Part shown: positions 1 through 64,000 of the stretch, piece by piece
Numbering within the stretch: position 1 is the first letter of the stretch
Layout of the letters: the number at the start of each line of letters is the position of its first letter
IMG/VR virus record: IMGVR_UViG_3300042090_001530
Coordinates: 32,001-96,000 of that record
From: a virus
Taxonomy: Duplodnaviria > Caudoviricetes
Length of the DNA stretch: 64,000 nucleotides
Strand: one strand, 5' to 3'
The notes under the pieces: generated by a model
Told to the model about the DNA's origin: nothing
The model's database searches: none
What the model saw: only the letters and a program-made list of their open reading frames with translations
Translations under genes and position numbers: made by a program

Positions 1-165
1 AAAGCCGAAGCCGTCGGCATGACACCACGTGCGGCCATCGGCGCGGCATCCGCAGAACCCGAACCGACCCCCGAACCCGAACCCCCCACCAGCGACATAG
101 ACCTCCGGCGGGCAGCACGCACAGCGGCACTACGCGGCGGCCGGTTCACGACGTCCTCACGCTGA
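1..165 (+). CDS. 3' end of upstream gene (partial; position suggests terminase large subunit)
   Basis: Frame 1 is open from the window edge to TGA at 163-165, just before the portal. No diagnostic motif; identity is from gene order only. Confidence 0.35.
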   Translation, partial: KAEAVGMTPRAAIGAASAEPEPTPEPEPPTSDIDLRRAARTAALRGGRFTTSSR

Positions 166-177
166 GGGGGCGCCCCG

Positions 178-3100
178 GTGGTATCGCGCGAACTCGCCCT
201 CCCCGAACCCGCGGCCGTAACCCGGCAGCGAGCCAGGGCGGTACGCGCACAAGCCGCCGCCTCACCGCGCGCCCGAGTCGCCAAAGTCTGGGGCACCGCA
301 GTACCCACTGCGGTCCAGGCCGGTGAAGCCGCGTCGCAGATGACCCCGGCGAGCCCGTTCGCACCGGGCGAGCCGGTCAGCCCCTATGACGGATTCAGCC
401 GTACCCCGCGCACATTCGACTACATCCCGCAGTACAACGTCGCCACCCGGCCGCGCACCCACGAGCGCGTAGCGTTCAGCACCCTGCGCGGGCTGATCGA
501 GTCCTATGACATCGCCCAAGTCGCGATCTGGCACCGGATCGACTCGATCCGCTCCCTCGAATGGTCGCTGGTCGCAGACGACGGCTACCAGGGCGATGTA
601 ACGGGTGCGGTCGCGCTCGGCATGGCCGCCCTGAAGAAGCCGGACAGGAAAAACCCTTTCGACGCGTGGCTCGCCGAGTTCCTCTTCGACGTGCTCGCAT
701 TCGACGCTGGCGCCCTGTACCGGATGCGCAACCGCGCCGGACAGGTCATCGGCCTCAAGCCGGTAGACGGCACGATCCTGGCGCCGCTCCTTGACTACTG
801 GGGCGACCCGCCGGAGCCGCCCGCCCCGGCCTACGTGCAGTACGCCAACGGGCTGCCGTGGAACTGGCTGACGGCCGACGACCTGATCTACCAGCCCTTC
901 CGGAAGATCACCAACTCGCCGTACGGCCGCGCGCCCCTCGAGTCGATCCTGCTCAACGCGAACACCGACTTGAGGTTCCAGGCCTACTTCCTGCAGCGGT
1001 ACACCGAAGGCAACCTGCCCGCCGCGTTCGCGTCCGCACCGGAGACCTGGACCCCGCAGCAGATCGAATCGTTCCAGGAGTACTGGGACGGGTTCATCCT
1101 CGGCGACCAGTCGTTCAAGAACCAGATCCGGTGGATCCCGCCCGGAAGCAAGATCGAATGGTCGAACGAGAAAGACTTCACCGACGCGTTCTCGCTGTTC
1201 ATGATGCGAAAGACCCTAGCGGCCTACCACGTGGTGCCCGCAGACCTGGGCTTCACGGAAAGCGTCAACAAGTCGGCAGGGGAGACGCAGACCGACGTTC
1301 AGCATCGCATCGGCGACGCGCCCCTCGCTAAGCACGTCTCCAGCATCCTCACCGGATTCCTGCAAGACGACCTACGCCTTCCCCTCAAGCACCAGTTCGA
1401 CTTCGGCGAGGAGCAGGACGACCGTCTCGCCACTGCGCAGGCCGACCAGGTGTACATCCAGAACGCCGTCGTCTCCCCGTCCGAGATCCGCGAACTGCGG
1501 TTCGGCCTCGGCGAGCCCGACGGGCGCCCCGTGCCGCGTTACATCTTCTCCTCGCGTGGCGGCGCAGTGCCGCTGGCCCCGCTGTTCGCGGTCGCCGGCC
1601 CCATCGACCCCGCATCCGGCGCGCCTCTCCCTGGCGCGCCGCTACCGAAGAAGCCCTTCAGTCCCATCGAGGGGGTTGAACCGAACCCGGCCCCGCCGAC
1701 GAAGCCGCTCGCGGTGCAAATCTACGGGGACCTGAATCCGCCCACGCCCAATCCGGTGGTCGGTGTCGCCCCGGCGCCGCACGCTGTGATGCCTGGCGCA
1801 GCCGCGCCTCAGGCCGCCGCAACGCCCGTCGCCAAGGACGGCGCGGCAGCCCCGGCGGCTGGGTCCGGCTCGACCGCCGGGATCACCGCCGCGACCGGCA
1901 TCTACTCGTATGACCTAGGCACCGAGCCCGTCATCATGCCCGACGCCGACGACATCGACTACGAAGTCGCCAAGTCGGAACTCGCCACCTACCGGCGGTA
2001 CGTCAAGGCACGCAAGCGCAGCGGACGCTGGAAAGACTTCGAGTTCGCGGCCATCGACCGCGTCACCGCGCACCGGCTCAACGACGCCGGACGCTTGGAG
2101 ATCCGGAAGGCTGGCGGCGTCATCGCGTGCGCCGGCCTCGCAGTCCTCGCCGAGGACACCGGCCGCGTCCTCATGCTCCAGCGCGGGCTCGACCCGAACG
2201 ACCCCGCCTCCGGGACCTTTGAATTTCCTGGCGGGCACGTCGAGGACGGAGAAACCCCGCTCGCGGCTGCCGAGCGCGAATTCCAAGAGGAAACAGGGCT
2301 CCTCCTCTCGGCCGACGCACTGACCAACGCCAACCCCGACGCAACCTGGACCAGCGCCGACCGCGTCTACCGCGGGTTCGTCGTCACCATCCCCGTCGAA
2401 GCGGCGCTGCCGATCGCGGAACGCGGCCAGGTCGCCAATCCCGACGACCCGGACGCTGACGCAGTCGAAATGATCGCCTGGTGGGATCCGAGATTGTTGC
2501 CGGCCAACCCGGCGGTGCGCCCGGAACTGCTCGCGTCCATGGACGACGTACAGCGGGCGATCGCGATCGCGCAACCGTGCGACACGGTCCCTGCAGAGGT
2601 CGCGGCTCCCGTAGAGAAGGCCGCGCCGATGCTCGGGGAAGTGCCGGGGCTCACCAAGCGCTCCGGCATGATCTCGCTGGACCTCCCGGCAGGTCTCATC
2701 CCCGTCGTGCCCGGAGGCTTGAACGATCACCATGTGACCGTGGTCTATCTCGGGAAAGACCTCGACGATGAGGACTTTGCCGCAGCCTGCGACCGTGCCG
2801 AAACCGCCGCGACGGCCATGGCCGGACCGCTCACCGGCAGCATCAGCGGCCGAGGAGTGTTCCCGCCCTCAGCGTCCAGCGACGGGAAGATCCCCGTGTT
2901 CGCCGAGGTCGAACTGCCCGGCATCAGCGCGCTCCACGCGGAACTCGAAGACCTGTCCGCGTCCGAGCACGCCAGCTATCACGCGCACGTCACCCGCACG
3001 TACGCCGAGCCCGGCGACCAACTGCCGGACCCGCTCCCGTATACGCCGGTGACTTTCACGCACCTCACGGTCCATCGCGGCGACGAGCAGATGAGCTTCC

Positions 3101-3996
3101 CGTTCGGGCAGCGCGGACTCGGCGTGATGAAGGCCAGCGGCGGTGAACCCGACGGCCCAAAAGCTGACGCCTCCGCCAAGGAGGCGTCCAAGGCGTGGCC
3201 CGGCTGGGAACACGACCTCCAAGCCGCCCGGCACTGGGCCGACAGACTCAACAACGGATACACCAACGCATTAAGCCGGACGCACGCCGAACGCATCGCA
3301 GCCTCGTTCATCGCCGCACACCCGCAACCGAAAACCGAGAAGAAGCCGACCAAAGCCGAGACCGCGGCGGTAGCGGCAGCACTCCTCGCCGCCGCGCTCG
3401 CACACCTCGAAAACCAAGGCCTCGACCTCACCAGCCATGCCACCGAGAACCTGCGCGGTATCTACGCCGACGGCTACTTGATCGGCGCCGCATCCGGCAA
3501 CGCGGTCATCGACGGCGGCGCGCCCGCGCTCGGTAACTGGGCGCCCGGCAAAACCGCCGACGCGCACCACCTCATCGAAACCCTCGCGCTCGGCGCCGGG
3601 CTCTCCGCGCTCCTGCTACGAGCACCCGAAGTAGCAGCGGAGATGTCGAACACGCGCATGACCGCCATGGCCACAGCGCTCGCCGCCGGCGCGGCATCCG
3701 GATCGGGGCCGGCCGTCATCGCCGGAACCCTAGTCGCGGTCCTCGCCGCGGGCTGGCGATCCCTCAGATCCGCGATCACCGGAATCACCACCGGATCCAG
3801 CGCCGGAGCGAGCGACACCTACCAGAAGCGCGGCGTCGAACTCGGCCAATGGCTGCTGGACCCCAGCAGCAAGAGCTGTCCGAACTGCATCGCCAACGCC
3901 AACGCCAAGCCGCGCCCACTCGGGCAGCCGTGGCCCAGCGGCAGCGCATATCCGCCAGAGCATGATCACTGTCGGTGCGAAATCGGCCCTGCGTAA
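178..3996 (+). CDS. Portal protein fused to Nudix hydrolase, 2H phosphoesterase and Mu gpF-like head morphogenesis domains
   Basis: 1272 aa. Portal-like N-half (LKPVDGTI, YVQYANG, DLIY...SPYGRAPLE). Nudix box GGHVEDGETPLAAAEREFQEETG. Two HxT motifs (HHVTVVYLG, HAHVTRTY). C-terminal CPNC...YPPEHDHCRC. Confidence 0.85.
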   Translation: MVSRELALPEPAAVTRQRARAVRAQAAASPRARVAKVWGTAVPTAVQAGEAASQMTPASPFAPGEPVSPYDGFSRTPRTFDYIPQYNVATRPRTHERVAFSTLRGLIESYDIAQVAIWHRIDSIRSLEWSLVADDGYQGDVTGAVALGMAALKKPDRKNPFDAWLAEFLFDVLAFDAGALYRMRNRAGQVIGLKPVDGTILAPLLDYWGDPPEPPAPAYVQYANGLPWNWLTADDLIYQPFRKITNSPYGRAPLESILLNANTDLRFQAYFLQRYTEGNLPAAFASAPETWTPQQIESFQEYWDGFILGDQSFKNQIRWIPPGSKIEWSNEKDFTDAFSLFMMRKTLAAYHVVPADLGFTESVNKSAGETQTDVQHRIGDAPLAKHVSSILTGFLQDDLRLPLKHQFDFGEEQDDRLATAQADQVYIQNAVVSPSEIRELRFGLGEPDGRPVPRYIFSSRGGAVPLAPLFAVAGPIDPASGAPLPGAPLPKKPFSPIEGVEPNPAPPTKPLAVQIYGDLNPPTPNPVVGVAPAPHAVMPGAAAPQAAATPVAKDGAAAPAAGSGSTAGITAATGIYSYDLGTEPVIMPDADDIDYEVAKSELATYRRYVKARKRSGRWKDFEFAAIDRVTAHRLNDAGRLEIRKAGGVIACAGLAVLAEDTGRVLMLQRGLDPNDPASGTFEFPGGHVEDGETPLAAAEREFQEETGLLLSADALTNANPDATWTSADRVYRGFVVTIPVEAALPIAERGQVANPDDPDADAVEMIAWWDPRLLPANPAVRPELLASMDDVQRAIAIAQPCDTVPAEVAAPVEKAAPMLGEVPGLTKRSGMISLDLPAGLIPVVPGGLNDHHVTVVYLGKDLDDEDFAAACDRAETAATAMAGPLTGSISGRGVFPPSASSDGKIPVFAEVELPGISALHAELEDLSASEHASYHAHVTRTYAEPGDQLPDPLPYTPVTFTHLTVHRGDEQMSFPFGQRGLGVMKASGGEPDGPKADASAKEASKAWPGWEHDLQAARHWADRLNNGYTNALSRTHAERIAASFIAAHPQPKTEKKPTKAETAAVAAALLAAALAHLENQGLDLTSHATENLRGIYADGYLIGAASGNAVIDGGAPALGNWAPGKTADAHHLIETLALGAGLSALLLRAPEVAAEMSNTRMTAMATALAAGAASGSGPAVIAGTLVAVLAAGWRSLRSAITGITTGSSAGASDTYQKRGVELGQWLLDPSSKSCPNCIANANAKPRPLGQPWPSGSAYPPEHDHCRCEIGPA

Positions 3997-4022
3997 CGAC
4001 CCGAGCCGATACGGAGGTGCCC

Positions 4023-4643
4023 GTGGATCGCTACGACACCCCCGGATGGGAAGGCTCGGTCGGCCCATTCCCCGACGACTACACCAAGCCCCACGTATAC
4101 GCACGCGACATCTGCTCCGGCGCCGGCAACTGCGTCTGCGGCATAGGGCTACCCGACGAGATCCACGTCCAAGCAGCGCCCGGCATCGACATCCCCGGGA
4201 GAGCAATCGTCGTCCCGTCCCGCTACCTGGGCAAGTCCGCCGAGGAACAGCGCTACGTGCTCGGCGTTGGGTATCAACCGGGCCCCGACCCGCGAATCGC
4301 CCGCGGCGCCGACGGGTACCGCGACTACTTCACTGCCGAGGAACTCGAGAAGGCCGCATGGTCCTTCCTCAAGAGCGGCGGCCAGATAGGGCTGTTCCAT
4401 GAGGACGGCACCCTCGGACATGCGACGCCCGTCGAAAGCTACGTGCATCGTGCCCCCGACTGGGATCAGGGCAACGGCATTGTCATCAAGACCGGCACCT
4501 GGCTCATCGGCGCCATCTGTGACGACATCGCGTGGCAGCTAGTCAAATCCGGACGTGTCACCGGCTTCTCGCCGCAGGGGTTCGCGAAGCGCCGTCGCCC
4601 CTCCATCCCACCGAACTCCACGAGGGAGCTGTGCCGTGTCTGA
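4023..4643 (+). CDS. XkdF-like putative prohead serine protease (Peptidase_S78_2-like)
   Basis: EEQRYVLGVGYQP...FTAEELEKAAWSF...IGLFH...VESY...GTW...VKSG..TGFSPQG. GGAGG precedes GTG 4023. Follows the portal. Confidence 0.8.
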   Translation: MDRYDTPGWEGSVGPFPDDYTKPHVYARDICSGAGNCVCGIGLPDEIHVQAAPGIDIPGRAIVVPSRYLGKSAEEQRYVLGVGYQPGPDPRIARGADGYRDYFTAEELEKAAWSFLKSGGQIGLFHEDGTLGHATPVESYVHRAPDWDQGNGIVIKTGTWLIGAICDDIAWQLVKSGRVTGFSPQGFAKRRRPSIPPNSTRELCRV

Positions 4644-6933
4644 CGCGCAACCGGAGGAGTGGACGGAACTCTACGACCCTGAGGTGCCAGAGATGCACAT
4701 GGTCGGCAAAGGGGCTAACGGCTTCCCCGAATTCCTGATCATCAAGCAGGACGCCGAGGGCGGCCTGTTCGAAGCCGACTACGTACGCGAACTCATTGCC
4801 AAGGCCGACGCGGAGCACCCCCCGGCCACTGACCCGCGGGAGACGGTGACCATGAGCGGCAGCCCCGCAGCGATCGCAGCACTCATCCACGGCGCCGCAG
4901 TGCGCAAGGCCACGCCGGAGCCTGCGCCCGTCGAAGACGACGTGGCCAAAGCGGAGGAATCCACCGCGACCCAGAACGACTTGCCCGACTCTGCCTTCGC
5001 GTACATCGAAAGCGGTGGCACGAAGGACGAGCACGGCCGCACCGTCCCGCGGTCCCTGCGGCACTTCAACATCCACGACGCCGCGCACGTCCGCAACGCC
5101 CTGAGTCGAGCACCGCAGTCCCCGTTCGGCGACAAGGCCATGCCCAAGATCCGCGCCGCCGCGAAGCGCTTCGGGGTCGACGTATCCAAGGCCGAACAGG
5201 CCGCCCCCGAAACCAACGAGGTGAGCAAAGACATGGACGGTTCCGCGGGCATGCCGCTGGACGAAGGCATGGACGGGATGGACCCGACGGTCATCCTCGC
5301 GATGCCCGAAGAGGAAGCCCCGGGCGACCCGAACGACCCCGGCTCCCCGGCATGGGAGTCGATCGACGCCGCGACGGCCCTCAAGTGGACCGCGATCGCC
5401 GCCCGGCTGCGCTCCGCCCTCGGCATCATGTCCGACCGGGAGATGCTCGAAGCCGCCACCGCCGACCCGTCCGACGCCGACAACGCGATGGATCTCGACG
5501 ACGCCGCGTGCGCCGTGGACTTCGTGATCTCGACGCTCGCCCCGTTCGCGGTCGACGAGCAGGCGGAAGCCGACGAGGGCACCATGGCGATGGAGATGGT
5601 CGGCAAGGCGATGAGCACCCTCGACCCGGCCCACCTCGACACCGTCGAGACCCTCGGCACCGTCCGCAAGGCCGGGCGCGCCCTGAGCTCCGCGAACGAG
5701 AGCGCACTGCGCGCCGCGGTCAAGGCGCTCCAGCAGATCCTCGCGTCGCTGCCCCGCGCGGCCGACGCGCCCGCCCCGGCATCCGAGGGCGCCATGACGA
5801 AGGAGAGCGGCCTGCCGGTCGCCAAGACCGCGAACGAGGAGCCCGACATGCCGCAGACCACGACCGCCGAAGACACCACCACCGCATCTGGGCAGGCGCC
5901 CGCCATGGGCAGTGCATCCCCGGACCCGCAGCCCGTCGCCGGGACCGCCGTCACCGACGTGACGAAGACCGCCGACGCGCCGGTCGACCAGGCGGCGTTC
6001 GCCGAGATCGTCAAGCAGCTCGCGGCCGTGCTCAACTCGCAGGCCCCGGTCGCCAAGACCGATGGTGCCGCGAATGCAGAGCAGACCCCGGCCGCGCCGA
6101 TCGCCAAGGCTGAGGAGACTACGGCCGTCGAGACTGCGGCGGACGAGCCCGTCATCAAGGCCGAGCAGCCCGCGACCCCCGACGCCGCGCCCGTCGCGGA
6201 GCCGGCCAACGTGCAGAAGGCTGAGAAGCCGCCGCAGGTGGCGATCTACGACGCCAACGGCAACCTCGTCGGCACCGTCGACCCCGGCGAGATCACCATG
6301 CTCGCCCCCGCCAGGGCCCCCGAGCCCGCAGCCAAGGCCGACGACGCGGCACCGGACGAGCCCGCGGCCCCCGCCGCCGAGGCCCCGGCCACCCCGCCCA
6401 CAGATCTCGCCCCGCAGCCTCCGGCCGCGGCAGGCGTACCCGCCGACGCCGTCCCCGCCGACGACGCCATGACCAAGCAGGCCGCCAACGGCCAGCCCGA
6501 CAGCAACACCGCGACGCTCGAAAGCAGCGCCCCCGCCGACATCCTCAAGCAGGCCCTCGCCGACTACAGCGCCACACAGGGGCAGGCACTCGCCGCCCAG
6601 ATGGCGGACGTCCGCAAGGGACTGGAGGACCGCAACGCGGCGCTGGAAGAGGTCGTCAAGAACCTCCAGGCACAGATCGAAGAGCGCATCACTCGCATCG
6701 AGAACGCCCCCCCCGTCTACGCCATCGCCTCCAACGGCGCCATGCCCGACCCGCGCCACCTGCGCGGCCAGAACCAGGGCGCCCTCGCGGTCGACCCGGC
6801 CATCGGCCCCATGCTCAAGGCCCGCCTCGCCAACAGCGACGACGCCACCGAGCAGAAGCAGATCGCCGACGAGATGACCGAACGGGCCAACACCCTGTTC
6901 CAGCAGCTCCAGGCAGGCGCCCGGCAGCGGTAA
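4636..6933 (+). CDS. Capsid scaffold/maturation protein
   Basis: Acidic Ala/Pro-rich protein with a C-terminal coiled coil, between protease and capsid. Contains a conserved-looking LPDSAFAYIE...RHFNIHDAAHVRNALSR domain. GTG start overlaps the upstream stop. Confidence 0.65.
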   Translation: MSDAQPEEWTELYDPEVPEMHMVGKGANGFPEFLIIKQDAEGGLFEADYVRELIAKADAEHPPATDPRETVTMSGSPAAIAALIHGAAVRKATPEPAPVEDDVAKAEESTATQNDLPDSAFAYIESGGTKDEHGRTVPRSLRHFNIHDAAHVRNALSRAPQSPFGDKAMPKIRAAAKRFGVDVSKAEQAAPETNEVSKDMDGSAGMPLDEGMDGMDPTVILAMPEEEAPGDPNDPGSPAWESIDAATALKWTAIAARLRSALGIMSDREMLEAATADPSDADNAMDLDDAACAVDFVISTLAPFAVDEQAEADEGTMAMEMVGKAMSTLDPAHLDTVETLGTVRKAGRALSSANESALRAAVKALQQILASLPRAADAPAPASEGAMTKESGLPVAKTANEEPDMPQTTTAEDTTTASGQAPAMGSASPDPQPVAGTAVTDVTKTADAPVDQAAFAEIVKQLAAVLNSQAPVAKTDGAANAEQTPAAPIAKAEETTAVETAADEPVIKAEQPATPDAAPVAEPANVQKAEKPPQVAIYDANGNLVGTVDPGEITMLAPARAPEPAAKADDAAPDEPAAPAAEAPATPPTDLAPQPPAAAGVPADAVPADDAMTKQAANGQPDSNTATLESSAPADILKQALADYSATQGQALAAQMADVRKGLEDRNAALEEVVKNLQAQIEERITRIENAPPVYAIASNGAMPDPRHLRGQNQGALAVDPAIGPMLKARLANSDDATEQKQIADEMTERANTLFQQLQAGARQR

Positions 6934-6960
6934 CGCGCCGAGCACGACCTTCCTTCCTTC

Positions 6961-6991
6961 AAGCCCCCGAGCGCCAGGCGCCGGGGGCTTT
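6961..6991 (+). terminator. GC-rich hairpin between scaffold and capsid genes
   Basis: AAGCCCCCG-a-GCGCC-a-GGCGC-CGGGGGCTT followed by T. Confidence 0.5.
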
Positions 6992-7014
6992 GCCATGCCC
7001 AGAAAGAGGCATCC

Positions 7015-8517
7015 ATGAGCGCCCTCATGCAGGACGTGACCGAGGAGACCATCGCCGCGATCAGCAAGGCTCAGACCGCGGGCATCCTTGAGAACACGGG
7101 TATTTACAGCTATGACCTGTCCGAGCTCGTCACCCTGATCCCCGTGGTGACGCCCTTCCGGGACCACGTGTCGCGGAAGCAGTCCCCTGATGGTAACCCG
7201 TTTGCCGTATGGCGAGCGATCATGAACCTGACGGACAGCCAGCCCGACCCGTCCATGGGCTTCGACTACGCAGCCAACGAAGCCCTGTTCGACGAGCAGG
7301 ACTTCCAGGCCCGATACAAGCCCACCGGCCTCGCCGGCCTCGTCACCCAGGACGCGTTCGACCTCGCCAAGGGATACGCCGACCCGTATGCGGTCGCCAC
7401 CTTCAACGTCCTGAACCAGGTCCTGATCGGCGACGACCGCAAGCTCCTCGGCGGCCAGTCCTTCGCCCTCGCCGCCTCCACCGCGCCCACCATCACCCAG
7501 CACGCCACCGGCGGCACCATCGGCGCCGTCACCCCCTACGTCGGCGTCGCAGCGCGAACCGGCTCCGGCTACTACTACGGCTCCGGCAACAGCCAAGGCG
7601 CATCCAACAGCACCACCTTCGGCTCCGGCAGCACCAACTCGCTCACCGCCAGCACCACCGCGCAGCGCGGCGCCGTCGCCTACGACTGGTTCCAGTCGCC
7701 CACCGGGCTCGCCGGCTCGTGGCTCTACTACACCACCACCACCGTCAACACCGTGACGATGACCTCCATCATCACCTCCCCCAACGCCCTACCCGCCACC
7801 CTGCCCGACCTCCAGACCAACTTCTGGAAGGGCTCCAACACCAGCGCCACCCCCACCTACAACGCCGCCGCCGACAACGGCAGCGCCAACGCCCCCGACT
7901 ACGACGGATTCCTCGCGAGCCTCTCTGGCGACTTCAGCGGCACCGGCCAGTGGGTCCAGCCCGGCACCGGCACCGCCAACCCCAGCGTCGTCAACACCCT
8001 CAACGGCGCCGCCCTCACCCTCACCGGCGGCAGCATCACCGAGATCGAGCAGCTGCTGTTCCTGCCGCTGTGGAACCAGGTCAAGACGTCGCCCACCGCG
8101 CTCATGGTCAACGCCGCGCAGGCTCAGGAGATCGCCAACCTCGTCCTCGGCTCCAACAGTGCGACCACCTTCCTCAACACCGACGCATCCGGCCGTATCT
8201 CCGTCACCGCTGGTGGCCGGGTCGGCGAGATCGTCAACGCCCCGGCAGGCGGCGTCACCGTGCCCATTGAGGTGCACGTTTCCCTGCCGCCTGGCACCAT
8301 CATCGCCCGCAGCGACCGGGTCCCGTTCCCGCAGGCGAACATCGCATCAGTGCTCGAATACAGGGCGCTGCGCGATACGGCGCAGTACGACTACGGGATC
8401 TCCCGCATCGCGGGAACCCCCGGCGGAGGCCCTCGCCGTGAATTCGAGATCAGGAGCGTGGGTGCCTTCCTGAATCGTGCGCCCGTAGCGAACGCGGTAC
8501 TCAACTGCATTTCGTAG
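7015..8517 (+). CDS. Major capsid protein with Thr/Gly/Ser-rich insertion
   Basis: 500 aa, AGAAAGAGG RBS, follows the scaffold and precedes a terminator. Family assignment is mainly positional. Confidence 0.7.
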   Translation: MSALMQDVTEETIAAISKAQTAGILENTGIYSYDLSELVTLIPVVTPFRDHVSRKQSPDGNPFAVWRAIMNLTDSQPDPSMGFDYAANEALFDEQDFQARYKPTGLAGLVTQDAFDLAKGYADPYAVATFNVLNQVLIGDDRKLLGGQSFALAASTAPTITQHATGGTIGAVTPYVGVAARTGSGYYYGSGNSQGASNSTTFGSGSTNSLTASTTAQRGAVAYDWFQSPTGLAGSWLYYTTTTVNTVTMTSIITSPNALPATLPDLQTNFWKGSNTSATPTYNAAADNGSANAPDYDGFLASLSGDFSGTGQWVQPGTGTANPSVVNTLNGAALTLTGGSITEIEQLLFLPLWNQVKTSPTALMVNAAQAQEIANLVLGSNSATTFLNTDASGRISVTAGGRVGEIVNAPAGGVTVPIEVHVSLPPGTIIARSDRVPFPQANIASVLEYRALRDTAQYDYGISRIAGTPGGGPRREFEIRSVGAFLNRAPVANAVLNCIS

Positions 8518-8564
8518 GCCCCACCTGCGGTGATGTGACCCGTCCGTCAGTGCACTGACGGAAA

Positions 8565-8783
8565 ATGTGGTATCCTGGCAGTAGCGAAAACCACTACTGC
8601 CAGGGGCCAATAATGAAGATCAAGCGTGGGGATCCCTGCATATTCCTGGCGAACGGACCGATCGCTGATGGTCTCGATGTTCATCACAAGTGCCTGAGAC
8701 GAAGTTGCGTGCGCGAATCCCACTTGGACGCGATTTCGCGTTCCGAGAATCTGCGCTTGCGCGCGAACCGAAGAGACGAATAG
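8565..8783 (+). CDS. Small, probably degenerate HNH endonuclease
   Basis: LDVHHKCLRRSCVRESHLDAISRSEN resembles the HNH_3 core. Locally lower GC. Confidence 0.5.
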   Translation: MWYPGSSENHYCQGPIMKIKRGDPCIFLANGPIADGLDVHHKCLRRSCVRESHLDAISRSENLRLRANRRDE

Positions 8784-8809
8784 CAGCAGCCTGCGGGCTG
8801 CGTTCCCGA

Positions 8810-8838
8810 GGCCGGAAGCATCCGCTTCCGGCCTTTTT
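8810..8838 (+). terminator. Intrinsic terminator
   Basis: GGCCGGAAGC-ATCC-GCTTCCGGCC-TTTTT. Confidence 0.8.
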
Positions 8839-8879
8839 GCATGCCCGCGCGGCCCGCCGCGCCATCTCAAGGAGGCTCT

Positions 8880-9566
8880 ATGCCCACGCAGCTTGTGACT
8901 GGCGGCCCGAACGGCCCGCTGGCGGCCGAGACGACCGGCGACACGATGAACGGCCCGCTGACGTTGTCCAACCAGAGCGCGGGGCCGGGCGCGACTGCCG
9001 GGGCCGCATCGTTGTATGCGGTCGGCGGCCAGGCGACGTCGGTGAACCCGCAGGGTCTGGTGTCGACGCTGGTCGGTTCGCAGGGTGGCCTGCTTACTGC
9101 GGGTCTGGTGACGGTCGCGAACACGGCGACTGAGTCTCTGGTGTACGGCGTGTCGATTCCGGCGGGGGACCCGGTGGCGGGGTCGGTGTACCGGCTGGAG
9201 GCGTGGGGTGTGTTCAGCGCCACGAGCACGCCGACGATCGCGTTCACGTCGCGTCTGGGCGGCACGTCGGGTACGTCGCTGGCGGCGCTTCCGGCGTTCA
9301 CGCTGGCGGCGCTGACATCGGCGCCGTGGAAGATCAGGGCGGTTCTGAACTTCCTGTCGGCGACGACCGCGCAGTGTCTGCTGGAGGTCGATCTGGATTC
9401 TTCGACGTCGAGCGACGTGGCGGGGCGTTTCATCTCGACCCCGACCGCTGCGGTGACTGTGGCGACCGCCACTGCGAAGGTGTGGCAGATCGACGTGACG
9501 TGGGGTACTGCGGCGGCGGGCAACACCCTCAGCCTGCTGGGCGGCTACAGCGAGCGGGTCGCGTAG
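8880..9566 (+). CDS. Virion structural protein (decoration/fibre-like), function unknown
   Basis: AAGGAGG RBS. Thr/Ala/Gly-rich beta-type sequence within the head-neck cluster. Confidence 0.55.
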   Translation: MPTQLVTGGPNGPLAAETTGDTMNGPLTLSNQSAGPGATAGAASLYAVGGQATSVNPQGLVSTLVGSQGGLLTAGLVTVANTATESLVYGVSIPAGDPVAGSVYRLEAWGVFSATSTPTIAFTSRLGGTSGTSLAALPAFTLAALTSAPWKIRAVLNFLSATTAQCLLEVDLDSSTSSDVAGRFISTPTAAVTVATATAKVWQIDVTWGTAAAGNTLSLLGGYSERVA

Positions 9567-9646
9567 ATCATCAGTGGCTTGTCGCCGCGCCTGGCGGTGC
9601 GGCGCGTGCTGGCCATGCAGCTTCAGCGCTGCGTTCTATCGCGATG

Positions 9647-9676
9647 GGCCGGAAGCCTCCCCGCTTCCGACCCTTT
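9647..9676 (+). terminator. Intrinsic terminator-like hairpin, near-copy of 8810-8838
   Basis: GGCCGGAAGC-CTCCCC-GCTTCCGACC-CTTT. Confidence 0.6.
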
Positions 9677-9713
9677 CGCGTGTCCCGGATCCAACTATCA
9701 AGGGAGCGCTCGA

Positions 9714-10319
9714 ATGCGCCTTTACACGACTACGGGCGCGACTCGAGTCGACGACCCGGTTCATGGAACGTTCGTCGTCGGCGACAACGACGCGTTCGAT
9801 TTCCCGAACGAGCTGTCTGACCGCCTGCACGGCGTGCACGTGAGGGGGAAGGCGGTTTGGGAGACCGACGATGAGCGGGTGACTCGCGTCAACGAGGAGC
9901 AGCTCAAGTCCGTCAGGGATCCGGCGGCGCTGTATTCGGCGGTGCGGGAGATGTCGGAGACGCAGAAGGGCTTGTCGGTCGGGCAGAACGTGCTGCTGGC
10001 TGCGGTGGTGAAGGCGCTGGGCATCGACATCCCGGGCGTGACCGCGGCGCCCGTGGCCGTCCCGGCGATCGTTCCGGCTGTCCCGCCGACTCCGGTTGCC
10101 GAGGAGGATCCGGCCGGCGAGGTCGAGGAGCCCGTGGCCGTCAAGGAGCCTGCCAAGAAGCCGGAGCCTGCCTCGCCCGCGAAGAAGGCTGAGGCCGAGC
10201 CCGCCGCGAAGGCGGCTCCGGTGTCGGTTCCGGATGTGCCGGTGGCTGCCGAGGCCGCGTCGAAGCCTGCGCGTGGCGGTCGCAAGAGTGCGGCGTCTTC
10301 GTCCGCCCCGTCGGCGTAG
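9714..10319 (+). CDS. Hypothetical protein, Pro/Ala/Lys-rich tail
   Basis: AAGGGAG RBS before ATG 9714; codon pattern matches neighbours. Confidence 0.6.
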   Translation: MRLYTTTGATRVDDPVHGTFVVGDNDAFDFPNELSDRLHGVHVRGKAVWETDDERVTRVNEEQLKSVRDPAALYSAVREMSETQKGLSVGQNVLLAAVVKALGIDIPGVTAAPVAVPAIVPAVPPTPVAEEDPAGEVEEPVAVKEPAKKPEPASPAKKAEAEPAAKAAPVSVPDVPVAAEAASKPARGGRKSAASSSAPSA

Positions 10320-10375
10320 TTCGTTGGACGTCTCCGCACTCTAGGCGCTGGTCCGGCGGACGCGAGGGGGCGACT

Positions 10376-11356
10376 GTGGCAACGCCCTACATTAGTCCAT
10401 CCATGATCAAAAACGCGTCCGTCGGCGTCCCGTGGGACCAACTTCCGTACCTTGGGGCCTCCGAGGAGGCTCAGTTACAAGAGCTATACGCGATCGTGTG
10501 GCGATCCACTTCCATCGTCGACTCGTACTGCAATGGCGTCCTGCGCTCCACGATCGACAACGAGACGCTGACCGGCCCCGGCACCGCGCGCTTCGGGTTC
10601 CAGCAGGGCAGCGGCCTGGGCTTTCTCTACATGCGCCGCTGGCCGGTGACTGCAGTGCTCGGGATCCAGATGTCGTGGAACCGGTCGTTCCCGCGCGAAT
10701 GGTCAACGATCCCTGCCGGCCAGTACGACATCAACCATCCGCTGATCAACATGTACGCGGATACCGCGTCGGCGACTGCCCCTGACGGCGGGTCGTCGAT
10801 CCTGGTCAACCCGTGCGCGCTCTACCCGGCGGCAGTGGGCGGCTCGATCTACGCCCCTGCGCGGGCCCGTCAGCCGGTGCGCAACTCTCTGCGGCTGATC
10901 GTGTCGTACACGAACGGCTGGCCGCACACCAGCTTGACCACGGCGGCCGATGCGGGCGCGTCCGCGATCGAGGTGGACGACGTGACGGGCTGGACGGGCG
11001 CGGCCGGGTTCATGTACGACGGCGCCTCGACCGAGCCGATCTCGGTGACGGCGGTGTCCGCGATCAGTCCGGTGGAGTTGCCGAACGGCATCGGCACCGC
11101 GCAGGCGGGCCCGGGGACGTTGACGCTCGCGTCGCCGCTGGCGTTTTCGCACGACGTGGGCGTGTTGACGACGGCGCTGCCGGCGAACGTGCTGGACGCG
11201 GCGATTCTGGCGTCGGCGGCGCAGGTGATCGGCCAGGGGATTCAGGCGATCGCGGTGCAGACGCTGTCGGGTTCGACGTCGCTGGGCGGCAAGGGCGTGG
11301 CGGACATCGAGGGCATGTACAAGAAGCTGCTTGATCCGTATGTCCGGGTGATCTGA
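10376..11356 (+). CDS. Head-to-tail adaptor-like protein
   Basis: IVDSYCN...RSTIDNETLTG pattern; position after the capsid genes. Confidence 0.6.
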   Translation: MATPYISPSMIKNASVGVPWDQLPYLGASEEAQLQELYAIVWRSTSIVDSYCNGVLRSTIDNETLTGPGTARFGFQQGSGLGFLYMRRWPVTAVLGIQMSWNRSFPREWSTIPAGQYDINHPLINMYADTASATAPDGGSSILVNPCALYPAAVGGSIYAPARARQPVRNSLRLIVSYTNGWPHTSLTTAADAGASAIEVDDVTGWTGAAGFMYDGASTEPISVTAVSAISPVELPNGIGTAQAGPGTLTLASPLAFSHDVGVLTTALPANVLDAAILASAAQVIGQGIQAIAVQTLSGSTSLGGKGVADIEGMYKKLLDPYVRVI

Positions 11357-11836
11357 ATGCCCATGCTGAGCGTGCTGACGAAGGTCCAGGAGATCCTCAA
11401 CGATCTCCCGATCCCCGGTGGCACGCAGACTTTGCAGGCGTTCATCGTGCCGCCGCTGGCGCACAAGCCGATCCGCCCTACCGCGGTGGTGTGGGCGAGC
11501 CGGGCGCCGGTGGACCGGCGGTCGATGCCGCGTGGCGAGGGCTTCAAGCAGATCGTGTGGACCGTGGACGTGTGGCTGATGTACCTGATGAGCCCTCAGG
11601 TCCCGAACCTCGAGCAGCAGTATCCGCTGGTGGTGGATGCGGTGATGGCCGCGATGTGGGCGACTCCGATGGCGGTGACGTTGACGGATCCGGTGACGGG
11701 TCTGGTGACGCAGATGACGTCGATCGGCGAGGTGTTCACGGTGGAGAACGCGCCGGTGCGGTCGCCGGAGGGGCAGTCGATGTACTACTTCACGGGGAAG
11801 ATCAGTTTCACGGTGAAGGAATGGCCGCAGGCCTGA
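11357..11836 (+). CDS. Head-tail joining/tail terminator-like protein
   Basis: 159 aa, coupled to the upstream gene; size and position. Confidence 0.5.
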   Translation: MPMLSVLTKVQEILNDLPIPGGTQTLQAFIVPPLAHKPIRPTAVVWASRAPVDRRSMPRGEGFKQIVWTVDVWLMYLMSPQVPNLEQQYPLVVDAVMAAMWATPMAVTLTDPVTGLVTQMTSIGEVFTVENAPVRSPEGQSMYYFTGKISFTVKEWPQA

Positions 11837-11845
11837 GGGGGCGTC

Positions 11846-12301
11846 GTGTCTGATCCTCTGCTGTCGATGGGGTTCGCTGACATCGCAAAGGCGGCGGGTG
11901 AACTTGACGGCCTGGATGTCATCGAGGCGATGCGGGGCTGGGGCGCCGAGTGGGGTCCGAAGATGGTTCAGGCGATCCAGGCCGTGGTGCCCGGTGATAG
12001 CGGCGGCCCGCTGGAGCAGTCGATCACGTTCGCGGGCGTTGAGGCGGCGTCGGGCGGCGTGACGTTGTCGTGGACGACGGATAAGGATTACGCGGTCTAC
12101 CTGATCGAGGGCACGGAGGCGCACGGCCCGGCGCAGGCGAGCGTCATGCACTGGTCGGCGGGCGGCACCGACGTGTTCGCGAAGTGGGTGTCGGGGGTTG
12201 CGCCGAATACTTTCCCGCTGTCGACGGCGGTTGAGGGCTTGATGCCTGCGATGGCTGATTCGCTGGCTGACCTGCTTGCCGATCTGTCCAAGGAGTCCTG
12301 A
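11846..12301 (+). CDS. HK97 gp10-like neck/tail completion protein
   Basis: DYAVYLIEGT motif; size and position. Confidence 0.55.
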   Translation: MSDPLLSMGFADIAKAAGELDGLDVIEAMRGWGAEWGPKMVQAIQAVVPGDSGGPLEQSITFAGVEAASGGVTLSWTTDKDYAVYLIEGTEAHGPAQASVMHWSAGGTDVFAKWVSGVAPNTFPLSTAVEGLMPAMADSLADLLADLSKES

Positions 12302-12543
12302 TGGCTGCCGCTAACACTAAGAAGACCGCTGCCGCTCCGGAGAGCGCTGAGGCGGCGGACGCCGATGTCGCGGAGCCCGAGGCGCCTGCGTCGCTGGTGT
12401 CGGTGCGGTTCAACTGGCCTGTCGCCCACGCCGTCGCGGGCATGGGCACGTGCGAGCCGGGCGAGGTGCGCGAGGTGTCTGAGGCGGTTGCCGCGGATCT
12501 GTGTCGGGGCGATGTGCCGCTGTTCGTGCGCACGTCCGAGTAG
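12301..12543 (+). CDS. Small hypothetical protein
   Basis: 80 aa, TGATG coupling. Confidence 0.55.
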   Translation: MAAANTKKTAAAPESAEAADADVAEPEAPASLVSVRFNWPVAHAVAGMGTCEPGEVREVSEAVAADLCRGDVPLFVRTSE

Positions 12544-12571
12544 CTAGGACTCTCGGGGGTTTCTTTCTTTT

Positions 12572-12600
12572 GCGGGCTGGCCTGTTGGCCGGCCCGTTTT
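12572..12600 (+). terminator. Intrinsic terminator-like hairpin
   Basis: GCGGGCTGGCC-TGTT-GGCCGGCCCGT-TTT. Confidence 0.6.
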
Positions 12601-12666
12601 GCGTTCCTCGCCCGGCGTGGCCGTCGGCGATCTCTTGGCGCCTGTGCGCAGGAAGGTGGACGGTCC

Positions 12667-13908
12667 ATGCCTACGGCCCTGAAAGCGTTGTGGGGTTCGA
12701 TGTCGGACACGGGCGCGTGCCGTGAGGCGGTGTTCGGGACTCCGTTGACGCCGTCGTCGTATTTCCCGATGTCCGGGAACTCGATCAACCTGGATCCGGG
12801 CCTGTTCAGCCCGAAGGTCATGTTCGGACACAGGGAGGAAAATTCCTTCCCTCTGTACGGCCAGTACAAGAACTCTGGTTCGATCGGCGGCCCGCTGTTC
12901 CCGACGAACGGGGCGTTGTTCATCCCGGGCGGGATCGGCTTGGACGCGCAGCCCGGATACGGGGTGACGGGCACGTCGCCGACATCCGCGACAACGCTGG
13001 GCAGCCCGATCACCGCCAACTCGACAGCGTTCGCCCTGACGTCGGCGACGGGGTACGCGGTCGGGTCGATCATCCAGGTGGATGTGAATGTGCCGGCGAC
13101 GCCGACGACGTCGGAGTGCCGGAAGATCGCGACGCTGACGGGCACGACGGGCACGGTGGACGTGGCCTGGTCGTACGCGCACGCGTCGGGCGTGGCGGTG
13201 GATGTGGTGACGGCGCCGTTCACGCACAGCGTGCAGGAATCGGTGCAACTGTCCTCGTTCACGGTGGAGAAGAACCTTGGCGGCCCGGCCGTGTATGGCG
13301 GCGAGAGCATGCAGTTCGCGGGCTCCCGGGTGAACAAGCTGTCGGTCGCGGCGACGACGACGGACGCCGAGGCGACGGTGTCGGTGGACATGGTGGCGCA
13401 GTCGTATGCGATCCTGGACACGCCCTCGACGGTGTCGGTCATCAACGAGTCGCCGTACGTGTTCGCCGAAGGCACCGTGTCGCTGTTCGGGCAGACGGTG
13501 GCACAGGCGCAGAGTTTCAGCCTGGACATCGAGAACGGTCTGGTCAGCTCGTACACATTCAATCAGTCGCACAATCTCGAGTTCCTCTCCCCGGTGACGC
13601 TAGCCGTGTCGGGGAAGATCGACGTGATCTGGCAGTCCTTTGACGACACTACGTGGGGCTACCTGACGAAGGAAACCGCAGGCACGGGCGGCGCCTTGTC
13701 GTTCTCGCTGGCGCACCCCGGCTCGCCCACGGCAGGCTCGGTGACGTTCAGCTGCCCGAACGTTTATCTCAAGACCGTGCAGGAGCAGCCGAAGTTCGAG
13801 GACGTCGTGACCTCGACGCTCAACTTCATGGCGTTCCTGAATCTCGGTGCGGCCAACCCCAGCTGCATCTCGGCGACGATCGTGAACGCCACCTACCTGC
13901 CGCTTTGA
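12667..13908 (+). CDS. Major tail (tube) protein
   Basis: SFTVEKNLG...GSRVNKLSV...FSLDIENGL...VSGKI pattern; upstream of chaperone and tape measure. Confidence 0.75.
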   Translation: MPTALKALWGSMSDTGACREAVFGTPLTPSSYFPMSGNSINLDPGLFSPKVMFGHREENSFPLYGQYKNSGSIGGPLFPTNGALFIPGGIGLDAQPGYGVTGTSPTSATTLGSPITANSTAFALTSATGYAVGSIIQVDVNVPATPTTSECRKIATLTGTTGTVDVAWSYAHASGVAVDVVTAPFTHSVQESVQLSSFTVEKNLGGPAVYGGESMQFAGSRVNKLSVAATTTDAEATVSVDMVAQSYAILDTPSTVSVINESPYVFAEGTVSLFGQTVAQAQSFSLDIENGLVSSYTFNQSHNLEFLSPVTLAVSGKIDVIWQSFDDTTWGYLTKETAGTGGALSFSLAHPGSPTAGSVTFSCPNVYLKTVQEQPKFEDVVTSTLNFMAFLNLGAANPSCISATIVNATYLPL

Positions 13909-13926
13909 TCCGCACCGCCCACTTTG

Positions 13927-13959
13927 GCCGCCCGGTTTCGTCGGGCGGCTTTCCTGTTT
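13927..13959 (+). terminator. Intrinsic terminator
   Basis: GCCGCCCGG-TTTCG-TCGGGCGGC-TTTCCTGTTT. Confidence 0.7.
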
Positions 13960-13981
13960 GCCCATCACACCAAGGACCCTC

Positions 13982-14557
13982 ATGCCCTTCCTTTCCCGTT
14001 ACGCGGGCACGATCAAGCTGGACCTTTCGGATCTCGCCGATGACGGCGAGTACTGGGTGACGATCAAGAAGACGTTGACGGCGGACGAGACGGACCGGGC
14101 GGAGGACGCGCGCCTGTCGGCGACGAACGTGTCGAAGTCGGCGGGCCGCGCGGCGCGGGGCGCGGCGGCGCGGCGCCGGGCGGGCCGGTCGACCCCGGAG
14201 GACGACGAGACGGTCAAGACCCTGCTGAGCTTCAACACGGGCGCGTACAAGCAGAAGCTGCTCGAGGCCGCGGTCGTGGACTGGAATCTGACGGATGAGC
14301 ACGGCGTGATCCTGCCGTTGCGCCCGGCGCAGGCGAAGACGCGTTCGATCGCGAAGCTCCCGACGATCGCCCGCGACCGGATCTTCGAGGCGGTCGACGA
14401 GACGATGGCGCAGGAGGAGCCGGACGACGAGGACGGTGACGCCGACTTTCGAGATGACGTGCCGGCAGGCGGCGGCGAGCCGAACGACGGAGAACCCGCT
14501 GATTCAGGATCTGTGGGTGAGGGAGGTTTGGAAGGATCGCACTGGCCTGACGCTTGA
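13982..14557 (+). CDS. Tail assembly chaperone (G-like)
   Basis: AAGGA RBS; VVDWNLTDEHG motif; lies between tail tube and tape measure. Confidence 0.75.
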   Translation: MPFLSRYAGTIKLDLSDLADDGEYWVTIKKTLTADETDRAEDARLSATNVSKSAGRAARGAAARRRAGRSTPEDDETVKTLLSFNTGAYKQKLLEAAVVDWNLTDEHGVILPLRPAQAKTRSIAKLPTIARDRIFEAVDETMAQEEPDDEDGDADFRDDVPAGGGEPNDGEPADSGSVGEGGLEGSHWPDA

Positions 14558-14744
14558 GCAGGTCACGGCGACGTACAGCACGATGCAGATCGCGCAGGCG
14601 TTGACGTATTGGCGCATCGAGGCCGAGGTGCGTGCGGCGGAGCGCGGGGAGTCGTCGGGTTCGGCGGAGGCGACGCAGGCGGGGTATGAGCGGGCGCGGG
14701 CGGCGAAGCTGCGGGCGCAGGGCGAGCCGGCCGGGGTGGCGTAG
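14451..14744 (+). CDS. Tail assembly chaperone frameshift extension (T-like)
   Basis: Overlaps the chaperone 3' end in the +1 frame with no obvious RBS; ends just before the tape measure. Confidence 0.55.
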   Translation, partial: EMTCRQAAASRTTENPLIQDLWVREVWKDRTGLTLEQVTATYSTMQIAQALTYWRIEAEVRAAERGESSGSAEATQAGYERARAAKLRAQGEPAGVA

Positions 14745-14792
14745 GGCTGGGGTTCGGCGGGGCTGTGTCTGAGCGCGGACGGGCGGTGTCCC

Positions 14793-17700
14793 GTGGCGTC
14801 TTCAAGCTCCGAGATAACCGTGTTGCTGATGCTCGAGGCGATCGATAAGGCCTCCGGGATCCTCGAGGCCATCGGCGGCAAAATGGAGGCCCTCGGGGAC
14901 GCGGCGCAGGAGGCCGCGGACAAGGCGTCGCTGTCCGGCGACGAGCTCGAGTCGATGCAGGTGCGCGCGGAGGCGGCGGCGAACGCTGCGGCGGCCGCGC
15001 AGGACGCGCAGGCTGCGGCGCTGGATCGGCTCGCGGTTTCGACGCAGGCGGTAAAGGACGCGCAGTCGGCGCAGGTTGCCGCTGCCGCAGAGGCTGCGGA
15101 GGCGTCCGGGGGCTACGCGGACGAGGTCATCGCACAGTACGCCGCGATGTCTGAAGCCGCCGCTGCAGACGCTGCGGCCGCAGAAGCGTCTGGCGCGAAG
15201 ATCGAGGAACTGCAGGAGACGCTCACCAGGGTGAGCGGGGCTGCGGCCGAGTCAGTAGAGGCCGCACTGGATCGCGAGGCGGCCTCGTTCGTCGAACTGT
15301 CCGAGGTGGCGCGGGTCAGCGCGGACACGCTGGCAGAGGCGTTCTCGGACACGGACGCGAAAGCACTGGCGTCGGCGACGGCGCAGGCGACTGCTGCGCA
15401 GGAGGCGGCTGACGCGACGAAGGCCGCAGTGGCCGAGCAGGTCGCGGCGCTTGACGCGCTCAAGGACGCCGAGACGGACCTCGCAGCGCGCACGGCGCAG
15501 TCGGATGCGGCGCAGGACGCGGCGAACACGAGCCTCGACCTGTCGGGCGCTGCGATGAAGGGCGTTACGACAACCGCCCTGGTGACGGCGGCTGCGGTGG
15601 CCGGCATCGGCTACGAGTCGGTGAAGGCTGCGGCGAGTTTCCAGTCGGCGACGAGTGTGCTGGTCACCTCTGGCGGCGAGACGACGCAGAACATCGCGAT
15701 GGTGCGTCAGGGGATTCTGAACCTGGCCTCGTCTACGGGTACTGCGACATCGGAACTGACGTCCGGCATGTACATGATCGGCAGCGCCGGCTATACGGGC
15801 GCGGTCGGCTTGAACGTCCTGAAGTCGGCCGCCGAGGGCGCGAAGGCCGAGAACGCCGATCTCGGGACTGTCAGCAACGCCCTGACGACGGTCCTGACGG
15901 ACTACTACGGCAAGAGTCTCACGGCCGCGCAGGCGACGAAGGACTCGACCGCCGCGATGAACCAGATGATCGCGGTGGTGCAGAACGGCAAGACGACGAC
16001 GGAGGCCCTGTCGGGCGCGCTGTCGACCGTGCTGCCGATCGCGGCGCAGACGGGCCTGAGTTTCACCCAGGTCGGCGGCGCGATCGCGACGATGACTGGT
16101 GAGGGCATCAGCGCGCAGCAGGCTACCCAGGATCTTGCGAGCACCATCACGCACCTGCAGAACCCGTCGAACGTGATGGTCAACGAGATGGCCGCGATGG
16201 GCCTGAACGCGTCCAGCGTGTCGAAGAACCTGGGCAAGGAGGGCTTGACCGGCACGGTTGCGGAACTCACCGGCGCGATCACCTCGCACATGGGGCCGGC
16301 CGGAACCGTCCTGCAGTCCGCGTTCAACCAGTCTTCGGCTGCCGCGCAGGACGCTCAGGTCGAGTTCACCCACCTGGGCACGGCGGCGCAGGCCCTGGCC
16401 AAGCAGTACGAGAACGGTTCGATCGGGGAGAAGGCCTACCGCACGGACGCACAGGCGCTCGGCGGCACGCAGGGCGCGCTGGCCCTGCAGTTCGAGACCG
16501 CCTACAACAAGTCAAAGGGCTTCAACGACACACTGACCTCGGGTTCGCCTGCCGCGCAGACGTACATCCAGGCCCTGTCGAAAATGACCGGCACGTCCGA
16601 GGGCTTGAGCACGGTGCTCGCCCTGAGCGGCTCGCATTCGGCGGAGTTCGCCCAGAACGTGAAGGCCGTCGGGGCCGCGGCGACCACGGCCGGTTCGAAC
16701 GTCAACGGCTGGTCGACGATCCAGGGCAACATGAATCAGCGGCTTGATGAATTGAAGGAGACTGTCGAGGCCGCGTCGATCCAGCTCGGTACGGCTCTGC
16801 TGCCGATCGTGACCAAGATCCTTGATGTGGTCATGCACATCCTGACCCCGATCGCGACGTGGATCGAGCACAACAAGACCCTTGCGGCGATCATCCTGCT
16901 GGTGGTCGGCGGCCTGGCGATCCTGATCACGACGATGGTCGCGGTCGCCAAAATCGTCAAGGCCGTCGGTGAGGCGTGGACGACCCTCGGCCGTGCGCTC
17001 GGGCTCATCGGCGAGGAGACGACGACCGCAGCAGCCGAGACCGAAGCCGCCGGGGACACGATCGCGGCGGCGGGCGAGACCGCGGACGTGGCGTGGGGCC
17101 CGTGGCTGATCGCGATCGCGGCGATCGGGATTGCGGCGTACGAGATCGTCGAGCACTGGTCCACCGTCAAGCGCTGGCTCGCGGACTTCTGGGGCTGGGT
17201 CAAGCAGATCTTCGATGACGTGGTCGGGTTCGTGAAGGGCCACGTCAACGAGGTCGCCGGGGCCATGGCGGCACTACTGGGGCCCCTGGGGATCCTGCTC
17301 GCGGTCGCGCTGGAGATCGTGACGCACTGGAAGGCCGTCGAGAAGCTCCTCGCGGACGTGTGGGACTGGATCAAGGGCGCCGCGTCGGACGTCGCCGGGG
17401 CCGTGTCGAAGGCGTGGGGCGACGCGATCAAGCTGGTCGACGCCCTGTGGCGGCTGCAGATCGACGAACTCAAGGCGATCTGGGACGGCATCGAGACGGC
17501 GTGGGACGACACCGGCGGCAAGGCCATCACCGCGATCAAGCGTGCGTGGGACGAGGTCTCGGCGGCGTTCGATAAGGAATGGACCAAGATCTCCGGCGAC
17601 CTGTCGTCGATCTGGGGGTCGCTGGTCGAGATCTGGAACGCGACGGGTGGCGCCCTGATCTCGGCGATCATGGACGGGACGCGCGACGTCATCGATTTCG

Positions 17701-18941
17701 TGAGCGCGAACTGGTCGACGATCGTCGATATCGTCGAGGACGCGCTGCGGCCGCTGGTGGCGGCCGCGAAGGCGCTCTGGGACGCCACGGTCGAGGTTTT
17801 CACGGTCGCGTTCGGCGTGATCCGCGGGATCGCGCGGGCGCAGTGGGAGATCGTGTCGGCGATCTTCACGGCCACGTTCGACGTGATCAGGGGGGTCACG
17901 GAGGCCGCCTGGGATGCCATCTCCGGGGCCTTCAAGGCGGCGTGGGATGTGATCCGCGGCATCGTGCAGGTCGGCTGGGCTGTCGTCTCCGGGATGTTTA
18001 CCGCGTCATGGGACGTGATCGTCGGGTCCGTCAATGCCGGCTGGGACGTCGTGTCCGGAATCTTCAAGGCTTCGTGGGACGTGATCGTCGGGTTGGTGAG
18101 GGCGGCGTGGGACCTGATCACCACGGCCTTCAACGTGTCCCTCGATCTGCTGAAGGGGATCGTCGCCGGGTTCGCGGATCTGCTGACCGGCCAGTGGGGC
18201 AAGCTGTGGAACGACGTCAAGTCGACGTTCGACAGCGTGTGGAACGACATTTCGGGGTTTTTCAAGGAGATCCTCGGCGATATCGAGTCGACCGTGTCCG
18301 GCGCGGTCTCGCACATCTGGTCCGGGTTCATCGGCGCGATCCACAGCGCCCTGTCCGGCATCGAGGCCGCCCTCAAGGCCGTGTGGAACACGATCGTCAC
18401 CGCTTTCGACGATGCGAGTACCTGGCTGCTGGACGCGGGCGAGGCTATCATCGACGGCCTCGTCAAGGGCGTGGAGAACATGGCTGGGGCCGCGGTCGCG
18501 GCCGTGAAGAACGTGGGCTCGGACATCATCAAGGGCGCGAAAGACGTCTTGTCGATCTTCTCTCCGTCGCAGGAGTTCGCGGACATCGGCGGCATGACGA
18601 TCGCGGGTTTCGTGCAGGGCATCGAGGATGCGGCCCCGACGCTGCACGCGGCGATGGCGAAAGCGGCCTCGTCGATCACGGGGCCGTCGATCACGGCGAA
18701 CCTGACGGCGGACGCCAGGTCGAGCGGCTCAGCGATCGTGTCCGCCGCGGCGGCCGGGATCGGCGCCGCGGCGGGCGGCGGCGGGGGAGCCGGGTCGGGC
18801 GGCGTGACGGTGATCGTGCAGGGCGGGAACACGCTGATGACCGACTCGGACATCAACAAGTTCGCGCAGAAGATCGGCGGCGTGATCGCGAAGACGACGC
18901 TGAACCAGGGCGGAGTCAAGATCCAGCTGGCTGGCCGGTAG
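14793..18941 (+). CDS. Tape measure protein
   Basis: 1382 aa Ala-rich helical protein with a TP901-type core and ~11-residue Trp/Phe repeats in the C-half. Confidence 0.95.
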   Translation: MASSSSEITVLLMLEAIDKASGILEAIGGKMEALGDAAQEAADKASLSGDELESMQVRAEAAANAAAAAQDAQAAALDRLAVSTQAVKDAQSAQVAAAAEAAEASGGYADEVIAQYAAMSEAAAADAAAAEASGAKIEELQETLTRVSGAAAESVEAALDREAASFVELSEVARVSADTLAEAFSDTDAKALASATAQATAAQEAADATKAAVAEQVAALDALKDAETDLAARTAQSDAAQDAANTSLDLSGAAMKGVTTTALVTAAAVAGIGYESVKAAASFQSATSVLVTSGGETTQNIAMVRQGILNLASSTGTATSELTSGMYMIGSAGYTGAVGLNVLKSAAEGAKAENADLGTVSNALTTVLTDYYGKSLTAAQATKDSTAAMNQMIAVVQNGKTTTEALSGALSTVLPIAAQTGLSFTQVGGAIATMTGEGISAQQATQDLASTITHLQNPSNVMVNEMAAMGLNASSVSKNLGKEGLTGTVAELTGAITSHMGPAGTVLQSAFNQSSAAAQDAQVEFTHLGTAAQALAKQYENGSIGEKAYRTDAQALGGTQGALALQFETAYNKSKGFNDTLTSGSPAAQTYIQALSKMTGTSEGLSTVLALSGSHSAEFAQNVKAVGAAATTAGSNVNGWSTIQGNMNQRLDELKETVEAASIQLGTALLPIVTKILDVVMHILTPIATWIEHNKTLAAIILLVVGGLAILITTMVAVAKIVKAVGEAWTTLGRALGLIGEETTTAAAETEAAGDTIAAAGETADVAWGPWLIAIAAIGIAAYEIVEHWSTVKRWLADFWGWVKQIFDDVVGFVKGHVNEVAGAMAALLGPLGILLAVALEIVTHWKAVEKLLADVWDWIKGAASDVAGAVSKAWGDAIKLVDALWRLQIDELKAIWDGIETAWDDTGGKAITAIKRAWDEVSAAFDKEWTKISGDLSSIWGSLVEIWNATGGALISAIMDGTRDVIDFVSANWSTIVDIVEDALRPLVAAAKALWDATVEVFTVAFGVIRGIARAQWEIVSAIFTATFDVIRGVTEAAWDAISGAFKAAWDVIRGIVQVGWAVVSGMFTASWDVIVGSVNAGWDVVSGIFKASWDVIVGLVRAAWDLITTAFNVSLDLLKGIVAGFADLLTGQWGKLWNDVKSTFDSVWNDISGFFKEILGDIESTVSGAVSHIWSGFIGAIHSALSGIEAALKAVWNTIVTAFDDASTWLLDAGEAIIDGLVKGVENMAGAAVAAVKNVGSDIIKGAKDVLSIFSPSQEFADIGGMTIAGFVQGIEDAAPTLHAAMAKAASSITGPSITANLTADARSSGSAIVSAAAAGIGAAAGGGGGAGSGGVTVIVQGGNTLMTDSDINKFAQKIGGVIAKTTLNQGGVKIQLAGR

Positions 18942-18965
18942 TTCCCTAAAGGAGGCGACCGAGCC

Positions 18966-20354
18966 TTGCCGATCACCCCGCACCTGTCTCTGATCGTCAC
19001 TCCGCCCGGCGGCGCCCCCACCGACTACACGTCGTACCTCGGGTACTCCGAGACCGTGCAGCAGATGACCGTGACTCAAAACTTCGGGCGCCAGGGCGAC
19101 ACGGCCGTGTTCCCGTTGGTCGAGGACTGGGGCGCGACCGGCACCCGGCACGTCGCGATCCTCGGGCAGTCCCAGGTGAGCCTCGTGGACGAGCATTCGG
19201 GGCAGAACCTGTTCGCGGGCGTCGTGAACGCCCCGACGCAGGTTGTGCGCTCCCCGACGTTCAACGAGTGGGACCTCGGGGCGACGGACTACACGGTCTA
19301 CGCGGACAACGCGATCGTGCAGGGGATTTTCTTCGGCTGGACCGTGGACCAGATCGTGATCTCCCTGGTGGCCCAGGCGAACTGCGGGATCACCGCGGCC
19401 TCCTCGGCCGACGGCGGGTATGTGCAGCCGGGGCCGCAGCTTGCCTCGTATGTTCTGAACTACAACCCCTTGTCGACGGCGTGGCGGCAGCTTGCCACAC
19501 TGGCCAGCAGCGTCACGCCCTACGGGTGGTTCGTCGACCAGAATCTCGAGCTCCACTTTTTCGACGCGTCCAGCGCCCAATCCTCCGGCGTCACGTTCAC
19601 GACGGTGCCGAGCACGTACGGGTCGCTCACCGAAGGCCATATCGCCCTGGACACGCAGAACGCGTACGAGCAGGACGGCACTGCTTTATCCAACAGGATC
19701 TTGGTGCAGGGCGCGAACCTGACGGTCAACGGCGGCTCCCCGGACACGACGCCCGCGACCGACACGTGGATGGCGGACGGCGCCCAGTCCGCATGGCCGC
19801 TGCGCTACACGGTCTCGGGCACCCCGACGCTATATGTGGGCGGCGTTGAGAAGACGGTCGTGGTCGCGCCGTCGGGTGCGACCGTGTCGGGCCCGTGGGT
19901 CGTAGAGCAGAACTCGGTGGGCGCATACTTCCTGGTGGCGCAGGTCGCACCCGCGTACGGCACGTCGATCCAGGCCTGGTATTCGTACCTGAAACCGGTG
20001 GTGGCGCAGCAGTCCGACTACACCTCGCAGGCCGAGTACGTAGGCCCGAACGGCGGCGTGTACTCCCAGTTCATTAGCGACTCGAGCCTGACGACGGTGC
20101 CGATGGCGCTGGCGCGCGCACAGCAGACGAGGGTCGAGTACGCGTTCGTGGTCGGCCGGGCTACGTGGGATACGACGGAGGACTGGCTGGGCTGGGTGCG
20201 GGCCGGTTGGACGTGCCAGGTTTTCAACCAGTTCGTGTTCGACAACCAGTCGCAAACGTGGGGCTTGAACGACCAGTTCATCGTCATCGCGAACACTGTG
20301 ACCTGGCAGGAAACCGGATTCAGAACGATGCAGATAACCGCCGTCCGAATCTAG
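18966..20354 (+). CDS. Minor tail protein (distal tail/hub-like)
   Basis: AAAGGAGG RBS; beta-rich 462 aa directly after the tape measure. Confidence 0.65.
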   Translation: MPITPHLSLIVTPPGGAPTDYTSYLGYSETVQQMTVTQNFGRQGDTAVFPLVEDWGATGTRHVAILGQSQVSLVDEHSGQNLFAGVVNAPTQVVRSPTFNEWDLGATDYTVYADNAIVQGIFFGWTVDQIVISLVAQANCGITAASSADGGYVQPGPQLASYVLNYNPLSTAWRQLATLASSVTPYGWFVDQNLELHFFDASSAQSSGVTFTTVPSTYGSLTEGHIALDTQNAYEQDGTALSNRILVQGANLTVNGGSPDTTPATDTWMADGAQSAWPLRYTVSGTPTLYVGGVEKTVVVAPSGATVSGPWVVEQNSVGAYFLVAQVAPAYGTSIQAWYSYLKPVVAQQSDYTSQAEYVGPNGGVYSQFISDSSLTTVPMALARAQQTRVEYAFVVGRATWDTTEDWLGWVRAGWTCQVFNQFVFDNQSQTWGLNDQFIVIANTVTWQETGFRTMQITAVRI

Positions 20355-20357
20355 GGG

Positions 20358-20576
20358 GTGGTCGTGCCCGGGGTTTATAGGCCGTACACGTGGGTGGACA
20401 TCCTCGGGTCATTGAACGGCCAGAACTCGAACGCCGCCGACACTTCCACGTCCGGGGTCGGGGCGGTCGCGGAGGCGGACGAAACCCTCGTCGTGGTGGA
20501 CGCGGTCACCGCGATCGTCGCGGCCCCGGCCGGCTGGGATCAGCAGGCGTGGGGATCGCTCTCGGTCTGGAACTAA
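20358..20576 (+). CDS. Small tail-associated hypothetical protein
   Basis: 72 aa ORF filling the gap in the tail operon. Confidence 0.5.
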   Translation: MVVPGVYRPYTWVDILGSLNGQNSNAADTSTSGVGAVAEADETLVVVDAVTAIVAAPAGWDQQAWGSLSVWN

Positions 20577-20599
20577 AGCCACAGAGGGGGACTTCCTTC

Positions 20600-21229
20600 A
20601 TGGTTGCCGTCGCTTCAGCCCGTGAGTCGATCGCGCTGCGCGGACATCTCGCGTTGACCGTGGTCCAGGACGGCGACCTGAAGCCGGGAGACCTGCAGCG
20701 CTACGCGGACCTCACCGTCCGGGACGGCCTGACTCCGACACAGGCGCTCGAGCAGATCCTCGGGGTGCCGGATCCGGTGCGCGAGCACCGCGAGGGCGAC
20801 AACATCATGTGCACGGCAGGCTGGACAGTTCTGGCTGCGGCGATGGTGTGGTCGGGCGTACAGGACCAGGCGGCTAATCTCGGCCTGACGTCGGGCACGT
20901 TCCTCACGCCGCTGTACGGCGCGGTGGGCGACGGGTCGGGCACTCCGGTGAAGTCCGATGGGCAGCTTTTCGCGGAGCTCTCGCGGCAGACGGTGGGTGC
21001 GGGCGCGTCGAGCCCGGCGACCAGCAGCATTGCGGCCGAGTGCACGTGGCTTTTCTACTTTCCTTCGCCGCTGGTGAACTGGACGATCACGGAGGCCGGG
21101 CTGTTTGCGCTGGCGTCCTCGACGGTGAACTCGGGTTCGATGGTGGATCACTGGGCTTTTTCGCCGACCGTGGCCGTGTCGACCACGAACAGTCTGATCC
21201 TCGAGATCTCCCTGGCTCTCGGGCCCTGA
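20600..21229 (+). CDS. Tail/baseplate protein resembling tail-fibre N-terminal attachment domains
   Basis: YGAVGDGSG...QLFAELSRQ...WTITEAGLFA pattern. Confidence 0.55.
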   Translation: MVAVASARESIALRGHLALTVVQDGDLKPGDLQRYADLTVRDGLTPTQALEQILGVPDPVREHREGDNIMCTAGWTVLAAAMVWSGVQDQAANLGLTSGTFLTPLYGAVGDGSGTPVKSDGQLFAELSRQTVGAGASSPATSSIAAECTWLFYFPSPLVNWTITEAGLFALASSTVNSGSMVDHWAFSPTVAVSTTNSLILEISLALGP

Positions 21230-21230
21230 G

Positions 21231-21983
21231 GTGGCGACAGCACCGTGGCTCGCCGCGTCGGCCGGCTACAAGCCGCAGCCCGGCCAGATCAACCAGCTCT
21301 TGGCTGCTCACACCTCGTCCTGGATCTACACGGGCAACAGCGTGCAGGCGTCGGAGGAGATCGGCTCCGGCGTGTACGTCTCGACCGCGTCGCAGTACCT
21401 GGCGCAGAGTTTCGTCACCGGTGCGGCGCAGACCACGATCGGCGTCGTGTACCTGCAGATCTCGGCGGTGGGCGGCTCCGCCGTGAGCGCGACGATCAGC
21501 CCGCTGACGGTGGCGCTGTACGCGTCGATTGCGGGCCTGCCGACGGGTGCGCCGCTGGCGACGGGGACGCTCGCGGAGGTCTCGGTGTATCTGGGCGCGT
21601 TCTGGCTGCCGGTGCCGCTCGCGGCGAGCGGCCTGACGCCGTCGACCGTGTACCAGCTGGTGGTTTCGCCGGCCGGGTCGTCGGCCTCGTATTTCGCGTG
21701 GCAGCAGTCGAATCAGACCTCCGGCGCGTCCACGTCCCAGTCCGGGACGACGTGGACGGGGCAGGCGTACGGGTTCATGTACCAGATACATGACCTGACG
21801 GGCACGACGTGGCCGCCGGCGTTCCTGGTGGACGACGGCGGCGCGCGCACGACGGCGTTCACGTACAACGCGGCCGGGCAGCTGGCGACGATCACCGAGC
21901 AGGTCGTGTCGCAGTCCGGCGCGGTCCAGTACTCGCAGCGCGCGCTCACCTATTCCAACGGGCTTCTGGCGGGGGTGGCGTAG
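21231..21983 (+). CDS. Minor tail protein, paralogue 1
   Basis: Clearly similar to 23899-24621 (QINQLL/QVNQFL, YLAQSF/YIAQSF, SNQTSGASTS). Confidence 0.7.
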   Translation: MATAPWLAASAGYKPQPGQINQLLAAHTSSWIYTGNSVQASEEIGSGVYVSTASQYLAQSFVTGAAQTTIGVVYLQISAVGGSAVSATISPLTVALYASIAGLPTGAPLATGTLAEVSVYLGAFWLPVPLAASGLTPSTVYQLVVSPAGSSASYFAWQQSNQTSGASTSQSGTTWTGQAYGFMYQIHDLTGTTWPPAFLVDDGGARTTAFTYNAAGQLATITEQVVSQSGAVQYSQRALTYSNGLLAGVA

Positions 21984-21985
21984 CG

Positions 21986-23899
21986 GTGCCTAACCTCGTG
22001 GGATGGGTGACTCCGTACGATTTCGGTGCGGCGGGCAACGGGACGACGAACGACACGGCCGCAGTCCAGGCGGCGATCACGTATGTGGAGGGCCAGGGTG
22101 GCGGGGTCGTCTACTTCCCGGAGGGCGACTTCCTGTGCACGCCGTCGGGAGGCAACCCGGCGCTGACGATCACTAGCAACGACGTGACGCTGATCGGGGC
22201 GAACTCGAATGTGTGCACCCTGACGAAGGGCGGCAATGGGATCCTGCTCGCGATGAGCGGGACGACGAACCCGGTGTCGGGCGCGACGCACGTGAAGTAC
22301 GGCAGTGTCCAGCACCTGGGGTTCGCCGGGGGCGGCTACACGGGCGCGCTGCTGCAGCTGTACTACAACGACAACACGTTGCTGCTCGACCTGTTCATGA
22401 ACAATAACGCCGACATCATGATCGACTGCGTTGAGTTCTGGGACTCCCGTTTCTACTACGTCGTGATGAACAACGGCGGCGGCGGCGCGGGCACGACCAC
22501 CCCGAACGTGTTCCTGCGCAACGCCTCGGCCGTCTCCGGCACCGGGGCGTCCACCGGGAACTGCAACAACATCTACTTCAACGGCTGCCGCTGGGAGTTC
22601 TTCTCCAACGGGGCGCTGTGGGTCGAGCAGGGCACGTACGGCACCGGCAACCCGCAGGAGATCTTCGTCACCGACTGCAAGATGGAGACGAGCAACCTCG
22701 CGGTCGGACCGCACCTGTACACCGACAGTTTCTGCCGCGGTATCTACGTCAACCATCTGTACTGTTTCTCGGGCGGGTTCGCGTCCGGCAGTTCCACCGC
22801 CTACGACGTGATCGACTGGAACGGGCAGGCTTCCACCCTTGAGAACGTTCTGATCATTAACGGCTCGGCGACGTCCGTTGCCAACGGCGTAACCGTGACG
22901 AGCCCCGTGGCCACCGAGAACGCGGTGCTGCGCAACGTCACGGGCATCTACAGCGCCGCCCCGAACGCGCACGTGAACTTCGGCACCGCGATCGGCGGCT
23001 TCGTGATCGACAACTGCAACAGCAACTCGGGGACGCAGTTCACCGGCACGACGCCGAACGGCTCGGTCGCCAACACGGTGCAGACGTTCACCTCGTCGGG
23101 GACGTGGACGAAGCCTCCGGGCGCCATCCTAGTGTCGGTCATCGCGATCGGCGGCGGCGGCGGCGGCGGGTCCGGCGCGGTGCAGGCGTCGGGCACTCTG
23201 GCGACGGGCGGCGCGGGCGGCGCGGGCGGCGGCTACTCGATGGCGACGTTCCCGGCGAGCATCCTCGGCTCGACGGAGACCGTGACCGTGGGCGCCGGCG
23301 GGTTGGGCGGTGCAGCGGTGGGCACGGCTGCGGCCGTCGGCAACGCCGGTGGCACCGGGCACAACAGCAGTTTCCGTTCGTCGGCGCTGCTGGTCGCATC
23401 GGGCGGGACGCAGGGCGCGGGCGGTACGGCGTCGGGCGCCGCGTCGGGCGGTTCGGCCGGGTCGGGGAGTTTCGCGGGCGGCGGCGGCGCGTCGTCGTCC
23501 TCGACCGGCGCTGTCGGCTCGACTGCCGCCACGGTCAGCCAGGGCGCGGCGGGCGGCGGCGGCGGCGGGGGCGTGGCGACGACGGCAGCCTCGGTCGCGG
23601 GCGGCGCGGGCGGCGCCGTGAACTCGTCCGGCGGCAACACGGCCGGCGCTGCGGGTGCGACGGCGGGCGGGACGGGCGGCGCGGGCTCCGGCACTACGGC
23701 GAACTATCCGGTGTCGGGCGCGGGCGGCGGCGGAGGCGGCTCCTCGATCACTGCGGTCGCGGGCGGGACGGGCGGCGCGGGCGGCATCTACGGCGGCGGC
23801 GGCGGGGGCGGCGGCGCGTCGCTGACCGGGCAGTCGTCCGGCGCGGGCGGCGCGGGCGCGGGCGGCATCGTCGTGGTCGTCACGACGGTCGCCACCTGA
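21986..23899 (+). CDS. Tailspike/fibre with pectate-lyase-like beta-helix and glycine-rich C-terminal domain
   Basis: PYDFGAAGNGTTNDTAAVQAAI...GVVYFPEGDF is the typical beta-helix start; FTSSGTWTKP...IGGGGGGG marks the Gly-rich domain. Confidence 0.8.
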   Translation: MPNLVGWVTPYDFGAAGNGTTNDTAAVQAAITYVEGQGGGVVYFPEGDFLCTPSGGNPALTITSNDVTLIGANSNVCTLTKGGNGILLAMSGTTNPVSGATHVKYGSVQHLGFAGGGYTGALLQLYYNDNTLLLDLFMNNNADIMIDCVEFWDSRFYYVVMNNGGGGAGTTTPNVFLRNASAVSGTGASTGNCNNIYFNGCRWEFFSNGALWVEQGTYGTGNPQEIFVTDCKMETSNLAVGPHLYTDSFCRGIYVNHLYCFSGGFASGSSTAYDVIDWNGQASTLENVLIINGSATSVANGVTVTSPVATENAVLRNVTGIYSAAPNAHVNFGTAIGGFVIDNCNSNSGTQFTGTTPNGSVANTVQTFTSSGTWTKPPGAILVSVIAIGGGGGGGSGAVQASGTLATGGAGGAGGGYSMATFPASILGSTETVTVGAGGLGGAAVGTAAAVGNAGGTGHNSSFRSSALLVASGGTQGAGGTASGAASGGSAGSGSFAGGGGASSSSTGAVGSTAATVSQGAAGGGGGGGVATTAASVAGGAGGAVNSSGGNTAGAAGATAGGTGGAGSGTTANYPVSGAGGGGGGSSITAVAGGTGGAGGIYGGGGGGGGASLTGQSSGAGGAGAGGIVVVVTTVAT

Positions 23900-24621
23900 T
23901 GGCGACACCCGCGTGGATCGGCGCGACCCCGAGCTCGCCGCCGCTCGCCGCTCAGGTCAACCAGTTCCTGACCACGCATGCGATCACCTACCTGTACAGC
24001 GGGGCGTACGGCGGCGGCCAGACCACGTTGGGGTCCGGCGGCGTCAACTCGAACGGGCTGTACATCGCGCAGTCCTTCACGGCCGCCGCCACGTATTCGC
24101 TGGGCCGCGTCGTACTCGGGTTCAACACCGTGACGGGCACGCCGACGGCCCCGACCACGATCTCGATCCAGACCTCGACCGGGGGCGCGCCATCCGGGAC
24201 CGCCTTGATCAGCACGACGGTGCCGCCGCAGTTCCTCGCCAGCAACGTCTCCATACCGGTCCCGTGCGCACTGGCCTCGGGAACCGTGTATTGGATCGTG
24301 CTCGCGGCCGTGGGTGACGCTTCGAACTTCGCGACATGGCTCAAATCGAATCAGACGTCGGGCGCGAGCACCAGCACGAACGGCACGTCGTGGACGGCGC
24401 AGGCGTACGGGCTGTACTACGCCCTGTGGGATCAGTCGGCGTTTCTCCCGCTCGCGCACACATGGGAGGACGGCGGGGCGCGCTGGACGTCCGAGTTGTA
24501 TACGGGCGTGAACGAACTGTCGTCCCTCCAGGAATGCACGGTCGCACAGGGCAGCGGCCAGTACGTCTCAAGCTCGAGGGCGTTGACCTATTCCGGTTCG
24601 AATCTGATCTCGGTGGCTTGA
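23899..24621 (+). CDS. Minor tail protein, paralogue 2
   Basis: TGATG coupling; paralogous to 21231-21983. Confidence 0.7.
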   Translation: MATPAWIGATPSSPPLAAQVNQFLTTHAITYLYSGAYGGGQTTLGSGGVNSNGLYIAQSFTAAATYSLGRVVLGFNTVTGTPTAPTTISIQTSTGGAPSGTALISTTVPPQFLASNVSIPVPCALASGTVYWIVLAAVGDASNFATWLKSNQTSGASTSTNGTSWTAQAYGLYYALWDQSAFLPLAHTWEDGGARWTSELYTGVNELSSLQECTVAQGSGQYVSSSRALTYSGSNLISVA

Positions 24622-24637
24622 CGACGGAGGTGCGCGG

Positions 24638-26962
24638 ATGCCGGTGACCTCGAGCTCCGTCTGGAACGCGGCGCAGGCCGGGCTGATCGGCAACGCGGCA
24701 GCCACGGCAGCCTCAGCCCAGGTGAACCAACTGCTCACCACGCACCCGGCCACGGCGATCTACCAAGGCAACCGTGTTCTTCAGCCGGAGATCATCTACT
24801 CGACGACGCAGAACCCTTGGAACGTCCCGCTCGGCACCCTCGATGTCGACCAGCCCTTCACGATGTCCGGCACCGTCATCGGCCGGATCCAACTGCCGGT
24901 CCTCGCCGTGGGGAACGGCGCCGACCTGCTCGTGTCACTGTGCGCGGACAACGGGTCCGGCCAGCCCGGCACCATGGTCACGCAAACGCGCATCCCAGGT
25001 TCGTGGATCAGCGCCCTAGGTGCGGTGAACGCCCCCACGGGACCGGCGACACAGTTCCCAGTGGTCCAGTATTCGAACTCCCCGCTGGCAGTGGCACAGT
25101 TCAACATCTGGTCTGAGGCACTGCAGGTCGTCCAAGCGTACAACTACCCCGCCATCACGTTCATGGGCATCTCGGCGACCCCGTCGACCGCGTACTACCA
25201 GGGGTACATCATCGCTGTCGGCGGGGTGAGCAACGACGTCGCCCTGTCCACCGTGTACACGATCCCGTACAGTTCGGAAGGGGTGCTCTCGCCGACAGTG
25301 CCGCAGCCCGCGTTCCCGAACCCGAACGACGGCTCCTCGGCGACGATCGTGGCCGTCGACTCGTCCACGGGCGCCCCGGTGGTCGTGAACTGCGGCGGCG
25401 GCACCTCCTACGAAGGCGCGCCGGTCACGAACGCGTTCACGTCGTCGCTGACCACCTCGACCGGGCAACTCTCGGCGTGGGCGGCGCAGGCGGCACTGCC
25501 GGCGGCGATCCAGAACCACGGCATGGCCACCTGGGGCGGGTACGTGTATGTGGTCGGCGGCCGCACCTCTTCCGGGCTCGTCAACACCGTGTATTACGCG
25601 CAGGTGCAGAACGGCCAGATCGCGGCGTGGAACACGGGGACGCCGCTGCCACTGGCGGAGCAACTGCCGTTCGTCGTGGCGTGCAACGGGCTGCTGGTGG
25701 TGTTCGGCGGCGCCAACGCCTCGTTCGCCGGGAATCAGACGGCGTACTACGCGGTGATCAACGAGGGCGGGTCGCTCGGCCCGTGGCTGACACTGCCACC
25801 GCTGTACGCGGCCACCTATAACCTAAACGCGAACCCGTACGCGAATCAGTTCGGGATCATCAGCGCCACGAACTTCAATACCCTGACATTCTCCGAGCAG
25901 GGCGGCCCCTCGACCGAGTGGGGCACGATCACGTCGGGCGCGGGTGGCGTCCTGCTCGGCTACAACGATTCCGGCAACGGCCAGGTGCTGGTCTATGCGC
26001 TCTCCCCGAGCGAGAACCAGTTCGGCACCGTGTACATGAACCTGGTGCCGTACATTTCGGTGCCGCTCCCAGCGACGGGCCTGACCAGCGGGAACACGTA
26101 CCACATCTTGATCCAACAAAAGGGCGGAGATGCCGTCGACTACCTGTCGACGATGATCGGGTTCCGGACGTACACGGCATCATCCGGCCCGACCGCGCAG
26201 ACGAGCCCGCCCGGCGCGTACACGTGGACGACGGTAGCCACTAGTGACGCCGTGCCGATCCAGGTCTTCGATCAGACGCCGCCGGCCGCCCCGGGGATCC
26301 TGCCGTGGCACACCTGGTCGGATCAGGGCGCGCGCATTACCACGATCGTATGCGCGACGACCCCGGACCAGCGGCTGCTCGGCATATGCGAGGCGACCCG
26401 CATGGGGCTCGCGCTGAACCAGAACCAAGGGTTCGAGGCCGGCCTCTCCCCCTGGACGTGGTCCGGCGGCACGGCCGTCCAGTCCACCGCCCAGTCGTAC
26501 TCGGGGCTGCACTGCGCGCAGATCACCCCGAACGGCACCTCCGCATCCTGCTCCTTCGCCTCGGAGATTCTGCCGTGCCTGCCCGGGCAGGCGGTCACTG
26601 CGGCGGGCTGGTTCTACTTCACCAACACGGTAACCTCGAACTTTTCGCTCTCCGTAACGTGGTACACGGCCGTGACCGGCGGCACTGCGATCTCCACGAC
26701 CGCGAACCTCGTCAGCGTCAGCCCGGCCACCTGGACTGAGGTCGTCAACAACCTGACAGCGGTCGGCGGGGCGTACGGGTTCCAGATGGTGGCCACGCTC
26801 AGCGGAACCCCCGCGTCGTCGCAACTCTGGTACGTCGACAACGCCATCGGCACATACACCTACACCGGGCCGCAGCAATCCTCAGTCACGCAACTCGAAT
26901 ACGGGGGCAACTGGCCCTCGTATCAGACGTGGCCGCCCCTCGGCTCGACCGTGCTCGCGTAG
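24638..26962 (+). CDS. Tail protein with Kelch-like repeats and carbohydrate-binding-like C-terminal domain (paralogue 3)
   Basis: YIIAVGG, YVYVVGG, LLVVFGG with W...LP Kelch-like blades; NQGFEAGLSPW...YVDN CBM-like region. Confidence 0.7.
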   Translation: MPVTSSSVWNAAQAGLIGNAAATAASAQVNQLLTTHPATAIYQGNRVLQPEIIYSTTQNPWNVPLGTLDVDQPFTMSGTVIGRIQLPVLAVGNGADLLVSLCADNGSGQPGTMVTQTRIPGSWISALGAVNAPTGPATQFPVVQYSNSPLAVAQFNIWSEALQVVQAYNYPAITFMGISATPSTAYYQGYIIAVGGVSNDVALSTVYTIPYSSEGVLSPTVPQPAFPNPNDGSSATIVAVDSSTGAPVVVNCGGGTSYEGAPVTNAFTSSLTTSTGQLSAWAAQAALPAAIQNHGMATWGGYVYVVGGRTSSGLVNTVYYAQVQNGQIAAWNTGTPLPLAEQLPFVVACNGLLVVFGGANASFAGNQTAYYAVINEGGSLGPWLTLPPLYAATYNLNANPYANQFGIISATNFNTLTFSEQGGPSTEWGTITSGAGGVLLGYNDSGNGQVLVYALSPSENQFGTVYMNLVPYISVPLPATGLTSGNTYHILIQQKGGDAVDYLSTMIGFRTYTASSGPTAQTSPPGAYTWTTVATSDAVPIQVFDQTPPAAPGILPWHTWSDQGARITTIVCATTPDQRLLGICEATRMGLALNQNQGFEAGLSPWTWSGGTAVQSTAQSYSGLHCAQITPNGTSASCSFASEILPCLPGQAVTAAGWFYFTNTVTSNFSLSVTWYTAVTGGTAISTTANLVSVSPATWTEVVNNLTAVGGAYGFQMVATLSGTPASSQLWYVDNAIGTYTYTGPQQSSVTQLEYGGNWPSYQTWPPLGSTVLA

Positions 26963-27035
26963 CTGCGCCGCTCTCCCGCATCCTCTGTCCCGCCCCATCC
27001 GGGCGCCGTGAACCCACATTCGGCAGAGAGGGTGC

Positions 27036-27530
27036 ATGGTGGCCGACACCTTCGAACTCATCGCCCTCGCCGCGGTCGCACAGCTGCAGCCGCTCGTCAA
27101 CGCCACACCCGCCTCCACCACCACCAACGGCACGCCCACCTCCGGCACTACCGAGACCGAAGACGCAGTCCTCGGCACCTACCAGTGCAACCTGATCTCC
27201 GGGCGCCGATACATGGCCGTCATGAACGGCCTCGTCGGCAACGGCTCCGTCGTGTCCGACGTGTTCCTCCTCAACATCCGCAACTCCGGCTCCTCATCTG
27301 CGCCGACGAGCTCGAGCACGCTCGTGGCCCAGCAAGAGTGGACGCCGCAGACCGCAGGCACCTCCGGGCGGTCGCCGATCCCGCTCGCCGGCTCTTTCAT
27401 CGCCCCCGCCACCGGGCTCAACACGTTCGCTTTCTTCGCGCAGCGCACGGCCGGCACCGGGGTGTTCACCCCCATCTCGCCACTCGCCATCGCGCGCGAG
27501 CTCTTCGTGATGTACCTAGGAGCCGTCTGA
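27036..27530 (+). CDS. Hypothetical structural protein
   Basis: GAGAGGG RBS; beta-rich 164 aa at the end of the tail cluster. Confidence 0.6.
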   Translation: MVADTFELIALAAVAQLQPLVNATPASTTTNGTPTSGTTETEDAVLGTYQCNLISGRRYMAVMNGLVGNGSVVSDVFLLNIRNSGSSSAPTSSSTLVAQQEWTPQTAGTSGRSPIPLAGSFIAPATGLNTFAFFAQRTAGTGVFTPISPLAIARELFVMYLGAV

Positions 27531-27757
27531 TGACCGTCGCACCCGAGCCCATGCGCCAGGAGGCGCCGTACCCCGAGATCCTCGCCGGACTGGTCGACCG
27601 GCTCCGGTACCGCGCGGGCTGGCTGTTCGCGTTGCGCGACATCGACCGCGGGCAAGGCAGCTCCTCCGGAGCCCTGAAGCGCCGGGGTTCCTCGCCAGAC
27701 ACTGCTGAACGACTAGCGGTGAGGGAGAGTGAACCGCGGTGTCACTGCCTGACTTGA
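27530..27757 (+). pseudogene. Probably truncated small gene
   Basis: TGATG-coupled start; coding character is lost at 27660, where an IS605-end-like sequence begins. Confidence 0.45.
27661..27693 (-). mobile_element. Orphan IS200/IS605-like right-end remnant
   Basis: CTCCTCC-N6-CTGAAG-N6-GGTTCCTC matches the spacing of CTCCTCC-N6-CTGAAG-N6-GATTCCTC at 58669-58701. Confidence 0.55.
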
Positions 27758-27840
27758 GCGCACTCGACAAGCACAAGACCGGCGGATTCGCCCCCGGCTA
27801 TCCGGCGAACGCGAGGACTTTCTACAGTCCTGTCGCCTAG
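27739..27840 (+). pseudogene. 33-codon gene stub cut off by the inverted HNH gene
   Basis: GAGGGAGAG RBS, then VSLPDLSALDKHKTGGFAPGYPANARTFYSPVA*; its stop overlaps the HNH stop. From memory it resembles the N-terminus of PLD-domain prophage proteins (unverified). Confidence 0.4.
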
Positions 27841-28634
27841 ACTCCCTCTGCGCCGCTTTCTTGCGCGGCTTCCCGCCGCCGACGCACGGCAGCCCTTCCG
27901 CACTCCTTGCAGACCCTAGCGCCGCGATACCACCGCGTGTTCTCTTCGGAGAACGCATGGCCGTGTTTGCAGTGCGTCTTAACGGCATTGGCGGCCGAGA
28001 CGGTACGTGCCCGCAATGTGTTGATCCGTGAGGTTGTCGGCTGCAGGTGAGCGGGGTTAACGCACCTGCGATGGCTACACGTGTCGCCGCCCGTGCATCG
28101 CGAGAAGTCGGTATGGCACATATGGTCCAGCTGAAGTCCATCCGGAATCTCGCCGACCAACTGCTCGTAGGCCCATCGGTGAACGAGGACGAAGCGGCCC
28201 GACTTGCCCCCCATCCGCACTTGGCAGTAGCCGTGCTTGCCGGGTTTGCCCTGCCAAACCCAGCACGGGCCCAGTTCGGGCTTGTGCCCCGGAACGGGCC
28301 CGTCCTTGTCAACTTTCGACCAGAACCTACGGTCATCGTCGCCATGGATCCGCTTTTGCACAAGCGGATCTCCGTAGCGATGCCAACGCTGATAGTGGAC
28401 GTTGCACCACCCTTTCACCTTCGCGCCCTCAGGGCAGTCGGCGATGGCGCACTTCACGAAAGCCTTTGGCTGCGGCTCGGCTCGCTGCAAGCGCTTCTCG
28501 GCGGCCTTCTTCTGCGCCCAAGCCTTTCCTCGCGCGCGAGCGCAGAGCCGACACTCCCTGGCGCGGCCGGGTCGATCGATCGTGCTTTCCGCGGTCCAGG
28601 GGTGGCCCTGGGCGCAACCCATCGATGATTTCAC
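27837..28634 (-). CDS. HNH homing endonuclease with flanking Cys/His zinc modules
   Basis: CWVWQG...GY...VHRWAYE...IPDGLQLDHMC...RCVNPAHL...N; CxxGH...CxxC modules at both ends; opposite strand to the operon. Confidence 0.85.
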   Translation of the reverse strand: MKSSMGCAQGHPWTAESTIDRPGRARECRLCARARGKAWAQKKAAEKRLQRAEPQPKAFVKCAIADCPEGAKVKGWCNVHYQRWHRYGDPLVQKRIHGDDDRRFWSKVDKDGPVPGHKPELGPCWVWQGKPGKHGYCQVRMGGKSGRFVLVHRWAYEQLVGEIPDGLQLDHMCHTDFSRCTGGDTCSHRRCVNPAHLQPTTSRINTLRARTVSAANAVKTHCKHGHAFSEENTRWYRGARVCKECGRAAVRRRREAAQESGAEGV

Positions 28635-28672
28635 TTTTCAGTTGTAGCAGCAACGCGAGTCTGAGGTGGCGA

Positions 28673-29119
28673 ATGTTTGACGCTGTAGAAGAAGTCGCTG
28701 CCCATACTCAGACCGAGACGCATCACTATTCGGTGCGCTTTCCGGCCCACCCCGCGCGCACCGACGATCCGCACTACAGGGACTTCGATCACCTGCACCG
28801 CGAGTGGAAGAAGGATCCCGAACGATGGCAGTGCGCCGTTGGCAAGCATCGCGGCGACTTCTCCGAATGCGACCTCGCCAAGCCGCTCGAACTGCACCAC
28901 GCGCACGTCGAGTTCAGCTTGCAAAACGGCGTCGACCTGTCATGGCTTGAGGCGGACTATCCGGGAATCTCGAACCCCGACGAGGTCGGAGCCTGGGTCG
29001 AGAGCCCGGACAACCTCTTAGTCCTGTGCGTAGCCCATCATCGCGGCCCGGGCGGCGTGCACGTCGCGTCCGCCTCGGACTTCGAGGCAGAGAAGTACGT
29101 GAGAGGACTCATCTCTTGA
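28673..29119 (+). CDS. HNH-like His-rich protein
   Basis: LELHHAHVEF...NLLVLCVAHHRG..GVH; GAGG RBS. Confidence 0.55.
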   Translation: MFDAVEEVAAHTQTETHHYSVRFPAHPARTDDPHYRDFDHLHREWKKDPERWQCAVGKHRGDFSECDLAKPLELHHAHVEFSLQNGVDLSWLEADYPGISNPDEVGAWVESPDNLLVLCVAHHRGPGGVHVASASDFEAEKYVRGLIS

Positions 29120-29204
29120 GCCGCCCGCTGATCCTCGTCGCGGCCGAAGCGCGTGCCCGAGTAGACATGATTCACCACGCGATGTTGACGAAGGCCGCGA
29201 AGAA

Positions 29205-29758
29205 GTGACCGCTGTCGCCGACGGGCCACCAGGACGCTCGGATGCTGCGCGGGTGCTGATCGGCGCAGGTTTCACGGCGTCCGACATCGAACGCGTACTC
29301 GCAGGGGCGCCTGAGACATCCAAGCGCGCCTGGGTGCGCCCGGCGGTGTTCGGCGCGTCCGACGGCCTCATGTCGATCTTGGGTGTGGTGTTCTATCTGG
29401 GCAACCATGCCGGGCTCATCGTCCCGGCCGCCGCGATCGGCGGCCTCGGCGCCTCGCTGTCCATGGCGGCAGGGGAGTGGCTTTCGGAGAGCAGCAAGGG
29501 ATTCAGGGCGTCGTTGGTGATGGGCGCGGCACCGGCGTCGGCTCCATCGTCCCCGCGTTCCCGTACGCATTCCTTCACGGCGGCGCGGCGTTCGCGCTCT
29601 CGACAGTGCTGTGCATGGCCCTGACCGTCGCCGTCGGACTGCTGCGCACCACGCCGCCGCAGCGTGCCAGGCGGGTCGCGGTCACCATCGGCGTGCTCGC
29701 CGTCGTCTACGGCGTCACCCTCGCGTGTGCACTGGCGACCCGGGGAGGTGCGGCTTGA
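29205..29758 (+). pseudogene. VIT1/CCC1-family membrane protein, frameshifted near 29530
   Basis: VFGASDGLMS and SLSMAAGEWLS motifs; the C-terminal half (VGSIVPAFPY) continues in another frame after an apparent 1-nt loss. Confidence 0.65.
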
Positions 29759-30282
29759 GTCTGTATCGGCACGTCCCGCACCCTCGCATCGCCGCCCGCA
29801 ACGATGATGGCCCGGCCAAGGTGGCGGACCAGCATTCGCGCGGGAGCGCAGTCCAGCGGTTCAATACGCGCCTCGCCCTGGCGACCACGAAGACGGTCGG
29901 CTCGATGTGGTGCGCCTACGCCTTCGCCCTGTTCGACTGCCTCGCGCTGCCGCAGGCGATCCAGGGCGGCCTTTTCGGCATCGTGCAGTGGGTCGCGTCG
30001 TTTTTCCTCCAACTGGTATTGTTGTCAATTATTTTAGTTGGACAGAACGTGCAGGCCGACGCGTCCGACAAGCGGTCCGAATCCACCTACCTCGACGCGG
30101 AAGCCATCCTTGACTCCGCGCGGCAGATCGCCGAGCACCTCGGCGCCCAGGACCAGCACCTGCTCACCCAGGACGACCGGCTCGCCGCGCTGGCGGACCG
30201 GTCCGACGCGCTCGCCGGCCAGCTGACCGCCCTGGTCATGCGCCTGACGCCTCCCGGCACGGAATCGGGCACGGAGCGTTGA
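29755..30282 (+). CDS. DUF1003-like membrane protein
   Basis: VGSMWCAY...QW...LQLVLLSIILVGQNVQ; GGGGAGG RBS, TTG start. Confidence 0.65.
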   Translation: MSLYRHVPHPRIAARNDDGPAKVADQHSRGSAVQRFNTRLALATTKTVGSMWCAYAFALFDCLALPQAIQGGLFGIVQWVASFFLQLVLLSIILVGQNVQADASDKRSESTYLDAEAILDSARQIAEHLGAQDQHLLTQDDRLAALADRSDALAGQLTALVMRLTPPGTESGTER

Positions 30283-30494
30283 CATCAGCCGAGACGGTGA
30301 TCGCCGCAGCGCTCATCAGCTCCCTGCCCGGCTGGGCCGCCGTCTACGTGACCATCGCCAATCGGCGTGCGCTAAGGAGGCAGACCGCCGTGCTCCGGGA
30401 GGACACCGTCACGCAGACCGCGCAGATCAAGGCTCATATCGACACCTCGGGCGCCCCCGTGTTCACGGAAGGACAGGGCGAAGCAGGCAAATAA
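30279..30494 (+). CDS. Small single-TM protein (holin-like)
   Basis: Hydrophobic N-terminus and basic post-TM segment; lysis region. Confidence 0.45.
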   Translation: MTSAETVIAAALISSLPGWAAVYVTIANRRALRRQTAVLREDTVTQTAQIKAHIDTSGAPVFTEGQGEAGK

Positions 30495-30593
30495 GCCCGC
30501 AGACCGCGCGGCCTTAAACCCGGAACCGGTCGCCCCAACAGCCAGCCTCGCACACCGCCAGCCCCAGACCTCGGCTGACAAGAGAGGCCACCC

Positions 30594-31013
30594 GTGGCCG
30601 ACGACATGAGTCCAGGCGAAATCCGCCGAACGATCGAGCGCATCGAGCAGGCCCAGAGAGACTCGAACCGGGCGACCGACGACCGGATCAGTGAACTCGC
30701 ACGCAAAGCAGTGCCCGCCGAACTGTGGGCCAACGAACAAAGAAACATCACCGAACGCATCGAGCACGCGGAGCACGACCATGCCGAAGCGCTGCTCCGG
30801 ATGGAGAACCGCTCCCTGGAACGGTTCACCACGGTTCAGAACGAGTTGGCGGCGATCCGGGGCGACCTGCGCGACCACGAGCAGTCGCACAAAGAGTCGA
30901 CCGCGTGGAGCCGCAACCGGGTGTTGACTGCGATCGGGATCACGGTGGGGGCGTTCGCGACGCTCGCCGGTGCGTGGATCGCCGCCGTCATCGCCGCCAG
31001 GGGAGTGCATTAG
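30594..31013 (+). CDS. Coiled-coil protein with C-terminal TM helix (lysis module)
   Basis: AGAGAGG RBS; heptad-like N-part then VLTAIGITVGAFATLAGAWIAAVI. Confidence 0.6.
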   Translation: MADDMSPGEIRRTIERIEQAQRDSNRATDDRISELARKAVPAELWANEQRNITERIEHAEHDHAEALLRMENRSLERFTTVQNELAAIRGDLRDHEQSHKESTAWSRNRVLTAIGITVGAFATLAGAWIAAVIAARGVH

Positions 31014-31015
31014 GG

Positions 31016-32008
31016 ATGCCGTTGGTGGAGCGCAGGCGCAGAACCTTGATCGCTGGCAGTGTCGCTTTCGCGATCGCCCTGTTCGGCCTGGTCGTTTTCC
31101 TGATCGTCGTGGTGTCGCACGCGTCCACGCAGATCGCGGACCTGAACGCGGGTCGGGCGACACAGGACGCGCAGATCAACGGTCTCGCCGGGGCGGTGGA
31201 GTCGGCGAGGGCGCAGATCAAAGGGCTGGGTGCGACGCCGGTGGTGCCCGCGCCCTCGGAGATCTTGAAGACGATCACCGTGTCTGGTCCTGCCGGCCCG
31301 GCGGGTTCGCCGGGCGCGGCGGGCGTCGGGGCGACCGGGCCGGCTGGTGCGGTCGGTTTGCCGGGCGAACCCGGCGCCACTGGAGTCGGCGCGACAGGCC
31401 CGGCCGGCGCCAGCGGCGCGGCGGGCAGCCCGGGGGCTGCGGGCAGTCCCGGTGCGGCCGGCAGCCCTGGAGCCCAAGGCGTCCAGGGTGAACAGGGAGT
31501 CGCCGGAAACGCCGGCATGGAAGGCCCGGCGGGTCCCGCAGGGCCAGCGGGACCAAGCGGCGCCCAAGGAGCCCAGGGTTCGCCCGGCAGCGACCCGGCC
31601 GGCTGGTCGTGGACCGACCCGTCGGGCAACGTCTACACCTGCGCCGCGGATGGCCAGACGCCGTCGCCGAACTACGCATGCACGCTCGAGTCGTCCGCAT
31701 CAGCTTCGGCGACGGCGTCCGACAGCGCGAGCCCCAGTCCCGACCCGAGCTCCAGTTCAACGCCCAGCCCGAGCATGAGCCCCAATGCGAGCACGGCCCC
31801 GAGCGCGAGCATGAGCCCCGCACCGACAGCGACCGCATCTGACACCGCGCCCGACGCCCAGGCCGTCGCAGTGGACGCGTCCAGACCCACCGCGACGGCC
31901 GCCACCCCGGCGCCGACCGGCCCGCCCAGCCCGAGCCCCCGTGCCCTACTCCTACTCGCCATCCCGCTACTGCGGCGGGATGACCTTTACGCCATCGGAG
32001 AACACTGA
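31016..32008 (+). CDS. Membrane-anchored collagen-like protein
   Basis: N-terminal TM, coiled coil, about 30 Gly-X-Y triplets, small Cys pair, Ser/Pro/Thr linker, hydrophobic C-terminus. Confidence 0.75.
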   Translation: MPLVERRRRTLIAGSVAFAIALFGLVVFLIVVVSHASTQIADLNAGRATQDAQINGLAGAVESARAQIKGLGATPVVPAPSEILKTITVSGPAGPAGSPGAAGVGATGPAGAVGLPGEPGATGVGATGPAGASGAAGSPGAAGSPGAAGSPGAQGVQGEQGVAGNAGMEGPAGPAGPAGPSGAQGAQGSPGSDPAGWSWTDPSGNVYTCAADGQTPSPNYACTLESSASASATASDSASPSPDPSSSSTPSPSMSPNASTAPSASMSPAPTATASDTAPDAQAVAVDASRPTATAATPAPTGPPSPSPRALLLLAIPLLRRDDLYAIGEH

Positions 32009-32823
32009 TGCCACGCACCATGCTCGATGGCGTAAACGCCGGCGAGGTCCCGGCCGGCGCCGCGATCTACGCCGGATACGTGGACGGCAACTGGCAGTCC
32101 CTGACCGCCCTGACCGTCGCGCACCCGGGCGCCCTGCACGTGTCGATCTGTGTCAGTGCGACGGGCGACGCGCGCGTGCTCGACGTGGAGAAAGGCGACG
32201 CGACACCCGAACAGGCACCGGGCTGGACCGAACGGCAGCGTGCTGCAGGCAACGCGTACCCGGTCGTCTACTGCAACGAGAAGCAGAGCTGGCCCGCCGT
32301 GAAGACGGCGTTCACCGCGCAGGGCGTAGAACCGCCGCTCTACTGGGTCGCCGCCTACGTGGACGACCCGACGAAGGTCCCCGCGATCCCGGACGGCGCG
32401 ATCGGGCTGCAGTACTACGACTACGGCGGCTACGACGCCTCGGTGGTCGCCGACTACTGGCCCGGCCTCGACCCCGCACCCGCCCCGCCGGCCGCCGCGG
32501 CGCCGACCGTCACCACGCCCAAGGAACAGGACGACGACATGGCCCAGATCGAACCGCTAGCCGTACACCCCGGCGAGTACGCGTACGCGTTCGCCCCCGA
32601 CAAGACAGAGATGGTGCTCGTCGCCGACGGATACTCCAACCCGGCCGCGTCCGTCCGGATCGCCATGTGGGGCGGCGACGAGCCCAGCGTCCTCGAGTCC
32701 GTCGAGATCGGCGGCATATCCGGGCAGCACACGTGGGGCCATCCGCTGGGCGCCGGCGTGACCGGCGTGACCGTGCGGCGGCTCGACGGGCAGGACTACC
32801 CGATCGGAGTGGCCTTCCAGTAG
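32008..32823 (+). CDS. Endolysin, GH25-like muramidase
   Basis: VLDVEKGDA (DxE), PVVYCN, YWVAAY, LQY pattern; Pro/Ala linker and C-terminal domain. Confidence 0.7.
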   Translation: MPRTMLDGVNAGEVPAGAAIYAGYVDGNWQSLTALTVAHPGALHVSICVSATGDARVLDVEKGDATPEQAPGWTERQRAAGNAYPVVYCNEKQSWPAVKTAFTAQGVEPPLYWVAAYVDDPTKVPAIPDGAIGLQYYDYGGYDASVVADYWPGLDPAPAPPAAAAPTVTTPKEQDDDMAQIEPLAVHPGEYAYAFAPDKTEMVLVADGYSNPAASVRIAMWGGDEPSVLESVEIGGISGQHTWGHPLGAGVTGVTVRRLDGQDYPIGVAFQ

Positions 32824-32893
32824 GCCGAGGATCCGCAAGACCCCGAACGGCGACTCGCCGGACGGGTAACCGATCATCTGACTATCCGGCCTC

Positions 32894-32937
32894 GCGCCCC
32901 TTTCTCGGTTTTCGAACCGGGGAGGGGGCGCGCTTTC
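32894..32937 (+). terminator. Terminator closing the late operon
   Basis: GCGCCCCTTTCTCGGTT-TTCG-AACCGGGGAGGGGGCGC followed by GCTTTCT. Confidence 0.65.
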
Positions 32938-32958
32938 TGCATTCCCGGGACTCGCGCC

Positions 32959-33657
32959 TCAAGCTCCGCGGACGCCCTCGCCCCCGCGCCGCCTCGACAG
33001 CGGCAGCACTGCGGCGTCTCGCGGCTCGGACGGCCGCCCGCCAGGGCCCTGCTCGGCCAACTGCTCCAGCCAGCCCTGGTCACTGCGGCACCGCTCGTGC
33101 AGCTGGCACTGAAGGTCGAAAGCCGCCTCGCGCCGTGCCGCGCAGCCCCCAGCCACTGCGCACACCGTACTTGAAACCCCGGCGCTCAGGAGCACGAGCA
33201 ACATGCCGAGGTCCACCACTCGCGGCGTGCCGTAGGCGCCCACTGCGAGTTGCCCGGTGTAAATCGCCGCGAGGGTCCAAGCGACGGCGGCGGACTGCCC
33301 GAGGGTGCGTCGCACCCAGCCGAGGGACCGCCACCGCCTGCGCCCCGGCACAAGCAGCGCGTCCAGCTGTGGGTCACCGAGGTTGAAGCCGCCGGTCATC
33401 GCTCGGCCGATGCGCGGATCCTCGCTGCCGGTCATCGCCAGGGCCATGCCGAGGCATGCAGCGTGCACGAGCCAGCTGATGCACAGGGCGAATGCGAAGC
33501 TGCCGAACGGCGGGTCGGCCAACTGGACAAGGATCAGCACGAGCGCGGCGAGCGCGGCGAGGGCCGAGAGTATGCCGGCGCTGCGGGTCAGCAGCAGTTC
33601 GCGGCGCGGCGCGGGCGCGGGCTGCTCGGATGGTTCACGTGTGGGCCGTTCCGGCAT
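32959..33657 (-). CDS. Hypothetical multi-pass membrane protein
   Basis: About four hydrophobic segments; GGGAGAG RBS on the minus strand. Confidence 0.55.
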   Translation of the reverse strand: MPERPTREPSEQPAPAPRRELLLTRSAGILSALAALAALVLILVQLADPPFGSFAFALCISWLVHAACLGMALAMTGSEDPRIGRAMTGGFNLGDPQLDALLVPGRRRWRSLGWVRRTLGQSAAVAWTLAAIYTGQLAVGAYGTPRVVDLGMLLVLLSAGVSSTVCAVAGGCAARREAAFDLQCQLHERCRSDQGWLEQLAEQGPGGRPSEPRDAAVLPLSRRRGGEGVRGA

Positions 33658-33894
33658 AGCACTCTCCCCAGATGTGACCCCCGGGGCCCCGACCGCCGGG
33701 CGCTTCGTGTGGACGATGCATGAGGTGTACGCCGGGGTCCGGGGCGCGCTCCAACGTTTCAGTGTAGGCAGCGCCCTGATGGCGCGCTTTCACCCGATCG
33801 GGTGGTCCGCGTTCGCCCGGCGCTCGCCCGGCGCTAGCCTAACTGCCGTACGCTGCCCTCGCGCCACCCGCCTGGGGCCGAGGGAAGGAATTCA

Positions 33895-34491
33895 GTGCAC
33901 GAGCGGTCGCCTGCCGATGTGCCGCCCCGGGCCCTGATGCTCTCGGGTGCCGCAGCGTTCCTCGTCGCGGCCGGCTTGTGGGCGGCCCAAGCGGTGCCCG
34001 CGCTGCGGATCAACTCCTCACTCCTGTTCTCCGTCATCTGCTGGCTGTTCGCATACTTCTGCTTCGCGTTGAAAACCAGTCAGATCACCCCGAGGTTCAC
34101 CTGGGTTTCGCGGGCGCTGGCCATTACGGTCGCCGCCGGCCAAGCCGCGCAGCCGCCCGCCCGGAACCGCGGCTCCGTGGACCTGGCCAGCAGGCCGGTG
34201 TACCGCAGATGCGGCCAGGTAGCCGCGTTTGCGATCACCGCGATGGCTGCCACCGACGCGCTGCTCGCCTTCGGCGTGATCCGCTTGGCGGGCGTCAACC
34301 TGCTACTCACGACCCTGTTCGTGCTGGGCGCGGCCAGCGAGTGCTTGTTCGTGCGCGTTGTGGGGCCGAAAGCTGAGGCGGCGGAACTGGCGATCCACCA
34401 AGCGCGCGCCGCCGCACGCTACGGCACATCCGGGGACCGCAGGCCGCTGACGCTGCTCGACGGCGCCCCACAGTCCTCGGACGAGACTTAG
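33895..34491 (+). CDS. Hypothetical multi-pass membrane protein
   Basis: About four hydrophobic segments; GGAAGGA RBS; divergent from the previous gene. Confidence 0.55.
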   Translation: MHERSPADVPPRALMLSGAAAFLVAAGLWAAQAVPALRINSSLLFSVICWLFAYFCFALKTSQITPRFTWVSRALAITVAAGQAAQPPARNRGSVDLASRPVYRRCGQVAAFAITAMAATDALLAFGVIRLAGVNLLLTTLFVLGAASECLFVRVVGPKAEAAELAIHQARAAARYGTSGDRRPLTLLDGAPQSSDET

Positions 34492-34502
34492 TGACCACGG
34501 CG

Positions 34503-35891
34503 TTAGGCGGCAAGCGCGACTAGGCCGGCTGCGGCCCACGCCGCGGCGACCGCGTTCGCCTGCCGCTGGTCGAGTTCCGGAAGCAGGTGCCCGTAGGTCT
34601 TGTCGGTGGTGATGACGCTCTCATGCCCGAGCCGCCGGGCGATCGCCGAGAGCGGCACGTTCCCGGCGATCTGCCATGCCACGTGCGTGTGGCGCAGGTC
34701 GTGGATGCGCGGAACCTTGCGCAGGGTGCCCTCGCAGCCGCATGGGCGCAGCCAGTACTGACGCAGATCTCGGCGGATCTGGCGCAGGTGGATGCGCTCC
34801 CCGTCGAGCACCATCCCCTCCTCGCGGTCCTGCACGCGATGCTCCTCGCAGCGCACGGCCCGGTAGACGGTCGGCTGCCACGCCAGGGAGAAGAAGCTGG
34901 AGTGGAACCAGGGTCCGCCCTCGGCCGCCGTGAACAGGAACGCGCCCGGCGCGCAGCCCTCGGCCGCTGCGGCGAACGCGGCGTCGACGTACGGGTCCAG
35001 GGTGATCCGTCGCCGCCCCGCCGTCGACTTCGGCTCCTTGAGCCTGCGCCCGCCCTCGATGGTCTGCCAGGAGCGCTGGACCTGGGTGGCGCCCGGCGCC
35101 CAGTCTCCGGCCTGCTGTGCGGCCATCTCCGAGAACCGCATGCCGGTCCCCGCGAACGCGATCAGGATCGGGCGGTGCTCCGGCTTCGCGGCGGCGAGCA
35201 GCAGCGCGAACTCGACCGGGGTGAGGAACACCATCTCCTCGCCGGTCGCGTCGTCCAGCCGCGGCAGCCTAGTGTCGGCGCACGGGTTGAACCTGCGCAG
35301 CGGGCGCTCGCCGCGGGTGGCGGACTCGGCGATCGAGTACAGCAGGCCGTGCGCGTTGGCGATGGTCTTCGGGGACTTGGGGGTGCGCAGCCAGGCGAGT
35401 TCGTTCTCCGGGTCGCGCACGCCGGCCTCGAGCCAGTTGACCCAGGCTGCGACGTCGCGTTCGCTGAACGTGTCGAGGTCGGCGAGGTCGGCGTCGGCGA
35501 GTTGCGGGAACACGGCGAAGTAGTTGGCGATGAGGCGGTGGTAGTCGGCGCGGGTCTTGGCCTGGATGCCGGTGAGGTGGTTGACGTAGTCGGTGGCGTA
35601 GTCGAGCAGCGGCTTGGGTTCGCCGCGCGAGGTTTCGGCCTGCAGGAGCGCTGCGGTCCTGGTGGCGGTGGCGAACTGTTCGGGGGTGACGTAGCCGTGC
35701 CTAGCGATGTAGTTGGGGGGCCAGTGCTGCCCGTGGAAGTCGACGTCGTTCTTGAAGTGCTCGGCTGCGGCGAGGTCGGTGCCGAAGGGCTCGCGTTCGC
35801 GCTTGCCGCCGCGCCTGCCGCCTTCGATCCACGCGACGCGGTAGGTGGTGGTGGTCTTGTTGACCCGGGTTTCGATGGTCGCCATGTCCAC
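34503..35891 (-). CDS. int: Tyrosine integrase
   Basis: GTGMRFSE (R), EPKS (K), IHDLRH (HxxR), RLGH, TYGHL (Y); N-terminal arm-binding-like domain; Cys/His insertion. Confidence 0.95.
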   Translation of the reverse strand: MDMATIETRVNKTTTTYRVAWIEGGRRGGKREREPFGTDLAAAEHFKNDVDFHGQHWPPNYIARHGYVTPEQFATATRTAALLQAETSRGEPKPLLDYATDYVNHLTGIQAKTRADYHRLIANYFAVFPQLADADLADLDTFSERDVAAWVNWLEAGVRDPENELAWLRTPKSPKTIANAHGLLYSIAESATRGERPLRRFNPCADTRLPRLDDATGEEMVFLTPVEFALLLAAAKPEHRPILIAFAGTGMRFSEMAAQQAGDWAPGATQVQRSWQTIEGGRRLKEPKSTAGRRRITLDPYVDAAFAAAAEGCAPGAFLFTAAEGGPWFHSSFFSLAWQPTVYRAVRCEEHRVQDREEGMVLDGERIHLRQIRRDLRQYWLRPCGCEGTLRKVPRIHDLRHTHVAWQIAGNVPLSAIARRLGHESVITTDKTYGHLLPELDQRQANAVAAAWAAAGLVALAA

Positions 35892-35938
35892 GATCGTGCG
35901 CCTGCGGACGGGTCGGGCGGGGGGCGTTTTGCCGACTT

Positions 35939-36039
35939 GTTACCCCGCGCGTTACCCCGTGCGCTGAACGATCAAGGCCCCTGCTGCTTTACGGCAGCTC
36001 AGGGGCCTTGTCGAGAAGAGGTGGAGACGGGATTTGAAC
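35939..36039. other. Putative attP: direct repeats, hairpin and tRNA/tmRNA 3'-end-like core
   Basis: GTTACCCC twice (35939, 35951); inverted repeat 35973-36010; minus strand of 36020-36039 reads GTTCAAATCCCGTCTCCACC. Confidence 0.6.
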
Positions 36040-36193
36040 TGTGGTACACCCGCACCTCTACCTGCATCTTTGCTGCTGAGACCACTATAGCAGGTGCCAC
36101 CGGTCGCAAAAACTGGCCAGAGGTCGCAAGGACCGACCTGCACGTTTCCCCGCAGGACACCCCGTGCCGGGGGCGCCCTTCGCCGACGCCGAG

Positions 36194-36958
36194 TCAAGAA
36201 GCGCGCCCGTTGCGCCCGCGGTCCTCTTCGGCATCCGGGTCGGCCTTGCGGAGCCGGTCGGCCTCTGCGGCCTCCCGCGGGTAGCGGGCCGCGCGCAGCG
36301 CCTCGACCTCGTCCGCGCCGAGGATGCGCGCGGTGAACACCGCCTCCATCGCGGTCGGCGCGGCGGCCCCCGCGATCCACGCGGTGATCGCGGCCTCGGG
36401 GATGGTGCGCTCGCTGCGCGCGGCCACCTCGGCGGGGGTCATCCGCGCGTCGGCGAGTGCCTGCTCGAGGAACGCCGCCCACGGTGAGATGGCACGCCCG
36501 GCCCTGGCGTGCGGTGGCGCTGCGGCGGCGGCCGATCGGCGCGACCGGCCCTGGGCGTCGGCCAGGCGCAGTTCGAAATCGTGAAGGGTCTCGGCCTGCC
36601 GACGCAGGTATGACTGTTCGAGGTCGGCGCGCTGCTCGGCGGTGAGCATGCGGTCGGTGCGGATGCGCAGGAGCATCGGGTCGGTGCCCTGCTCGGTGCG
36701 GACGCTGCGGATCAGGCTGGCGGTGCCGGTCAGGCCGGCGGCGTCGAGGGCGGCGACGGCATCTCTGGCACGGACGGCGTGGGCGACGGCGATGACGGTT
36801 TCGGGGTCGGTGGGGGAGAAGGTGCCGCGGACCCAGCGGCTGATGGTTCCGGAGGGGAATCCGGTGGCGCGTTCGAGGTCGGCCTGGGTCATTTCGGCGT
36901 GGGTGAGGGCGGCGTTGAGCCATGACGCCCAAGTGGTGTTGGCGTCGGCGCGTGGCAT
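36194..36958 (-). CDS. Immunity repressor with two XRE-type HTH domains
   Basis: MTQADLERATGFPSGTISRWVRG and MTPAEVAARSERTIPEAAITAWIAG; divergent from the cro-like gene. Confidence 0.8.
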   Translation of the reverse strand: MPRADANTTWASWLNAALTHAEMTQADLERATGFPSGTISRWVRGTFSPTDPETVIAVAHAVRARDAVAALDAAGLTGTASLIRSVRTEQGTDPMLLRIRTDRMLTAEQRADLEQSYLRRQAETLHDFELRLADAQGRSRRSAAAAAPPHARAGRAISPWAAFLEQALADARMTPAEVAARSERTIPEAAITAWIAGAAAPTAMEAVFTARILGADEVEALRAARYPREAAEADRLRKADPDAEEDRGRNGRAS

Positions 36959-36989
36959 CAATCTTCAGCTTCCGGCGGGTACGGGATGG

Positions 36990-37193
36990 CTTCCTGTGCG
37001 AAGGAAGCCTATCGGTGTTCAGCCTACAGACGCCACCGTATGTCCGCCATAGGTGCCGCCAGACTTTCCGCAGCACTCGCATATGCACGCACGCCCCGGC
37101 AGGCCAGAGCACGTTTCGCCGCACCGGTTGCGCTTCCCATGCGAAGGGGGTAGCTTCCTTCATGTACGAAGGAATAGACCTTCTTGTAAGAAG
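36990..37193. promoter_or_regulatory. Four CTTC-N6-GAAG operators in the genetic switch
   Basis: 36990 CTTCCTGTGCGAAG; 37133 CTTCCCATGCGAAG; 37158 CTTCATGTACGAAG; 37180 CTTCTTGTAAGAAG. Confidence 0.75.
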
Positions 37194-37222
37194 GACACCA
37201 CGTCGCCCCACCGGAGACCCCC

Positions 37223-37576
37223 ATGTCAACCCGACAGTCCGGCTGGATCTACCAGCTGCGCAATGCCGAGTTCCCTGACGAGAACGGGAACCTCGGCCGC
37301 GACGCGCTCGCCTGGCTTACCAAGATCAACCCGTCATGGACCAACCCAGACGGATCTCCCTGCATCGAACGCATCGCGCGGTCCGCAGGCGTCAACCCCC
37401 CCACCCTCCAGCGCATCTACCGCCGCACGATGGACCTTAACCTGCAGGTCCTGGCCGCTCTCGTCGGCGTCTCCGGGCGGCCGCGCGACGTGGCCGAAGA
37501 GGCACTCGCCCAGTTCGTCGAACTGGCCCAGGGCTCCGAGCCGCTCGCCGACGAGCGCGAACTGGCGGTTGCATGA
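37223..37576 (+). CDS. Cro-like HTH regulator
   Basis: IERIARSAGVNPPTLQRIY HTH; first rightward early gene. Confidence 0.65.
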   Translation: MSTRQSGWIYQLRNAEFPDENGNLGRDALAWLTKINPSWTNPDGSPCIERIARSAGVNPPTLQRIYRRTMDLNLQVLAALVGVSGRPRDVAEEALAQFVELAQGSEPLADERELAVA

Positions 37577-37833
37577 TGGACGCCTACCTGACCGTCGCAG
37601 AACTCGGCCAACTGCTCAAACTGACGCCGCGCACCGTGCGCAGGCGCGTGAAGAACGAGGGCTGGCCGCACTGGGGCGAAGGGGCCGGGATGCGCTTCTC
37701 GCCCGAACACTGCGCCTCGATCAAGGCGATGGGCGAGCACGTGCCGCAGCCCGCCGCAGAGCCACCGGCCTTCGACCTCGCGCGGGCGGTCGCCGGAATC
37801 AACCGGATGAACCGGCACGCAGCACCCCGCTAG
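37573..37833 (+). CDS. Excisionase-like HTH_17 protein
   Basis: YLTVAELGQLLKLTPRTVRR...MRFS. Confidence 0.75.
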   Translation: MMDAYLTVAELGQLLKLTPRTVRRRVKNEGWPHWGEGAGMRFSPEHCASIKAMGEHVPQPAAEPPAFDLARAVAGINRMNRHAAPR

Positions 37834-37919
37834 GCAAACAAACGCCGCCCGGCTCGGTCGTGACCCGAGCACAGGGCGGCAGTGACCACCAGAAACCGTC
37901 AAAGGAAGGTGGTGGCCTC

Positions 37920-38333
37920 ATGGTCACAGTACTTCTGCCTGCAGAATCGGGCAACTCAACACTCGATCACGCGATCTCGACGCGCGCCGACCTGGCCGCG
38001 ATCCTGCCGCCCGGCGTCGTCGCACGCCTTGAGCCCGACGTGTGGCACGACCTGTCGTTCATCGCCCCGCTGCGCATCCTCGCCGCCATCGACGACCCGC
38101 GCTGGCACGCCGCGGTGACCCCGATCCACATCGACTGGGCGTCGATCTACGCGTGGTCGCGGGCCCGGGGCGGGTTGCACACGGTGCGCCTGGCGGTGGA
38201 GATCGCAGCATCGATGTGCGGCGACCCGGGCGCCCGGCCGGACATGTGCGGCCTGCTGCGGCGCCTGGATGCGGAGCATGGTGCCGCGGTGCTGGACGCG
38301 CTGCGGCTCGCGGACGAGGGGCTCGCATCGTGA
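37920..38333 (+). CDS. Hypothetical protein
   Basis: GGAAGG RBS; coupled early operon. Confidence 0.55.
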   Translation: MVTVLLPAESGNSTLDHAISTRADLAAILPPGVVARLEPDVWHDLSFIAPLRILAAIDDPRWHAAVTPIHIDWASIYAWSRARGGLHTVRLAVEIAASMCGDPGARPDMCGLLRRLDAEHGAAVLDALRLADEGLAS

Positions 38334-38680
38334 CCGACCCGACGGCCGTGCAAGTCCTGCGCAGGGCGAAGGCCCTCCTCGTGGCCAACGGCTGGCTGCA
38401 GCGCGGCCACTACGACGCGCGGCAGCACCGCGCGGGGATGCCGGTCGCGAACTGCCGGCTGTGTATCCGCGGGGCGGTGAATGTCGCGGCGGGCTCTGCG
38501 GATCCGGTGCTCGGCTGCGACGCGTCCCATGCCGCACACGCCGCCGTCTCGCGGACGCTGCTCGCCGCCGGTTTCAAGGGCGGCACGATCCGTTTCAACG
38601 ACGCTCCGGGCCGCACGTTAGCCGACGTGTTCGCGCTGCTGGACCGCGCGATCGAGCTCGCGGGGACGGTGTCGGCATGA
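38330..38680 (+). CDS. Conserved phage hypothetical protein (DUF6197-like)
   Basis: GWLQRGHY...CIRGA...FNDAPGRTLADV pattern. Confidence 0.6.
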   Translation: MTDPTAVQVLRRAKALLVANGWLQRGHYDARQHRAGMPVANCRLCIRGAVNVAAGSADPVLGCDASHAAHAAVSRTLLAAGFKGGTIRFNDAPGRTLADVFALLDRAIELAGTVSA

Positions 38681-39315
38681 CTGTCACCGAAACCCGCCCC
38701 GCCCCCGTCGTCCCGCTGCACGGCGGACGGCGCCGCGTGCGGGCCACGCCGGTCAGCGACCTGCACGGTCGGCAACTTGCCGCGTCGAATCGACTGCTGG
38801 ACGCTGCGGCGGACCTGGCGGACACGACTGCTGAGGATGTTCTCGGTCGCCTGCTCGGCGGCCTGGTCAATGCGGCGCCGTCGGGCGGCCGTGCGCCGTC
38901 GAAGCATGCCTTGGTGGAGCTCTTGGAGCGGATCGCTGATGGGCTCGGCTGCCCGCCCGCGCCTGTCCCCGTGTGGTCCACGGGCGCGATCACCGTGGAG
39001 CGGTGGCCGTCCGGGAAGTCCGTCGTGACCGGGCTGCTCGCGAATCCAGACGTGGTCGAAGCACTCGCTGAGGCGTTCACCCAGGCGGATGCCGACGGCG
39101 TCGACCTAGTGCGCCTGTTCGCGCAGATAGCCGAGTTCGGGCAGGCGCGGTTGGACATGCCGGTGGGTTCGCTCGAGGATCAGGCGTACGTTGCGGCGTT
39201 CAACGAGGTGACTGAACTCCTCGGTTCGACGCCGGTCCGTTTCGAGCCGCACGATCTGGTTCCGATCGCCGAGGCTGTCGAGGCCGAGAACGACCGCGGG
39301 CTGGTGACCGCGTGA
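38677..39315 (+). CDS. Hypothetical protein
   Basis: ATGA overlap with both neighbours. Confidence 0.55.
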   Translation: MTVTETRPAPVVPLHGGRRRVRATPVSDLHGRQLAASNRLLDAAADLADTTAEDVLGRLLGGLVNAAPSGGRAPSKHALVELLERIADGLGCPPAPVPVWSTGAITVERWPSGKSVVTGLLANPDVVEALAEAFTQADADGVDLVRLFAQIAEFGQARLDMPVGSLEDQAYVAAFNEVTELLGSTPVRFEPHDLVPIAEAVEAENDRGLVTA

Positions 39316-40238
39316 CCGTCACCGACGACCGCCCTGCCACGGACTTGGCTGCCGCGACCCTCACCGCGTACGGCGAGCATGCCGTTGAGATCACCGAGCC
39401 GGGGATCTTCGACCATCTGACGCTCGAGCAGTATCACGCAGACATGGTGCCGGGCGGTTCGCTCTCCTCGTCGGGCGCGCGCAAACTGCTGTACCCGTCG
39501 TGCCCAGCCAAGTTCGACTGGGAGCGGCGCCACCCGAAGCCGCCGACCAGCGCGATGGAGTTCGGTTCCGCAGTGCACTCCATCGCACTGGGCAACGGCG
39601 CGGAGGTCGTGCCGGTGGATGCGAAGTCGTGGGTGGGCGGCGCGGCACAGCAGGAGCGCAAGGAGATCCGCGCGTCGGGGCGCATCCCGCTGCTCGACGT
39701 CGAGTTTCAGACGGCGAACGAGATGTGCGCCGCGCTGCGCAGGGATCCGCTGGCCGCGAAGCTGCTCGACCCGTCGTGTGGCAAGGCGGAGCGCAGCCTG
39801 TTTTGGCGGGACGAGAAGACCGGCGTGATGCTGCGCGCCCGCCCGGACTGGCTGCCGGAGCCCGTCGAGGGTGAGCGGCTGATCGTGCCTGACATCAAGA
39901 CGACGACCGAGGTGGACGGGGACTCTATCTCCAAGGCGTTGGAGACGTACTCGTACCCGATGCAGGCCGACTTCTACGAGTCCGGCATCAGGGCGCTCGG
40001 GATCGCGCAGGATGTCGTGTTCCTGTTCATCTTCGTCCGGAAGACCCGGCCGCATCTGATCCGGGTCGTCGGGGTCCCGGAGATCGACCGGACGATCGCG
40101 GCGGCGAAGAACCGGCGCGCCATCGACCTGTACGCGCAGTGCACCGCCTCCGGCGAGTGGCCCGCCTACGAGCCCGGCATCACCTACATCGATATTCCCG
40201 GCTGGGCACAGTCGCGTGATGCGCAGGACTACCTGTGA
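39312..40238 (+). CDS. RecE/ExoVIII-like PD-(D/E)XK exonuclease
   Basis: LSSSGAR, FGSAVH, RARPDWL, PDIKTT, YPMQADFY. Confidence 0.85.
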   Translation: MTVTDDRPATDLAAATLTAYGEHAVEITEPGIFDHLTLEQYHADMVPGGSLSSSGARKLLYPSCPAKFDWERRHPKPPTSAMEFGSAVHSIALGNGAEVVPVDAKSWVGGAAQQERKEIRASGRIPLLDVEFQTANEMCAALRRDPLAAKLLDPSCGKAERSLFWRDEKTGVMLRARPDWLPEPVEGERLIVPDIKTTTEVDGDSISKALETYSYPMQADFYESGIRALGIAQDVVFLFIFVRKTRPHLIRVVGVPEIDRTIAAAKNRRAIDLYAQCTASGEWPAYEPGITYIDIPGWAQSRDAQDYL

Positions 40239-40275
40239 CCGCCGCGCCGATCATCACCATTCCTGGAGGGGAACT

Positions 40276-41220
40276 ATGACTGAACTCGCTGTTGTCGAAC
40301 CGCATACGGCGGCGCTCGCCCAGCCTGTGCCGCAGGCTGCGCTGGCCGTGCAGGAGACGAGCCCGCTTGCCCGCTGGGTGGAGGAGGCCGCGCGGGCGGA
40401 GGAGCTCGCGACGCGGCTCGCGAGCACGTCGTTCGTGCCCGCGTCGATGCGCGGCAAGCCGGTCGAGGTCATGGCGGCGATCCTCGCCGGCATCGAGCTC
40501 GGCTTTCAGCCGATGGCGGCGCTGCGCTCCATGGACGTGATCCAGGGGACGCCGGCGCTGCGCGCTCACGCGATGCGCGGCCTGGTGCAGTCGCACGGGC
40601 ACGACGTGGAGCTGGTCGGCGAGGCGACGCCGGAGCGCGTGGTGATGCGCGGCCGCCGCAAGGGCACGGAGAAGTGGCAGCAGACCACCTGGGATATTCC
40701 GCGCGCCGCGAAACTCGGCCTAGTCGGGAAGCCGGAGTGGAAGAGGCAGCCGCAGACGATGCTCATCGCGCGCGCTACTGGCGAGATTTGCAGGCTGGTG
40801 GCGTCCGACGTCATTTACGCGATGCCGTACGCGGCGGAGGAGTTGGACGGCGACACGCTGCCGGACGGCCGTCCGTTCGCAGAGCCGCGGGTGACCGTGG
40901 ACGAGGTCATGAACCAGACGCCTGCGGTCGAGGCGCCGCGCCCGGACTACCTCGCGATGGCGCAGGCCGCCATGTCGATCGAGCAGTGGCGGGAGGTCTG
41001 GGGTCAGGCGTTGTCGGCGGGACATCTCGACGACGAGTTGAAGCAGCAGCTCGTGCAGCGCGGCCAGGAGCTCAAGAATGCCAGTCAGCCTGCGATCGGG
41101 TCGACCGCGGAGCCGTCGCCGTCGGACTCGTGCGGCATCTGCATGCAGCCGGGCCACTTCGAGGACGACTGCCCGCAGCGCGACGACTCCGAGCCCGCGC
41201 CGGATGAGGCAGGCTACTGA
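40276..41220 (+). CDS. RecT/Bet-like single-strand annealing protein
   Basis: FVP...GKP...AILAGIELG..PMAAL...VIQG; WKRQPQTMLIARA...YAAEEL; follows the exonuclease. Confidence 0.8.
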   Translation: MTELAVVEPHTAALAQPVPQAALAVQETSPLARWVEEAARAEELATRLASTSFVPASMRGKPVEVMAAILAGIELGFQPMAALRSMDVIQGTPALRAHAMRGLVQSHGHDVELVGEATPERVVMRGRRKGTEKWQQTTWDIPRAAKLGLVGKPEWKRQPQTMLIARATGEICRLVASDVIYAMPYAAEELDGDTLPDGRPFAEPRVTVDEVMNQTPAVEAPRPDYLAMAQAAMSIEQWREVWGQALSAGHLDDELKQQLVQRGQELKNASQPAIGSTAEPSPSDSCGICMQPGHFEDDCPQRDDSEPAPDEAGY

Positions 41221-42155
41221 TGCCTCTCACGCGAGACCAGCTTCGCCGCGAGGCGGAGAGGCTGCTGAGCCGGGCCAGCTTCGTCCGCTCGGAGGCTGAC
41301 CCCACGCCGTCGCTTGACCCGCAGACGACCGCGCTGATGGTTGCCCGCGCCCAGGTGTACGCCACGCTGGCAGCTACCGCAGGCGACGAGATCGTCACGG
41401 CGTACGTCCACGACGACCACGAGGTCGCGTTCGAGTCGACCTGCGCGGCATGCGCAGCCGAGGCCGAGGCTTCAGCCATCGCGCGCTTCAAGGCGATGTG
41501 CCACATCGTCGGCGCCCACATCGCCGAGGGCCTGGACTCGGAGGACCGCCAGTTGCGGGACTTCCTGACCGGCCTCGCCTACGAGTTGGACCGTGCCGGG
41601 CTCGGCGTCACGGATGTGGTGGAGGCGACCGCGCTGAAGTACTGCTACAACCGCCACCGGGTCCGGGTGGACGGCGCGATGTACTCGCTGGACAGCCAGT
41701 GGGTCGACGCGCTGGGCGTCACGTGGGAGTACGTGGGTGAGTGGGACGCGCACCGCGGGCCGATCATGTGCACGCCTGAAGTGTGCCCCGGGCTTCCGCT
41801 CACGCCGCTTCCGCAGCTCGTTTTGAACCGGGGCCCGCTGCGCTGCGGGCAGTCGACGCCTTACCGCTCCTATGACGAGGGCTGGGGTCGTGGCCCGACG
41901 TTCGATCCCGAGACGAAGATCTACGACGGCCGCGGAATCGAGGGGCGGTACGACCTGAGCCTGCCGATCGTGGACAAGGACGGCGCCACGTGGCGGTGGA
42001 CTGGCGAGTTCGATCGCAGCGAGCCGCTAGTCAGGCTGGACGGCGACGACGGCCATGTCACGATCCTCAACGCGATCGAGGTGTTCAACGGGCCGCTGCG
42101 CCAGCTTGAGGCCGAGGACGGCGTCGAAACCCCCGTCGGGGTGCCCGATGTCTGA
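41220..42155 (+). CDS. Hypothetical protein with an internally duplicated Trp-containing domain
   Basis: YSLDSQWVDALGVTWEYVG vs YDLSLPIVDKDGATWRWTG. Confidence 0.6.
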   Translation: MPLTRDQLRREAERLLSRASFVRSEADPTPSLDPQTTALMVARAQVYATLAATAGDEIVTAYVHDDHEVAFESTCAACAAEAEASAIARFKAMCHIVGAHIAEGLDSEDRQLRDFLTGLAYELDRAGLGVTDVVEATALKYCYNRHRVRVDGAMYSLDSQWVDALGVTWEYVGEWDAHRGPIMCTPEVCPGLPLTPLPQLVLNRGPLRCGQSTPYRSYDEGWGRGPTFDPETKIYDGRGIEGRYDLSLPIVDKDGATWRWTGEFDRSEPLVRLDGDDGHVTILNAIEVFNGPLRQLEAEDGVETPVGVPDV

Positions 42156-42894
42156 GTCGACGACGGCTGCCTGGTGGCGCGGTTCCGCGCTTGCGTTCGA
42201 CATTGAGTCGACTGGCGTCAACGTGATCGCCGATCGGGTCGTGACGGCGGCGCTCGTGCATCTCGGCGACGGCCCGCCGCGTCCGGAGCGGTTCATGGTC
42301 GATCCGGGTGTCGAGATCCCTGCCGAGGCGACCGCGATTCACGGGATCACGACGGAGGTTGCGAAGGCGACGGGCGTGCAGCCGGCTGGCGCGCTGCGGG
42401 CCATCGCCGACACGTTGGTAGCAGCGCTGAGCGCCGGGGTCCCTGTCTTGGGTACGAATCTCGTCTACGACCTGTCGCTGCTGCATTTCGAGTGCCTGCG
42501 GCATGGTCTGCCGACGCTGACTGAGCGGCTTGGCGGTGAGGTCGCGCCGATCGTGGACGCCCTCGTTGTCGACAGGGCCGTGGACACGTACCGCAAGGGC
42601 AAGCGGAAGCTGCCCAACCTGTGCGCGAATTACGAGGTCAAGCATCACGGCGAGCACGACTCTGCGTATGACGCGCTTGCCGCGGCCGAGGTGATCGCGG
42701 CGATCATGGAGAAGTTCCCGGCACTCCAAGAGATGTCGCTGCCTGAGTTGCATAGAGCACAGGTCGGCTGGGCGCGCGAGCAGCAGGTGGGCTTGCAGCG
42801 GTACTTCGACGAGACGCGGCGCTCTGGCGAGGAGCGCGAGGTCGTCGAGATGGGTTGGCCGCTTTACGACATCACGGCGGCCGGTGCCTCATGA
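42148..42894 (+). CDS. DEDDh 3'-5' exonuclease (DnaQ-like)
   Basis: AFDIESTG, NLVYDLSLL, HDSAYDA. Confidence 0.85.
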   Translation: MSESTTAAWWRGSALAFDIESTGVNVIADRVVTAALVHLGDGPPRPERFMVDPGVEIPAEATAIHGITTEVAKATGVQPAGALRAIADTLVAALSAGVPVLGTNLVYDLSLLHFECLRHGLPTLTERLGGEVAPIVDALVVDRAVDTYRKGKRKLPNLCANYEVKHHGEHDSAYDALAAAEVIAAIMEKFPALQEMSLPELHRAQVGWAREQQVGLQRYFDETRRSGEEREVVEMGWPLYDITAAGAS

Positions 42895-43091
42895 CCGGCG
42901 TCCTGGAACAACTCGGCTGGCTGGTTCTCGCGGTCGCCGTGATCTTGGGTTTCATCTGGGTCGTCAACTCGGCGGGCCAGTACTACGCGAACCCGGACGA
43001 GGACGAGCCGCTCCTCGGCCGCCACCACGTTCCGCGGCCACCCGAGGACGCCGTGCCCGACGCGCAGCAGCCGAACGGGGGGAGTGCCTGA
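42891..43091 (+). CDS. Small single-TM protein
   Basis: Hydrophobic N-terminus; coupled start. Confidence 0.5.
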   Translation: MTGVLEQLGWLVLAVAVILGFIWVVNSAGQYYANPDEDEPLLGRHHVPRPPEDAVPDAQQPNGGSA

Positions 43092-43435
43092 TGGGCATCC
43101 TGATCGGGCTCCTCACGTTCGGTGTCGCCACTCTGGCCGCGTGCGCGTGGATGCGGGTTGAAGGGCGCCGTAACGAGCGCGAGTTCGTCGAGGCGGTACG
43201 CGAGTCTGCCGAGCGACGTGCCGCCGCTGCCGCGGAGTTCGCGTTTCAGCAGCAGTTCGCTGACGTGCTCGGCCAGGCGGACTACTTCTGCCGCTGTTCG
43301 GCGCACGAGCGGGGGCTTCTGCTGCCCGATGACTTGGCCGAGCGCTACCCGTCGATGCCGCAGCGCCCCGGACCGCCCGTGGCGGATCCTGCCGAGCCCT
43401 GGCAACTGAACCTCGAGGCTGGCGCGGATGAGTGA
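43091..43435 (+). CDS. Small single-TM protein
   Basis: Hydrophobic N-terminus; TGATG coupling. Confidence 0.5.
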   Translation: MGILIGLLTFGVATLAACAWMRVEGRRNEREFVEAVRESAERRAAAAAEFAFQQQFADVLGQADYFCRCSAHERGLLLPDDLAERYPSMPQRPGPPVADPAEPWQLNLEAGADE

Positions 43436-44408
43436 CGCGCCGCACGCCGAAACCAAGCCCCCGACCCCCGGAGACCCGATGACCATCGTCGACCAGGCCC
43501 AGCGCCACGAACAGCCGCACCAGACACAGCCGGAATGGGGTGCCGAGACCGCGAACCGGGACGCCGCCCGCGAGAACGGCAACCGGACCACGCGCGTCAC
43601 GGACCTCGTCGTGCAGCATCAGACCGAGGCGACGCGTGAACGTAAGGCCCGCACCCGCTACGAGGACGGCCTTCAGGTGCTGCGCTGGCTCAGGAGCGCG
43701 CCGCTGTCCGAGCGCAGCCTGGAAATCGACCGGGTGTTGCACGACGAGCACGGCAGCCTCGTTCCGGAGCGGATCGACGAGTACATCGGGCTGCTGCTTT
43801 CGGGGATCTCGTCGCTGGAGGTTCGGCAGGCGATGCTCGCCCGGCATTCCCGGCACGCGGTGTTGGCTGAGGCGACGCTTCGCGCGGTGGCTGAGGCGCG
43901 GGAGGTCGCGGCGAACTGGCACCGGCTCGCGGAGGAGGCGGCGCCGTGGGCGCACGAGAACGGCAGCGGCCTACGCCCCGCACTGGCCCCGTCGCCGGGT
44001 ATGCCTGAGCGGCTGCCGAGGCGGGAGCCGGGCGCTGCCATGAAGGCGCCGCCGGAGAGGCCGGTCGAGCAGACGGGGCAGATCGCGCGGCGCGCGATCG
44101 ACGAGATGCTCGCGAAGGGCCAGGACGCTACGGCCGCGAAGGCGGCGCTCGCGAGCAGCTACCCCGAGGCCGGTCCGGCTTTCGGTTCGCCGGTGGACCC
44201 GAAGTTCACGGCGTCCGCACTGCCGCAGGTTCGGGCTGGCGACACGCAGACGATGCCCGCGATCGGGGACGAGGAGGTCGAGCCGAGGCTCCCTTTCTCG
44301 AACGCGGCGGACACCGCCGCCGCATCGAGGCCGGCGCGGTCGGCCGCAGAGCCAAAGGGAAAGGCGCGCGCCGCGGCCGGAAGCAAAGGTAACGGCGATG
44401 AGGCCTGA
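43428..44408 (+). CDS. Hypothetical protein
   Basis: 326 aa in the coupled operon. Confidence 0.55.
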   Translation: MSDAPHAETKPPTPGDPMTIVDQAQRHEQPHQTQPEWGAETANRDAARENGNRTTRVTDLVVQHQTEATRERKARTRYEDGLQVLRWLRSAPLSERSLEIDRVLHDEHGSLVPERIDEYIGLLLSGISSLEVRQAMLARHSRHAVLAEATLRAVAEAREVAANWHRLAEEAAPWAHENGSGLRPALAPSPGMPERLPRREPGAAMKAPPERPVEQTGQIARRAIDEMLAKGQDATAAKAALASSYPEAGPAFGSPVDPKFTASALPQVRAGDTQTMPAIGDEEVEPRLPFSNAADTAAASRPARSAAEPKGKARAAAGSKGNGDEA

Positions 44409-44616
44409 ATCGACCGCCGCGGGTGCCGGCCTCGGCGCCCTGGGCGCGTACAAGGCGGGCACCGTGCACGCCTGGCCGTAGCTGAACGTCCGGCTCGCGT
44501 TCCCCTCCGAGCGAGCCGGGTTGCCGCGCTGATCACGCGGCTAGGGCCCGACTGTGGTTCGCCCGCAGTCGGGCCGGAGGGGACAACAAGGCAACCCAAC
44601 GTTTCGGAGGGGCAGT

Positions 44617-45561
44617 ATGAGCACCAAGACCACCATCGAGTGGACGATCAATCCCGACGGCAGCGCGGGCCGCACGTGGAATCCGGCTAGCGGCTGCTCG
44701 AAGGTCAGCCCCGGCTGCGGGCTGCCGCGGTTCGAGGGCGACAAGACCGGCGGCTGCTATGCGGAGACCATCGCGCGCCGGTTCGCCGGGTCGAAGGCGT
44801 TCCCGAACGGGTTCGCGGTCACGCTGCACCCGGAGCGGCTGACCGACCCGCTGCGCTGGCGCACCCCGACTCGCGTGTTCGTAAATTCGATGAGCGACAT
44901 GTTCCACGACGAGATTCCGGAGCTGTTCATCGCGAAGGTGTTCGCGGTCATGGCGGCGACACCGCAGCACAGTTACATGTTGCTGACCAAGCGGCACGCG
45001 CGCATGCGGTCCCTGCTCAGGTCGCCGGCGTTCGCGGAGCAGTGCGACATCGAGTTCCTCGACCTGACGGTCAACCGGCACCCGAAGCTAGCCCGGAAGC
45101 GCTGGAGTTGGCCGCTCGAGAATGTGATGCTGGGCGTCAGCGCCGAGGACCAGCATTGGGCCGAGATCCGTATCCCGGCACTGCTGGAGACTCCGGCCGC
45201 GACGCGATTCGTTTCGCTGGAGCCGCTGCTCGGGCCGATCGACCTACGAAACCTGAAGACGCGCAGCGTCGTCATGGACGCTCTCGGCGGCGACGTGCGC
45301 ACCGATCGGGGTGAGATCTACGCCTCGACGCCGGCCGTGCTTGATCTCGTGATTTGCGGGGCCGAGTCCGGGCCGGCCAGGAACGCTCGCGACATGGACG
45401 TGGACTGGGTTCGTTCGTTGCGTGACCAGGTCGCGGGCGCGATCGAGGTGTCGTTCTTCTACAAGCAGGACGCGGTCAACGGGAAGAAGATCCCGACGCC
45501 GGTGCTCGACGGCAAGGTGTGGGTCGAGATGCCGCGCATGCCTGAGGCGGTGGCGTCGTGA
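44617..45561 (+). CDS. DUF5131 (Gp37/Gp68) family protein
   Basis: IEWT...TWNPASGCSKVSPGC...CYA; RVFVNSMSDMFH; LTKR; FVSLEPLLG; GAESG; FFYKQ. Confidence 0.9.
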   Translation: MSTKTTIEWTINPDGSAGRTWNPASGCSKVSPGCGLPRFEGDKTGGCYAETIARRFAGSKAFPNGFAVTLHPERLTDPLRWRTPTRVFVNSMSDMFHDEIPELFIAKVFAVMAATPQHSYMLLTKRHARMRSLLRSPAFAEQCDIEFLDLTVNRHPKLARKRWSWPLENVMLGVSAEDQHWAEIRIPALLETPAATRFVSLEPLLGPIDLRNLKTRSVVMDALGGDVRTDRGEIYASTPAVLDLVICGAESGPARNARDMDVDWVRSLRDQVAGAIEVSFFYKQDAVNGKKIPTPVLDGKVWVEMPRMPEAVAS

Positions 45562-45863
45562 TCCTGTCCGAATACGCGAAGGCGCTCGCCGCACGCCGGG
45601 CGGACCGCCACTCCTCGCCGGCGGTCGAGACCGAGCCGGAGTGGCCGAGGTCGGTCGCCGCCCGCGCCGCAACCGCCCTGGATCCCGAGCCTGACGGTAC
45701 CGGCGCATGGCTGGTGGCCGGGCTCGTCGAACTGTATGACGAGGTGAACGCCGCAGGCCGCTGGCACGCGGTGACCGGCACGAACGTGACCGCGCCGCAC
45801 GGGGGCCAGCTGGGCCGCCTCGCGCTGGTGTACGCCCGCGACGCGGACGGCGGTGCGCGATGA
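45558..45863 (+). CDS. Hypothetical protein
   Basis: Coupled small ORF. Confidence 0.5.
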   Translation: MILSEYAKALAARRADRHSSPAVETEPEWPRSVAARAATALDPEPDGTGAWLVAGLVELYDEVNAAGRWHAVTGTNVTAPHGGQLGRLALVYARDADGGAR

Positions 45864-46144
45864 CGGTCCTCGATGTCCGTGAAGCACCGCAGGCCGCACC
45901 CCAGTCCACCGGCGACGACACTGTTCACGAAATCTGCTGCGTGGACGACGATCTCGCGATGTGCGGCGAGGACGTGTCCGGCGACGAGTTCGCCGACGGC
46001 GGGGCGCCCCCGAACTGCATAGTGTGCGCGGATTTGATCAAGACGTGGGCGTACTACGCGGACCATTTCGGCGAGGACCCGCACCGGCCGGGCGATGTTC
46101 CCTGTCGCGCATGCCCGAAGCGGCGACGGGAGGCGGACCGGTAA
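45860..46144 (+). CDS. Small Cys-rich hypothetical protein
   Basis: CC, MCG, CIVC and CRAC motifs. Confidence 0.55.
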   Translation: MTVLDVREAPQAAPQSTGDDTVHEICCVDDDLAMCGEDVSGDEFADGGAPPNCIVCADLIKTWAYYADHFGEDPHRPGDVPCRACPKRRREADR

Positions 46145-46719
46145 TGCCGATCACCCTGCTCCCGCCGCTCACCCGAGGCGGCCCGTTCCACGGCGCCGTA
46201 CGGTCCGAGGCGCTCACGGAAGGCCCGGCGTTCGCGCGTAGCCGTGGCGGTTCACGCTGGCACCGGGTGCGCTCGGCCATCCGGCACTTCATCGACACGG
46301 AGCCGAGCCACACCTCGTACCTGGCCTGGTGCGGGCAGTCGCTCTCCTCAAGCCACTGCCGCGCCGTGGACGAGCCGGATGACGGCGCGCCGGTGTGCGG
46401 CACCTGCGAGGGCCGCGCGCTGGGTCACGACCCGAAGCGGCCCGGCCTGCTGTTCACGCCGGCCACGCTCGCGCCGCCGCGGTTCTGCCCGAACCGGACC
46501 CTGTTCGAGGACGCCGGTTCGAACGTCGGGCGCTGCCTGGCGTGCCAGCAGTTGGCGCCGGTGAAGGTGCACGGCTGGAACGGCTACCCGAAGCTTCAAC
46601 TGCATGTCGCGCTGGAGCTGGTGGCGGGCTGTCCGTTCCACGCCTGGCGGTATCTCGTCGAGGCCGATGGTTCCGCGGCGTGCCGGTGCTCGGTCGAGTC
46701 CGGGCGGGGTGACTCATGA
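46144..46719 (+). CDS. Cys-rich hypothetical protein
   Basis: WCG, CGTC, CLAC and GCPFH motifs; TAATG coupling. Confidence 0.55.
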   Translation: MPITLLPPLTRGGPFHGAVRSEALTEGPAFARSRGGSRWHRVRSAIRHFIDTEPSHTSYLAWCGQSLSSSHCRAVDEPDDGAPVCGTCEGRALGHDPKRPGLLFTPATLAPPRFCPNRTLFEDAGSNVGRCLACQQLAPVKVHGWNGYPKLQLHVALELVAGCPFHAWRYLVEADGSAACRCSVESGRGDS

Positions 46720-46883
46720 TCACGCCTGCCGAGATGGATGACGAGCAATTGTCCGCTGCGGTCCGCACCGCCGAAACCGCGGACCTCGACCCGGAGACGG
46801 TTCTCGCGAGCCTGCGGGCCGTGACTACGGCGCACCTCGATGCCGACCGCGACGAGCCCAGCCAGGAGGTGTCCGATGCCTGA
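46716..46883 (+). CDS. Small hypothetical protein (not in the ORF track)
   Basis: 55-aa ORF overlapping both neighbours. Confidence 0.45.
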   Translation: MITPAEMDDEQLSAAVRTAETADLDPETVLASLRAVTTAHLDADRDEPSQEVSDA

Positions 46884-47124
46884 GCGCTTCAACCCGGCCC
46901 CGGACCCGACGTATGTCGCTGAGCAGCGCGGCCTGTTCGTGGACCTTTGCACGCTGCTCGGTGCGCACAACGCGTACGGCACGACCGAACCGGGCGACTA
47001 CGACGAGGACGGCAACGGCGGGCTACTGCTCCGGCAGTTGCCGACCGTGTGGCGGCCGGTTGAGTCCTGCCGCGACCTGGCCGCGCTCGCCGACGAGGCC
47101 TACCGTACGGAGGCGGACCGGTGA
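46876..47124 (+). CDS. Hypothetical protein
   Basis: AGGAGG RBS. Confidence 0.5.
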   Translation: MPERFNPAPDPTYVAEQRGLFVDLCTLLGAHNAYGTTEPGDYDEDGNGGLLLRQLPTVWRPVESCRDLAALADEAYRTEADR

Positions 47125-47570
47125 CCGCGATCCAGGAACCGTTGCCCGGCGCAGTTAAGGCGCCGGAACCCACTGTCATCGCCCTGGAGTTCCCGGCCGG
47201 CTACTCGCCCTCGTCGTCGCTGACGTTCTTCCAGTGCGGGTCGAACATGCGCAAGAACCGGTGGGCCAAGGCGCGCATCACCAAGCAGATCCGCCAGGAC
47301 GCGGCCCAACTCGCGCGCGCCCAGGGCCTGCCGCAGATCACGCAGCGAGTGGACGTCCTCGGCGTGCAGCATCCCGCTCCGGGCAAGCGCACGATCGACG
47401 CCGAGAACATTGCCCCGCTGGTCAAGGCTTCAATCGATGGTCTACGCGATGCGGGCGTCCTCCGGAACGACTCGTCGAAGTATGTGCGCACCGTGGCATA
47501 CACGACCGGCCCGCGCATCCCGGGCGGCCAACTGGTCCTGCACCTGACGATGCTGGACGGTGCGGCGTGA
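47121..47570 (+). CDS. RusA-like Holliday junction resolvase
   Basis: DAENIAPLVKASIDGLRDAGVLRNDS. Confidence 0.7.
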   Translation: MTAIQEPLPGAVKAPEPTVIALEFPAGYSPSSSLTFFQCGSNMRKNRWAKARITKQIRQDAAQLARAQGLPQITQRVDVLGVQHPAPGKRTIDAENIAPLVKASIDGLRDAGVLRNDSSKYVRTVAYTTGPRIPGGQLVLHLTMLDGAA

Positions 47571-48925
47571 ACGCCCCCATCGACGTGATCGACATCTTCG
47601 CCGGGCCTGGTGGATGGTCGCTGGCCTGCCGCACCCTAGGTCTTCGCGAGGTCGGGATCGAACTCGACCCGTGGGCGTGTGCGACCCGCGCCGCGGCCGG
47701 GCATCTCACCGTCCGCGCCGATGTGGCCGCGTTCCCTGTCCGGCAGCTTGCCCGCCGCGGAGAACGTCCCGCACGGCGGGGACTGATCGGCTCCCCGCCG
47801 TGCGGGACGTTCTCCGCGGCGGGCAAGGGGGAGGGCGTCGGCGACCTGCCGCTGCTACATCAGGCCCTCGACGACCTTGCTGCCGGGCGCGACCCGCGCG
47901 CTGACCTCGCTGCGGCCTGCTCGGACCCGCGGACCCCGCTAGTCGTCGAGCCGCTGCGGTACGCACTGGCGATCCAGCCCGAGTGGATCGCGCTCGAGCA
48001 GGTGCCTGCCGTGCTGCCGCTGTGGGAGCACATCGCCCGGATTCTGCGCGACCGCGGCTACTCGACGTGGACCGGGATCCTCAACGCCGCCGACTACGGG
48101 GTGCCGCAAACCCGGCGGCGCGCGATCCTGATTGCCTCCCGCGTCCGGACGGTCACACCGCCCGAGCCGACTCACGCGAAGGAAGCCGAGATCGAGACGC
48201 TGTTCGGCCCCGGCCGACGGCGATGGGTGTCCATGGCTGAAGCGCTCGGCTGGCTGCCCGCAGGTGTCGTCAACACCCGCGGAGAGCGCAAGACCCCCGG
48301 CGGCAACGAGTTCTCCGCCGACCGGCCGTCTTGGGCGCTGACCGAGAAGGCCAGGTCGTGGACGGTGCGCACGCTTTCCGGCAATGGAGACGCTCACGAC
48401 TACGAGCGGGACCTAGACGAGCCGTCGCCGTCGCTGACTTCGCGATCCGACCGGTGGCGCGTCGATGTAGGCGCAGGAGGGTTCGCCGGGGGCTGGGGAC
48501 GGAACGGAGACGAGCCGTCGCCGACGATTCGACTCCAGTCGCAGTCGTGGGTACTTAGGCACAACGACCGGGCGAACGCGACGGTGCGCCGCATTGATGA
48601 GCCCGCCGGGACTCTCGCCTTCGGCCATGCCCGGAATGAGTACTGCTGGATTCCGGGCATGGCCGAAGGCGAGAGTCCCGGCGGGCATGCCTCCGATACC
48701 CACTCCCGGTCGGAGTCGGTTCACATCACAATCGAGGAGGCTTCGGTCCTTCAGTCGTTCCCGAGCGACTACCCGTGGCAGGGCACAAAGACCCAGAAGT
48801 TCCTTCAGTGCGGCAACGCCTGGAGTCCGCGCGCCGCGATGGCCGTGATAGGTGCCGCGACGGGCATCGACTGGCAGCCGGTCGCGGCGCGCTGCTACGA
48901 CGAGGTTGCGCAGGTGGCCACATGA
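47567..48925 (+). CDS. Orphan DNA (cytosine-5) methyltransferase
   Basis: DIFAGPGG (motif I), GSPPC (IV), LEQV (VI), LNAADYGVPQTRRR (VII-VIII), QCGNA (X); no restriction enzyme adjacent. Confidence 0.9.
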   Translation: MNAPIDVIDIFAGPGGWSLACRTLGLREVGIELDPWACATRAAAGHLTVRADVAAFPVRQLARRGERPARRGLIGSPPCGTFSAAGKGEGVGDLPLLHQALDDLAAGRDPRADLAAACSDPRTPLVVEPLRYALAIQPEWIALEQVPAVLPLWEHIARILRDRGYSTWTGILNAADYGVPQTRRRAILIASRVRTVTPPEPTHAKEAEIETLFGPGRRRWVSMAEALGWLPAGVVNTRGERKTPGGNEFSADRPSWALTEKARSWTVRTLSGNGDAHDYERDLDEPSPSLTSRSDRWRVDVGAGGFAGGWGRNGDEPSPTIRLQSQSWVLRHNDRANATVRRIDEPAGTLAFGHARNEYCWIPGMAEGESPGGHASDTHSRSESVHITIEEASVLQSFPSDYPWQGTKTQKFLQCGNAWSPRAAMAVIGAATGIDWQPVAARCYDEVAQVAT

Positions 48926-49461
48926 CGCTGTCCCACGCCACGTACTCGCGCCAGGTGAAACTCAACCTCCAAGACCCCGACGACCTGTTCGTCGACGGGA
49001 TCCACGAATACGCCGGCACAATCGCCCCGCCCGTCGACCTTCACGAGCAGAAGGTCCACCTGGTTGACGCTGAAGCGATCCGGCAGGCACTCCTCGGCCT
49101 CCCCAAGGCGCTGACCGCACTGGAACGGGGCGCAGCGCTCGTCGTCTGCGACCAGTGGGGGCTCGATCGGGAGATTGTCGGGCTCGCGCGCGAAAGCCTT
49201 GATCGGGCGATCTCCCGCGCCCGCGAGGCCGCGCCGGAACGGCTGGGGGAGCTGCTGGAGACGGCTGCCGTGGAGTCGGTGCCGCCGCTCGTCGACGCAG
49301 TCAGGGTGCGCGACGCGGGGCTGGTCGAGGAGCTTCTCGTCGACCTGGACGTCCTGCAGCTACGGGCGCTCACGGTCGTCCTCGCGGACATGCTCGCCGC
49401 CGCAGGCGCGCCACGAGATCCCGGCGCCGACGTGGCGCACCTCGACCCCGAAGACCCGTAG
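48922..49461 (+). CDS. Hypothetical protein
   Basis: ATGA coupling. Confidence 0.5.
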   Translation: MTLSHATYSRQVKLNLQDPDDLFVDGIHEYAGTIAPPVDLHEQKVHLVDAEAIRQALLGLPKALTALERGAALVVCDQWGLDREIVGLARESLDRAISRAREAAPERLGELLETAAVESVPPLVDAVRVRDAGLVEELLVDLDVLQLRALTVVLADMLAAAGAPRDPGADVAHLDPEDP

Positions 49462-49482
49462 CCAGCAGGAAGTAGCAGTCCC

Positions 49483-49920
49483 ATGCCCGTCACGCTCGCC
49501 GCGCCGCCCGGCGAATCCGAGCCCATCCCGACCGAGACCGCCCGGCCCGCCACCCTGGAGCCGAGCGAGATGCTGCAGCGCGTCATAGCGATCCAGGCCC
49601 GCGATCAGCAACTCGTCGCCGACCGCTACCTGGCACTGTTCGTCGCCGCGCTGACCGCCCGACTGGCCCGCGCCTACCGCCGCGACCGGGACAGGCTGCT
49701 GCGCGCGAACCTCGCACTGCAAGCCGACCTTGACGCGTCCGCAGTCCGCGGCCGGTTCACGGCCGCGCAGATCGACGCGCTCGCCCGGGAGGTCGTCGAG
49801 CTGCAGGCCGGGCGCCGCGACCTGACCGGGAGGAACCAGACGCTCGAGGACGAGAACGCGCGGTTACGGACGCGCCTCGAAGCCGAGACGAAGCCGGCCC
49901 GCGGCCGGTGGCGTCGGTGA
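49483..49920 (+). CDS. Coiled-coil hypothetical protein
   Basis: Heptad-rich C-terminal half. Confidence 0.55.
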   Translation: MPVTLAAPPGESEPIPTETARPATLEPSEMLQRVIAIQARDQQLVADRYLALFVAALTARLARAYRRDRDRLLRANLALQADLDASAVRGRFTAAQIDALAREVVELQAGRRDLTGRNQTLEDENARLRTRLEAETKPARGRWRR

Positions 49921-50144
49921 ACGCGCGTCTCGCCCGCGCCCTGCGGGCCCTCTCACTGCTCGCCGTGTTCGCCGCCGCGTTCAACCTGGCGCTCGCCGAC
50001 GGCTGGCGCGCGCCGCTCGGCGCGACCGGCCTCGCAGTCGCGCTCGCCACAGTCGCCGACTGGGTGCAGCGGCCCGACCAGGCGCCCGAAGAGCCGGAAG
50101 ACCTCCCTGAACCGGAAGACGCGCAACCCGCGCGCCAGCCCTAA
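49917..50144 (+). CDS. Small two-TM protein
   Basis: Two hydrophobic segments. Confidence 0.5.
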   Translation: MNARLARALRALSLLAVFAAAFNLALADGWRAPLGATGLAVALATVADWVQRPDQAPEEPEDLPEPEDAQPARQP

Positions 50145-50165
50145 CCAGAAACGGACACCCTCGCC

Positions 50166-50612
50166 ATGACCACGAACGACGTACTCCTCCCGACCGCCGA
50201 CCCGGCCAAGGCGCTCCTCGCCGAACTCACCGGGCCCGCCACAATCGAGCAGTTGCTCGGGCGGGCCGAGCGCAACGGCACCAAGCGGGCCCGGCTCGTC
50301 GCTGCAAGGATCCGGCACGACGCCGATCTCCTCGAGCAGCTGCTCGCGCAGCATGGCGAAGAGGCCGTGGCGCGCCGGAAGGTCGACCGGCTGCGCGCCC
50401 AGCTCAAGGCGGCCGAAGCCGAACTGCGCGCGAAGACCGACCCGGAGCGCAACATCGCCCGACTCGCCGGCCCCAACCAGCCGGCACCGGCCGCGACCAC
50501 CAAGGTCATGCGCGCCTGGCTGATCGAGCAGGGGCACGAAGTCTCGGACCGCCGGCGCCTGACCGCCGCACAGATCGGGCAGTACGAGGCCGCGCACCGG
50601 GGCGCCGAATGA
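50166..50612 (+). CDS. Protein with C-terminal Lsr2-like DNA-binding domain
   Basis: KVMRAWLIEQGHEVSDRRRLTAAQIGQYEAAH resembles the Lsr2 C-domain. Confidence 0.75.
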   Translation: MTTNDVLLPTADPAKALLAELTGPATIEQLLGRAERNGTKRARLVAARIRHDADLLEQLLAQHGEEAVARRKVDRLRAQLKAAEAELRAKTDPERNIARLAGPNQPAPAATTKVMRAWLIEQGHEVSDRRRLTAAQIGQYEAAHRGAE

Positions 50613-51184
50613 CCACCACCTTCGATCCCGGCGACGGCCGCGACTACCTCGCCGAGATGAGCGCGCTCATCGATGGCGCGCTGCCCGACGGCGAATACAT
50701 CGCGCCCCTCGTCGCGCACGACCTGATCGAGAAGCTCAGGGCCAACGACGGCGAGCTCCTCGCCGGATGGCTCAACATGCGGGCCGAGGTCACTATGACC
50801 GCCTACATCTCGGATCGGATCAAGAACCGTCGCCAGTCGAGTCGGGAGTCTGCCGCCCGGTCCACGTTCGGCGAGGCTGCTGAGCGGTTCGCGGTGGGCG
50901 GCGACGGTGCCACGATGCGCGCCGCAGTACTGACGCGGCCGTTCGATGCCGAGTACGTCGTGAACTGTGAACTGCTGCGACGCAGGGTTGCGGAGATGAC
51001 TGGAGCCGACCACATCTTCGTCGCCAAGGAGTACGCCGAGACGAAGCAGACGGCGAGGCTCCTGGAGTCCTTCCATCGCGCGGTCGCCAAGAAAGTCGGC
51101 GACCAGAAGACGAAGGACGTTTTCACCGAGGGCCAGTACGTCGAGATGTACCGGTCGATCACCCGCCGCGAGTTGGCGGTCTAA
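50609..51184 (+). CDS. Hypothetical protein immediately upstream of the pentamer array
   Basis: 191 aa, ATGA coupled; its stop is 7 nt before the array. Confidence 0.7.
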   Translation: MTTTFDPGDGRDYLAEMSALIDGALPDGEYIAPLVAHDLIEKLRANDGELLAGWLNMRAEVTMTAYISDRIKNRRQSSRESAARSTFGEAAERFAVGGDGATMRAAVLTRPFDAEYVVNCELLRRRVAEMTGADHIFVAKEYAETKQTARLLESFHRAVAKKVGDQKTKDVFTEGQYVEMYRSITRRELAV

Positions 51185-51190
51185 GCGCGC

Positions 51191-51745
51191 ATGACAACCC
51201 TCACCGAATCACTTCAGCGCGCCGACTACCCGAGCCATCTCCTTGCCAACGCTGTCCTTCCCTTGCCGACGACCCATTTCTACGCAGTGCAGCCCCACGC
51301 AGTGCCATCCGACCCCCGTCGACGAGTCGCCCCTGGCCGACATGTCTCCGCCCAGCGCTGCCCCTACCGACTGCCCAGCGCATCGCGTCCCGTGCCATTT
51401 CGGCTCGTCCTGCTCCTGCCCCGCGCGCACCGACTTCCCAGCCCCGCGCGCCTCGTCGCACTCCAGCCCGCATCGACCACCCGGCCCACCTCACCGTGTC
51501 GCGCCCTGCCCCCTTCCATTCCCTGCCGACAACCCAACTCCCATCGCGCATGCCGTCCCGCCGCCTACCGACTACTCAGCCCACCGAGGCTCACGTCACC
51601 CCTCTTCGACTACACAAGCCCGCACCGCACTCCCCGAACCCTCGCGACTACCCATCCCGGCCCCGAACGTGCCTTCGCACCCCCACCTGGCCCTCGCTGA
51701 CTACCCAGCCCCCGACAGGCCGACAACTCCACATCCCTCACCACG
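51191..51745. repeat. Non-coding array of ~13 NNGAC-NACCC-anchored units with a 5-nt NN/C-rich lattice (candidate guide-RNA array)
   Basis: Anchors at 51191, 51222, 51266, 51309, 51337, 51367, 51430, 51473, 51526, 51568, 51606, 51644, 51697; most spacings are 5n+3. Confidence 0.85.
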
Positions 51746-51767
51746 TGACGAACCGAAAGGCTCTGAC

Positions 51768-52442
51768 ATGACCTCCGTCTTCGCCAAGCACATCCCCCAG
51801 GCGTGGCCCCACCGCTACAGCGGCACGCTGCACATCGTCACCCTCGCGGGCGGCACTCCCAGCGACCCCAATGTCGCCGAAGGCTGGCTCCGCACGAAGC
51901 TCGCCGACAAGAACGACCTCATCCGCGACGCTGTCGCCGAGGTCATGGTTGAGCGCGGCATCACCGCAGAGGAAGCCGCGAAGGAACTCGACCGGCTCAA
52001 GCACTTGAACGGCTTCAAGAAGGACCCTGAGCGTGGCGGAGAGCTCTACATCGAAGGCCGGCAACTCAAAGCCGGAATTAAGGAGGCGGCGTCCGTCGCG
52101 CGCGCGGTTGGGAAGCTCCCGGACCGCTGGGGCCTGACGAAGAAGGGCATCGTCAACTTCGTTGCCGAGCACATCCAGGTCGTTGAAGACCGGCTGCACC
52201 TCGGAGTCACCGAACCCAGCGACGTGCTTCAGTCCTTCCCAAAGAACGCGCGCACCGGGCAAACCGGAATCCAATACACCGAGATCATCCTGGACGCGAA
52301 GCTCGACTTCACGATCATCAGCGACTACAAGTTCAGCGACGACGAGTGGGCGATGCTCTGGCTCACGGCTGAGCAGCAGGGCATCGGCGCGTCCCGCTCG
52401 CAGGGCTTCGGTCGATACGAGGTCGTCAGGTGGGATTCGTGA
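51768..52442 (+). CDS. Stand-alone Cas7/RAMP-like protein
   Basis: 224 aa, GAAAGG RBS. N-terminal strand TLHIVTLAGG, ELYIEGRQLKAGIKEAA helix motif, terminal Gly-rich loop GIGASRSQGFGRYEV. Confidence 0.8.
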   Translation: MTSVFAKHIPQAWPHRYSGTLHIVTLAGGTPSDPNVAEGWLRTKLADKNDLIRDAVAEVMVERGITAEEAAKELDRLKHLNGFKKDPERGGELYIEGRQLKAGIKEAASVARAVGKLPDRWGLTKKGIVNFVAEHIQVVEDRLHLGVTEPSDVLQSFPKNARTGQTGIQYTEIILDAKLDFTIISDYKFSDDEWAMLWLTAEQQGIGASRSQGFGRYEVVRWDS

Positions 52443-52948
52443 CCACCCCGCAGGGCGCGGAGAGGCGCCCGGGGGGCCTAGGCGTCCCCGCCCGCGTCCG
52501 CCTCTCGCGCACCAAAGGCTTCCGGCTCCAGCAGTACGCGCCCGGCGCCATCGTCGTGCGTCGCCCCACGCGTTGGGGCAACCCGTTCACGGTTGCCGAC
52601 GCGCTCGCCGACGACCCGGCACTCACGGCGGCCCAGGCGCGGCAACGCTGCGCCGAGTTCTTCGACTTGTGGCTCGACGGGGAGATCGAACTCAGCGACC
52701 CGGCACTGGCCGAGCGCCGAGCCTGGATCCTCGAGCACATCCAGGAACTCGAAGGTCACCCGCTCGCCTGCACATGCCCCGAGGCCGTGCCAGGCGAGCC
52801 TGACTGGTGCCATGCCGTCAGCCTGATCCGCCGAAGCAACCCGCCGCAGCCGGTCGGCGAGTGCGGTGACGGCCTGTTCGCGGCCCCCGTCCGGCTGCGG
52901 CACGTCGTGCCCGTGAAGCTGCGGCGGGACGGGGCGGCGCGCCTATGA
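52439..52948 (+). CDS. DUF4326-like protein
   Basis: VRRPTRWGNPF...LEGHPLACTC...CHAVSL. Confidence 0.8.
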   Translation: MTTPQGAERRPGGLGVPARVRLSRTKGFRLQQYAPGAIVVRRPTRWGNPFTVADALADDPALTAAQARQRCAEFFDLWLDGEIELSDPALAERRAWILEHIQELEGHPLACTCPEAVPGEPDWCHAVSLIRRSNPPQPVGECGDGLFAAPVRLRHVVPVKLRRDGAARL

Positions 52949-53145
52949 CCACCACGAAATGCCGCGACTGCCATCGCCCGATCACGGATCCGGCCTCAAG
53001 GGAACGCGGGCGGGGATCCCAGTGCTGGCAGGACCACCTCGCCACGCTCGGGACCGTGCCAGTCAAGACGCTCGGGCGCGGACGCCGCGATTGGGCCGCG
53101 GTCATGCCCGGCCAGGAGGAGCTTCAGCTCGAGGTGGCGCCGTGA
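52945..53145 (+). CDS. DUF6011-like zinc-binding protein
   Basis: CRDCHRPITDPASRERGRGSQC. Confidence 0.7.
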   Translation: MTTTKCRDCHRPITDPASRERGRGSQCWQDHLATLGTVPVKTLGRGRRDWAAVMPGQEELQLEVAP

Positions 53146-53375
53146 GCATCTGCGATCACTCGGGGCTAGATGAGACCTTTTGCGATCACTGCCGGAATGC
53201 GGGCAAGCCCCGCCAGTCCGTCATGACCGCGCGCATCCCCGGACGGATCGAGGCCCGCTATCGAGGGGTCTGCAGAGGATGCGGACTGCCGTTTACCCCG
53301 GGGACTTTGCTCACGCCCTCGGACACGGACGGCTGGATCGCGGAGTGCTGCGCGCCTGAGGATGGCGACTGCTGA
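53142..53375 (+). CDS. Small Cys-rich protein
   Basis: CDH...CDHC...ARYRGVCRGCG. Confidence 0.55.
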   Translation: MSICDHSGLDETFCDHCRNAGKPRQSVMTARIPGRIEARYRGVCRGCGLPFTPGTLLTPSDTDGWIAECCAPEDGDC

Positions 53376-53572
53376 TGCCCCACGCCGCCCTCACCCTGCG
53401 CGACCGCTGCCCGAAATGCGGCGGCCTGCTCGCCGTGGCCCCGCGCGGATGCAGCGCCGACGACGACCACGTGCAGTGCGAATACAAGTGCCCCGATCCG
53501 GACTGCCAGCACGAGTGGATCGTCCGATGGGGACTCGGCGTACTCGACCACGGGCTGGACGGTGCCGCGTGA
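53375..53572 (+). CDS. Small zinc-ribbon protein
   Basis: CPKCG...YKCPDPDCQHEW. Confidence 0.55.
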   Translation: MPHAALTLRDRCPKCGGLLAVAPRGCSADDDHVQCEYKCPDPDCQHEWIVRWGLGVLDHGLDGAA

Positions 53573-53640
53573 ACGGGATCACGACACGCGGAAGCCGCCC
53601 GCGCGGCGTGGGGGGCAGCGCGGGCGGCAGGGGAGCGCGG

Positions 53641-53832
53641 TCAGGCGTCGGGCGCAGTGGAGCGTTCGGCGAGCATTTGCTCGGCCCACTCGGCGGGCAC
53701 GAGCGCGATGACGCGCTTGCCGTTGCGAGTGACGAAGACCGGCTCATCCCTGTGGATCGTGCGACCCACATAGTCGGACAGCCGGGCCTTAAGTTCCCGG
53801 ATGCCCGGTTCCTGCGGGATGTCGTCTGCCAT
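53641..53832 (-). CDS. Phd/YefM-family antitoxin-like protein
   Basis: GIRELKARLSDYV...EPVFVTRNGKRVIALVP. Confidence 0.8.
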   Translation of the reverse strand: MADDIPQEPGIRELKARLSDYVGRTIHRDEPVFVTRNGKRVIALVPAEWAEQMLAERSTAPDA

Positions 53833-53888
53833 GGTCACAGGGTACGCAGTGACCTCGGAAGTGTCACGTCTGCGGTCAATCAAGGCTG

Positions 53889-53921
53889 TAGTCATGTGGA
53901 CTATTATAGTCACGGTGACTA
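53889..53921. promoter_or_regulatory. Two TAGTC-N5-GACTA palindromes in an AT-rich divergent promoter
   Basis: TAGTCATGTGGACTA (53889) and TAGTCACGGTGACTA (53907); TATTAT and TATAGT at their junction. Confidence 0.7.
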
Positions 53922-53931
53922 CACTGAGGCC

Positions 53932-54432
53932 ATGCCCGAAGCGAAGCATCGGACGATGCACCCCGTCATGCCCAACCTGCCGCTCAGCAGGTGGATTACG
54001 CCCGTGGTCGACGAGATGGGCGGATGGGCCGCCTTCGACGAGGCGCCCGTCGGAAATCACTTCCAGACGGCTGACGTGTCGGCCCTGTACCGGTTCTTCG
54101 GCGATGGCGAAGACCTGCTCTATGTAGGTGTCACTACGAACCCGACCAACCGGTGGCGAAGCCATGCGCACGCCGTTTGGTGGCCGCTGGCCCGGTTCGT
54201 CTCCATCGAGGCCGTGCCACCTGCACAGCGACTACTGATCGAGCACGAAGCGATCGCGAGCGAGCGGCCGCGCTTCAACCGGCTCGGCTTGACGCGCCAT
54301 GCCTCAACTGTCATCGCGCTGGCCGAAGGCCCGCAGCACGTCATCGCGCAGTTCCGGCGCCGACTAGTGCCCGAGGATTTCGCGGCCCTCGTTGCCGCTT
54401 TCCACTCCATCGATCTGAAGGACCCCACATGA
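53932..54432 (+). CDS. GIY-YIG nuclease family protein
   Basis: ALYRFF...LLYVGVT..P..RW.SH...E...I..ERPRFN. Confidence 0.8.
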   Translation: MPEAKHRTMHPVMPNLPLSRWITPVVDEMGGWAAFDEAPVGNHFQTADVSALYRFFGDGEDLLYVGVTTNPTNRWRSHAHAVWWPLARFVSIEAVPPAQRLLIEHEAIASERPRFNRLGLTRHASTVIALAEGPQHVIAQFRRRLVPEDFAALVAAFHSIDLKDPT

Positions 54433-55019
54433 CCAACACGACCCCGCAGTACGTCCCCGACCCTGCGCTTGTCCGCGAGTGCGCCACCCGCATCATCGAG
54501 GGCCAGATCGAGGAGCTCCGCGACCTCGGCCAGATGGACATCGGCGAGATGTGCGCGGAAGAGATCGTCGCGATTCAGGAACCGCTCGGCGGATGGGACG
54601 CCCCCGGCGCCGACGAGGCGGCGGACGCCCTGATCAACGCGGTCCGCGCAGACATCAAGGCCGCCGTCATCACCCACGCGTGGCCCGGCTCGACCCCAGC
54701 CGCGACCGTGGAGGCGCCGATCGTCCGTCTGTTCACCGTCGCGGAACTCGAGGACTACTGCCTGCCGTGCGAGAACGTGATCTATGACGAGGAAATCGGC
54801 GAGCGCCGCAAGACCATCACACACCGCGCCGTGTTCCTCGCCGACGACGACTGCCACTACGCGGTTGAGTGGGACGAGCCGAAGAGCGAGGCCCAGGAGG
54901 GCATCAAGCCGTTCGACCGTCAGGGCGAGACGGTCGAGGCCGTCCGCGTCGAGGTGCGGCAGCGGGCCGTCGTCGTTGACGAATGGCTGCCCGTTGAGGC
55001 CGAGGGGGCGGACCGGTGA
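54429..55019 (+). CDS. Hypothetical protein
   Basis: AAGGA RBS; coupled. Confidence 0.55.
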   Translation: MTNTTPQYVPDPALVRECATRIIEGQIEELRDLGQMDIGEMCAEEIVAIQEPLGGWDAPGADEAADALINAVRADIKAAVITHAWPGSTPAATVEAPIVRLFTVAELEDYCLPCENVIYDEEIGERRKTITHRAVFLADDDCHYAVEWDEPKSEAQEGIKPFDRQGETVEAVRVEVRQRAVVVDEWLPVEAEGADR

Positions 55020-55582
55020 GCGAGACGACCCGCATCCTTCACCCGACCGTCGCCCGACAGATCATCAGCGACCTCGTCAGCGAGCACGCCCTCGAGAAGA
55101 TCACCGAGCACCTATCCGAGTACTGTCACGACGCGCTCGCCGACGAGGACATCGACATGCTCGGTCCGGCCGCGTGGGACCAGGCGCTCGGCGAGATCCG
55201 CGAAGAGATCGCCACCATGGGCCTCGACTGCACGTGGGGCGACCAGAGTACCCGCGTGGACCCGACGATCGTCGCGGTCCGCAAGTCCCTGATCGACGAG
55301 TCCTACGCCTTGTTCGATCGGCGCAAGGCCTTCTATAAGACCATTGAGACCCCGGCCGTGGGGACCACCGAGTTCGACACGTACGAGGCGATGGCCACGG
55401 CCGGCGCGTACGCGTACCTGTTGGCCGCGATCCTGCGTGTGGCAAGCAGTCAGATGGGCGAGGGCGCCGCGCGCGACTTGGCGACGCTGGTGGACGCGGT
55501 CATGGAGGACGGGACCGAGGCGATCCAGGACGCGAACGACGACCTCGACGAGCGGGCGCACGCCACGGCGGTGGACCAGTGA
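55016..55582 (+). CDS. Hypothetical protein
   Basis: GTGA coupling. Confidence 0.55.
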   Translation: MSETTRILHPTVARQIISDLVSEHALEKITEHLSEYCHDALADEDIDMLGPAAWDQALGEIREEIATMGLDCTWGDQSTRVDPTIVAVRKSLIDESYALFDRRKAFYKTIETPAVGTTEFDTYEAMATAGAYAYLLAAILRVASSQMGEGAARDLATLVDAVMEDGTEAIQDANDDLDERAHATAVDQ

Positions 55583-55797
55583 ACACCACCCAGTCCGCGA
55601 GTTACGAGGACATCGCCGCCTACGAGGCGAAGCGTCAGGCGATCCGCGCCCACTACACACCGCTGCTGAAGTCGATGTCCACGAGCGACCCCGGATACGG
55701 GCGCCTGTGGGATGAGCGGGCCGAGAAGCTGCGGGCGCTCGCCGACGAGTACGTGCTGCCGGCCGGTGTCGAAGAGCAGCCGGCGGTGACCCGATGA
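55579..55797 (+). CDS. Hypothetical protein
   Basis: GTGA coupling. Confidence 0.5.
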   Translation: MNTTQSASYEDIAAYEAKRQAIRAHYTPLLKSMSTSDPGYGRLWDERAEKLRALADEYVLPAGVEEQPAVTR

Positions 55798-56111
55798 CCA
55801 CGGTCGAGCGCTACACCCCCGACGACCTCGCTTGGTACGCCGAGACCTACGGCGACACCGAGTGGATGGTCCACGTGACCGGCATGGACGACTGCCACCT
55901 GCGCGTCAATCCGGAGCTCGGCGACGACGATCCGGCGAACCCGCTGCTGACCGAGGAGTCGGCGGCGAAGCTCGCGGAGGACTTCAACGGCTTCGACGCG
56001 TACTACGCCCAGAAGTTCCCGGGCGAGGAGACGCCGGGGATCCACGCGACGGTCTTCCACCACGGCGTGCCGGTGGACGTCGCGACCGCCGAGGCGGTGT
56101 CCGGTGAGTGA
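55794..56111 (+). CDS. Hypothetical protein
   Basis: ATGA coupling. Confidence 0.5.
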   Translation: MTTVERYTPDDLAWYAETYGDTEWMVHVTGMDDCHLRVNPELGDDDPANPLLTEESAAKLAEDFNGFDAYYAQKFPGEETPGIHATVFHHGVPVDVATAEAVSGE

Positions 56112-56733
56112 GCCCCTGACCTCCGAGCGCCGCGAGGAGATCCGCGCCGCCCTCGAACCGCTGCCGCCCTACCCGTGGCGCTGGGGTTCCGCCTGGAAGC
56201 TGGAGGCCGGCGGCACGCGTCCGCGCCCGGTGCTCACGACCGGCATCACGTCCGACGCCCCCGAGTTCCTGTTCCTGGCCTTCGAGGAGTCCGGCGACGA
56301 CGAGGGCTGGTACCTGCGCTCCGCCGAGGAGATCGCCGAACTGGGCCGCACCAATCCCGTCGCCGACTGGATCGAGAACGGCGCCCAGTACGCCGAGGAG
56401 CTGCTGCTCGCGGTCGACCGGCTCACCCGCGAACTCAAGACCGCGCACGCCGTACGGATCCCCACCGACACCCTGCGACCGCTGATCGACCCCAACAGGC
56501 ACACCCGGGAGCGCGCCGCGGCCTACCTCGAGGCCAACGGGTTCAAGCCGACCGAGGCCGTCGACATCTGGGAGCGCAAGGACACCTGCGACCTGATGCT
56601 GCTGCCCGGCCCCGACATCGACTGGGCCGACTCGGTGCCCTATTTCGTGCGGAACATGGCCGACGCGCTCGGCACGGGTGAACTCGGCGTGCTCGCCGGG
56701 ATCGCGGCCAGCGGAATGGATGGTGCCCGGTGA
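56104..56733 (+). CDS. Hypothetical protein
   Basis: Overlapping start; phage-like codon pattern. Confidence 0.5.
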   Translation: MSEPLTSERREEIRAALEPLPPYPWRWGSAWKLEAGGTRPRPVLTTGITSDAPEFLFLAFEESGDDEGWYLRSAEEIAELGRTNPVADWIENGAQYAEELLLAVDRLTRELKTAHAVRIPTDTLRPLIDPNRHTRERAAAYLEANGFKPTEAVDIWERKDTCDLMLLPGPDIDWADSVPYFVRNMADALGTGELGVLAGIAASGMDGAR

Positions 56734-56996
56734 GTACGACGCGCATCACGATCAGCGGCGACGGCGGCCAGATCACGGACATCGTCGCGATCGACGGCCC
56801 TGGCCCCACCTGGACGTACAGCGATGTCGACGGAGACGGCGCGGCCATGTACACCGCCGTGATTCCCGAGGTCGGCGCAGGCGTCTACCTGCGTACTGCG
56901 GCGCGCGGTTGTTCGATCGCCGCCGCTGATGTCGAGGACTTCATCGCCGCGATCCGCGCGACCGTCGCAGCCGCATCTGAGGCGGTGGCAGAGTGA
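56730..56996 (+). CDS. Hypothetical protein
   Basis: GTGA coupling. Confidence 0.5.
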   Translation: MSTTRITISGDGGQITDIVAIDGPGPTWTYSDVDGDGAAMYTAVIPEVGAGVYLRTAARGCSIAAADVEDFIAAIRATVAAASEAVAE

Positions 56997-57415
56997 CCAC
57001 GCTGACGCCCTGCCCGCACCTGGACGTCCTTGCCGACGTGGACGATATCCGCGCGAACTGCGAGATCTTCCATGGCGTCCCGCTCGCCGCGACCGGCGAC
57101 GACGGCGAGGAAGGACTGATGGCCCTCGGCCACCACGAGCCGCGCCGGATCCTCGCGGCGCTGCTCGCCTACTGCCGTGATCGTGGCATGGACCTGTCCG
57201 ACATCGGCGTGTCGAACCCGGCCGCACCGCAAGCCCGGCTGCTCGTCGAGCGAGCGCAGCGGTGGACGGTGTTCTACCAGCACGCCGACGCCGAAACCGC
57301 CGACGAGGACTGGCGCGAGGACGGCTGGTGCTCGTGCGAGGACTACCTGTGGTGGCCGCTCGACGTGCGCCAGGGCGCCCCGAATGCTGTCGCGACGATG
57401 TTCTGGAGGTTCTGA
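56993..57415 (+). CDS. Hypothetical protein
   Basis: GTGA coupling. Confidence 0.5.
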   Translation: MTTLTPCPHLDVLADVDDIRANCEIFHGVPLAATGDDGEEGLMALGHHEPRRILAALLAYCRDRGMDLSDIGVSNPAAPQARLLVERAQRWTVFYQHADAETADEDWREDGWCSCEDYLWWPLDVRQGAPNAVATMFWRF

Positions 57416-57774
57416 TGATCACAGGCCTGTTGAACGCGGAGACGCCCGCCGACTGGCTGGTCTTCTCGCACGAGCACTCCGCCTGGTGGAAGCCCGCACG
57501 CCGCGGCTACACGGACCGCACCTCGCAGGCAGGCCTGTACGCGGAGGCCGAGGCGCGGGAGATCTGCGAGAACGCCGCCTGGCGCTGGCATCGCGGCGCC
57601 GGTGGCCCGAAGGCCCTGCCGCCAGAGGTGATGGTGCGCGCGGATGCCGACGACAAGTACGCCGCGATCCTCGAAGCCACGCGGATTGCGATCGAAGGCC
57701 GGAGCACGGTCGCCACGACGCCCGAAGCGCCGATCCGGCTCGAGGTCACGCTGCGGAAGGCGGAGGGCCGATGA
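57415..57774 (+). CDS. Hypothetical protein
   Basis: WLVFSHEHSAWWKPARRGYT...AGLY..AEA..IC conserved-looking phage motif; TGATG coupling. Confidence 0.55.
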   Translation: MITGLLNAETPADWLVFSHEHSAWWKPARRGYTDRTSQAGLYAEAEAREICENAAWRWHRGAGGPKALPPEVMVRADADDKYAAILEATRIAIEGRSTVATTPEAPIRLEVTLRKAEGR

Positions 57775-58043
57775 GCAACACCACCACCCGCGAAGGCGTC
57801 TGCGCCAAATGCAGCCAACACCGTCCCCTGTTCAAAATCGCTTTCGATCCGTCCCCGCGCAACGAGGAAGGCGCCGCGCTGGTGTGCGCCCGCTGCTACT
57901 CCGAAGGAGAGCAGCTGAAGGAGACGGTGCCGCAGGAGATGTGCTTCTGGCTGCCGCCGCGTCCCCACGGCTGGAGTCCGTGGATCCCGAAGCAGCTCGA
58001 CCACCACCGCGAGCGACCGACCGTCGAGGAAGGTGCCCGATGA
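57771..58043 (+). CDS. Small Cys-containing protein
   Basis: CAKC...CARC; ATGA coupling. Confidence 0.5.
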   Translation: MSNTTTREGVCAKCSQHRPLFKIAFDPSPRNEEGAALVCARCYSEGEQLKETVPQEMCFWLPPRPHGWSPWIPKQLDHHRERPTVEEGAR

Positions 58044-58663
58044 CCCCCGATGCTTTCGCCGCGCTCGGCGCCCGCCTGCTGCTCGTCCAGCGCTTCCACT
58101 TCCCGATGCAGGCCGTGGTGGCGCTGTCGGACGAGGATGCGATCACCGTTGCTTCCGCCTGGTCGGCGGCGGTGAGCGCCGCCGACCAGGCGGCCGACTG
58201 CCTCGCTGGGGGTGCGCCCTGCCGCACGGAAGTCCACGACGGCGCCTACGCGCGCAACGCATCCGGCGACCGAGGCCACGCCGACAACCGCGACCGGCAG
58301 ATGGGGTTCCAGCAAACCGCCGGGCACACAAGCGATCTCGGGCGCTGGCCGACCAACGTGATACTCAGCCACGGCGAACAGTGTACGGACGCGTGCGCGC
58401 CGAGCTGCCCAGTCGCCGAACTGGATCGCCAGTCCGGCATGCTCGCCTCGGGCGCGAACCCGACCCGACGCGGTTCGGACAAATTCCAGGCAACCTACGG
58501 CGAGTTCGAGGGCGACCGCGAATGCACCCCGGCGCGCGGTGCCGACTCGGGTGGCGCGAGCAGGTTCTTTCCGACGTTCCGCTACGAAGCGAAGGCGTCG
58601 TCGTCCGAACGCCCCAGGCTCGCCGACGGCACACAGTGGCCCACGGTTAAGCCGATCGAGCTC

Positions 58664-59983
58664 TTGACCTCCTCCACCCGCCTGAAGGCGGGGGATTCCT
58701 CACTTCGCAGCGAGGGTTTCCTGCTTCAGCGCCGACTGCCCGCCGGGACGAGTCCCTTGAGGTCTTACATCGGCTCCACAGGCGTCCACCGCGAGCCCCG
58801 CGGCGGTCAGAAGGTTCCGTGCGGCGTTGACGTCGCGGTCGTGGACCGCACCGCACGCGCAGACCCATTCGCGGACGTGCAGCGGCATCTTCTCGGCAAG
58901 CGCCCCGCAGCCCGAGCACATCTTGCTCGACGGGAACCAGCGGTCGATCACGACCAGGCCCCGGCCGTGCCAGGCGCACTTGTACTCCAGCATGCGGCGC
59001 AGCTCGGACCAGGACGCATCCGAGATCGCGCGGGCGAGACTGTGGTTCTTGACCATGTTGGACACGGCCAGGTCCTCGATCACGATCGCTTGGTTCTCGC
59101 GAACGAGCCGAGTCGTCAACTGGTGCAGGTGGTCGCGGCGCCGGTCGCCGATCCGGGCGTGCACGCGCGCGACCTTCACCCTGGCCTTGTCTCGGTTCGC
59201 CGAGCCGGGCTGCTTGCGCGCCAGGTTCCGCTGGGCCTTGGCCAGCTTCTCCCGGTCGCGCTTCTCGTGCTTGGAGTTGCCGATCTTCTCGCCGTTGGAC
59301 AGCGTGGCCAGCGACGTCAGGCCTACGTCGATGCCGACCGCGCGGTTCGCCGCGGCGGGCAGCGCCTCGATCACGTCGTCGCACAGCATCGACACGAACC
59401 AGCGGCCCGCACTGTCGCGCGACACGGTCACGGTCGTCGGCTCCACGCCCGCAGGCAGCGGACGCGACCAGACGATGTCCAGCGGCTCGCGCATCTTCGC
59501 GAGCGTCAACTGCCCGTCCCGGTACCGGAACCCGGATCGGGTGTACTCGGCCGAGAGCTTCGACTTCTTCCGCGATTTGAACTTCGGGTGCCGGGCGCGT
59601 TTGGCGAAGAAGTTCGAGTACGCCGTGTCCAGGTGCCGCAGGGCCTGCTGCAGCGGGACGCACGAGACCTCGGCGAGGAACGCGGTCTCGTCGGTGCGCT
59701 TCCACTCCGTCAGGCGTCCGGAGCAGGCCGCGTAGCCCAGGCGCGTCCCGTCGAGCTTCCATGCTTCGGAGCGCTCGTGCAGGGCCTTGTTGTACACGAA
59801 CCGGACGCAGCCGAAGGTGCGGCTCAACTCCTGAGCCTGCTCTCCGGTGGGGTAGAAGCGGAACTTGAATGCCCGCTTGACCTGCTGCGACATGCTTCAC
59901 ATTCTATCAGATCACTTATGTTCGAGGGGGGAGCGGCGTTTCCTCCCCCGCGTGAACGCGAGGGTATCCACGCCGCGAATCCG
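58664..59983 (-). mobile_element. Non-autonomous IS200/IS605-family element (tnpB only)
   Basis: Right end ...GGAATCCCCCGCCTTCAGGCGGGTGGAGGAGGTCAA; left-end hairpin GCGGCGT...CCCTCGCG-TTCA-CGCGGGGG...ACGCCGC; TCAT abuts the left end; no tnpA; no target duplication. Confidence 0.9.
58700..59893 (-). CDS. tnpB: TnpB RNA-guided endonuclease
   Basis: FKFRFYPT HTH; RuvC residues in GIDVG, VIEDL and DRDVNAARN; CSGC/CACG zinc finger. Confidence 0.95.
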   Translation of the reverse strand: MSQQVKRAFKFRFYPTGEQAQELSRTFGCVRFVYNKALHERSEAWKLDGTRLGYAACSGRLTEWKRTDETAFLAEVSCVPLQQALRHLDTAYSNFFAKRARHPKFKSRKKSKLSAEYTRSGFRYRDGQLTLAKMREPLDIVWSRPLPAGVEPTTVTVSRDSAGRWFVSMLCDDVIEALPAAANRAVGIDVGLTSLATLSNGEKIGNSKHEKRDREKLAKAQRNLARKQPGSANRDKARVKVARVHARIGDRRRDHLHQLTTRLVRENQAIVIEDLAVSNMVKNHSLARAISDASWSELRRMLEYKCAWHGRGLVVIDRWFPSSKMCSGCGALAEKMPLHVREWVCACGAVHDRDVNAARNLLTAAGLAVDACGADVRPQGTRPGGQSALKQETLAAK

Positions 59984-60183
59984 ATGAGATGGCTACTGCG
60001 CCTCGTCACGCCCCCAGGCGGAACGATCTTGGATCCCTTCTGCGGAACGGGCACTACGGGCGAAGCCGCGATCTTGGAAGGGTTCCGCTGCATCCTGATC
60101 GAGAAGGATCCCGTGGCGGCCGATCTCGCCGTGACGCGCCTGTCCAAGCCGCTACAGCCGTCGCTGTTCGGGGACGTGGCCTG

Positions 60184-60585
60184 ATGAGCCTCGACTCGAA
60201 CATCGACCTCTCCGCCGCAGTCGACGCGCTCGTCATCGAAGCCGTCACCGACGACGAACGCGGACTCGCCACCACCGCCGTCCTCAAGATCGCGGCACGC
60301 GACCGGCCCGACCTCACCGAGAAGCACGACATCGAACAGCACGCGCTGCCCATGCTCGCCGCCCTCGGCCTCATTGACCCGCTCGCACCGATCCCCGGAC
60401 TGCCCGACGCCGTCACACACCTGACCGCAGGCAAGCACGTCAAACAGTCCGGCGCCACCACGCACGGCACCGAAGCCGGATACCGGTGGCACGTCCAACG
60501 GCGGTCGCGGTTGTGCTCGCCATGCCAGGCGTGGGGACGCGACAACCAGGCCGACACCGCACACGCAATCCAGAAAGAGGCCTGA
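60184..60585 (+). CDS. Hypothetical protein with a C-terminal His/Cys motif
   Basis: HGTEAGYRWH...CSPC. Confidence 0.55.
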   Translation: MSLDSNIDLSAAVDALVIEAVTDDERGLATTAVLKIAARDRPDLTEKHDIEQHALPMLAALGLIDPLAPIPGLPDAVTHLTAGKHVKQSGATTHGTEAGYRWHVQRRSRLCSPCQAWGRDNQADTAHAIQKEA

Positions 60586-60586
60586 C

Positions 60587-60862
60587 ATGGACAAGAAGCC
60601 CGTCGCCCACCTACAAATCGGCGGCGAACTCCCGTGGGCCGTCGTCGGCACACGCCGACAGTTCGAAGACTCCGAAGTCGAAGTCGTCCACACCTACGGC
60701 CCCGTGCCTACCGAGGAAGACGCCGAAGCGCTCAAAGAAGCGCTCACCGACATGGGGCTCGGCGACGACCAGAAGCTGCACGTCGTCCCCGCCTACGTCA
60801 TACGGCCAGTCCTCGTCACCGAACTGCCAGTCGAGATCGACCTCGACAACGGAGCCGCCTGA
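60587..60862 (+). CDS. Hypothetical protein
   Basis: AAAGAGG RBS. Confidence 0.5.
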   Translation: MDKKPVAHLQIGGELPWAVVGTRRQFEDSEVEVVHTYGPVPTEEDAEALKEALTDMGLGDDQKLHVVPAYVIRPVLVTELPVEIDLDNGAA

Positions 60863-60950
60863 TGCAGAGGTCTCGAGATACACGACCGGCGTCAGCGCCG
60901 GCACGAGACCCAACTTCCAGTCCAGATCCAGCTTGAACAGGACAACCGCC

Positions 60951-61532
60951 TTGGCAACTCCCACGACGACCACACGCCGCAAGCCGCAGCAGCGCGGCTG
61001 GCTCGTCCGTGTAGATCCGGACCTCTGGATCGACCGCCGCTTCGCGCGGTTCTGCGACCGCGAAGCGCGCTTCGGCTACATCAACAGCCTCTTCGTCCTG
61101 GCCGTGACCGACGGACCTATGGGCATCTACCCGCACGTCGCCCTTGAGGCTGAGTTCGACGCCAGTGCCGAGCACGTTGCGGCGCAGCTTACCGATTTCG
61201 GCCTCTGGACGCCCAGCGGCGTCGGGTACCGCGTCACGCCGCACCGCTGCTGCTACATCGTCGCCGACGGCCGCCAGCCGCTCCCGAAGTGGCTCCGCGC
61301 CGCAGTCATGGAGCGTGACGGCTACCGGTGCGTGAAGTGCAGTGCCGCGGGACCGCTCGCTATTGATCACATCTTTCCGTGGTCCAGGGGTGGCGAGGAC
61401 ACGCTCGACAACCTGCAGGTGCTCTGCAAGCCCTGCAACAGCAAGAAGAGCGCGACGGTCCCGTCGCACCTCATCCAGGTTCCGCGTAACGCCGTTACTA
61501 ACGCCGCGACTAACAAGACGGGTGGTGCGTGA
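60951..61532 (+). CDS. HNH endonuclease
   Basis: RDGYRCVKC...IDHIFPWSRGG...NLQVLCKPCNSKK; start (TTG 60951 after AGGA) is uncertain. Confidence 0.8.
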   Translation: MATPTTTTRRKPQQRGWLVRVDPDLWIDRRFARFCDREARFGYINSLFVLAVTDGPMGIYPHVALEAEFDASAEHVAAQLTDFGLWTPSGVGYRVTPHRCCYIVADGRQPLPKWLRAAVMERDGYRCVKCSAAGPLAIDHIFPWSRGGEDTLDNLQVLCKPCNSKKSATVPSHLIQVPRNAVTNAATNKTGGA

Positions 61533-62638
61533 TGCCTTTCTTCCACGTGGATGACGGCTTCCACGGCCACAAGAAGCTCGCGCGACTCGGAATCGAGGAC
61601 TTCCACGCCATCGCGCTCTGGACGGTCGCGGGGAGCTGGAGCTCCGACAACTTGGAAGACGGGTTCGTCCCCGACTACATCGCCGCGCGCATGCACCCGG
61701 ACTACAAGGAGTTCGCCAACGCGCTCGTCCGGGTCGGCCTCTGGGAAGTCGCCGAGAAGGGCGGCGAAGCCGGCTGGCAGTTCCACGACTGGACCGGCCC
61801 CGGCCGGAACCCCAGTGCCGAGCAGGTACACAAGGAGCGTGCGGCCAATGCCGAGCGTCAGCGGGAGTTCCGTTCGCGAGTAAAGGGCACGAAGCCGAAG
61901 GGTGAGGAGCCGCCGGAGCCGCCAGAACCCCAGGGCTGGGCGCCGCCGGATCCTCCGATGAATGACGGTGGCAGTAACGGCGTTACTGAGCCGTTAGTCA
62001 CGGACGGAGTGCGCGACCCCGTTCCGTTCCGTTCCGTTCCGTTCCGCTCCAACGAAGAAAACCCTTTTTCGTCGCCAACGGCTTCGCCGCCAGACGACGC
62101 CAACCTCGCAGCGGTCATTCCGCTCTTCCCCATGGACGAGCCCGCCGAGCCTGCGGCGGAACAGCCGACCGAGAAGAAGGCCAAGCCGAAGGCTGGCCGC
62201 AAGAAGATCTCTGACGCGCCGCGTCCGGACGTCGATGCTCTCTGCAACCGTCTCGTCGAACTCATGATCGCCAACGAGTGCAAGCCGCCCACGATCACCC
62301 AGGCCTGGCGAGACGAGACGCGCCGCATGCTCGACATCGACGGCCGCGACTTCAACAAGGCCATGGGCCTCCTCGAGTGGTCCCAGAAGCACTGGTTCTG
62401 GAAGCCCAACATCCACTCGATGAAGAAGTTCCGCGAAAAGTACGACCAGATGCGCCAGCAGGCAAACGCGGAATGGGAACGCGGCACGATCCCAGGCCAG
62501 CGCGCCAATTCGGATCTCGGGGGCGCCGCGCACATGGAGCGTTTCCGCACCCGGCAGGCCGAGCTTGCCGACGCTGGCACGACCGACCCCACCCAGCAGC
62601 CCGCCTTGGAGGTGTTCCCGTGGGACCGAACGAGCTAG
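61532..62638 (+). CDS. Replication initiator protein
   Basis: FHVDDGFHGHKK...LWTVAGSWS...DGFVP N-domain; W...NIHSMKKFREKYDQM C-domain; upstream of loader and dnaB. Confidence 0.8.
   Translation: MPFFHVDDGFHGHKKLARLGIEDFHAIALWTVAGSWSSDNLEDGFVPDYIAARMHPDYKEFANALVRVGLWEVAEKGGEAGWQFHDWTGPGRNPSAEQVHKERAANAERQREFRSRVKGTKPKGEEPPEPPEPQGWAPPDPPMNDGGSNGVTEPLVTDGVRDPVPFRSVPFRSNEENPFSSPTASPPDDANLAAVIPLFPMDEPAEPAAEQPTEKKAKPKAGRKKISDAPRPDVDALCNRLVELMIANECKPPTITQAWRDETRRMLDIDGRDFNKAMGLLEWSQKHWFWKPNIHSMKKFREKYDQMRQQANAEWERGTIPGQRANSDLGGAAHMERFRTRQAELADAGTTDPTQQPALEVFPWDRTS
62019..62048 (+). repeat. (CCGTT)5-CCGCT pentamer run inside the initiator gene
   Basis: Directly visible tandem repeat. Confidence 0.85.
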
Positions 62639-63036
62639 AGCAGATCACGCAAGGCATCAAGTCCCTGTGCCCGGCGCAGAAGTGGGACGAGTACACGCCC
62701 GACCTGTGGCTTCAAGTGCTGCGGAACGTGTCGTTCAAGGACGCGGCACTCGCTTTGGAGCGGCTCGGCGCCCGGCAGCCGTGGATCGGCGCATCGGACA
62801 TCGCGAACGAAGTGAAAGCGATCCGGCGGGCCCGGGCCGAGCGGTTCACGCCGATGCCGAACGACATCGAAGGCGTCGCGTTCGAAGACGAGTACCGGGT
62901 GCTGCGCGAAGCGGTCGCAGACGGCCGCATGACGCAGGCCGATGTCGCCGCGTACAACCGGTGGGGCGGCTCGCTGTTCCTCGAGCGGCAGCGGCACACG
63001 CTCGCCGCCGCACCTGTGCGGGGTGAGATCGCGTGA
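62620..63036 (+). CDS. Putative helicase loader
   Basis: GGAGG RBS; small helical protein between initiator and dnaB. Confidence 0.55.
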   Translation: MGPNELEQITQGIKSLCPAQKWDEYTPDLWLQVLRNVSFKDAALALERLGARQPWIGASDIANEVKAIRRARAERFTPMPNDIEGVAFEDEYRVLREAVADGRMTQADVAAYNRWGGSLFLERQRHTLAAAPVRGEIA

Positions 63037-64000
63037 ACGACTACGAGCGCGTCCCCCCGCAGGACGCGGCCGCGGAGATGGCGGTCCTCGGCGGCGTGCT
63101 GCTCTCGCGGACAGCACTCGAGGAGGTCACGGAGATCCTCGACGACGGCACGGACTTCTACCAGCCGAAGCACCAGCACGTGTACGACGCGGCCCTCGCC
63201 GTCTACGCCCGCGGCGAACCCGCCGACGCAGTCACGGTCTCGCGCGAACTCGAGCGGCGCGGAGAGATTACGCGCGCCGGCGGCCCGGTCTACTTGCACG
63301 ATCTCATGGAGTCGGTGCCGACCGCGGCCAACGCCGGGTACTACGCGGAGATCGTGCACGAGAAGGCCACGTTGCGCCGGGTCATCCAGGCCGGCACCCG
63401 CGTCACACAGATGGGCTACGAAACAGACGCCGACGACATCGGCGAGATCGTCGACCGCGCCCAGGCTGAAGTGTTCGCGCTCTCCCGGGACCGCGACAAG
63501 CAACTGGAATCGTCGAACAGCGACGAACTGGACGCGATGCTCGAGGAGATCGAGCACCCGACCGGGGAAGGCGTCCTGACGGGCCTCGCAGACCTCGACA
63601 CGCTCACCCACGGCCTACACCCCGGCCAGATGATCGTCGTCGCGGCTCGACCCGCCCTCGGGAAATCCACGCTGGCAACAGACTGGCACCGCCAGACGTC
63701 GATCAGACGCGGCGAGCACTCCGTCCTGTTCTCCCTCGAGATGGGCAAACGGGAGATGCTCAAGCGGATCCTGTCGGCCGAAGCCCGCATCCCCCTGCAC
63801 CATCTGAGCGGCGGCCAGATGGCAGACCGCGACTGGGACCGGGTCGCCGAACATCGGGGGCGGATCGGGTCTGCGCCACTGCACATCATCGACGACGAGT
63901 ACACGCTCAACGGCATCCGCACGAGGGCGCGCAGCATCGCCCGCAAGCACCCCGTGAAGCTGATCACCATCGACTACCTCCAGTTGATCAGTGGCGCGAG
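63033..64000 (+). CDS. dnaB: Replicative DNA helicase DnaB (partial, runs off the window)
   Basis: PPQDAAAEMAVLGG; GVLTGLADLD; IVVAARPALGKST Walker A; FSLEM; IDYLQL. Confidence 0.95.
   Translation, partial: MNDYERVPPQDAAAEMAVLGGVLLSRTALEEVTEILDDGTDFYQPKHQHVYDAALAVYARGEPADAVTVSRELERRGEITRAGGPVYLHDLMESVPTAANAGYYAEIVHEKATLRRVIQAGTRVTQMGYETDADDIGEIVDRAQAEVFALSRDRDKQLESSNSDELDAMLEEIEHPTGEGVLTGLADLDTLTHGLHPGQMIVVAARPALGKSTLATDWHRQTSIRRGEHSVLFSLEMGKREMLKRILSAEARIPLHHLSGGQMADRDWDRVAEHRGRIGSAPLHIIDDEYTLNGIRTRARSIARKHPVKLITIDYLQLISGA

What the first reader, a model, noticed from the sequence alone, without database searches (positions are those of the whole stretch)
51191..52442. Candidate non-CRISPR RNA-guided system: pentamer-lattice array plus solo Cas7/RAMP-like gene
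Seen: a ~550 bp non-coding array with strict 5-nt phasing ends about 25 nt before the RBS of a lone 224-aa RAMP-like gene, in the phage early operon. No cas1/2/3/5/6/8/10 and no CRISPR repeat-spacer array is visible in the window. Established: Cas7-family RAMPs polymerise on RNA with a fixed nucleotide step per subunit. Inference: each pentamer binds one subunit through the constant C-rich triplet, and the variable dinucleotides form a gapped code for a target (rival phages, host promoters or self). From memory this matches the recently described phage VIPR systems (Cas7-like protein with GGY/NN RNAs), which I cannot verify here. The gene-sense strand here is C-rich rather than GGY, so it may be a divergent subtype or transcribed antisense.
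Basis: partly seen in the sequence, partly recalled or inferred. Interest (0 to 1): 0.96.

Follow-up and report, generated by a model that had tools for sequence, protein, structure and literature searches.

The report
Phage VIPR guide-RNA system, C-rich array
This actinobacterial phage carries a VIPR system, a CRISPR-like RNA-guided DNA silencer first described in 2026, so the kind is known; the open point is that its five-base guide repeats are C-rich on the gene's own strand rather than the published GGY.

Summary
The 224-aa protein (51768-52442) has a RAMP fold. Its five best matches among AlphaFold clusters include all five UniProt entries that the VIPR discovery paper names as founding Vipr proteins. 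The 51191-51754 tract is non-coding and 49% C. It consists of about 12 units, each a 3-nt GAC punctuation followed by 7-12 pentamers of the form NN-c-c-C.

About 60 related loci carry the same module: a conserved 191-aa partner gene (50609-51184), then the array, then vipr. The array interior cannot be aligned between close relatives.

This is therefore a new member of a known kind (VIPR; bioRxiv 10.64898/2026.04.26.720920, .720927 and 2026.10.15.759431). This scan has already met VIPR systems in at least 80 other genomes.

The transcribed strand is unsettled. Every array is C-rich on the vipr sense strand, and the arrays are wedged between the partner gene's stop codon and the vipr ribosome-binding site. 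I therefore favour a sense, C-rich guide (ccC/NN) at about 60%, against an antisense G-rich guide at about 35%. I found no RNA data and no natural target.

In passing: the same 202-kb phage record also carries cas1, a cas12-like gene and a CRISPR array, 95 kb from this locus.

The parts
50609..51184 (+). Conserved 191-aa partner gene, a candidate vap (vipr-accessory protein). It is helical and belongs to no known family.
   Evidence: Found on the same strand upstream of vipr in 43 related loci. No Pfam, PHROG or NCBIfam hit. AF2 model pLDDT 85.7, with no fold match in the PDB or AFDB clusters. Not similar to SUSP1 vap1.
51191..51754 (+). Guide-RNA (vrRNA) array: about 12 units, each GAC plus 7-12 pentamers NN-c-c-C. 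It is C-rich on the + strand.
   Evidence: In 826 pentamers from relatives, information per position is 0.02, 0.03, 0.31, 0.64 and 1.64 bits, with C at 95% in position 5.
51193..51223 (+). Leader unit. The first anchor (AT)GACAACCC starts 8 nt after the partner gene's stop codon. This part is conserved with relative L019.
51224..51267 (+). Unit 1 (44 nt), anchor GACTACCC; contains one 1-nt irregularity.
51268..51320 (+). Unit 2 (53 nt = 5n+3), 10 pentamers.
51321..51368 (+). Unit 3 (48 nt = 5n+3), 9 pentamers.
51369..51431 (+). Unit 4 (63 nt = 5n+3), 12 pentamers.
51432..51474 (+). Unit 5 (43 nt = 5n+3), 8 pentamers, anchor GACTTCCC.
51475..51527 (+). Unit 6 (53 nt), irregular inside.
51528..51569 (+). 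Unit 7 (42 nt), with one 4-nt step inside.
51570..51607 (+). Unit 8 (38 nt = 5n+3), 7 pentamers.
51608..51645 (+). Unit 9 (38 nt = 5n+3), 7 pentamers.
51646..51698 (+). Unit 10 (53 nt = 5n+3), anchor GACTACCC.
51699..51754 (+). Short last units (GAC at 51699 and 51722) and the decaying end of the lattice.
51755..51760 (+). Ribosome-binding site GAAAGG of vipr.
   Evidence: In relatives the last anchor often abuts this site.
51768..52442 (+). vipr: a 224-aa stand-alone RAMP protein with the G-loop QQGIGASRSQGFGRY.

Best explanation
This is a phage VIPR system with three parts: a partner gene (50609-51184), an array of about 12 guide-RNA units (51191-51754), and the Vipr RAMP protein gene (51768-52442).

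Most likely mechanism: the three are transcribed together on the + strand. The C-rich array RNA is cut at or near each GAC-T(A/T)-CCC anchor into guides of about 38-63 nt. One Vipr protomer binds each pentamer and holds the constant c-c-C triplet. The free dinucleotides are left exposed and together read a gapped sequence in double-stranded DNA, silencing a rival phage or other mobile element.

Shown here: the RAMP fold, kinship with the founding Vipr proteins, the unit anatomy, the conserved synteny, and the hypervariability of the array.

Inferred by homology: transcription, processing, filament assembly, the one-base-skip reading rule, and silencing.

I put identity as a VIPR system at about 0.9. 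The confidence given for this field also includes the sense-strand (C-rich RNA) reading.
For: Fold: Foldseek against the PDB returns only CRISPR RAMPs in its top 50 (Csm3, type VII Cas7, gRAMP; E 4e-7 to 3e-5). VIA-align ranks 1-28 are all CRISPR RAMPs, at Z 6.1-9.0.

Kinship: AFDB-cluster ranks 1, 2, 3, 5 and 6 are A0A1F4YLN4, A0A2D6XG06, X1U2U4, A0A0F9A1L0 and A0A661D0E2. These are exactly the five founding Vipr entries in the paper's methods.

G-loop: it is invariant in the family.

Array in relatives: period-5 arrays lie next to vipr in 11 of 11 genome loci, in the Microcystis phage Mae-JY09, and in most of 47 IMG/VR loci. Of 253 anchor-to-anchor spacings, 121 are 5n+3 and 57 are 5n+4.

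Hypervariability: the flanks are 78-84% identical to L019 and L002, but the array interior cannot be aligned.

Sense strand:
- C exceeds G in 41 of 41 intergenic regions between the partner gene and vipr, and every downstream array found is also C-rich on the vipr strand.
- The first anchor overlaps the partner gene's stop codon in 10 loci and lies within 15 nt of it in 25. The last anchor abuts the vipr ribosome-binding site.
- The experimentally shown vrRNAs of SUSP1 lie on the vipr strand.
- In L043 the array is followed by + strand tRNA genes.
- In L018 and L016 a hairpin plus T-run follows the array on the + strand. In L016 a promoter-like site precedes it.
- In a weak profile alignment, the SUSP1 residue that contacts Y3 (R179) is kept as R210. 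The residues that contact G1 and G2 (D177, W178, R138) are A208, S209 and Y170 here. On the + strand the invariant base is a pyrimidine directly 5' of NN, as Y3 is in SUSP1.
Against: No RNA data exist for this phage, so the strand, the processing and the protein binding are untested.

All vrRNAs studied experimentally have fixed G's. The alternative motifs in the discovery paper (NNNGG, YNNNG, NNNNG) are also G-based. The minus strand here reads NN-G-g-g, which fits that series.

In the antisense reading the constant anchor would sit at the 3' end, like the published tail.

The residue argument rests on an hhalign match of E = 0.021.

No natural target was found, so the reading rule is unverified for this clade.
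Confidence: 0.55

Rival explanations
1. Same VIPR system, but the guides are transcribed from the minus strand, antisense to vipr. They would be G-rich RNAs of NN-G-g-g pentamers ending in a short 3' tail GGG(A/T)AGUC. This would make them a degenerate form of the published GGY/NN or NNNNG repeats.
For: All characterised vrRNAs, and the discovery paper's alternative motifs, have fixed G's. The minus strand has an invariant G directly 3' of NN, where G1 sits in SUSP1. The constant part would be 3'-terminal, like the published tail.
Against: The promoter would have to lie inside vipr and the terminator inside the partner gene. The array fills the gap from stop codon to ribosome-binding site. The orientation is the same whether the array is upstream or downstream of vipr, which gives antisense transcription no consistent logic. 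SUSP1 vrRNAs are sense. The residue that contacts G1 in SUSP1, D177, aligns with alanine here. Position 3 of the triplet would be G-biased rather than a pyrimidine.
Confidence: 0.33
2. The tract is translated. It would be either a low-complexity Pro/Ala-rich protein (ORF 51191-51700) or an N-terminal extension of the RAMP protein (ORF 51243-52442, in frame).
For: Both ORFs are open. The C-rich sequence has few stop codons.
Against: The tract has period 5 and no period-3 signal. It cannot be aligned between relatives whose flanking genes are about 80% identical. The N-termini of homologues align at 51768, which is preceded by a ribosome-binding site. The 169-aa ORF has no family hit.
Confidence: 0.02
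3. The protein is an orphan Cas7 left over from a decayed CRISPR-Cas system, or it serves the CRISPR locus elsewhere in this phage. The C-rich tract would then be an unrelated DNA-level element such as protein-binding sites.
For: The same 202-kb record has cas1, a cas12-like gene and a CRISPR array. The fold matches Cas7 and Csm3.
Against: That locus lies 95 kb away and is of the Cas12 type, which uses no RAMP proteins (established knowledge). The gene, array and partner-gene module recurs in about 60 loci with no cas genes beside it. The closest structures are Vipr proteins rather than Cas7.
Confidence: 0.03

Closest known systems
VIPR systems (Vipr protein, vap and vrRNA): bioRxiv 10.64898/2026.04.26.720920, 10.64898/2026.04.26.720927 and 10.64898/2026.10.15.759431. 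The type II exemplar is Escherichia phage SUSP1.
   Same: A stand-alone minimal RAMP protein encoded by a phage. A two-gene locus with no cas genes beside it. An adjacent non-coding array of 5-nt repeats with a constant triplet and a hypervariable dinucleotide, 7-12 repeats per unit (published range 9-16). The array is co-oriented with vipr, as in SUSP1.
   Different: The triplet is c-c-C on the sense strand, or G-g-g on the antisense strand, rather than GGY. Units abut each other, separated only by a constant anchor of about 8 nt (GAC-TW-CCC) instead of a structured 3' tail. This resembles the paper's 'staggered arrays', whose figure I could not see. The partner gene is unrelated to SUSP1 vap1. 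The array lies between the two genes. The SUSP1 residues that contact G1 and G2 are not kept.
Non-canonical VIPR arrays in the COMPASS preprint (bioRxiv 10.64898/2026.10.21.760802): 21 clusters with fixed triplets such as GAC/NN, CAC/NN, WGT/NN and TGH/NN.
   Same: Period-5 arrays with a non-GGY constant triplet lie next to a protein with a Vipr-like fold. The strand was assigned from the neighbouring genes, as I do here.
   Different: The main text names no C-only triplet ('CCC' occurs 0 times). The figure that lists all motifs is not held, so I cannot tell whether this clade is among the 21.
Class 1 CRISPR backbone proteins (Cas7, Csm3, Cmr4, type VII Cas7).
   Same: The RRM/RAMP fold, G-loop and thumb. 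One subunit is expected per fixed step of guide RNA.
   Different: There are no cas5, cas6, cas8, cas10 or cas3 genes and no CRISPR repeat-spacer array beside it. The step is 5 nt rather than 6 nt. The sequence is not detected by any Cas Pfam model.

Membership tests
VIPR | Vipr protein: a minimal RAMP fold with RRM core, glycine-rich loop and thumb | tested here: met
   AF2 model pLDDT 79.7. Foldseek and VIA-align top hits are all CRISPR RAMPs. The C-terminal G-loop is invariant.
VIPR | Kinship with published Vipr proteins rather than with Cas5, Cas6 or Cas7 | tested here: met
   AFDB-cluster ranks 1, 2, 3, 5 and 6 are the five founding Vipr UniProt entries. Sequence-level hhalign against SUSP1 Vipr is only weak (E 0.021).
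VIPR | Minimal locus with no adjacent cas genes or CRISPR array, on a virus or provirus | tested here: met
   No CRISPR-like repeats in the window. Phage structural genes are present. 47 relatives lie on IMG/VR contigs. A separate cas1/cas12-like locus lies 95 kb away.
VIPR | Adjacent tandem 5-nt repeats with a constant triplet alternating with a hypervariable NN | tested here: met
   for the repeat pattern. for hypervariability between relatives.
VIPR | Constant triplet is GGY (canonical consensus) on the transcribed strand | tested here: not met
   The sense strand reads c-c-C and the antisense strand G-g-g, with position 3 not a pyrimidine. The papers allow 'a related consensus' and non-canonical triplets, so this does not exclude membership.
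VIPR | Accessory vap gene beside vipr | tested here: inconclusive
   A conserved 191-aa neighbour occurs in 43 loci. It has no similarity to SUSP1 vap1 and no recognisable DNA-binding or nuclease fold. Sequences of vap2-6 were not available.
VIPR | Repeat tract capped by an invariable structured 3' tail | tested here: inconclusive
   Only a constant anchor of about 8 nt lies between units. No Rfam hit. This may correspond to the published staggered arrays.
VIPR | vrRNAs are expressed and co-purify with Vipr | not testable with these tools
   No RNA run was listed for this DNA.
VIPR | Targets are read by the one-base-skip rule (NNx) in rival mobile elements, with no self-targets | tested here: inconclusive
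   No self-target in the 202-kb record, as in the paper. No significant target was found elsewhere.
CRISPR-Cas class 1 (Cas7 backbone) | Adjacent CRISPR repeat-spacer array and partner cas genes (cas5, cas6, cas8 or cas10) | tested here: not met
   The neighbours are a protein of unknown family and a DUF4326 protein.

The most novel reading that the evidence does not exclude
In this large clade of actinobacterial-phage VIPR systems the guide is the C-rich sense RNA. Its constant triplet is all-pyrimidine (c-c-C), and it carries an 8-nt 5' handle GACUWCCC. It would be processed out of the partner gene-array-vipr transcript. The Vipr G-loop would be re-tuned (D177/W178 of SUSP1 replaced by Ala/Ser) to hold cytosines instead of guanines. 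That would show that the sequestered triplet of the noncontiguous code can evolve freely and need not be G-based, and it would add a new accessory-protein family.
Probability: 0.5. Interest if true: 0.55.

Novelty: new member of a known kind. Interest (0 to 1): 0.38.

Why it matters
VIPR is a new, programmable, CRISPR-related way of reading DNA. So far it has been characterised only in Proteobacteria, with GGY/NN guides.

This locus belongs to a very large, unannotated actinobacterial-phage branch. It has 674 clusters at 50% identity, and every named homologue listed is 'hypothetical protein'. Its repeats are C-rich on the gene's strand.

If the C-rich strand is the guide, the protein-RNA recognition half of the code is plastic. 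That bears on how the system evolved and on how it could be engineered. If the guide is antisense, the clade has an unusual operon design. Either result is cheap to obtain by small-RNA sequencing of a cultured Streptomyces carrier.

As a discovery of a kind of system, however, it is already explained.

Tried and rejected
- Protein and RNA families. Pfam, PHROGs and NCBIfam gave nothing for Vipr or the partner protein. A PDB sequence search with the family profile gave nothing. Rfam gave no hit, hammerhead included.
- Promoters and terminators. The consensus scan of the window found none on either strand, which is uninformative in 69% GC DNA.
- RNA evidence. No RNA holder was listed in either search.
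- Self-targets. Seven window guides at skips of 0-3 against the 202-kb record gave only chance-level matches. The perfect hits at skip 3 are the array itself.
- Pooled guides. I searched 351 and then 244 guides from all loci against about 0.6 Mb of related phage DNA. Skip 1 first looked enriched (86 against 48 reversed controls at up to 2 mismatches). Against shuffled-order controls it was 86 against 71 +/- 8, which is not significant; the excess is codon periodicity.
- Exact one-skip patterns of units 4 and 2. There were 0 hits in viral contigs and 0 in metagenome contigs. Unit 4 with up to 2 mismatches gave 0 hits in 401 Streptomyces-genus genomes.
- A 20-base version of unit 4 in genome contigs. 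It hit 4 Anaerolineaceae MAGs, all the same conserved permease-like motif (SMVVIGVAWR) with the skip at the wobble position. Both flanking dinucleotides mismatch, and about one chance hit is expected in 1.2e12 positions. I treat this as chance.
- Complex prediction, Vipr with the partner protein. No verdict.
- Lag-5 signal at window 39200-39750. This is ordinary coding sequence.

Full report
**Observation.** The tract 51191-51767 is 49% C and 19% G, in a window that is 34.5% C and 34% G. It matches itself at lags 5, 10, 15 and 20 (0.40 at lag 5, against about 0.31 elsewhere). The period-5 statistic is 5.9 sd above 2000 Markov-1 shuffles and is the highest in the window. Local period-3 power is 0.70, against 1.6-1.7 in the two flanking genes. 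Tandem Repeats Finder reports nothing here, because only one to three positions of each pentamer are fixed.

A lattice parse shows that the phase is strict inside units. It is reset by a 3-nt GAC at 51193, 51224, 51268, 51321, 51369, 51432, 51475, 51528, 51570, 51608, 51646, 51699 and 51722. Nine of the 11 spacings from 51224 onward are 5n+3. Each unit reads GAC, then T(A/T)CCC, then 6-11 more pentamers of the form NN-c-c-C.

The lattice decays about 10-15 nt before the ribosome-binding site GAAAGG (51755-51760) of the 224-aa ORF 51768-52442.

**The protein.** It has no Pfam, PHROG or NCBIfam hit, yet it is not rare. There are 1384 clusters at 90% identity and 674 clusters at 50% identity with E below 0.001. 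They come mostly from Streptomyces-like Actinomycetes, soil and wetland metagenomes, and IMG/VR viral contigs. Every named homologue listed is 'hypothetical protein'.

The family has an invariant C-terminal glycine-rich loop, QQGIGASRSQGFGRY.

An AlphaFold2 model (pLDDT 79.7) finds only CRISPR RAMPs among its top 50 Foldseek hits in the PDB (E 4e-7 to 3e-5). By VIA-align, ranks 1-28 are all CRISPR RAMPs (Z 6.1-9.0).

The decisive result is against AlphaFold-DB clusters. Ranks 1, 2, 3, 5 and 6 are A0A1F4YLN4, A0A2D6XG06, X1U2U4, A0A0F9A1L0 and A0A661D0E2. The methods of the VIPR discovery paper name exactly these five entries as the founding Vipr proteins. The protein is therefore a Vipr.

**What VIPR is.**
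- A stand-alone RAMP protein of phages and proviruses, usually with one accessory gene (vap).
- Guide RNAs (vrRNAs) of 9-16 pentamers, in which a GGY triplet alternates with a hypervariable NN.
- One Vipr protomer binds per repeat and sequesters the triplet.
- The NN dinucleotides read double-stranded DNA, skipping every third base.
- The outcome is transcriptional silencing of rival phages and satellites.
- Seven types are described. Alternative repeats (NNNGG, YNNNG, NNNNG), staggered arrays and ribozyme-interspersed arrays are also reported.
- A later preprint reports 21 clusters with other fixed triplets: GAC, CAC, WGT and TGH.

**Comparative anatomy.** All 11 loci from genome contigs have a period-5 array next to vipr. 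So do the Microcystis phage Mae-JY09 (the only hit in the phage collection, 34% identity) and most of the 47 IMG/VR loci.

The anchor C-GAC-T(A/T)-CCC recurs in these arrays. Of 253 anchor-to-anchor spacings in non-duplicate loci, 121 are 5n+3 and 57 are 5n+4.

Over 826 pentamers, the information content per position is 0.02, 0.03, 0.31, 0.64 and 1.64 bits. That means two free positions, two C-biased positions (55% and 69% C) and one position that is 95% C.

Between the window and its closest relatives, L019 (Vipr 96% identical) and L002 (Vipr 90% identical), the flanking genes align at 78-84% nucleotide identity. The array interior does not align at all. That is the behaviour expected of guides.

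**The upstream gene.** The gene 50609-51184 (191 aa) is conserved on the same strand in 43 loci. The usual order is partner gene, array, vipr. In L012/L045 the order is array, partner gene, vipr. I regard it as the accessory gene of this clade. It is helical (pLDDT 85.7), has no detectable fold relative, and shows no similarity to SUSP1 vap1. The downstream DUF4326 gene is not conserved in these loci.

**Which strand is the guide?** In SUSP1 the YNNGG runs lie on the vipr strand. Here the vipr strand is C-rich. This holds in 41 of 41 partner gene-vipr intergenic regions and in every downstream array found.

The array fills the gap completely:
- The first anchor overlaps the partner gene's stop codon (tGACTACCC) in 10 loci.
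- It lies within 15 nt of that stop codon in 25 loci.
- The last anchor often touches the vipr ribosome-binding site.

An antisense unit would therefore need its promoter inside vipr and its terminator inside the partner gene.

In relatives with downstream arrays, other + strand features flank the array:
- tRNA genes follow the array in L043.
- A hairpin plus T-run follows it in L018 and L016.
- A promoter-like site with a perfect TATAAT precedes it in L016.

A weak profile alignment with SUSP1 Vipr (E 0.021, colinear over 120 columns) gives a consistent picture. The residue that holds the pyrimidine Y3 (R179) is kept as R210. The residues that read G1 and G2 (D177, W178, R138) correspond to A208, S209 and Y170. 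On the + strand the invariant base is a pyrimidine directly 5' of NN, which is where Y3 sits.

Three points argue the other way. Every vrRNA studied so far has fixed guanines. The minus strand reads NN-G-g-g. In that reading the constant anchor would be a 3' tail, as published.

I put the sense reading at about 60% and the antisense reading at about 35%. No RNA run was listed for this DNA.

**Targets.** There are no self-targets in the 202-kb record, as the paper reports for its own systems. Exact or near-exact one-skip patterns of the two longest window guides found nothing in IMG/VR, JGI metagenomes or 401 Streptomyces-genus genomes. One set of four homologous hits in Anaerolineaceae permease-like genes is at the chance level. 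A pooled test of 244 guides against related phage DNA showed no excess over shuffled-order controls. The reading rule and the targets of this clade therefore remain unverified.

**Context.** The window is phage DNA. It encodes portal, tape-measure and tail proteins, an exonuclease VIII-like protein, an Lsr2-like protein and DNA methyltransferases. It lies on a 202,490-bp IMG/VR-type virus record that CheckV estimates at 98% complete.

**Verdict.** The kind of system is already published (2026 preprints), and this scan has noted it in at least 80 other genomes. The locus is therefore a new member of a known kind. Its residual interest lies in the C-rich sense-strand array, the GAC-punctuated 5n+3 unit design, and an accessory protein of unknown fold.

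Noticed in passing
outside the window, same record: G000:C1:177900-181300 (L066:3913-7287): The same 202-kb phage record carries a compact CRISPR-Cas locus. It has 8 repeats of about 29 nt (AGATCTTCCCGTGCGCTCGCGGGCCAGAC) spaced 61 nt apart at L066:5001-5464. Next to the array are a Cas1 gene (PF01867, 55.5 bits) and a 596-aa Cas12f/TnpB-like gene (OrfB_IS605 plus Cas12f1-like TNB). One phage therefore has both VIPR and CRISPR.
   Followed up: partly
L018:1147-1480 (relative P0322) and L016:1483-1779 (relative P0296): More distant Vipr relatives in lower-GC DNA have downstream period-5 arrays with quite different constant positions. In L018 the pentamers are NNN-R-T, with the anchor TAAACGAT overlapping the vipr stop codon. 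The constant part of the pentamer clearly drifts within this branch.
   Followed up: partly
L043:3834-4714: In one IMG/VR relative the short array downstream of vipr runs straight into a cluster of five + strand tRNA genes (Lys, Arg, Ile, Val, Met). This suggests co-transcription, with tRNA-processing enzymes defining the ends of the guides.
   Followed up: partly
window 62020-62045: A perfect (GTTCC)x5 tandem pentamer run lies inside or next to ORF 61529-62638. It fits the NN-x-C-C shape, but it has identical units and no GAC anchor. Its relation to the VIPR array is unknown.
   Followed up: no
window 52430-52948: A DUF4326 gene (PHROG 464, unknown function) overlaps the vipr stop codon by 13 nt. 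It is not conserved next to vipr in the related loci compared.
   Followed up: partly
window 178-3996: A 1272-aa ORF combines a portal-protein region with NUDIX-hydrolase and RNA-ligase-like regions (PHROGs 2662, 1198, 2659). This is an unusually long fusion for a portal gene.
   Followed up: no
L033:3737-3790: In one relative a strong GC hairpin (GGGGGCGGG...CCCGCCCCC) lies between the vipr stop codon and a downstream C-rich array. In that locus the array may be a separate transcription unit, or it may be attached to the next gene.
   Followed up: no

Follow-up and report, generated by a model that had tools for sequence, protein, structure and literature searches.

Phage-borne guide systems built around a single small RAMP protein were described in 2026 as VIPR (Viral Interference Programmable Repeat), in which the phage-encoded minimal RAMP, Vipr, is accompanied by guide RNAs termed vrRNAs (bioRxiv 10.64898/2026.04.26.720920). 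A vrRNA comprises 9–16 pentanucleotide repeats, each combining a conserved GGY with a hypervariable NN, and ends in an invariant 3′ tail; the NN bases pair with double-stranded DNA while one base, usually the wobble base, is skipped (bioRxiv 10.64898/2026.04.26.720920). The main text of the same preprint outlines accessory (vap) genes, seven types with the alternative consensus sequences NNNGG, YNNNG and NNNNG, and, with reference to figs. S17/S18, "staggered" arrays in which the end of one vrRNA is the start of the next. The main text of another preprint reports 21 period-5 clusters located beside Vipr-like folds and carrying non-GGY triplets, e.g., GAC/NN and CAC/NN (bioRxiv 10.64898/2026.10.21.760802). 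According to a later VIPR preprint, the solved Vipr places one protomer on each pentamer, with G1 and G2 being read by H17/D177 and R138/W178. In the 2026 preprints, most tests of VIPR used a single E. coli phage and a single Pseudomonas prophage.

The window considered here is the whole stretch of DNA that was analyzed, 64,000 nt of a virus record in IMG/VR, and derives from a wetland metagenome. It contains a 5-nt-periodic stretch that is very probably a guide-RNA (vrRNA) array of a VIPR system in an actinobacterial provirus. The setting is that of published VIPR, the window belonging to a virus record and 45 related loci likewise coming from IMG/VR, several of them classed as proviruses. 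The array occupies a non-coding gap of 583 nt (51185–51767; 49% C, 19.5% G), bounded by the stop codon of a 191-aa open reading frame (ORF; 50609–51184) and the start codon of a 224-aa ORF (51768–52442), and coincides with the strongest GC-skew dip of the window. The features of the locus are as follows:

50609–51184, plus strand: candidate vipr-accessory (vap-like) gene, 191 aa, all-helical, without a known family
51193–51223, plus strand: first unit, leader-like (GAC-AA-CCC-TC-ACC...), beginning 9 nt past the stop codon of the upstream gene
51224–51698, plus strand: eleven variable guide units, GAC followed by repeated (NN + n-Y-C)
51646–51698, plus strand: unit with a candidate natural target, NN string at gg cg gt tt ac ca gg tc
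51699–51767, plus strand: conserved end of the array with short terminal units, leading into the ribosome-binding site GAAAGG and identical in the related locus L015
51768–52442, plus strand: vipr, 224 aa, predicted minimal Cas7-like RAMP with a C-terminal G-loop, GIGASRSQGFGRYEV

The order of the module (helical gene, array, RAMP gene) is kept. Neighboring genes for Lsr2-like, DUF4326 and DUF6011 proteins are not conserved among the related loci, and the 191-aa gene is syntenic. The conserved module holds no cas genes; a true CRISPR-Cas locus, with Cas1 and a CRISPR array, lies 95 kb off in the same record, outside the module and unrelated to it. A blastn search with 50600–52450 against the phage collection returned no match, and an Rfam scan of 50000–53000 at E-values of up to 1 returned nothing.

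Within the gap, 14 units are arranged head to tail, each opening with (C)CGAC-TA-CCC-AN-CCC and continuing with pentamers of the form NN + n-Y-C, whose final C is present at 94–98%. Parsed as GAC followed by repeats of NN plus a triplet, a unit acquires a length of 5n+3. The anchor (consensus CCGAC-TA-CCC-AG-CCC) is present in 13 direct copies, and when these are aligned, C occupies each fifth position from −14 to +24 in 11–13 of the 13. The variable units start at 51224 (44 nt), 51268 (43), 51311 (28), 51339 (30), 51369 (63), 51432 (43), 51475 (53), 51528 (42), 51570 (38), 51608 (38) and 51646 (53), and the pentamer pattern persists to within 8 nt of the vipr ribosome-binding site at 51755–51760. 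This agrees with the original prediction of variable-length units quantized in 5-nt steps: the anchor positions and spacings were reproduced (31, 44, 43, 28, 30, 63, 43, 53, 42, 38, 38 and 53, then 23 nt), with 8 of the first 12 spacings being 5n+3.

The prediction had also proposed that the period be sought against shuffled sequence, and a period-5 excess was indeed found. Compared with 500 dinucleotide-preserving shuffles, identity autocorrelation over 51185–51767 is raised at lag 5 (z=4.1), with z=1.9–2.8 at lags 10, 15, 20 and 25 and z=−1.5 at lag 3, and the period-5 spectral power is equalled or exceeded by 2.8% of shuffles. Among 2020 sliding 500-nt segments of the 202-kb record, the array has the top lag-5 excess (z 4.4). 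Tandem Repeats Finder reported nothing inside the array and no 12-mer recurs in it; hence, the units are not copies of one another, and the claim that the stretch is neither a simple tandem repeat nor a CRISPR array holds.

The same grammar is found across the family. We parsed 696 units from 57 non-redundant related loci, of which 278 clean units served for base composition. Unit lengths are strongly skewed modulo 5 (321, 152, 106, 78 and 39 units for residues 3, 4, 0, 2 and 1) and flat modulo 3 (222/232/242), with peaks at 23, 28, 33, 38, 43, 48, 53, 58 and 63 nt and a secondary +1 series. The two free bases are near-uniform, whereas the triplet is ~55% C at its first base, 54–89% C at its second, which is mostly a pyrimidine, and 93–100% C at its third; the opening pentamers TA-CCC and AN-CCC are conserved. 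The 5-nt quantization and the fixed C at position 5 with free positions 1–2 are thus upheld both in the window and in ~60 related loci, and with lag 3 not raised and lengths flat modulo 3, so is the claim that the periodicity is not codon-driven. An anchored C-rich array adjoins the RAMP gene in 11 of the 12 genome loci and in most of the 45 viral loci, with 899 anchors on the gene strand versus 54 on the opposite one, and the largest arrays reach 59 units. Collectively, the 5-nt-periodic stretch is real, conserved and was correctly described at the outset.

Comparison of close relatives, another check put forward with the prediction, reveals exactly the expected gain and loss of whole units. 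The window and L015, whose Vipr proteins are 96% identical, have in common the first unit and three units near the vipr-proximal end (51475, 51528 and 51570); the window units at 51224–51474 are unrelated to the middle units of L015, and the window additionally has units 51608 and 51646. The first unit is identical in L015 and near-identical in L019. Ten vipr-proximal units are common to L019 and L013, whereas their distal units differ. In one orthologous unit pair, the free bases are kept at 14 of 14 positions and the triplets differ at 6 of 21, which fits NN as the carriers of information. A substitution test on unit pairs of at least 70% identity was not clean, as scaffold identity alone attains that level.

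Homologs of the 224-aa protein number more than 1384, all of them unnamed and with no Pfam family; they originate from Streptomyces, Streptacidiphilus, Nocardiopsis, Actinomadura, Streptosporangium and soil metagenomes; among the 120 matches listed, identity is 64–96%. Its AF2 model (pLDDT 79.7) predicts a minimal Cas7-like RAMP fold: the best 50 Foldseek matches in the PDB are all Csm3, type VII Cas7 or Cas7-11 (E 3e-6 to 1e-4, probability 1.0), and VIA Z scores against Cas7-type folds reach 9.3. The G-loop residues G205, G207, R210, G215 and R216 are invariant in 24 homologs. In the clustered AlphaFold database, ranks 1, 2, 3, 5 and 6 are held by A0A2D6XG06 (the best match, E 6.8e-10, 25% identity), A0A1F4YLN4, X1U2U4, A0A661D0E2 and A0A0F9A1L0. 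These five are Vipr seeds in the methods of the original VIPR report (bioRxiv 10.64898/2026.04.26.720920), which, judged by structural match, places the protein with Vipr rather than with CRISPR RAMPs. Profile alignment with phiSUSP1 Vipr (hhalign) is collinear through the G-loop and weak (E 0.0098), and a PDB sequence search with the Vipr profile returned nothing. The GGY triplet with its reading residues H17, D177, R138 and W178 is one VIPR feature that does not recur: the triplet here is not GGY, and in the same weak alignment (E 0.0098), D177-W178 of phiSUSP1 Vipr face Ala-Ser. Judging from the published non-canonical arrays, GGY reading is not a universal trait of the family.

We assign the locus to VIPR, yet as an architecturally distinct member: its units are short, abut one another and are punctuated by GAC, its triplet is other than GGY, and its helical accessory gene is unrelated. 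The closest comparison is VIPR type II, represented by Escherichia phage phiSUSP1 and a Pseudomonas fulva prophage (bioRxiv 10.64898/2026.04.26.720920, 10.64898/2026.04.26.720927), which is likewise phage-borne and likewise combines a single-RRM minimal RAMP carrying a C-terminal G-loop and a small accessory gene with pentamer guide tracts made of a fixed triplet and two free bases. In both, the free bases match DNA in codon phase, passing over each third base, and it is other phages that carry the targets, an agreement that for our locus relies on the candidate targets discussed below. In phiSUSP1 (KT454805), a two-gene locus at 27.5–29.5 kb has YNNGG tracts to either side, on the strand of the genes; array and vipr share a strand there, as the C-rich sequence and vipr do here. 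However, each phiSUSP1 vrRNA has its own promoter-like leader, 9–16 GGY/NN repeats and a pseudoknot tail of ~40 nt, whereas the window has 14 abutting units with 4–10 variable pentamers, an unstructured invariant block of 13–15 nt and a 3-nt GAC punctuation. The fixed triplet also differs, reading n-Y-C along the gene strand and G-R-n along the opposite one; the accessory protein has no relationship to Vap1; and Vipr identity is ~14–25%.

The non-canonical and staggered VIPR arrays, as far as the main texts of the preprints describe them, share with the window the period of 5, a Vipr-like neighbor, non-GGY triplets and abutting units. The non-canonical clusters are described as having ~10 repeats each, unlike the multi-unit array of 5n+3 units seen here, and those main texts mention no example from Streptomyces or other actinobacteria. 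Our locus and its more than 1300 homologs would extend the non-contiguous code to high-GC proviruses of Streptomyces, Nocardiopsis, Actinomadura and other actinobacteria, where the fixed triplet differs and so does the array architecture, which has many short abutting guides.

A more distant likeness connects the locus to class 1 CRISPR-Cas systems and their Cas7/Csm3 filaments. The RAMP fold is shared (Foldseek E 3e-6, VIA Z up to 9.3), as are an invariant handle beside a variable guide, arrays of many guides and cassette-like turnover between relatives, and we propose that here, too, one protomer would cover one fixed step of RNA. That step would be 5 nt rather than 6, however, and the guide letters would be non-contiguous; moreover, there are no direct repeats of at least 23 nt and neither cas1/cas2 nor other cas genes in the module. 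Since every fifth base is fixed, the units are not captured spacers.

A homolog of the 191-aa gene is found directly upstream of the array in 45 of the 63 related loci, and most of the remaining loci are truncated immediately upstream of the RAMP gene. In L033, L043, L056, L057 and L060, ~2.5 kb of upstream sequence is present and a homolog of the gene was not detectable there. The protein has no match in Pfam, PHROG or among PDB sequences and no similarity to SUSP1 Vap1. Its AF2 model is helical (pLDDT 81), and fold comparison gave no convincing match (structural Z no higher than 4.6, Foldseek E no lower than 0.019).

To look for targets, units were converted to NNx patterns and searched in the viral collection. 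Unit 51646 matches at 18 of 18 positions in frame, NN falling on codon positions 1–2 with one base skipped, over the peptide MGRVFTHGS in a PF18909 dATP/dGTP diphosphohydrolase gene on a 51-kb viral contig of 63% GC. Controls with shuffled order reached at most 15 of 18, and the chance probability of the match, allowing for the number of guides tried, is roughly 0.1. The record of the window itself contains no homolog of the target gene. Judged from these matches, the PF18909 gene is a candidate natural target of the unit. None of the other guides of the window match the same contig, and all 247 guides show no general enrichment against it.

Unit 51646 is the only one of five window guides scanned against the viral collection for which a convincing target emerged. 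Unit 51369, with 20 specified bases, has no exact match in that collection. The core of unit 51475 gave three matches in mutually non-homologous low-GC contigs, one of them out of frame, and that of unit 51268 gave 20 matches, all in contigs of 30–56% GC; both sets were set aside as chance. Among nine matches to the core of unit 51432, three are in phase and antisense to long high-GC ORFs (ALVTARLK) and four belong to another gene family and are out of phase, so that these are at best possible targets. The core of a unit from a relative, L039:2365, yielded five high-GC in-phase matches (VLLATQTQ), but agreement does not extend to the four flanking NN, and the case is ambiguous.

The richest set of matches belongs to another unit from a relative, L025:2006, whose 16-nt core was found 61 times, compared with 2–20 times for the other five 16-nt cores scanned. 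Thirty-three of the 61, in 33 phage contigs, agree in frame over (L)YVQMVGRVLRP at 20–22 of the 22 NN bases, and one contig matches all 22. YVQMVGRVLRP is motif VI of SF2 helicases; the target ORFs are ~240–690 aa long, and ResIII and Helicase_C domains are present in the two that were checked (L077 and L098). The unit's own provirus and three other VIPR proviruses contain no match, with up to 3 mismatches allowed. Natural guides appear to address the best-conserved motifs in the replication genes of other phages.

On a broader scale, NN dinucleotide frequencies correlate best with codon positions 1–2 (r 0.78, versus 0.62 for positions 2–3 and 0.52 for 3–1). A pooled search of 197 guides with skips of 0–3 against a 0.5-Mb database (the 202-kb record plus related loci, with arrays masked) gave no excess over order-shuffled controls. 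Taken together, the matches indicate that the 1-nt-skip code holds in this clade, with NN matching phage genes in codon phase and not self. This gives an independent, sequence-only confirmation of the skip rule, and the ~700 parsed units constitute a large natural guide set for target mapping.

Modelled on the solved VIPR complexes, the locus might work as follows. The array would be transcribed, slightly more likely than not together with the operon, the C-rich strand being the RNA, and cleavage of the transcript in or close to the GAC-TA-CCC-AN-CCC blocks would release guides of ~28–63 nt. One Vipr protomer would assemble on each pentamer, hiding the fixed triplet n-Y-C and presenting the two free bases. 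The resulting row of NN would pair with double-stranded DNA, skipping every third base, so that codon positions 1–2 would be read and the wobble ignored, and binding would silence genes of competing phages. The suggestion in the original prediction that the anchor could be a processing site or handle fits, by analogy, the published VIPR block that caps each repeat tract, as well as the abutting units. The invariant 13–15-nt block flanks every tract, is unstructured and is without an Rfam or ribozyme match; a position 3′ of the tract would require either that the minus strand be the RNA or that the block be counted with the preceding unit. A compact multi-guide design of this kind could serve programmable repression in high-GC hosts.

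Which strand constitutes the guide is finely balanced, and we lean slightly towards the C-rich one. In the converse case, the guide RNA would be the G-rich minus strand, antisense to vipr, with (G-R-n + NN) repeats and a 3′ block GGG-NT-GGG-TA-GTC. On that strand, the conserved G, the G/R, the degenerate base and NN follow one another in the published GG-Y-NN order, and the variable tract has the invariant block on its 3′ side. The latter is also the arrangement in phiSUSP1, whose tails open with GG(T/C)AGT and resemble the minus-strand anchor, GGGTAGTC. Furthermore, all seven VIPR types are described in the main text of the original report with a G-based consensus, NNNGG and NNNNG included (bioRxiv 10.64898/2026.04.26.720920). 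However, non-G fixed triplets (GAC/NN and CAC/NN) are reported in the main text of the other preprint for further VIPR arrays (bioRxiv 10.64898/2026.10.21.760802), and the G-reading residues of the solved Vipr are not kept here, as judged from a weak alignment.

The layout of the loci also speaks against an antisense guide. In 62 of 63 loci, vipr is encoded on the C-rich strand of the array, be the array upstream or downstream of the gene, and the mapped vrRNAs of phiSUSP1 are co-directional with vipr. The array is wedged between the upstream stop codon and the vipr ribosome-binding site, leaving no room for an antisense promoter, and none was found by a promoter and terminator consensus scan of both strands over 49400–52600, which returned nothing at all under sigma-70-type rules that are weak for actinobacteria. 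The one array that is inverted, that of L060, includes a 90-nt spacer with TGCTAAGTT, an extended −10 oriented towards the C-rich strand, whose far end is closed by a GC hairpin. We therefore consider the minus-strand guide a serious contender of somewhat less than even probability. The chances are about even for the full reading in which this is a VIPR lineage with a C-rich, vipr-sense guide, a RAMP that reads n-Y-C, a long operon precursor cut at GAC into short 5′-handled RNAs, up to ~59 guides per phage and cassette-like turnover. Among sequencing runs, no RNA run was listed as containing the window. Four RNA-Seq-library runs from one root-metagenome study contain contigs of 2400–2738 nt related to L024, which join the upstream flank, a different array of 814 nt and vipr; these contigs are strandless, may reflect DNA carry-over and do not cover the array of L024 itself.

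Readings that involve no guide fare considerably worse. A C-rich, G-poor composition is classic for Rho-utilisation sites, and the 583 nt upstream of vipr have just this composition, as a leader controlling the gene by Rho loading or attenuation would; yet composition cannot yield a phase-locked fifth-base C, 5n+3 quantization or codon-phase matches to foreign genes. The untranslated stretch could also be likened to a type III toxin-antitoxin RNA array, the succession of repeats and gene recalling ToxIN, in which a tandem non-coding array directly precedes the gene for its protein partner, here the would-be binding protein. ToxI, however, consists of near-identical 36-nt repeats processed by the endoribonuclease toxin, whereas the units of the window vary in sequence and length and the neighboring protein has the Cas7 fold rather than that of an endoribonuclease toxin. 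A leader of either kind is thus highly improbable as an explanation of the array, although a Rho effect could co-exist with guide function. Equally, ~13 direct repeats of a 15-nt motif in an early-gene region, beside an Lsr2-like gene, might recall an array of protein-binding sites in DNA, such as replication-origin iterons or a partition site. Such an array would not be expected to show the extreme strand asymmetry, a period of 5 that runs through the "spacers", strict linkage to a RAMP gene and not to a protein of replication or partition, or free dinucleotides that appear to spell coding sequences of other phages, and we regard this possibility as extremely remote.

The chance that the stretch encodes a proline-rich protein, as called in public assemblies, is practically nil. 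The three forward frames are largely open, and gene prediction places ORFs of 169–199 aa over the array of the window and those of its relatives (196–199 aa in public assemblies), but frames remain open because A, G and T, which are needed for stop codons, are scarce. There is no period of 3, the anchor occurs in all three frames, and unit lengths show no preference modulo 3; in addition, the middle of the array is unalignable between loci with 96% identical Vipr, and array length differs by units, not codons. The very probable guide array therefore carries a warning for annotation, as arrays of this type are miscalled as proline-rich ORFs of 170–200 aa.

In an orthologous guide pair (window 51570-51607 and positions 2360-2397 of L019, a related provirus), all 14 of the 14 bases in the free dinucleotides are identical, whereas 6 of the 21 triplet bases have changed (Fisher p ~0.03). 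The free dinucleotides appear to be under selection.

In the group comprising L047, L053, L052 and L038, some relatives have very long arrays, with 45-59 anchors in ~2 kb, and some have vipr flanked by arrays on both sides. A single locus, L060 (1540-2500), has its array inverted relative to vipr; here the spacer is ~90 nt long and AT-richer, with TGCTAAGTT oriented to the array and TATATT oriented to vipr. The far end of this array holds a long GC hairpin, and no homolog of the 191-aa gene is detectable at the locus.

In public annotation, the arrays of four close relatives appear as proteins of 196-199 aa, each gene call overlapping the start of vipr:

L014, 1-591: ORF called across the array
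L016, 730-1329: ORF called across the array
L017, 173-772: ORF called across the array
L018, 140-739: ORF called across the array

These ORFs are, almost certainly, spurious calls caused by the scarcity of stop codons in C-rich DNA.

In the characterised VIPR phage phiSUSP1 (KT454805, 27499-29511), the four vrRNA tails open with GG(T/C)AGT directly after the repeat tract. This start resembles the window anchor read on the minus strand (GGGTAGTC), a likeness that may be coincidental.

Further genes lie beside the module and elsewhere in the 202-kb record:

Window 50166-50612, just upstream of the module: Lsr2-like DNA-binding gene (PHROG 1223; the match to Pfam PF23359, at E 5.8e-5, falls short of the family cut-off)
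Window 52430-53145, after vipr: a DUF4326 gene (E 2.9e-14) and a DUF6011 gene (E 2.1e-9)
Record 178134-179400, outside the window and ~95 kb from the pentamer array: Cas1 gene (PF01867, E 8.5e-9) and CRISPR array

In relatives, the Lsr2-like gene is not conserved alongside the module, and the DUF4326 and DUF6011 genes are shared with the closest provirus, L019, only. The CRISPR array is regular, with a 61-nt period, and begins near record position 179004. Because Cas1 and this array occur in the same record, the 202-kb 'virus' record probably contains chromosomal DNA of the host, together with the host's own CRISPR-Cas.

Within the window, the second-highest lag-5 excess (z 3.4, sliding 500-nt windows) falls at ~59701-60200, where a lag-3 excess is also present.

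Follow-up and report, generated by a model that had tools for sequence, protein, structure and literature searches.

A probable VIPR system with a C-rich guide array in a temperate actinophage

VIPR systems

Systems known as VIPR (Viral Interference Programmable Repeat) are found mainly in viruses and proviruses. As laid out in the discovery preprint (bioRxiv 10.64898/2026.04.26.720920), each contains a lone minimal RAMP protein, Vipr, along with vrRNAs encoded in long intergenic stretches and, as a rule, a single accessory gene, vap. Each vrRNA consists of 9–16 five-base repeats, each made up of a fixed GGY triplet and two variable bases (NN). The same preprint names five founding Vipr seeds in the AlphaFold DB (AFDB): X1U2U4, A0A0F9A1L0, A0A661D0E2, A0A1F4YLN4, and A0A2D6XG06.

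A total of 670 Vipr proteins have been published, and VIPR types run from I to VII; the best-studied examples are the type II systems of Escherichia phage SUSP1 and of a Pseudomonas fulva prophage (10.64898/2026.04.26.720920, 10.64898/2026.04.26.720927, 10.64898/2026.10.15.759431). Triplet reading has been described for SUSP1 Vipr (10.64898/2026.04.26.720927): H17 and D177 read G1; R138 and W178 read G2; and Y3 occupies a pocket closed to purines, of which R179, stacking on Y3, is a part. Other triplets are also on record. A genomic language-model survey (10.64898/2026.10.21.760802) describes 21 clusters of noncanonical Vipr-linked arrays, including GAC/NN, CAC/NN, WGT/NN, and TGH/NN, so departure from GGY is already known in principle.

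The actinophage locus

The DNA analyzed here (the window) is a stretch of 64,000 nucleotides from a 202-kb virus genome that CheckV rates as 98% complete. G+C content is 66–71% across the window. The integrase and tape measure genes (Table 1) bear out the description of a temperate actinophage given in the first-pass annotation; tail genes are also present in the record.

That annotation, made from the letters alone, singled out a stop-free reading frame of 224 codons and called its product an orphan minimal RAMP of Cas7-like type. The observation is confirmed, and proteins of this kind have already been described in the 2026 preprints: the gene is very likely the Vipr of a VIPR system in a temperate actinophage, equipped with a guide array and an accessory gene, and filament-based silencing is its most likely activity. 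It is no orphan: directly upstream lie its own array, with a 5-nt period, and a partner gene that is conserved. The clade to which it belongs is distinguished by a C-rich NYC/NN array; apparently tail-less, abutting guides; exchanged base-reading residues; and an accessory gene of its own.

Table 1. Features of the locus and its phage, in window coordinates
Feature	Coordinates	Strand	Basis
Tape measure gene	14793–18941		
Integrase	34503–35891		
191-aa all-helical gene, candidate vap-like VIPR accessory	50609–51184	+	Synteny, AF2 model
Putative guide-RNA array, C-rich, 5-nt periodic	51191–51745	+	Autocorrelation, head phasing, synteny
Clean array unit, 12 NN pairs	51369 (start)	+	Head phasing
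Clean array unit, 8 NN pairs	51432 (start)	+	Head phasing
Clean array unit, 10 NN pairs	51475 (start)	+	Head phasing
Clean array unit, 7 NN pairs	51570 (start)	+	Head phasing
Clean array unit, 7 NN pairs	51608 (start)	+	Head phasing
Clean array unit, 10 NN pairs	51646 (start)	+	Head phasing
Ribosome-binding site GAAAGG	51755–51760	+	7 nt 5' of the vipr ATG, read from the sequence
Probable vipr (P0001), 224-aa minimal RAMP protein	51768–52442	+	Translation, AF2 model, structure matches, family size
Helix-1 motif LYIEGRQLKAGIKEAA, residues 93–108, putative RNA-binding	52044–52091	+	Conservation; hhalign to SUSP1 helix-1
Glycine-rich loop GIGASRSQGFGRYEV, residues 205–219	52380–52424	+	Conservation; alignment to SUSP1 G-loop

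Like the SUSP1 and P. fulva systems, this phage carries a minimal RAMP that stands alone and combines one RRM core, a thumb, and a glycine-rich loop of the form GxG(x5-6)FGR[FY]xV; it also has a two-gene unit flanked by arrays of fixed triplets and variable dinucleotides. Unlike in those systems, the array lies between the two genes and not outside them. No cas gene adjoins vipr, and the locus consists of vipr and one accessory gene. Neither Cas10, a small subunit, nor a CRISPR array was found near vipr in the window; likewise, the genes called around vipr in annotated related loci (designated here by L numbers) include no Cas10 or other type III subunit family.

The partner gene travels with vipr. 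Of 34 related loci whose flanking sequence suffices, 33 have a homologue of it, at 28–77% identity, directly upstream of vipr or of the array. The protein has 52 database homologues, all without names, and no Pfam or PHROG match. Its AlphaFold2 (AF2) model is all-helical (pLDDT 86), and Foldseek searches of the PDB and AFDB returned nothing better than E 0.14. It is unrelated to the SUSP1 accessory protein vap1 (hhalign probability 0.2%). Its position and conservation make it a candidate accessory gene of this Vipr clade.

Other genes in the vipr neighborhood encode RusA, a C5 methylase, an Lsr2-like protein, DUF4326, DUF6011, and a GIY-YIG protein. The DUF4326 gene (52430–52948) overlaps the end of vipr, starting 13 nt before the vipr stop codon, and the two look translationally coupled. 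However, DUF4326 adjoins vipr only in the closest relative, L014, and therefore is not part of the VIPR unit.

A compact CRISPR-like locus is present elsewhere in the same phage genome, on the minus strand and outside the window (G000:C1, about 177,900–181,300; L055, 9910–13284). It contains a 595-aa TnpB/Cas12f-like gene (OrfB_IS605 and Cas12f1-like TNB); a 399-aa Cas1; and an array of about 6.5 repeats with a period of 61 and a unit of about AGATCTTCCCGTGCGCTCGCGGGCCAGAC. Together these may make up a type V-like system, carried by the phage and including an adaptation gene. The locus is unrelated to the VIPR module.

The Vipr family

Sequence searches of Vipr against Pfam, PHROG, and the PDB gave nothing meaningful, the best match being ANTAR at E 0.05. 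The Pfam RAMP family, PF03787, did not match Vipr at E up to 10, nor did it match anywhere in the 202-kb genome. Vipr belongs to a family that has no name, with at least 1384 members of about 220–250 aa in a collection clustered at 90%; a profile search of a library clustered at 50% recovered 682 clusters at E ≤0.001. Homologues have the amino-terminal sequence MTSVFA in common. Named sources include Streptomyces and Streptacidiphilus. Related loci were recovered from Nocardiopsis, Actinomadura, and Streptosporangium; from one Jatrophihabitantaceae and one Nanopelagicales MAG; and from 33 viral contigs in IMG/VR. One related prophage locus, L001, lies in Streptomyces sp. NBC_01485.

Two source labels deserve comment. 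A tblastn search of 50,697 phage records found a single match, "Microcystis phage Mae-JY09" (PP395641.1; L048), which has an actinophage-type vipr and a C-rich array. Its G+C content of about 72% in 4.2 kb is odd for a Microcystis phage, and the host label is questionable. The vipr of L004, 90% identical, lies on a 9.7-kb contig that was binned as Burkholderiaceae and probably is a mis-binned phage contig.

The two motifs quoted in the first-pass annotation are real, and both are conserved down to 31% identity. Among 26 homologues at 65–89% identity, residues G205, G207, R210, S211, Q212, and G215 in the glycine-rich loop, and R98, K105, and E106 in the helix-1 motif, are invariant. G205 and R210 show no variation even among 34 more distant homologues (31–50% identity), in which G207, G215, K101, K105, and E106 are kept at 90% or more; the loop thus persists throughout. 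This conservation indicates that LYIEGRQLKAGIKEAA and GIGASRSQGFGRYEV are more than chance resemblances. The helix-1 motif may resemble the IPGSSLKG-type motif of type III and type VII backbone subunits. The candidate for the catalytic aspartate of Csm3 and Cmr4, in the loop after strand 1, is D33, which is invariant in the 26 close homologues but replaced in several of the 34 distant ones, and so is not conserved in the wider Vipr family.

The RAMP fold

The AF2 model of Vipr, built from a 26-sequence alignment, has a mean pLDDT of 79.7 and a pTM of 0.72; residues 30–49 are poorly defined. Foldseek found 132 matches in the PDB at E ≤0.001. The best 50 of these all are class 1 CRISPR effector complexes with Cas7-type RAMP subunits, of types III-A, III-B, and VII, with E values down to 9.5e-7. 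VIA-align, which is independent of Foldseek, was run against 48,161 representative chains. Its top match is 9g9a_D from the Enterococcus italicus type III-A Csm complex (Z 9.7, rmsd 3.8, 152 residues), followed by 8yhd_A, a chain of a type VII complex (Z 9.6). Further down are chains from type III-B Cmr, type IV, and Cas7-11 complexes; Cas6 chains also appear, at Z about 6.5. In both searches, identity between Vipr and any effector subunit is 8–21%.

Three structure searches agree (Foldseek against the PDB, Foldseek against AFDB, and VIA-align): the predicted fold is that of a RAMP, built around one RRM core, with a thumb and a loop rich in glycine. The model matches only RAMP proteins, in keeping with the minimal RAMP of Cas7-like shape that had been proposed, and the comparison with AlphaFold and Foldseek suggested at that time has yielded only RAMPs among its best structural matches. 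Neither of the two outcomes that the annotation had named as refuting its reading, best matches outside the RAMPs or a glycine-rich loop that varies among homologues, came about.

Shape and membership are different matters. Vipr resembles Csm3, Cmr4, and type VII Cas7 in overall RAMP fold and in its glycine-rich loop, and these provide its best PDB matches. Unlike Csm3 and Cmr4, it has no PF03787 match, and its array has a period of 5 nt rather than 6 nt. Moreover, the discovery preprint (10.64898/2026.04.26.720920) places Vipr outside Cas5, Cas6, and Cas7, so that membership in the Cas7 type, as first assigned, finds no support.

The AFDB search points instead to Vipr. Clusters ranked 1, 2, 3, 6, and 8 are represented by A0A2D6XG06, A0A1F4YLN4, X1U2U4, A0A661D0E2, and A0A0F9A1L0; the best match, A0A2D6XG06, has an E value of 2.5e-11 and 24% identity. 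These are the five seeds of the discovery preprint, and the search was made before the seed list was known. This is the strongest single evidence that the gene is a Vipr: ranked by structure search, its nearest relatives are Vipr seeds rather than CRISPR RAMPs.

Membership in Vipr rests on structure and locus, and not on sequence. The SUSP1 vipr gene was located in KT454805 (28474–29061, minus strand), and an hhalign comparison of the family with its product gave a probability of 4.9%, which establishes no sequence-level link to the characterized Vipr. Weak though it is, the alignment pairs helix-1 with the SUSP1 helix-1 sequence NGEMIEACIKS, and the glycine-rich loop GIGASRSQGFGRYEV with the SUSP1 G-loop GVGDWRPRFGRFSVE.

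A C-rich array

The interval between the partner gene and vipr spans 583 nt and is 49% C and 20% G. Autocorrelation of C shows peaks only at lags of 5, 10, 15, and 20; this periodicity (z = 6.0 against 2000 shuffles) is the highest of the whole window. The sequence CCGAC occurs in 10 copies in the array, where 2.1 are expected, and 10 of 19 head spacings take the form 3+5k (p = 0.0016). Read along the vipr strand, each unit of the array has the form GAC-NN-(NYC-NN)k and a length of 3+5k. Six units in the window are clean, with 7–12 NN pairs each. Guide length here, about 7–12 repeats, is close to the published 9–16.

Related loci allow the units to be phased on a larger scale. Across 350 CCGAC heads from 28 loci, two near-uniform positions are followed by three C-biased positions, at which C has frequencies of about 0.5, 0.6, and 0.8, with a phase reset of three bases at each head. 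The third base of the triplet is C or T in diverged loci, hardly ever a purine, and NN still is uniform. The second triplet base is a pyrimidine in 62% of cases in Mae-JY09 and in 79–93% in the other four diverged loci. A phased, C-rich, 5-nt array flanks vipr in about 30 loci; array length ranges from 0.4 to 1.9 kb, and in most loci the array precedes vipr. Both the phased 5-nt array and the three-part synteny are directly observed.

The canonical pattern is missing: between 51100 and 51800, neither strand contains a YNNGG run of four or more units. The opposite strand of the array reads GGN/NN. Like arrays in the language-model survey (10.64898/2026.10.21.760802), this one has a 5-nt period, lies beside a gene for a Vipr-like fold, and uses a non-GGY triplet, some of the surveyed triplets also ending in C. 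It differs from the GAC/NN arrays described there, since here GAC is the unit head only.

Other origins for the C-rich stretch were considered and rejected: a proline-rich ORF, because motif copies occur in all three frames; and a replication origin with iterons, because of the strong strand asymmetry and the 5-nt phasing. A "G-type" periodic match in L046 proved to be a pentapeptide-repeat gene.

Arrays vary in size and number. That of L037 (4076–6001) extends for about 1.9 kb. L040 (arrays at 5076–5926 and 8151–8951) and L033 (arrays at 9376–9676 and 12226–12426) have extra arrays some kilobases 3' of vipr; all are C-rich on the vipr strand. In L050, a distant relative, the two arrays open with one and the same leader of ~30 nt (1625–1665 and 2799–2835), CTCGCCTC(A/G)TAGATC(C/T)GCTACGCGACA, which contains a small GTAG...CTAC inverted repeat and could be a promoter or a processing signal. 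Eight of the 33 viral contigs (L015, L027, L031, L036, and L041–L044) end 45–400 nt 5' of vipr, in or at the array. The array probably is a frequent assembly break point, so this clade's arrays often would be missing from metagenomic contigs.

Guide strand and triplet reading

The C-rich, sense strand probably serves as the guide, its unit being NYC/NN instead of GGY/NN. Among the sequencing runs listed for this locus none is an RNA run, and the one run that contains all of it is a wetland metagenome, the probable source of the record. One argument is spatial. The array fills the gap from the partner stop codon to the vipr ribosome-binding site. Neither a promoter nor a terminator for antisense transcription would fit there; hence, the operon transcript must include the array. 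Loci with other arrangements also bear on orientation. In the Nanopelagicales locus L013, the array, vap, and vipr come, in that order, after a plus-strand intrinsic terminator (4312–4337) and a TAGAAT box. The Mae-JY09 array is situated 3' of vipr with its orientation unchanged, and a strong hairpin comes after it. The arrays that flank vipr in L050, one to each side, open with the same plus-strand leader. Every YNNGG run of SUSP1 has the orientation of vipr.

A second argument comes from the base-reading residues. The published residue numbering was confirmed on the SUSP1 sequence. By a weak profile alignment, D177, W178, and R138 map to A208, S209, and T171 here, and R179 maps to R210, an arginine that is invariant in this family. 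By motif alignment, H17 falls in a loop segment that is absent here. Retention of R210, together with replacement of the guanine readers, fits a unit with a strict pyrimidine as third base and with first and second bases other than guanine.

The opposite assignment, in which the antisense, G-rich strand serves as guide with a GGN/NN unit, is somewhat less likely. Such a unit would resemble the "NNNGG" variant in the discovery preprint (10.64898/2026.04.26.720920), and the published VIPR types are G-based.

With the sense strand as guide, the locus departs from SUSP1 and P. fulva in its vipr-strand triplet, which is NYC (C-rich) instead of GGY. It further departs from SUSP1 in that guides abut through the GAC head, with neither a 3' tail nor a pseudoknot. 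A broader proposal can be put forward tentatively, at somewhat less than even chances: the large actinophage Vipr clade may read a different alphabet, with sense, C-rich NYC guides that run head to tail, are separated by GAC, and lack a 3' tail; with the guanine readers exchanged; and with the pyrimidine-pocket arginine kept.

Target searches

The skip pattern is symmetric, so either choice of guide strand predicts the same DNA site. Exact matching with 1-nt skips in IMG/VR found nothing for the 12-NN guide of the window or for one of its 10-NN guides. With up to three mismatches allowed, the 12-NN guide has no match in 405 actinobacterial genomes: four with related loci (a Streptomyces record, Nocardiopsis, Streptosporangium, and Streptacidiphilus), and 401 from the order of the first of those four.

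A set of 149 guides, drawn from all loci, was compared with 0.64 Mb. Perfect skip-1 matches number 23, against 4–9 for shuffled guides, and other skip lengths give no excess. Seventeen of the 23 matches come from one L025 guide, which matches vipr in 17 loci at its conserved KVAEGWL codons; when matches are counted by distinct guides, the skip-1 excess vanishes and is not significant.

The L025 guide (5925–5965) is the last of its array, with the NN string AG-CA-CC-TC-GC-AC-TT. It skips each wobble base, and its sites include L025's own vipr as well as the window vipr (51870–51889). It recalls the anti-VIPR guides that have been described (10.64898/2026.10.15.759431), and could be anti-VIPR or autoregulatory, although its pattern is not distinguishable from chance.

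Proposed silencing and its alternatives

RNA binding, filament formation, DNA targeting, and silencing are proposed here by analogy with the SUSP1 and P. fulva systems. The unit would comprise the helical accessory gene, the guide array, and vipr, all on one strand. Vipr protomers presumably would assemble along the array RNA, each binding one 5-nt repeat. The fixed triplet would be held by helix-1, the thumb, and the glycine-rich loop, leaving the two variable bases free. The filament would pair NN with double-stranded DNA, skipping every third base, and this pairing would prevent a rival phage or some other mobile element from being transcribed. The earlier preference for steric or transcriptional blocking over cleavage agrees with the published VIPR mechanism.

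It is unlikely that the RAMP acts only on its own C-rich leader, as a Cas6-like endoribonuclease or as an anti-Rho coat, with no RNA-guided DNA targeting. A 555-nt array that is C-rich, G-poor, and situated within an operon is an ideal Rho substrate; the structural matches to Cas6 chains, and the want of targets for the window guides (exact matches in IMG/VR; 405 actinobacterial genomes), also fit such a role. Yet the combination of near-uniform NN and fixed triplets is the signature of a programmable guide, and not of a mere binding platform. Arrays also occur 3' of vipr and as extra copies, where antitermination of vipr would be senseless, and the nearest structural relatives are, again, the Vipr seeds.

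The decoy that the first-pass annotation offered as its own alternative finds no support, and has only a very slim chance of being correct. A solitary Cas7 would here serve as an anti-CRISPR: built into the backbone of a type III or type I effector complex of the host, it would poison that complex. Phages carry anti-CRISPRs, and the fold resembles that of Csm3 and Cmr4. However, low identity to effector subunits and the failure of PF03787 to match both speak against this, as does the ranking of published Vipr seeds, not host effector subunits, as nearest structural relatives. Furthermore, from Streptomyces to Nanopelagicales, members of the family go together with an array and a partner gene of their own, neither of which a decoy would need.

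That Vipr is instead a distant subunit of the phage's own CRISPR-like locus, whose Cas1, 61-nt-period array, and 595-aa Cas12f/TnpB-like gene share the 202-kb record, is extremely unlikely: the two loci are about 95 kb apart; type V effectors are not known to use a RAMP subunit; and the module lies beside its partner and array in every related locus examined, where the called neighbors include no cas family.

Implications

A VIPR system, silencing through a guide filament, accordingly is the favored account of this locus. VIPR is a class only months old, known from preprints and proposed as ancestral to the CRISPR RAMPs. Experiments so far concern the E. coli and Pseudomonas systems, with their GGY/NN guides. 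The actinophage locus represents a large high-GC clade (at least 1384 proteins; 682 clusters at 50% identity), drawn from Streptomyces, Nocardiopsis, Actinomadura, Streptosporangium, Nanopelagicales, and many phages of soil and wetland. For those who annotate phage genomes, a "solo Cas7" call should prompt a look for a 5-nt array and a partner gene.

This clade appears to have kept the Vipr scaffold while altering the triplet that is fixed, the residues that read its bases, and the way guides are built. With three changes on a kept scaffold, it offers a natural test of how triplets are read and how guides are delimited. If the proposed alphabet is correct, then the Vipr scaffold would be retunable to other fixed triplets, and guide boundaries would be set without a structured handle.
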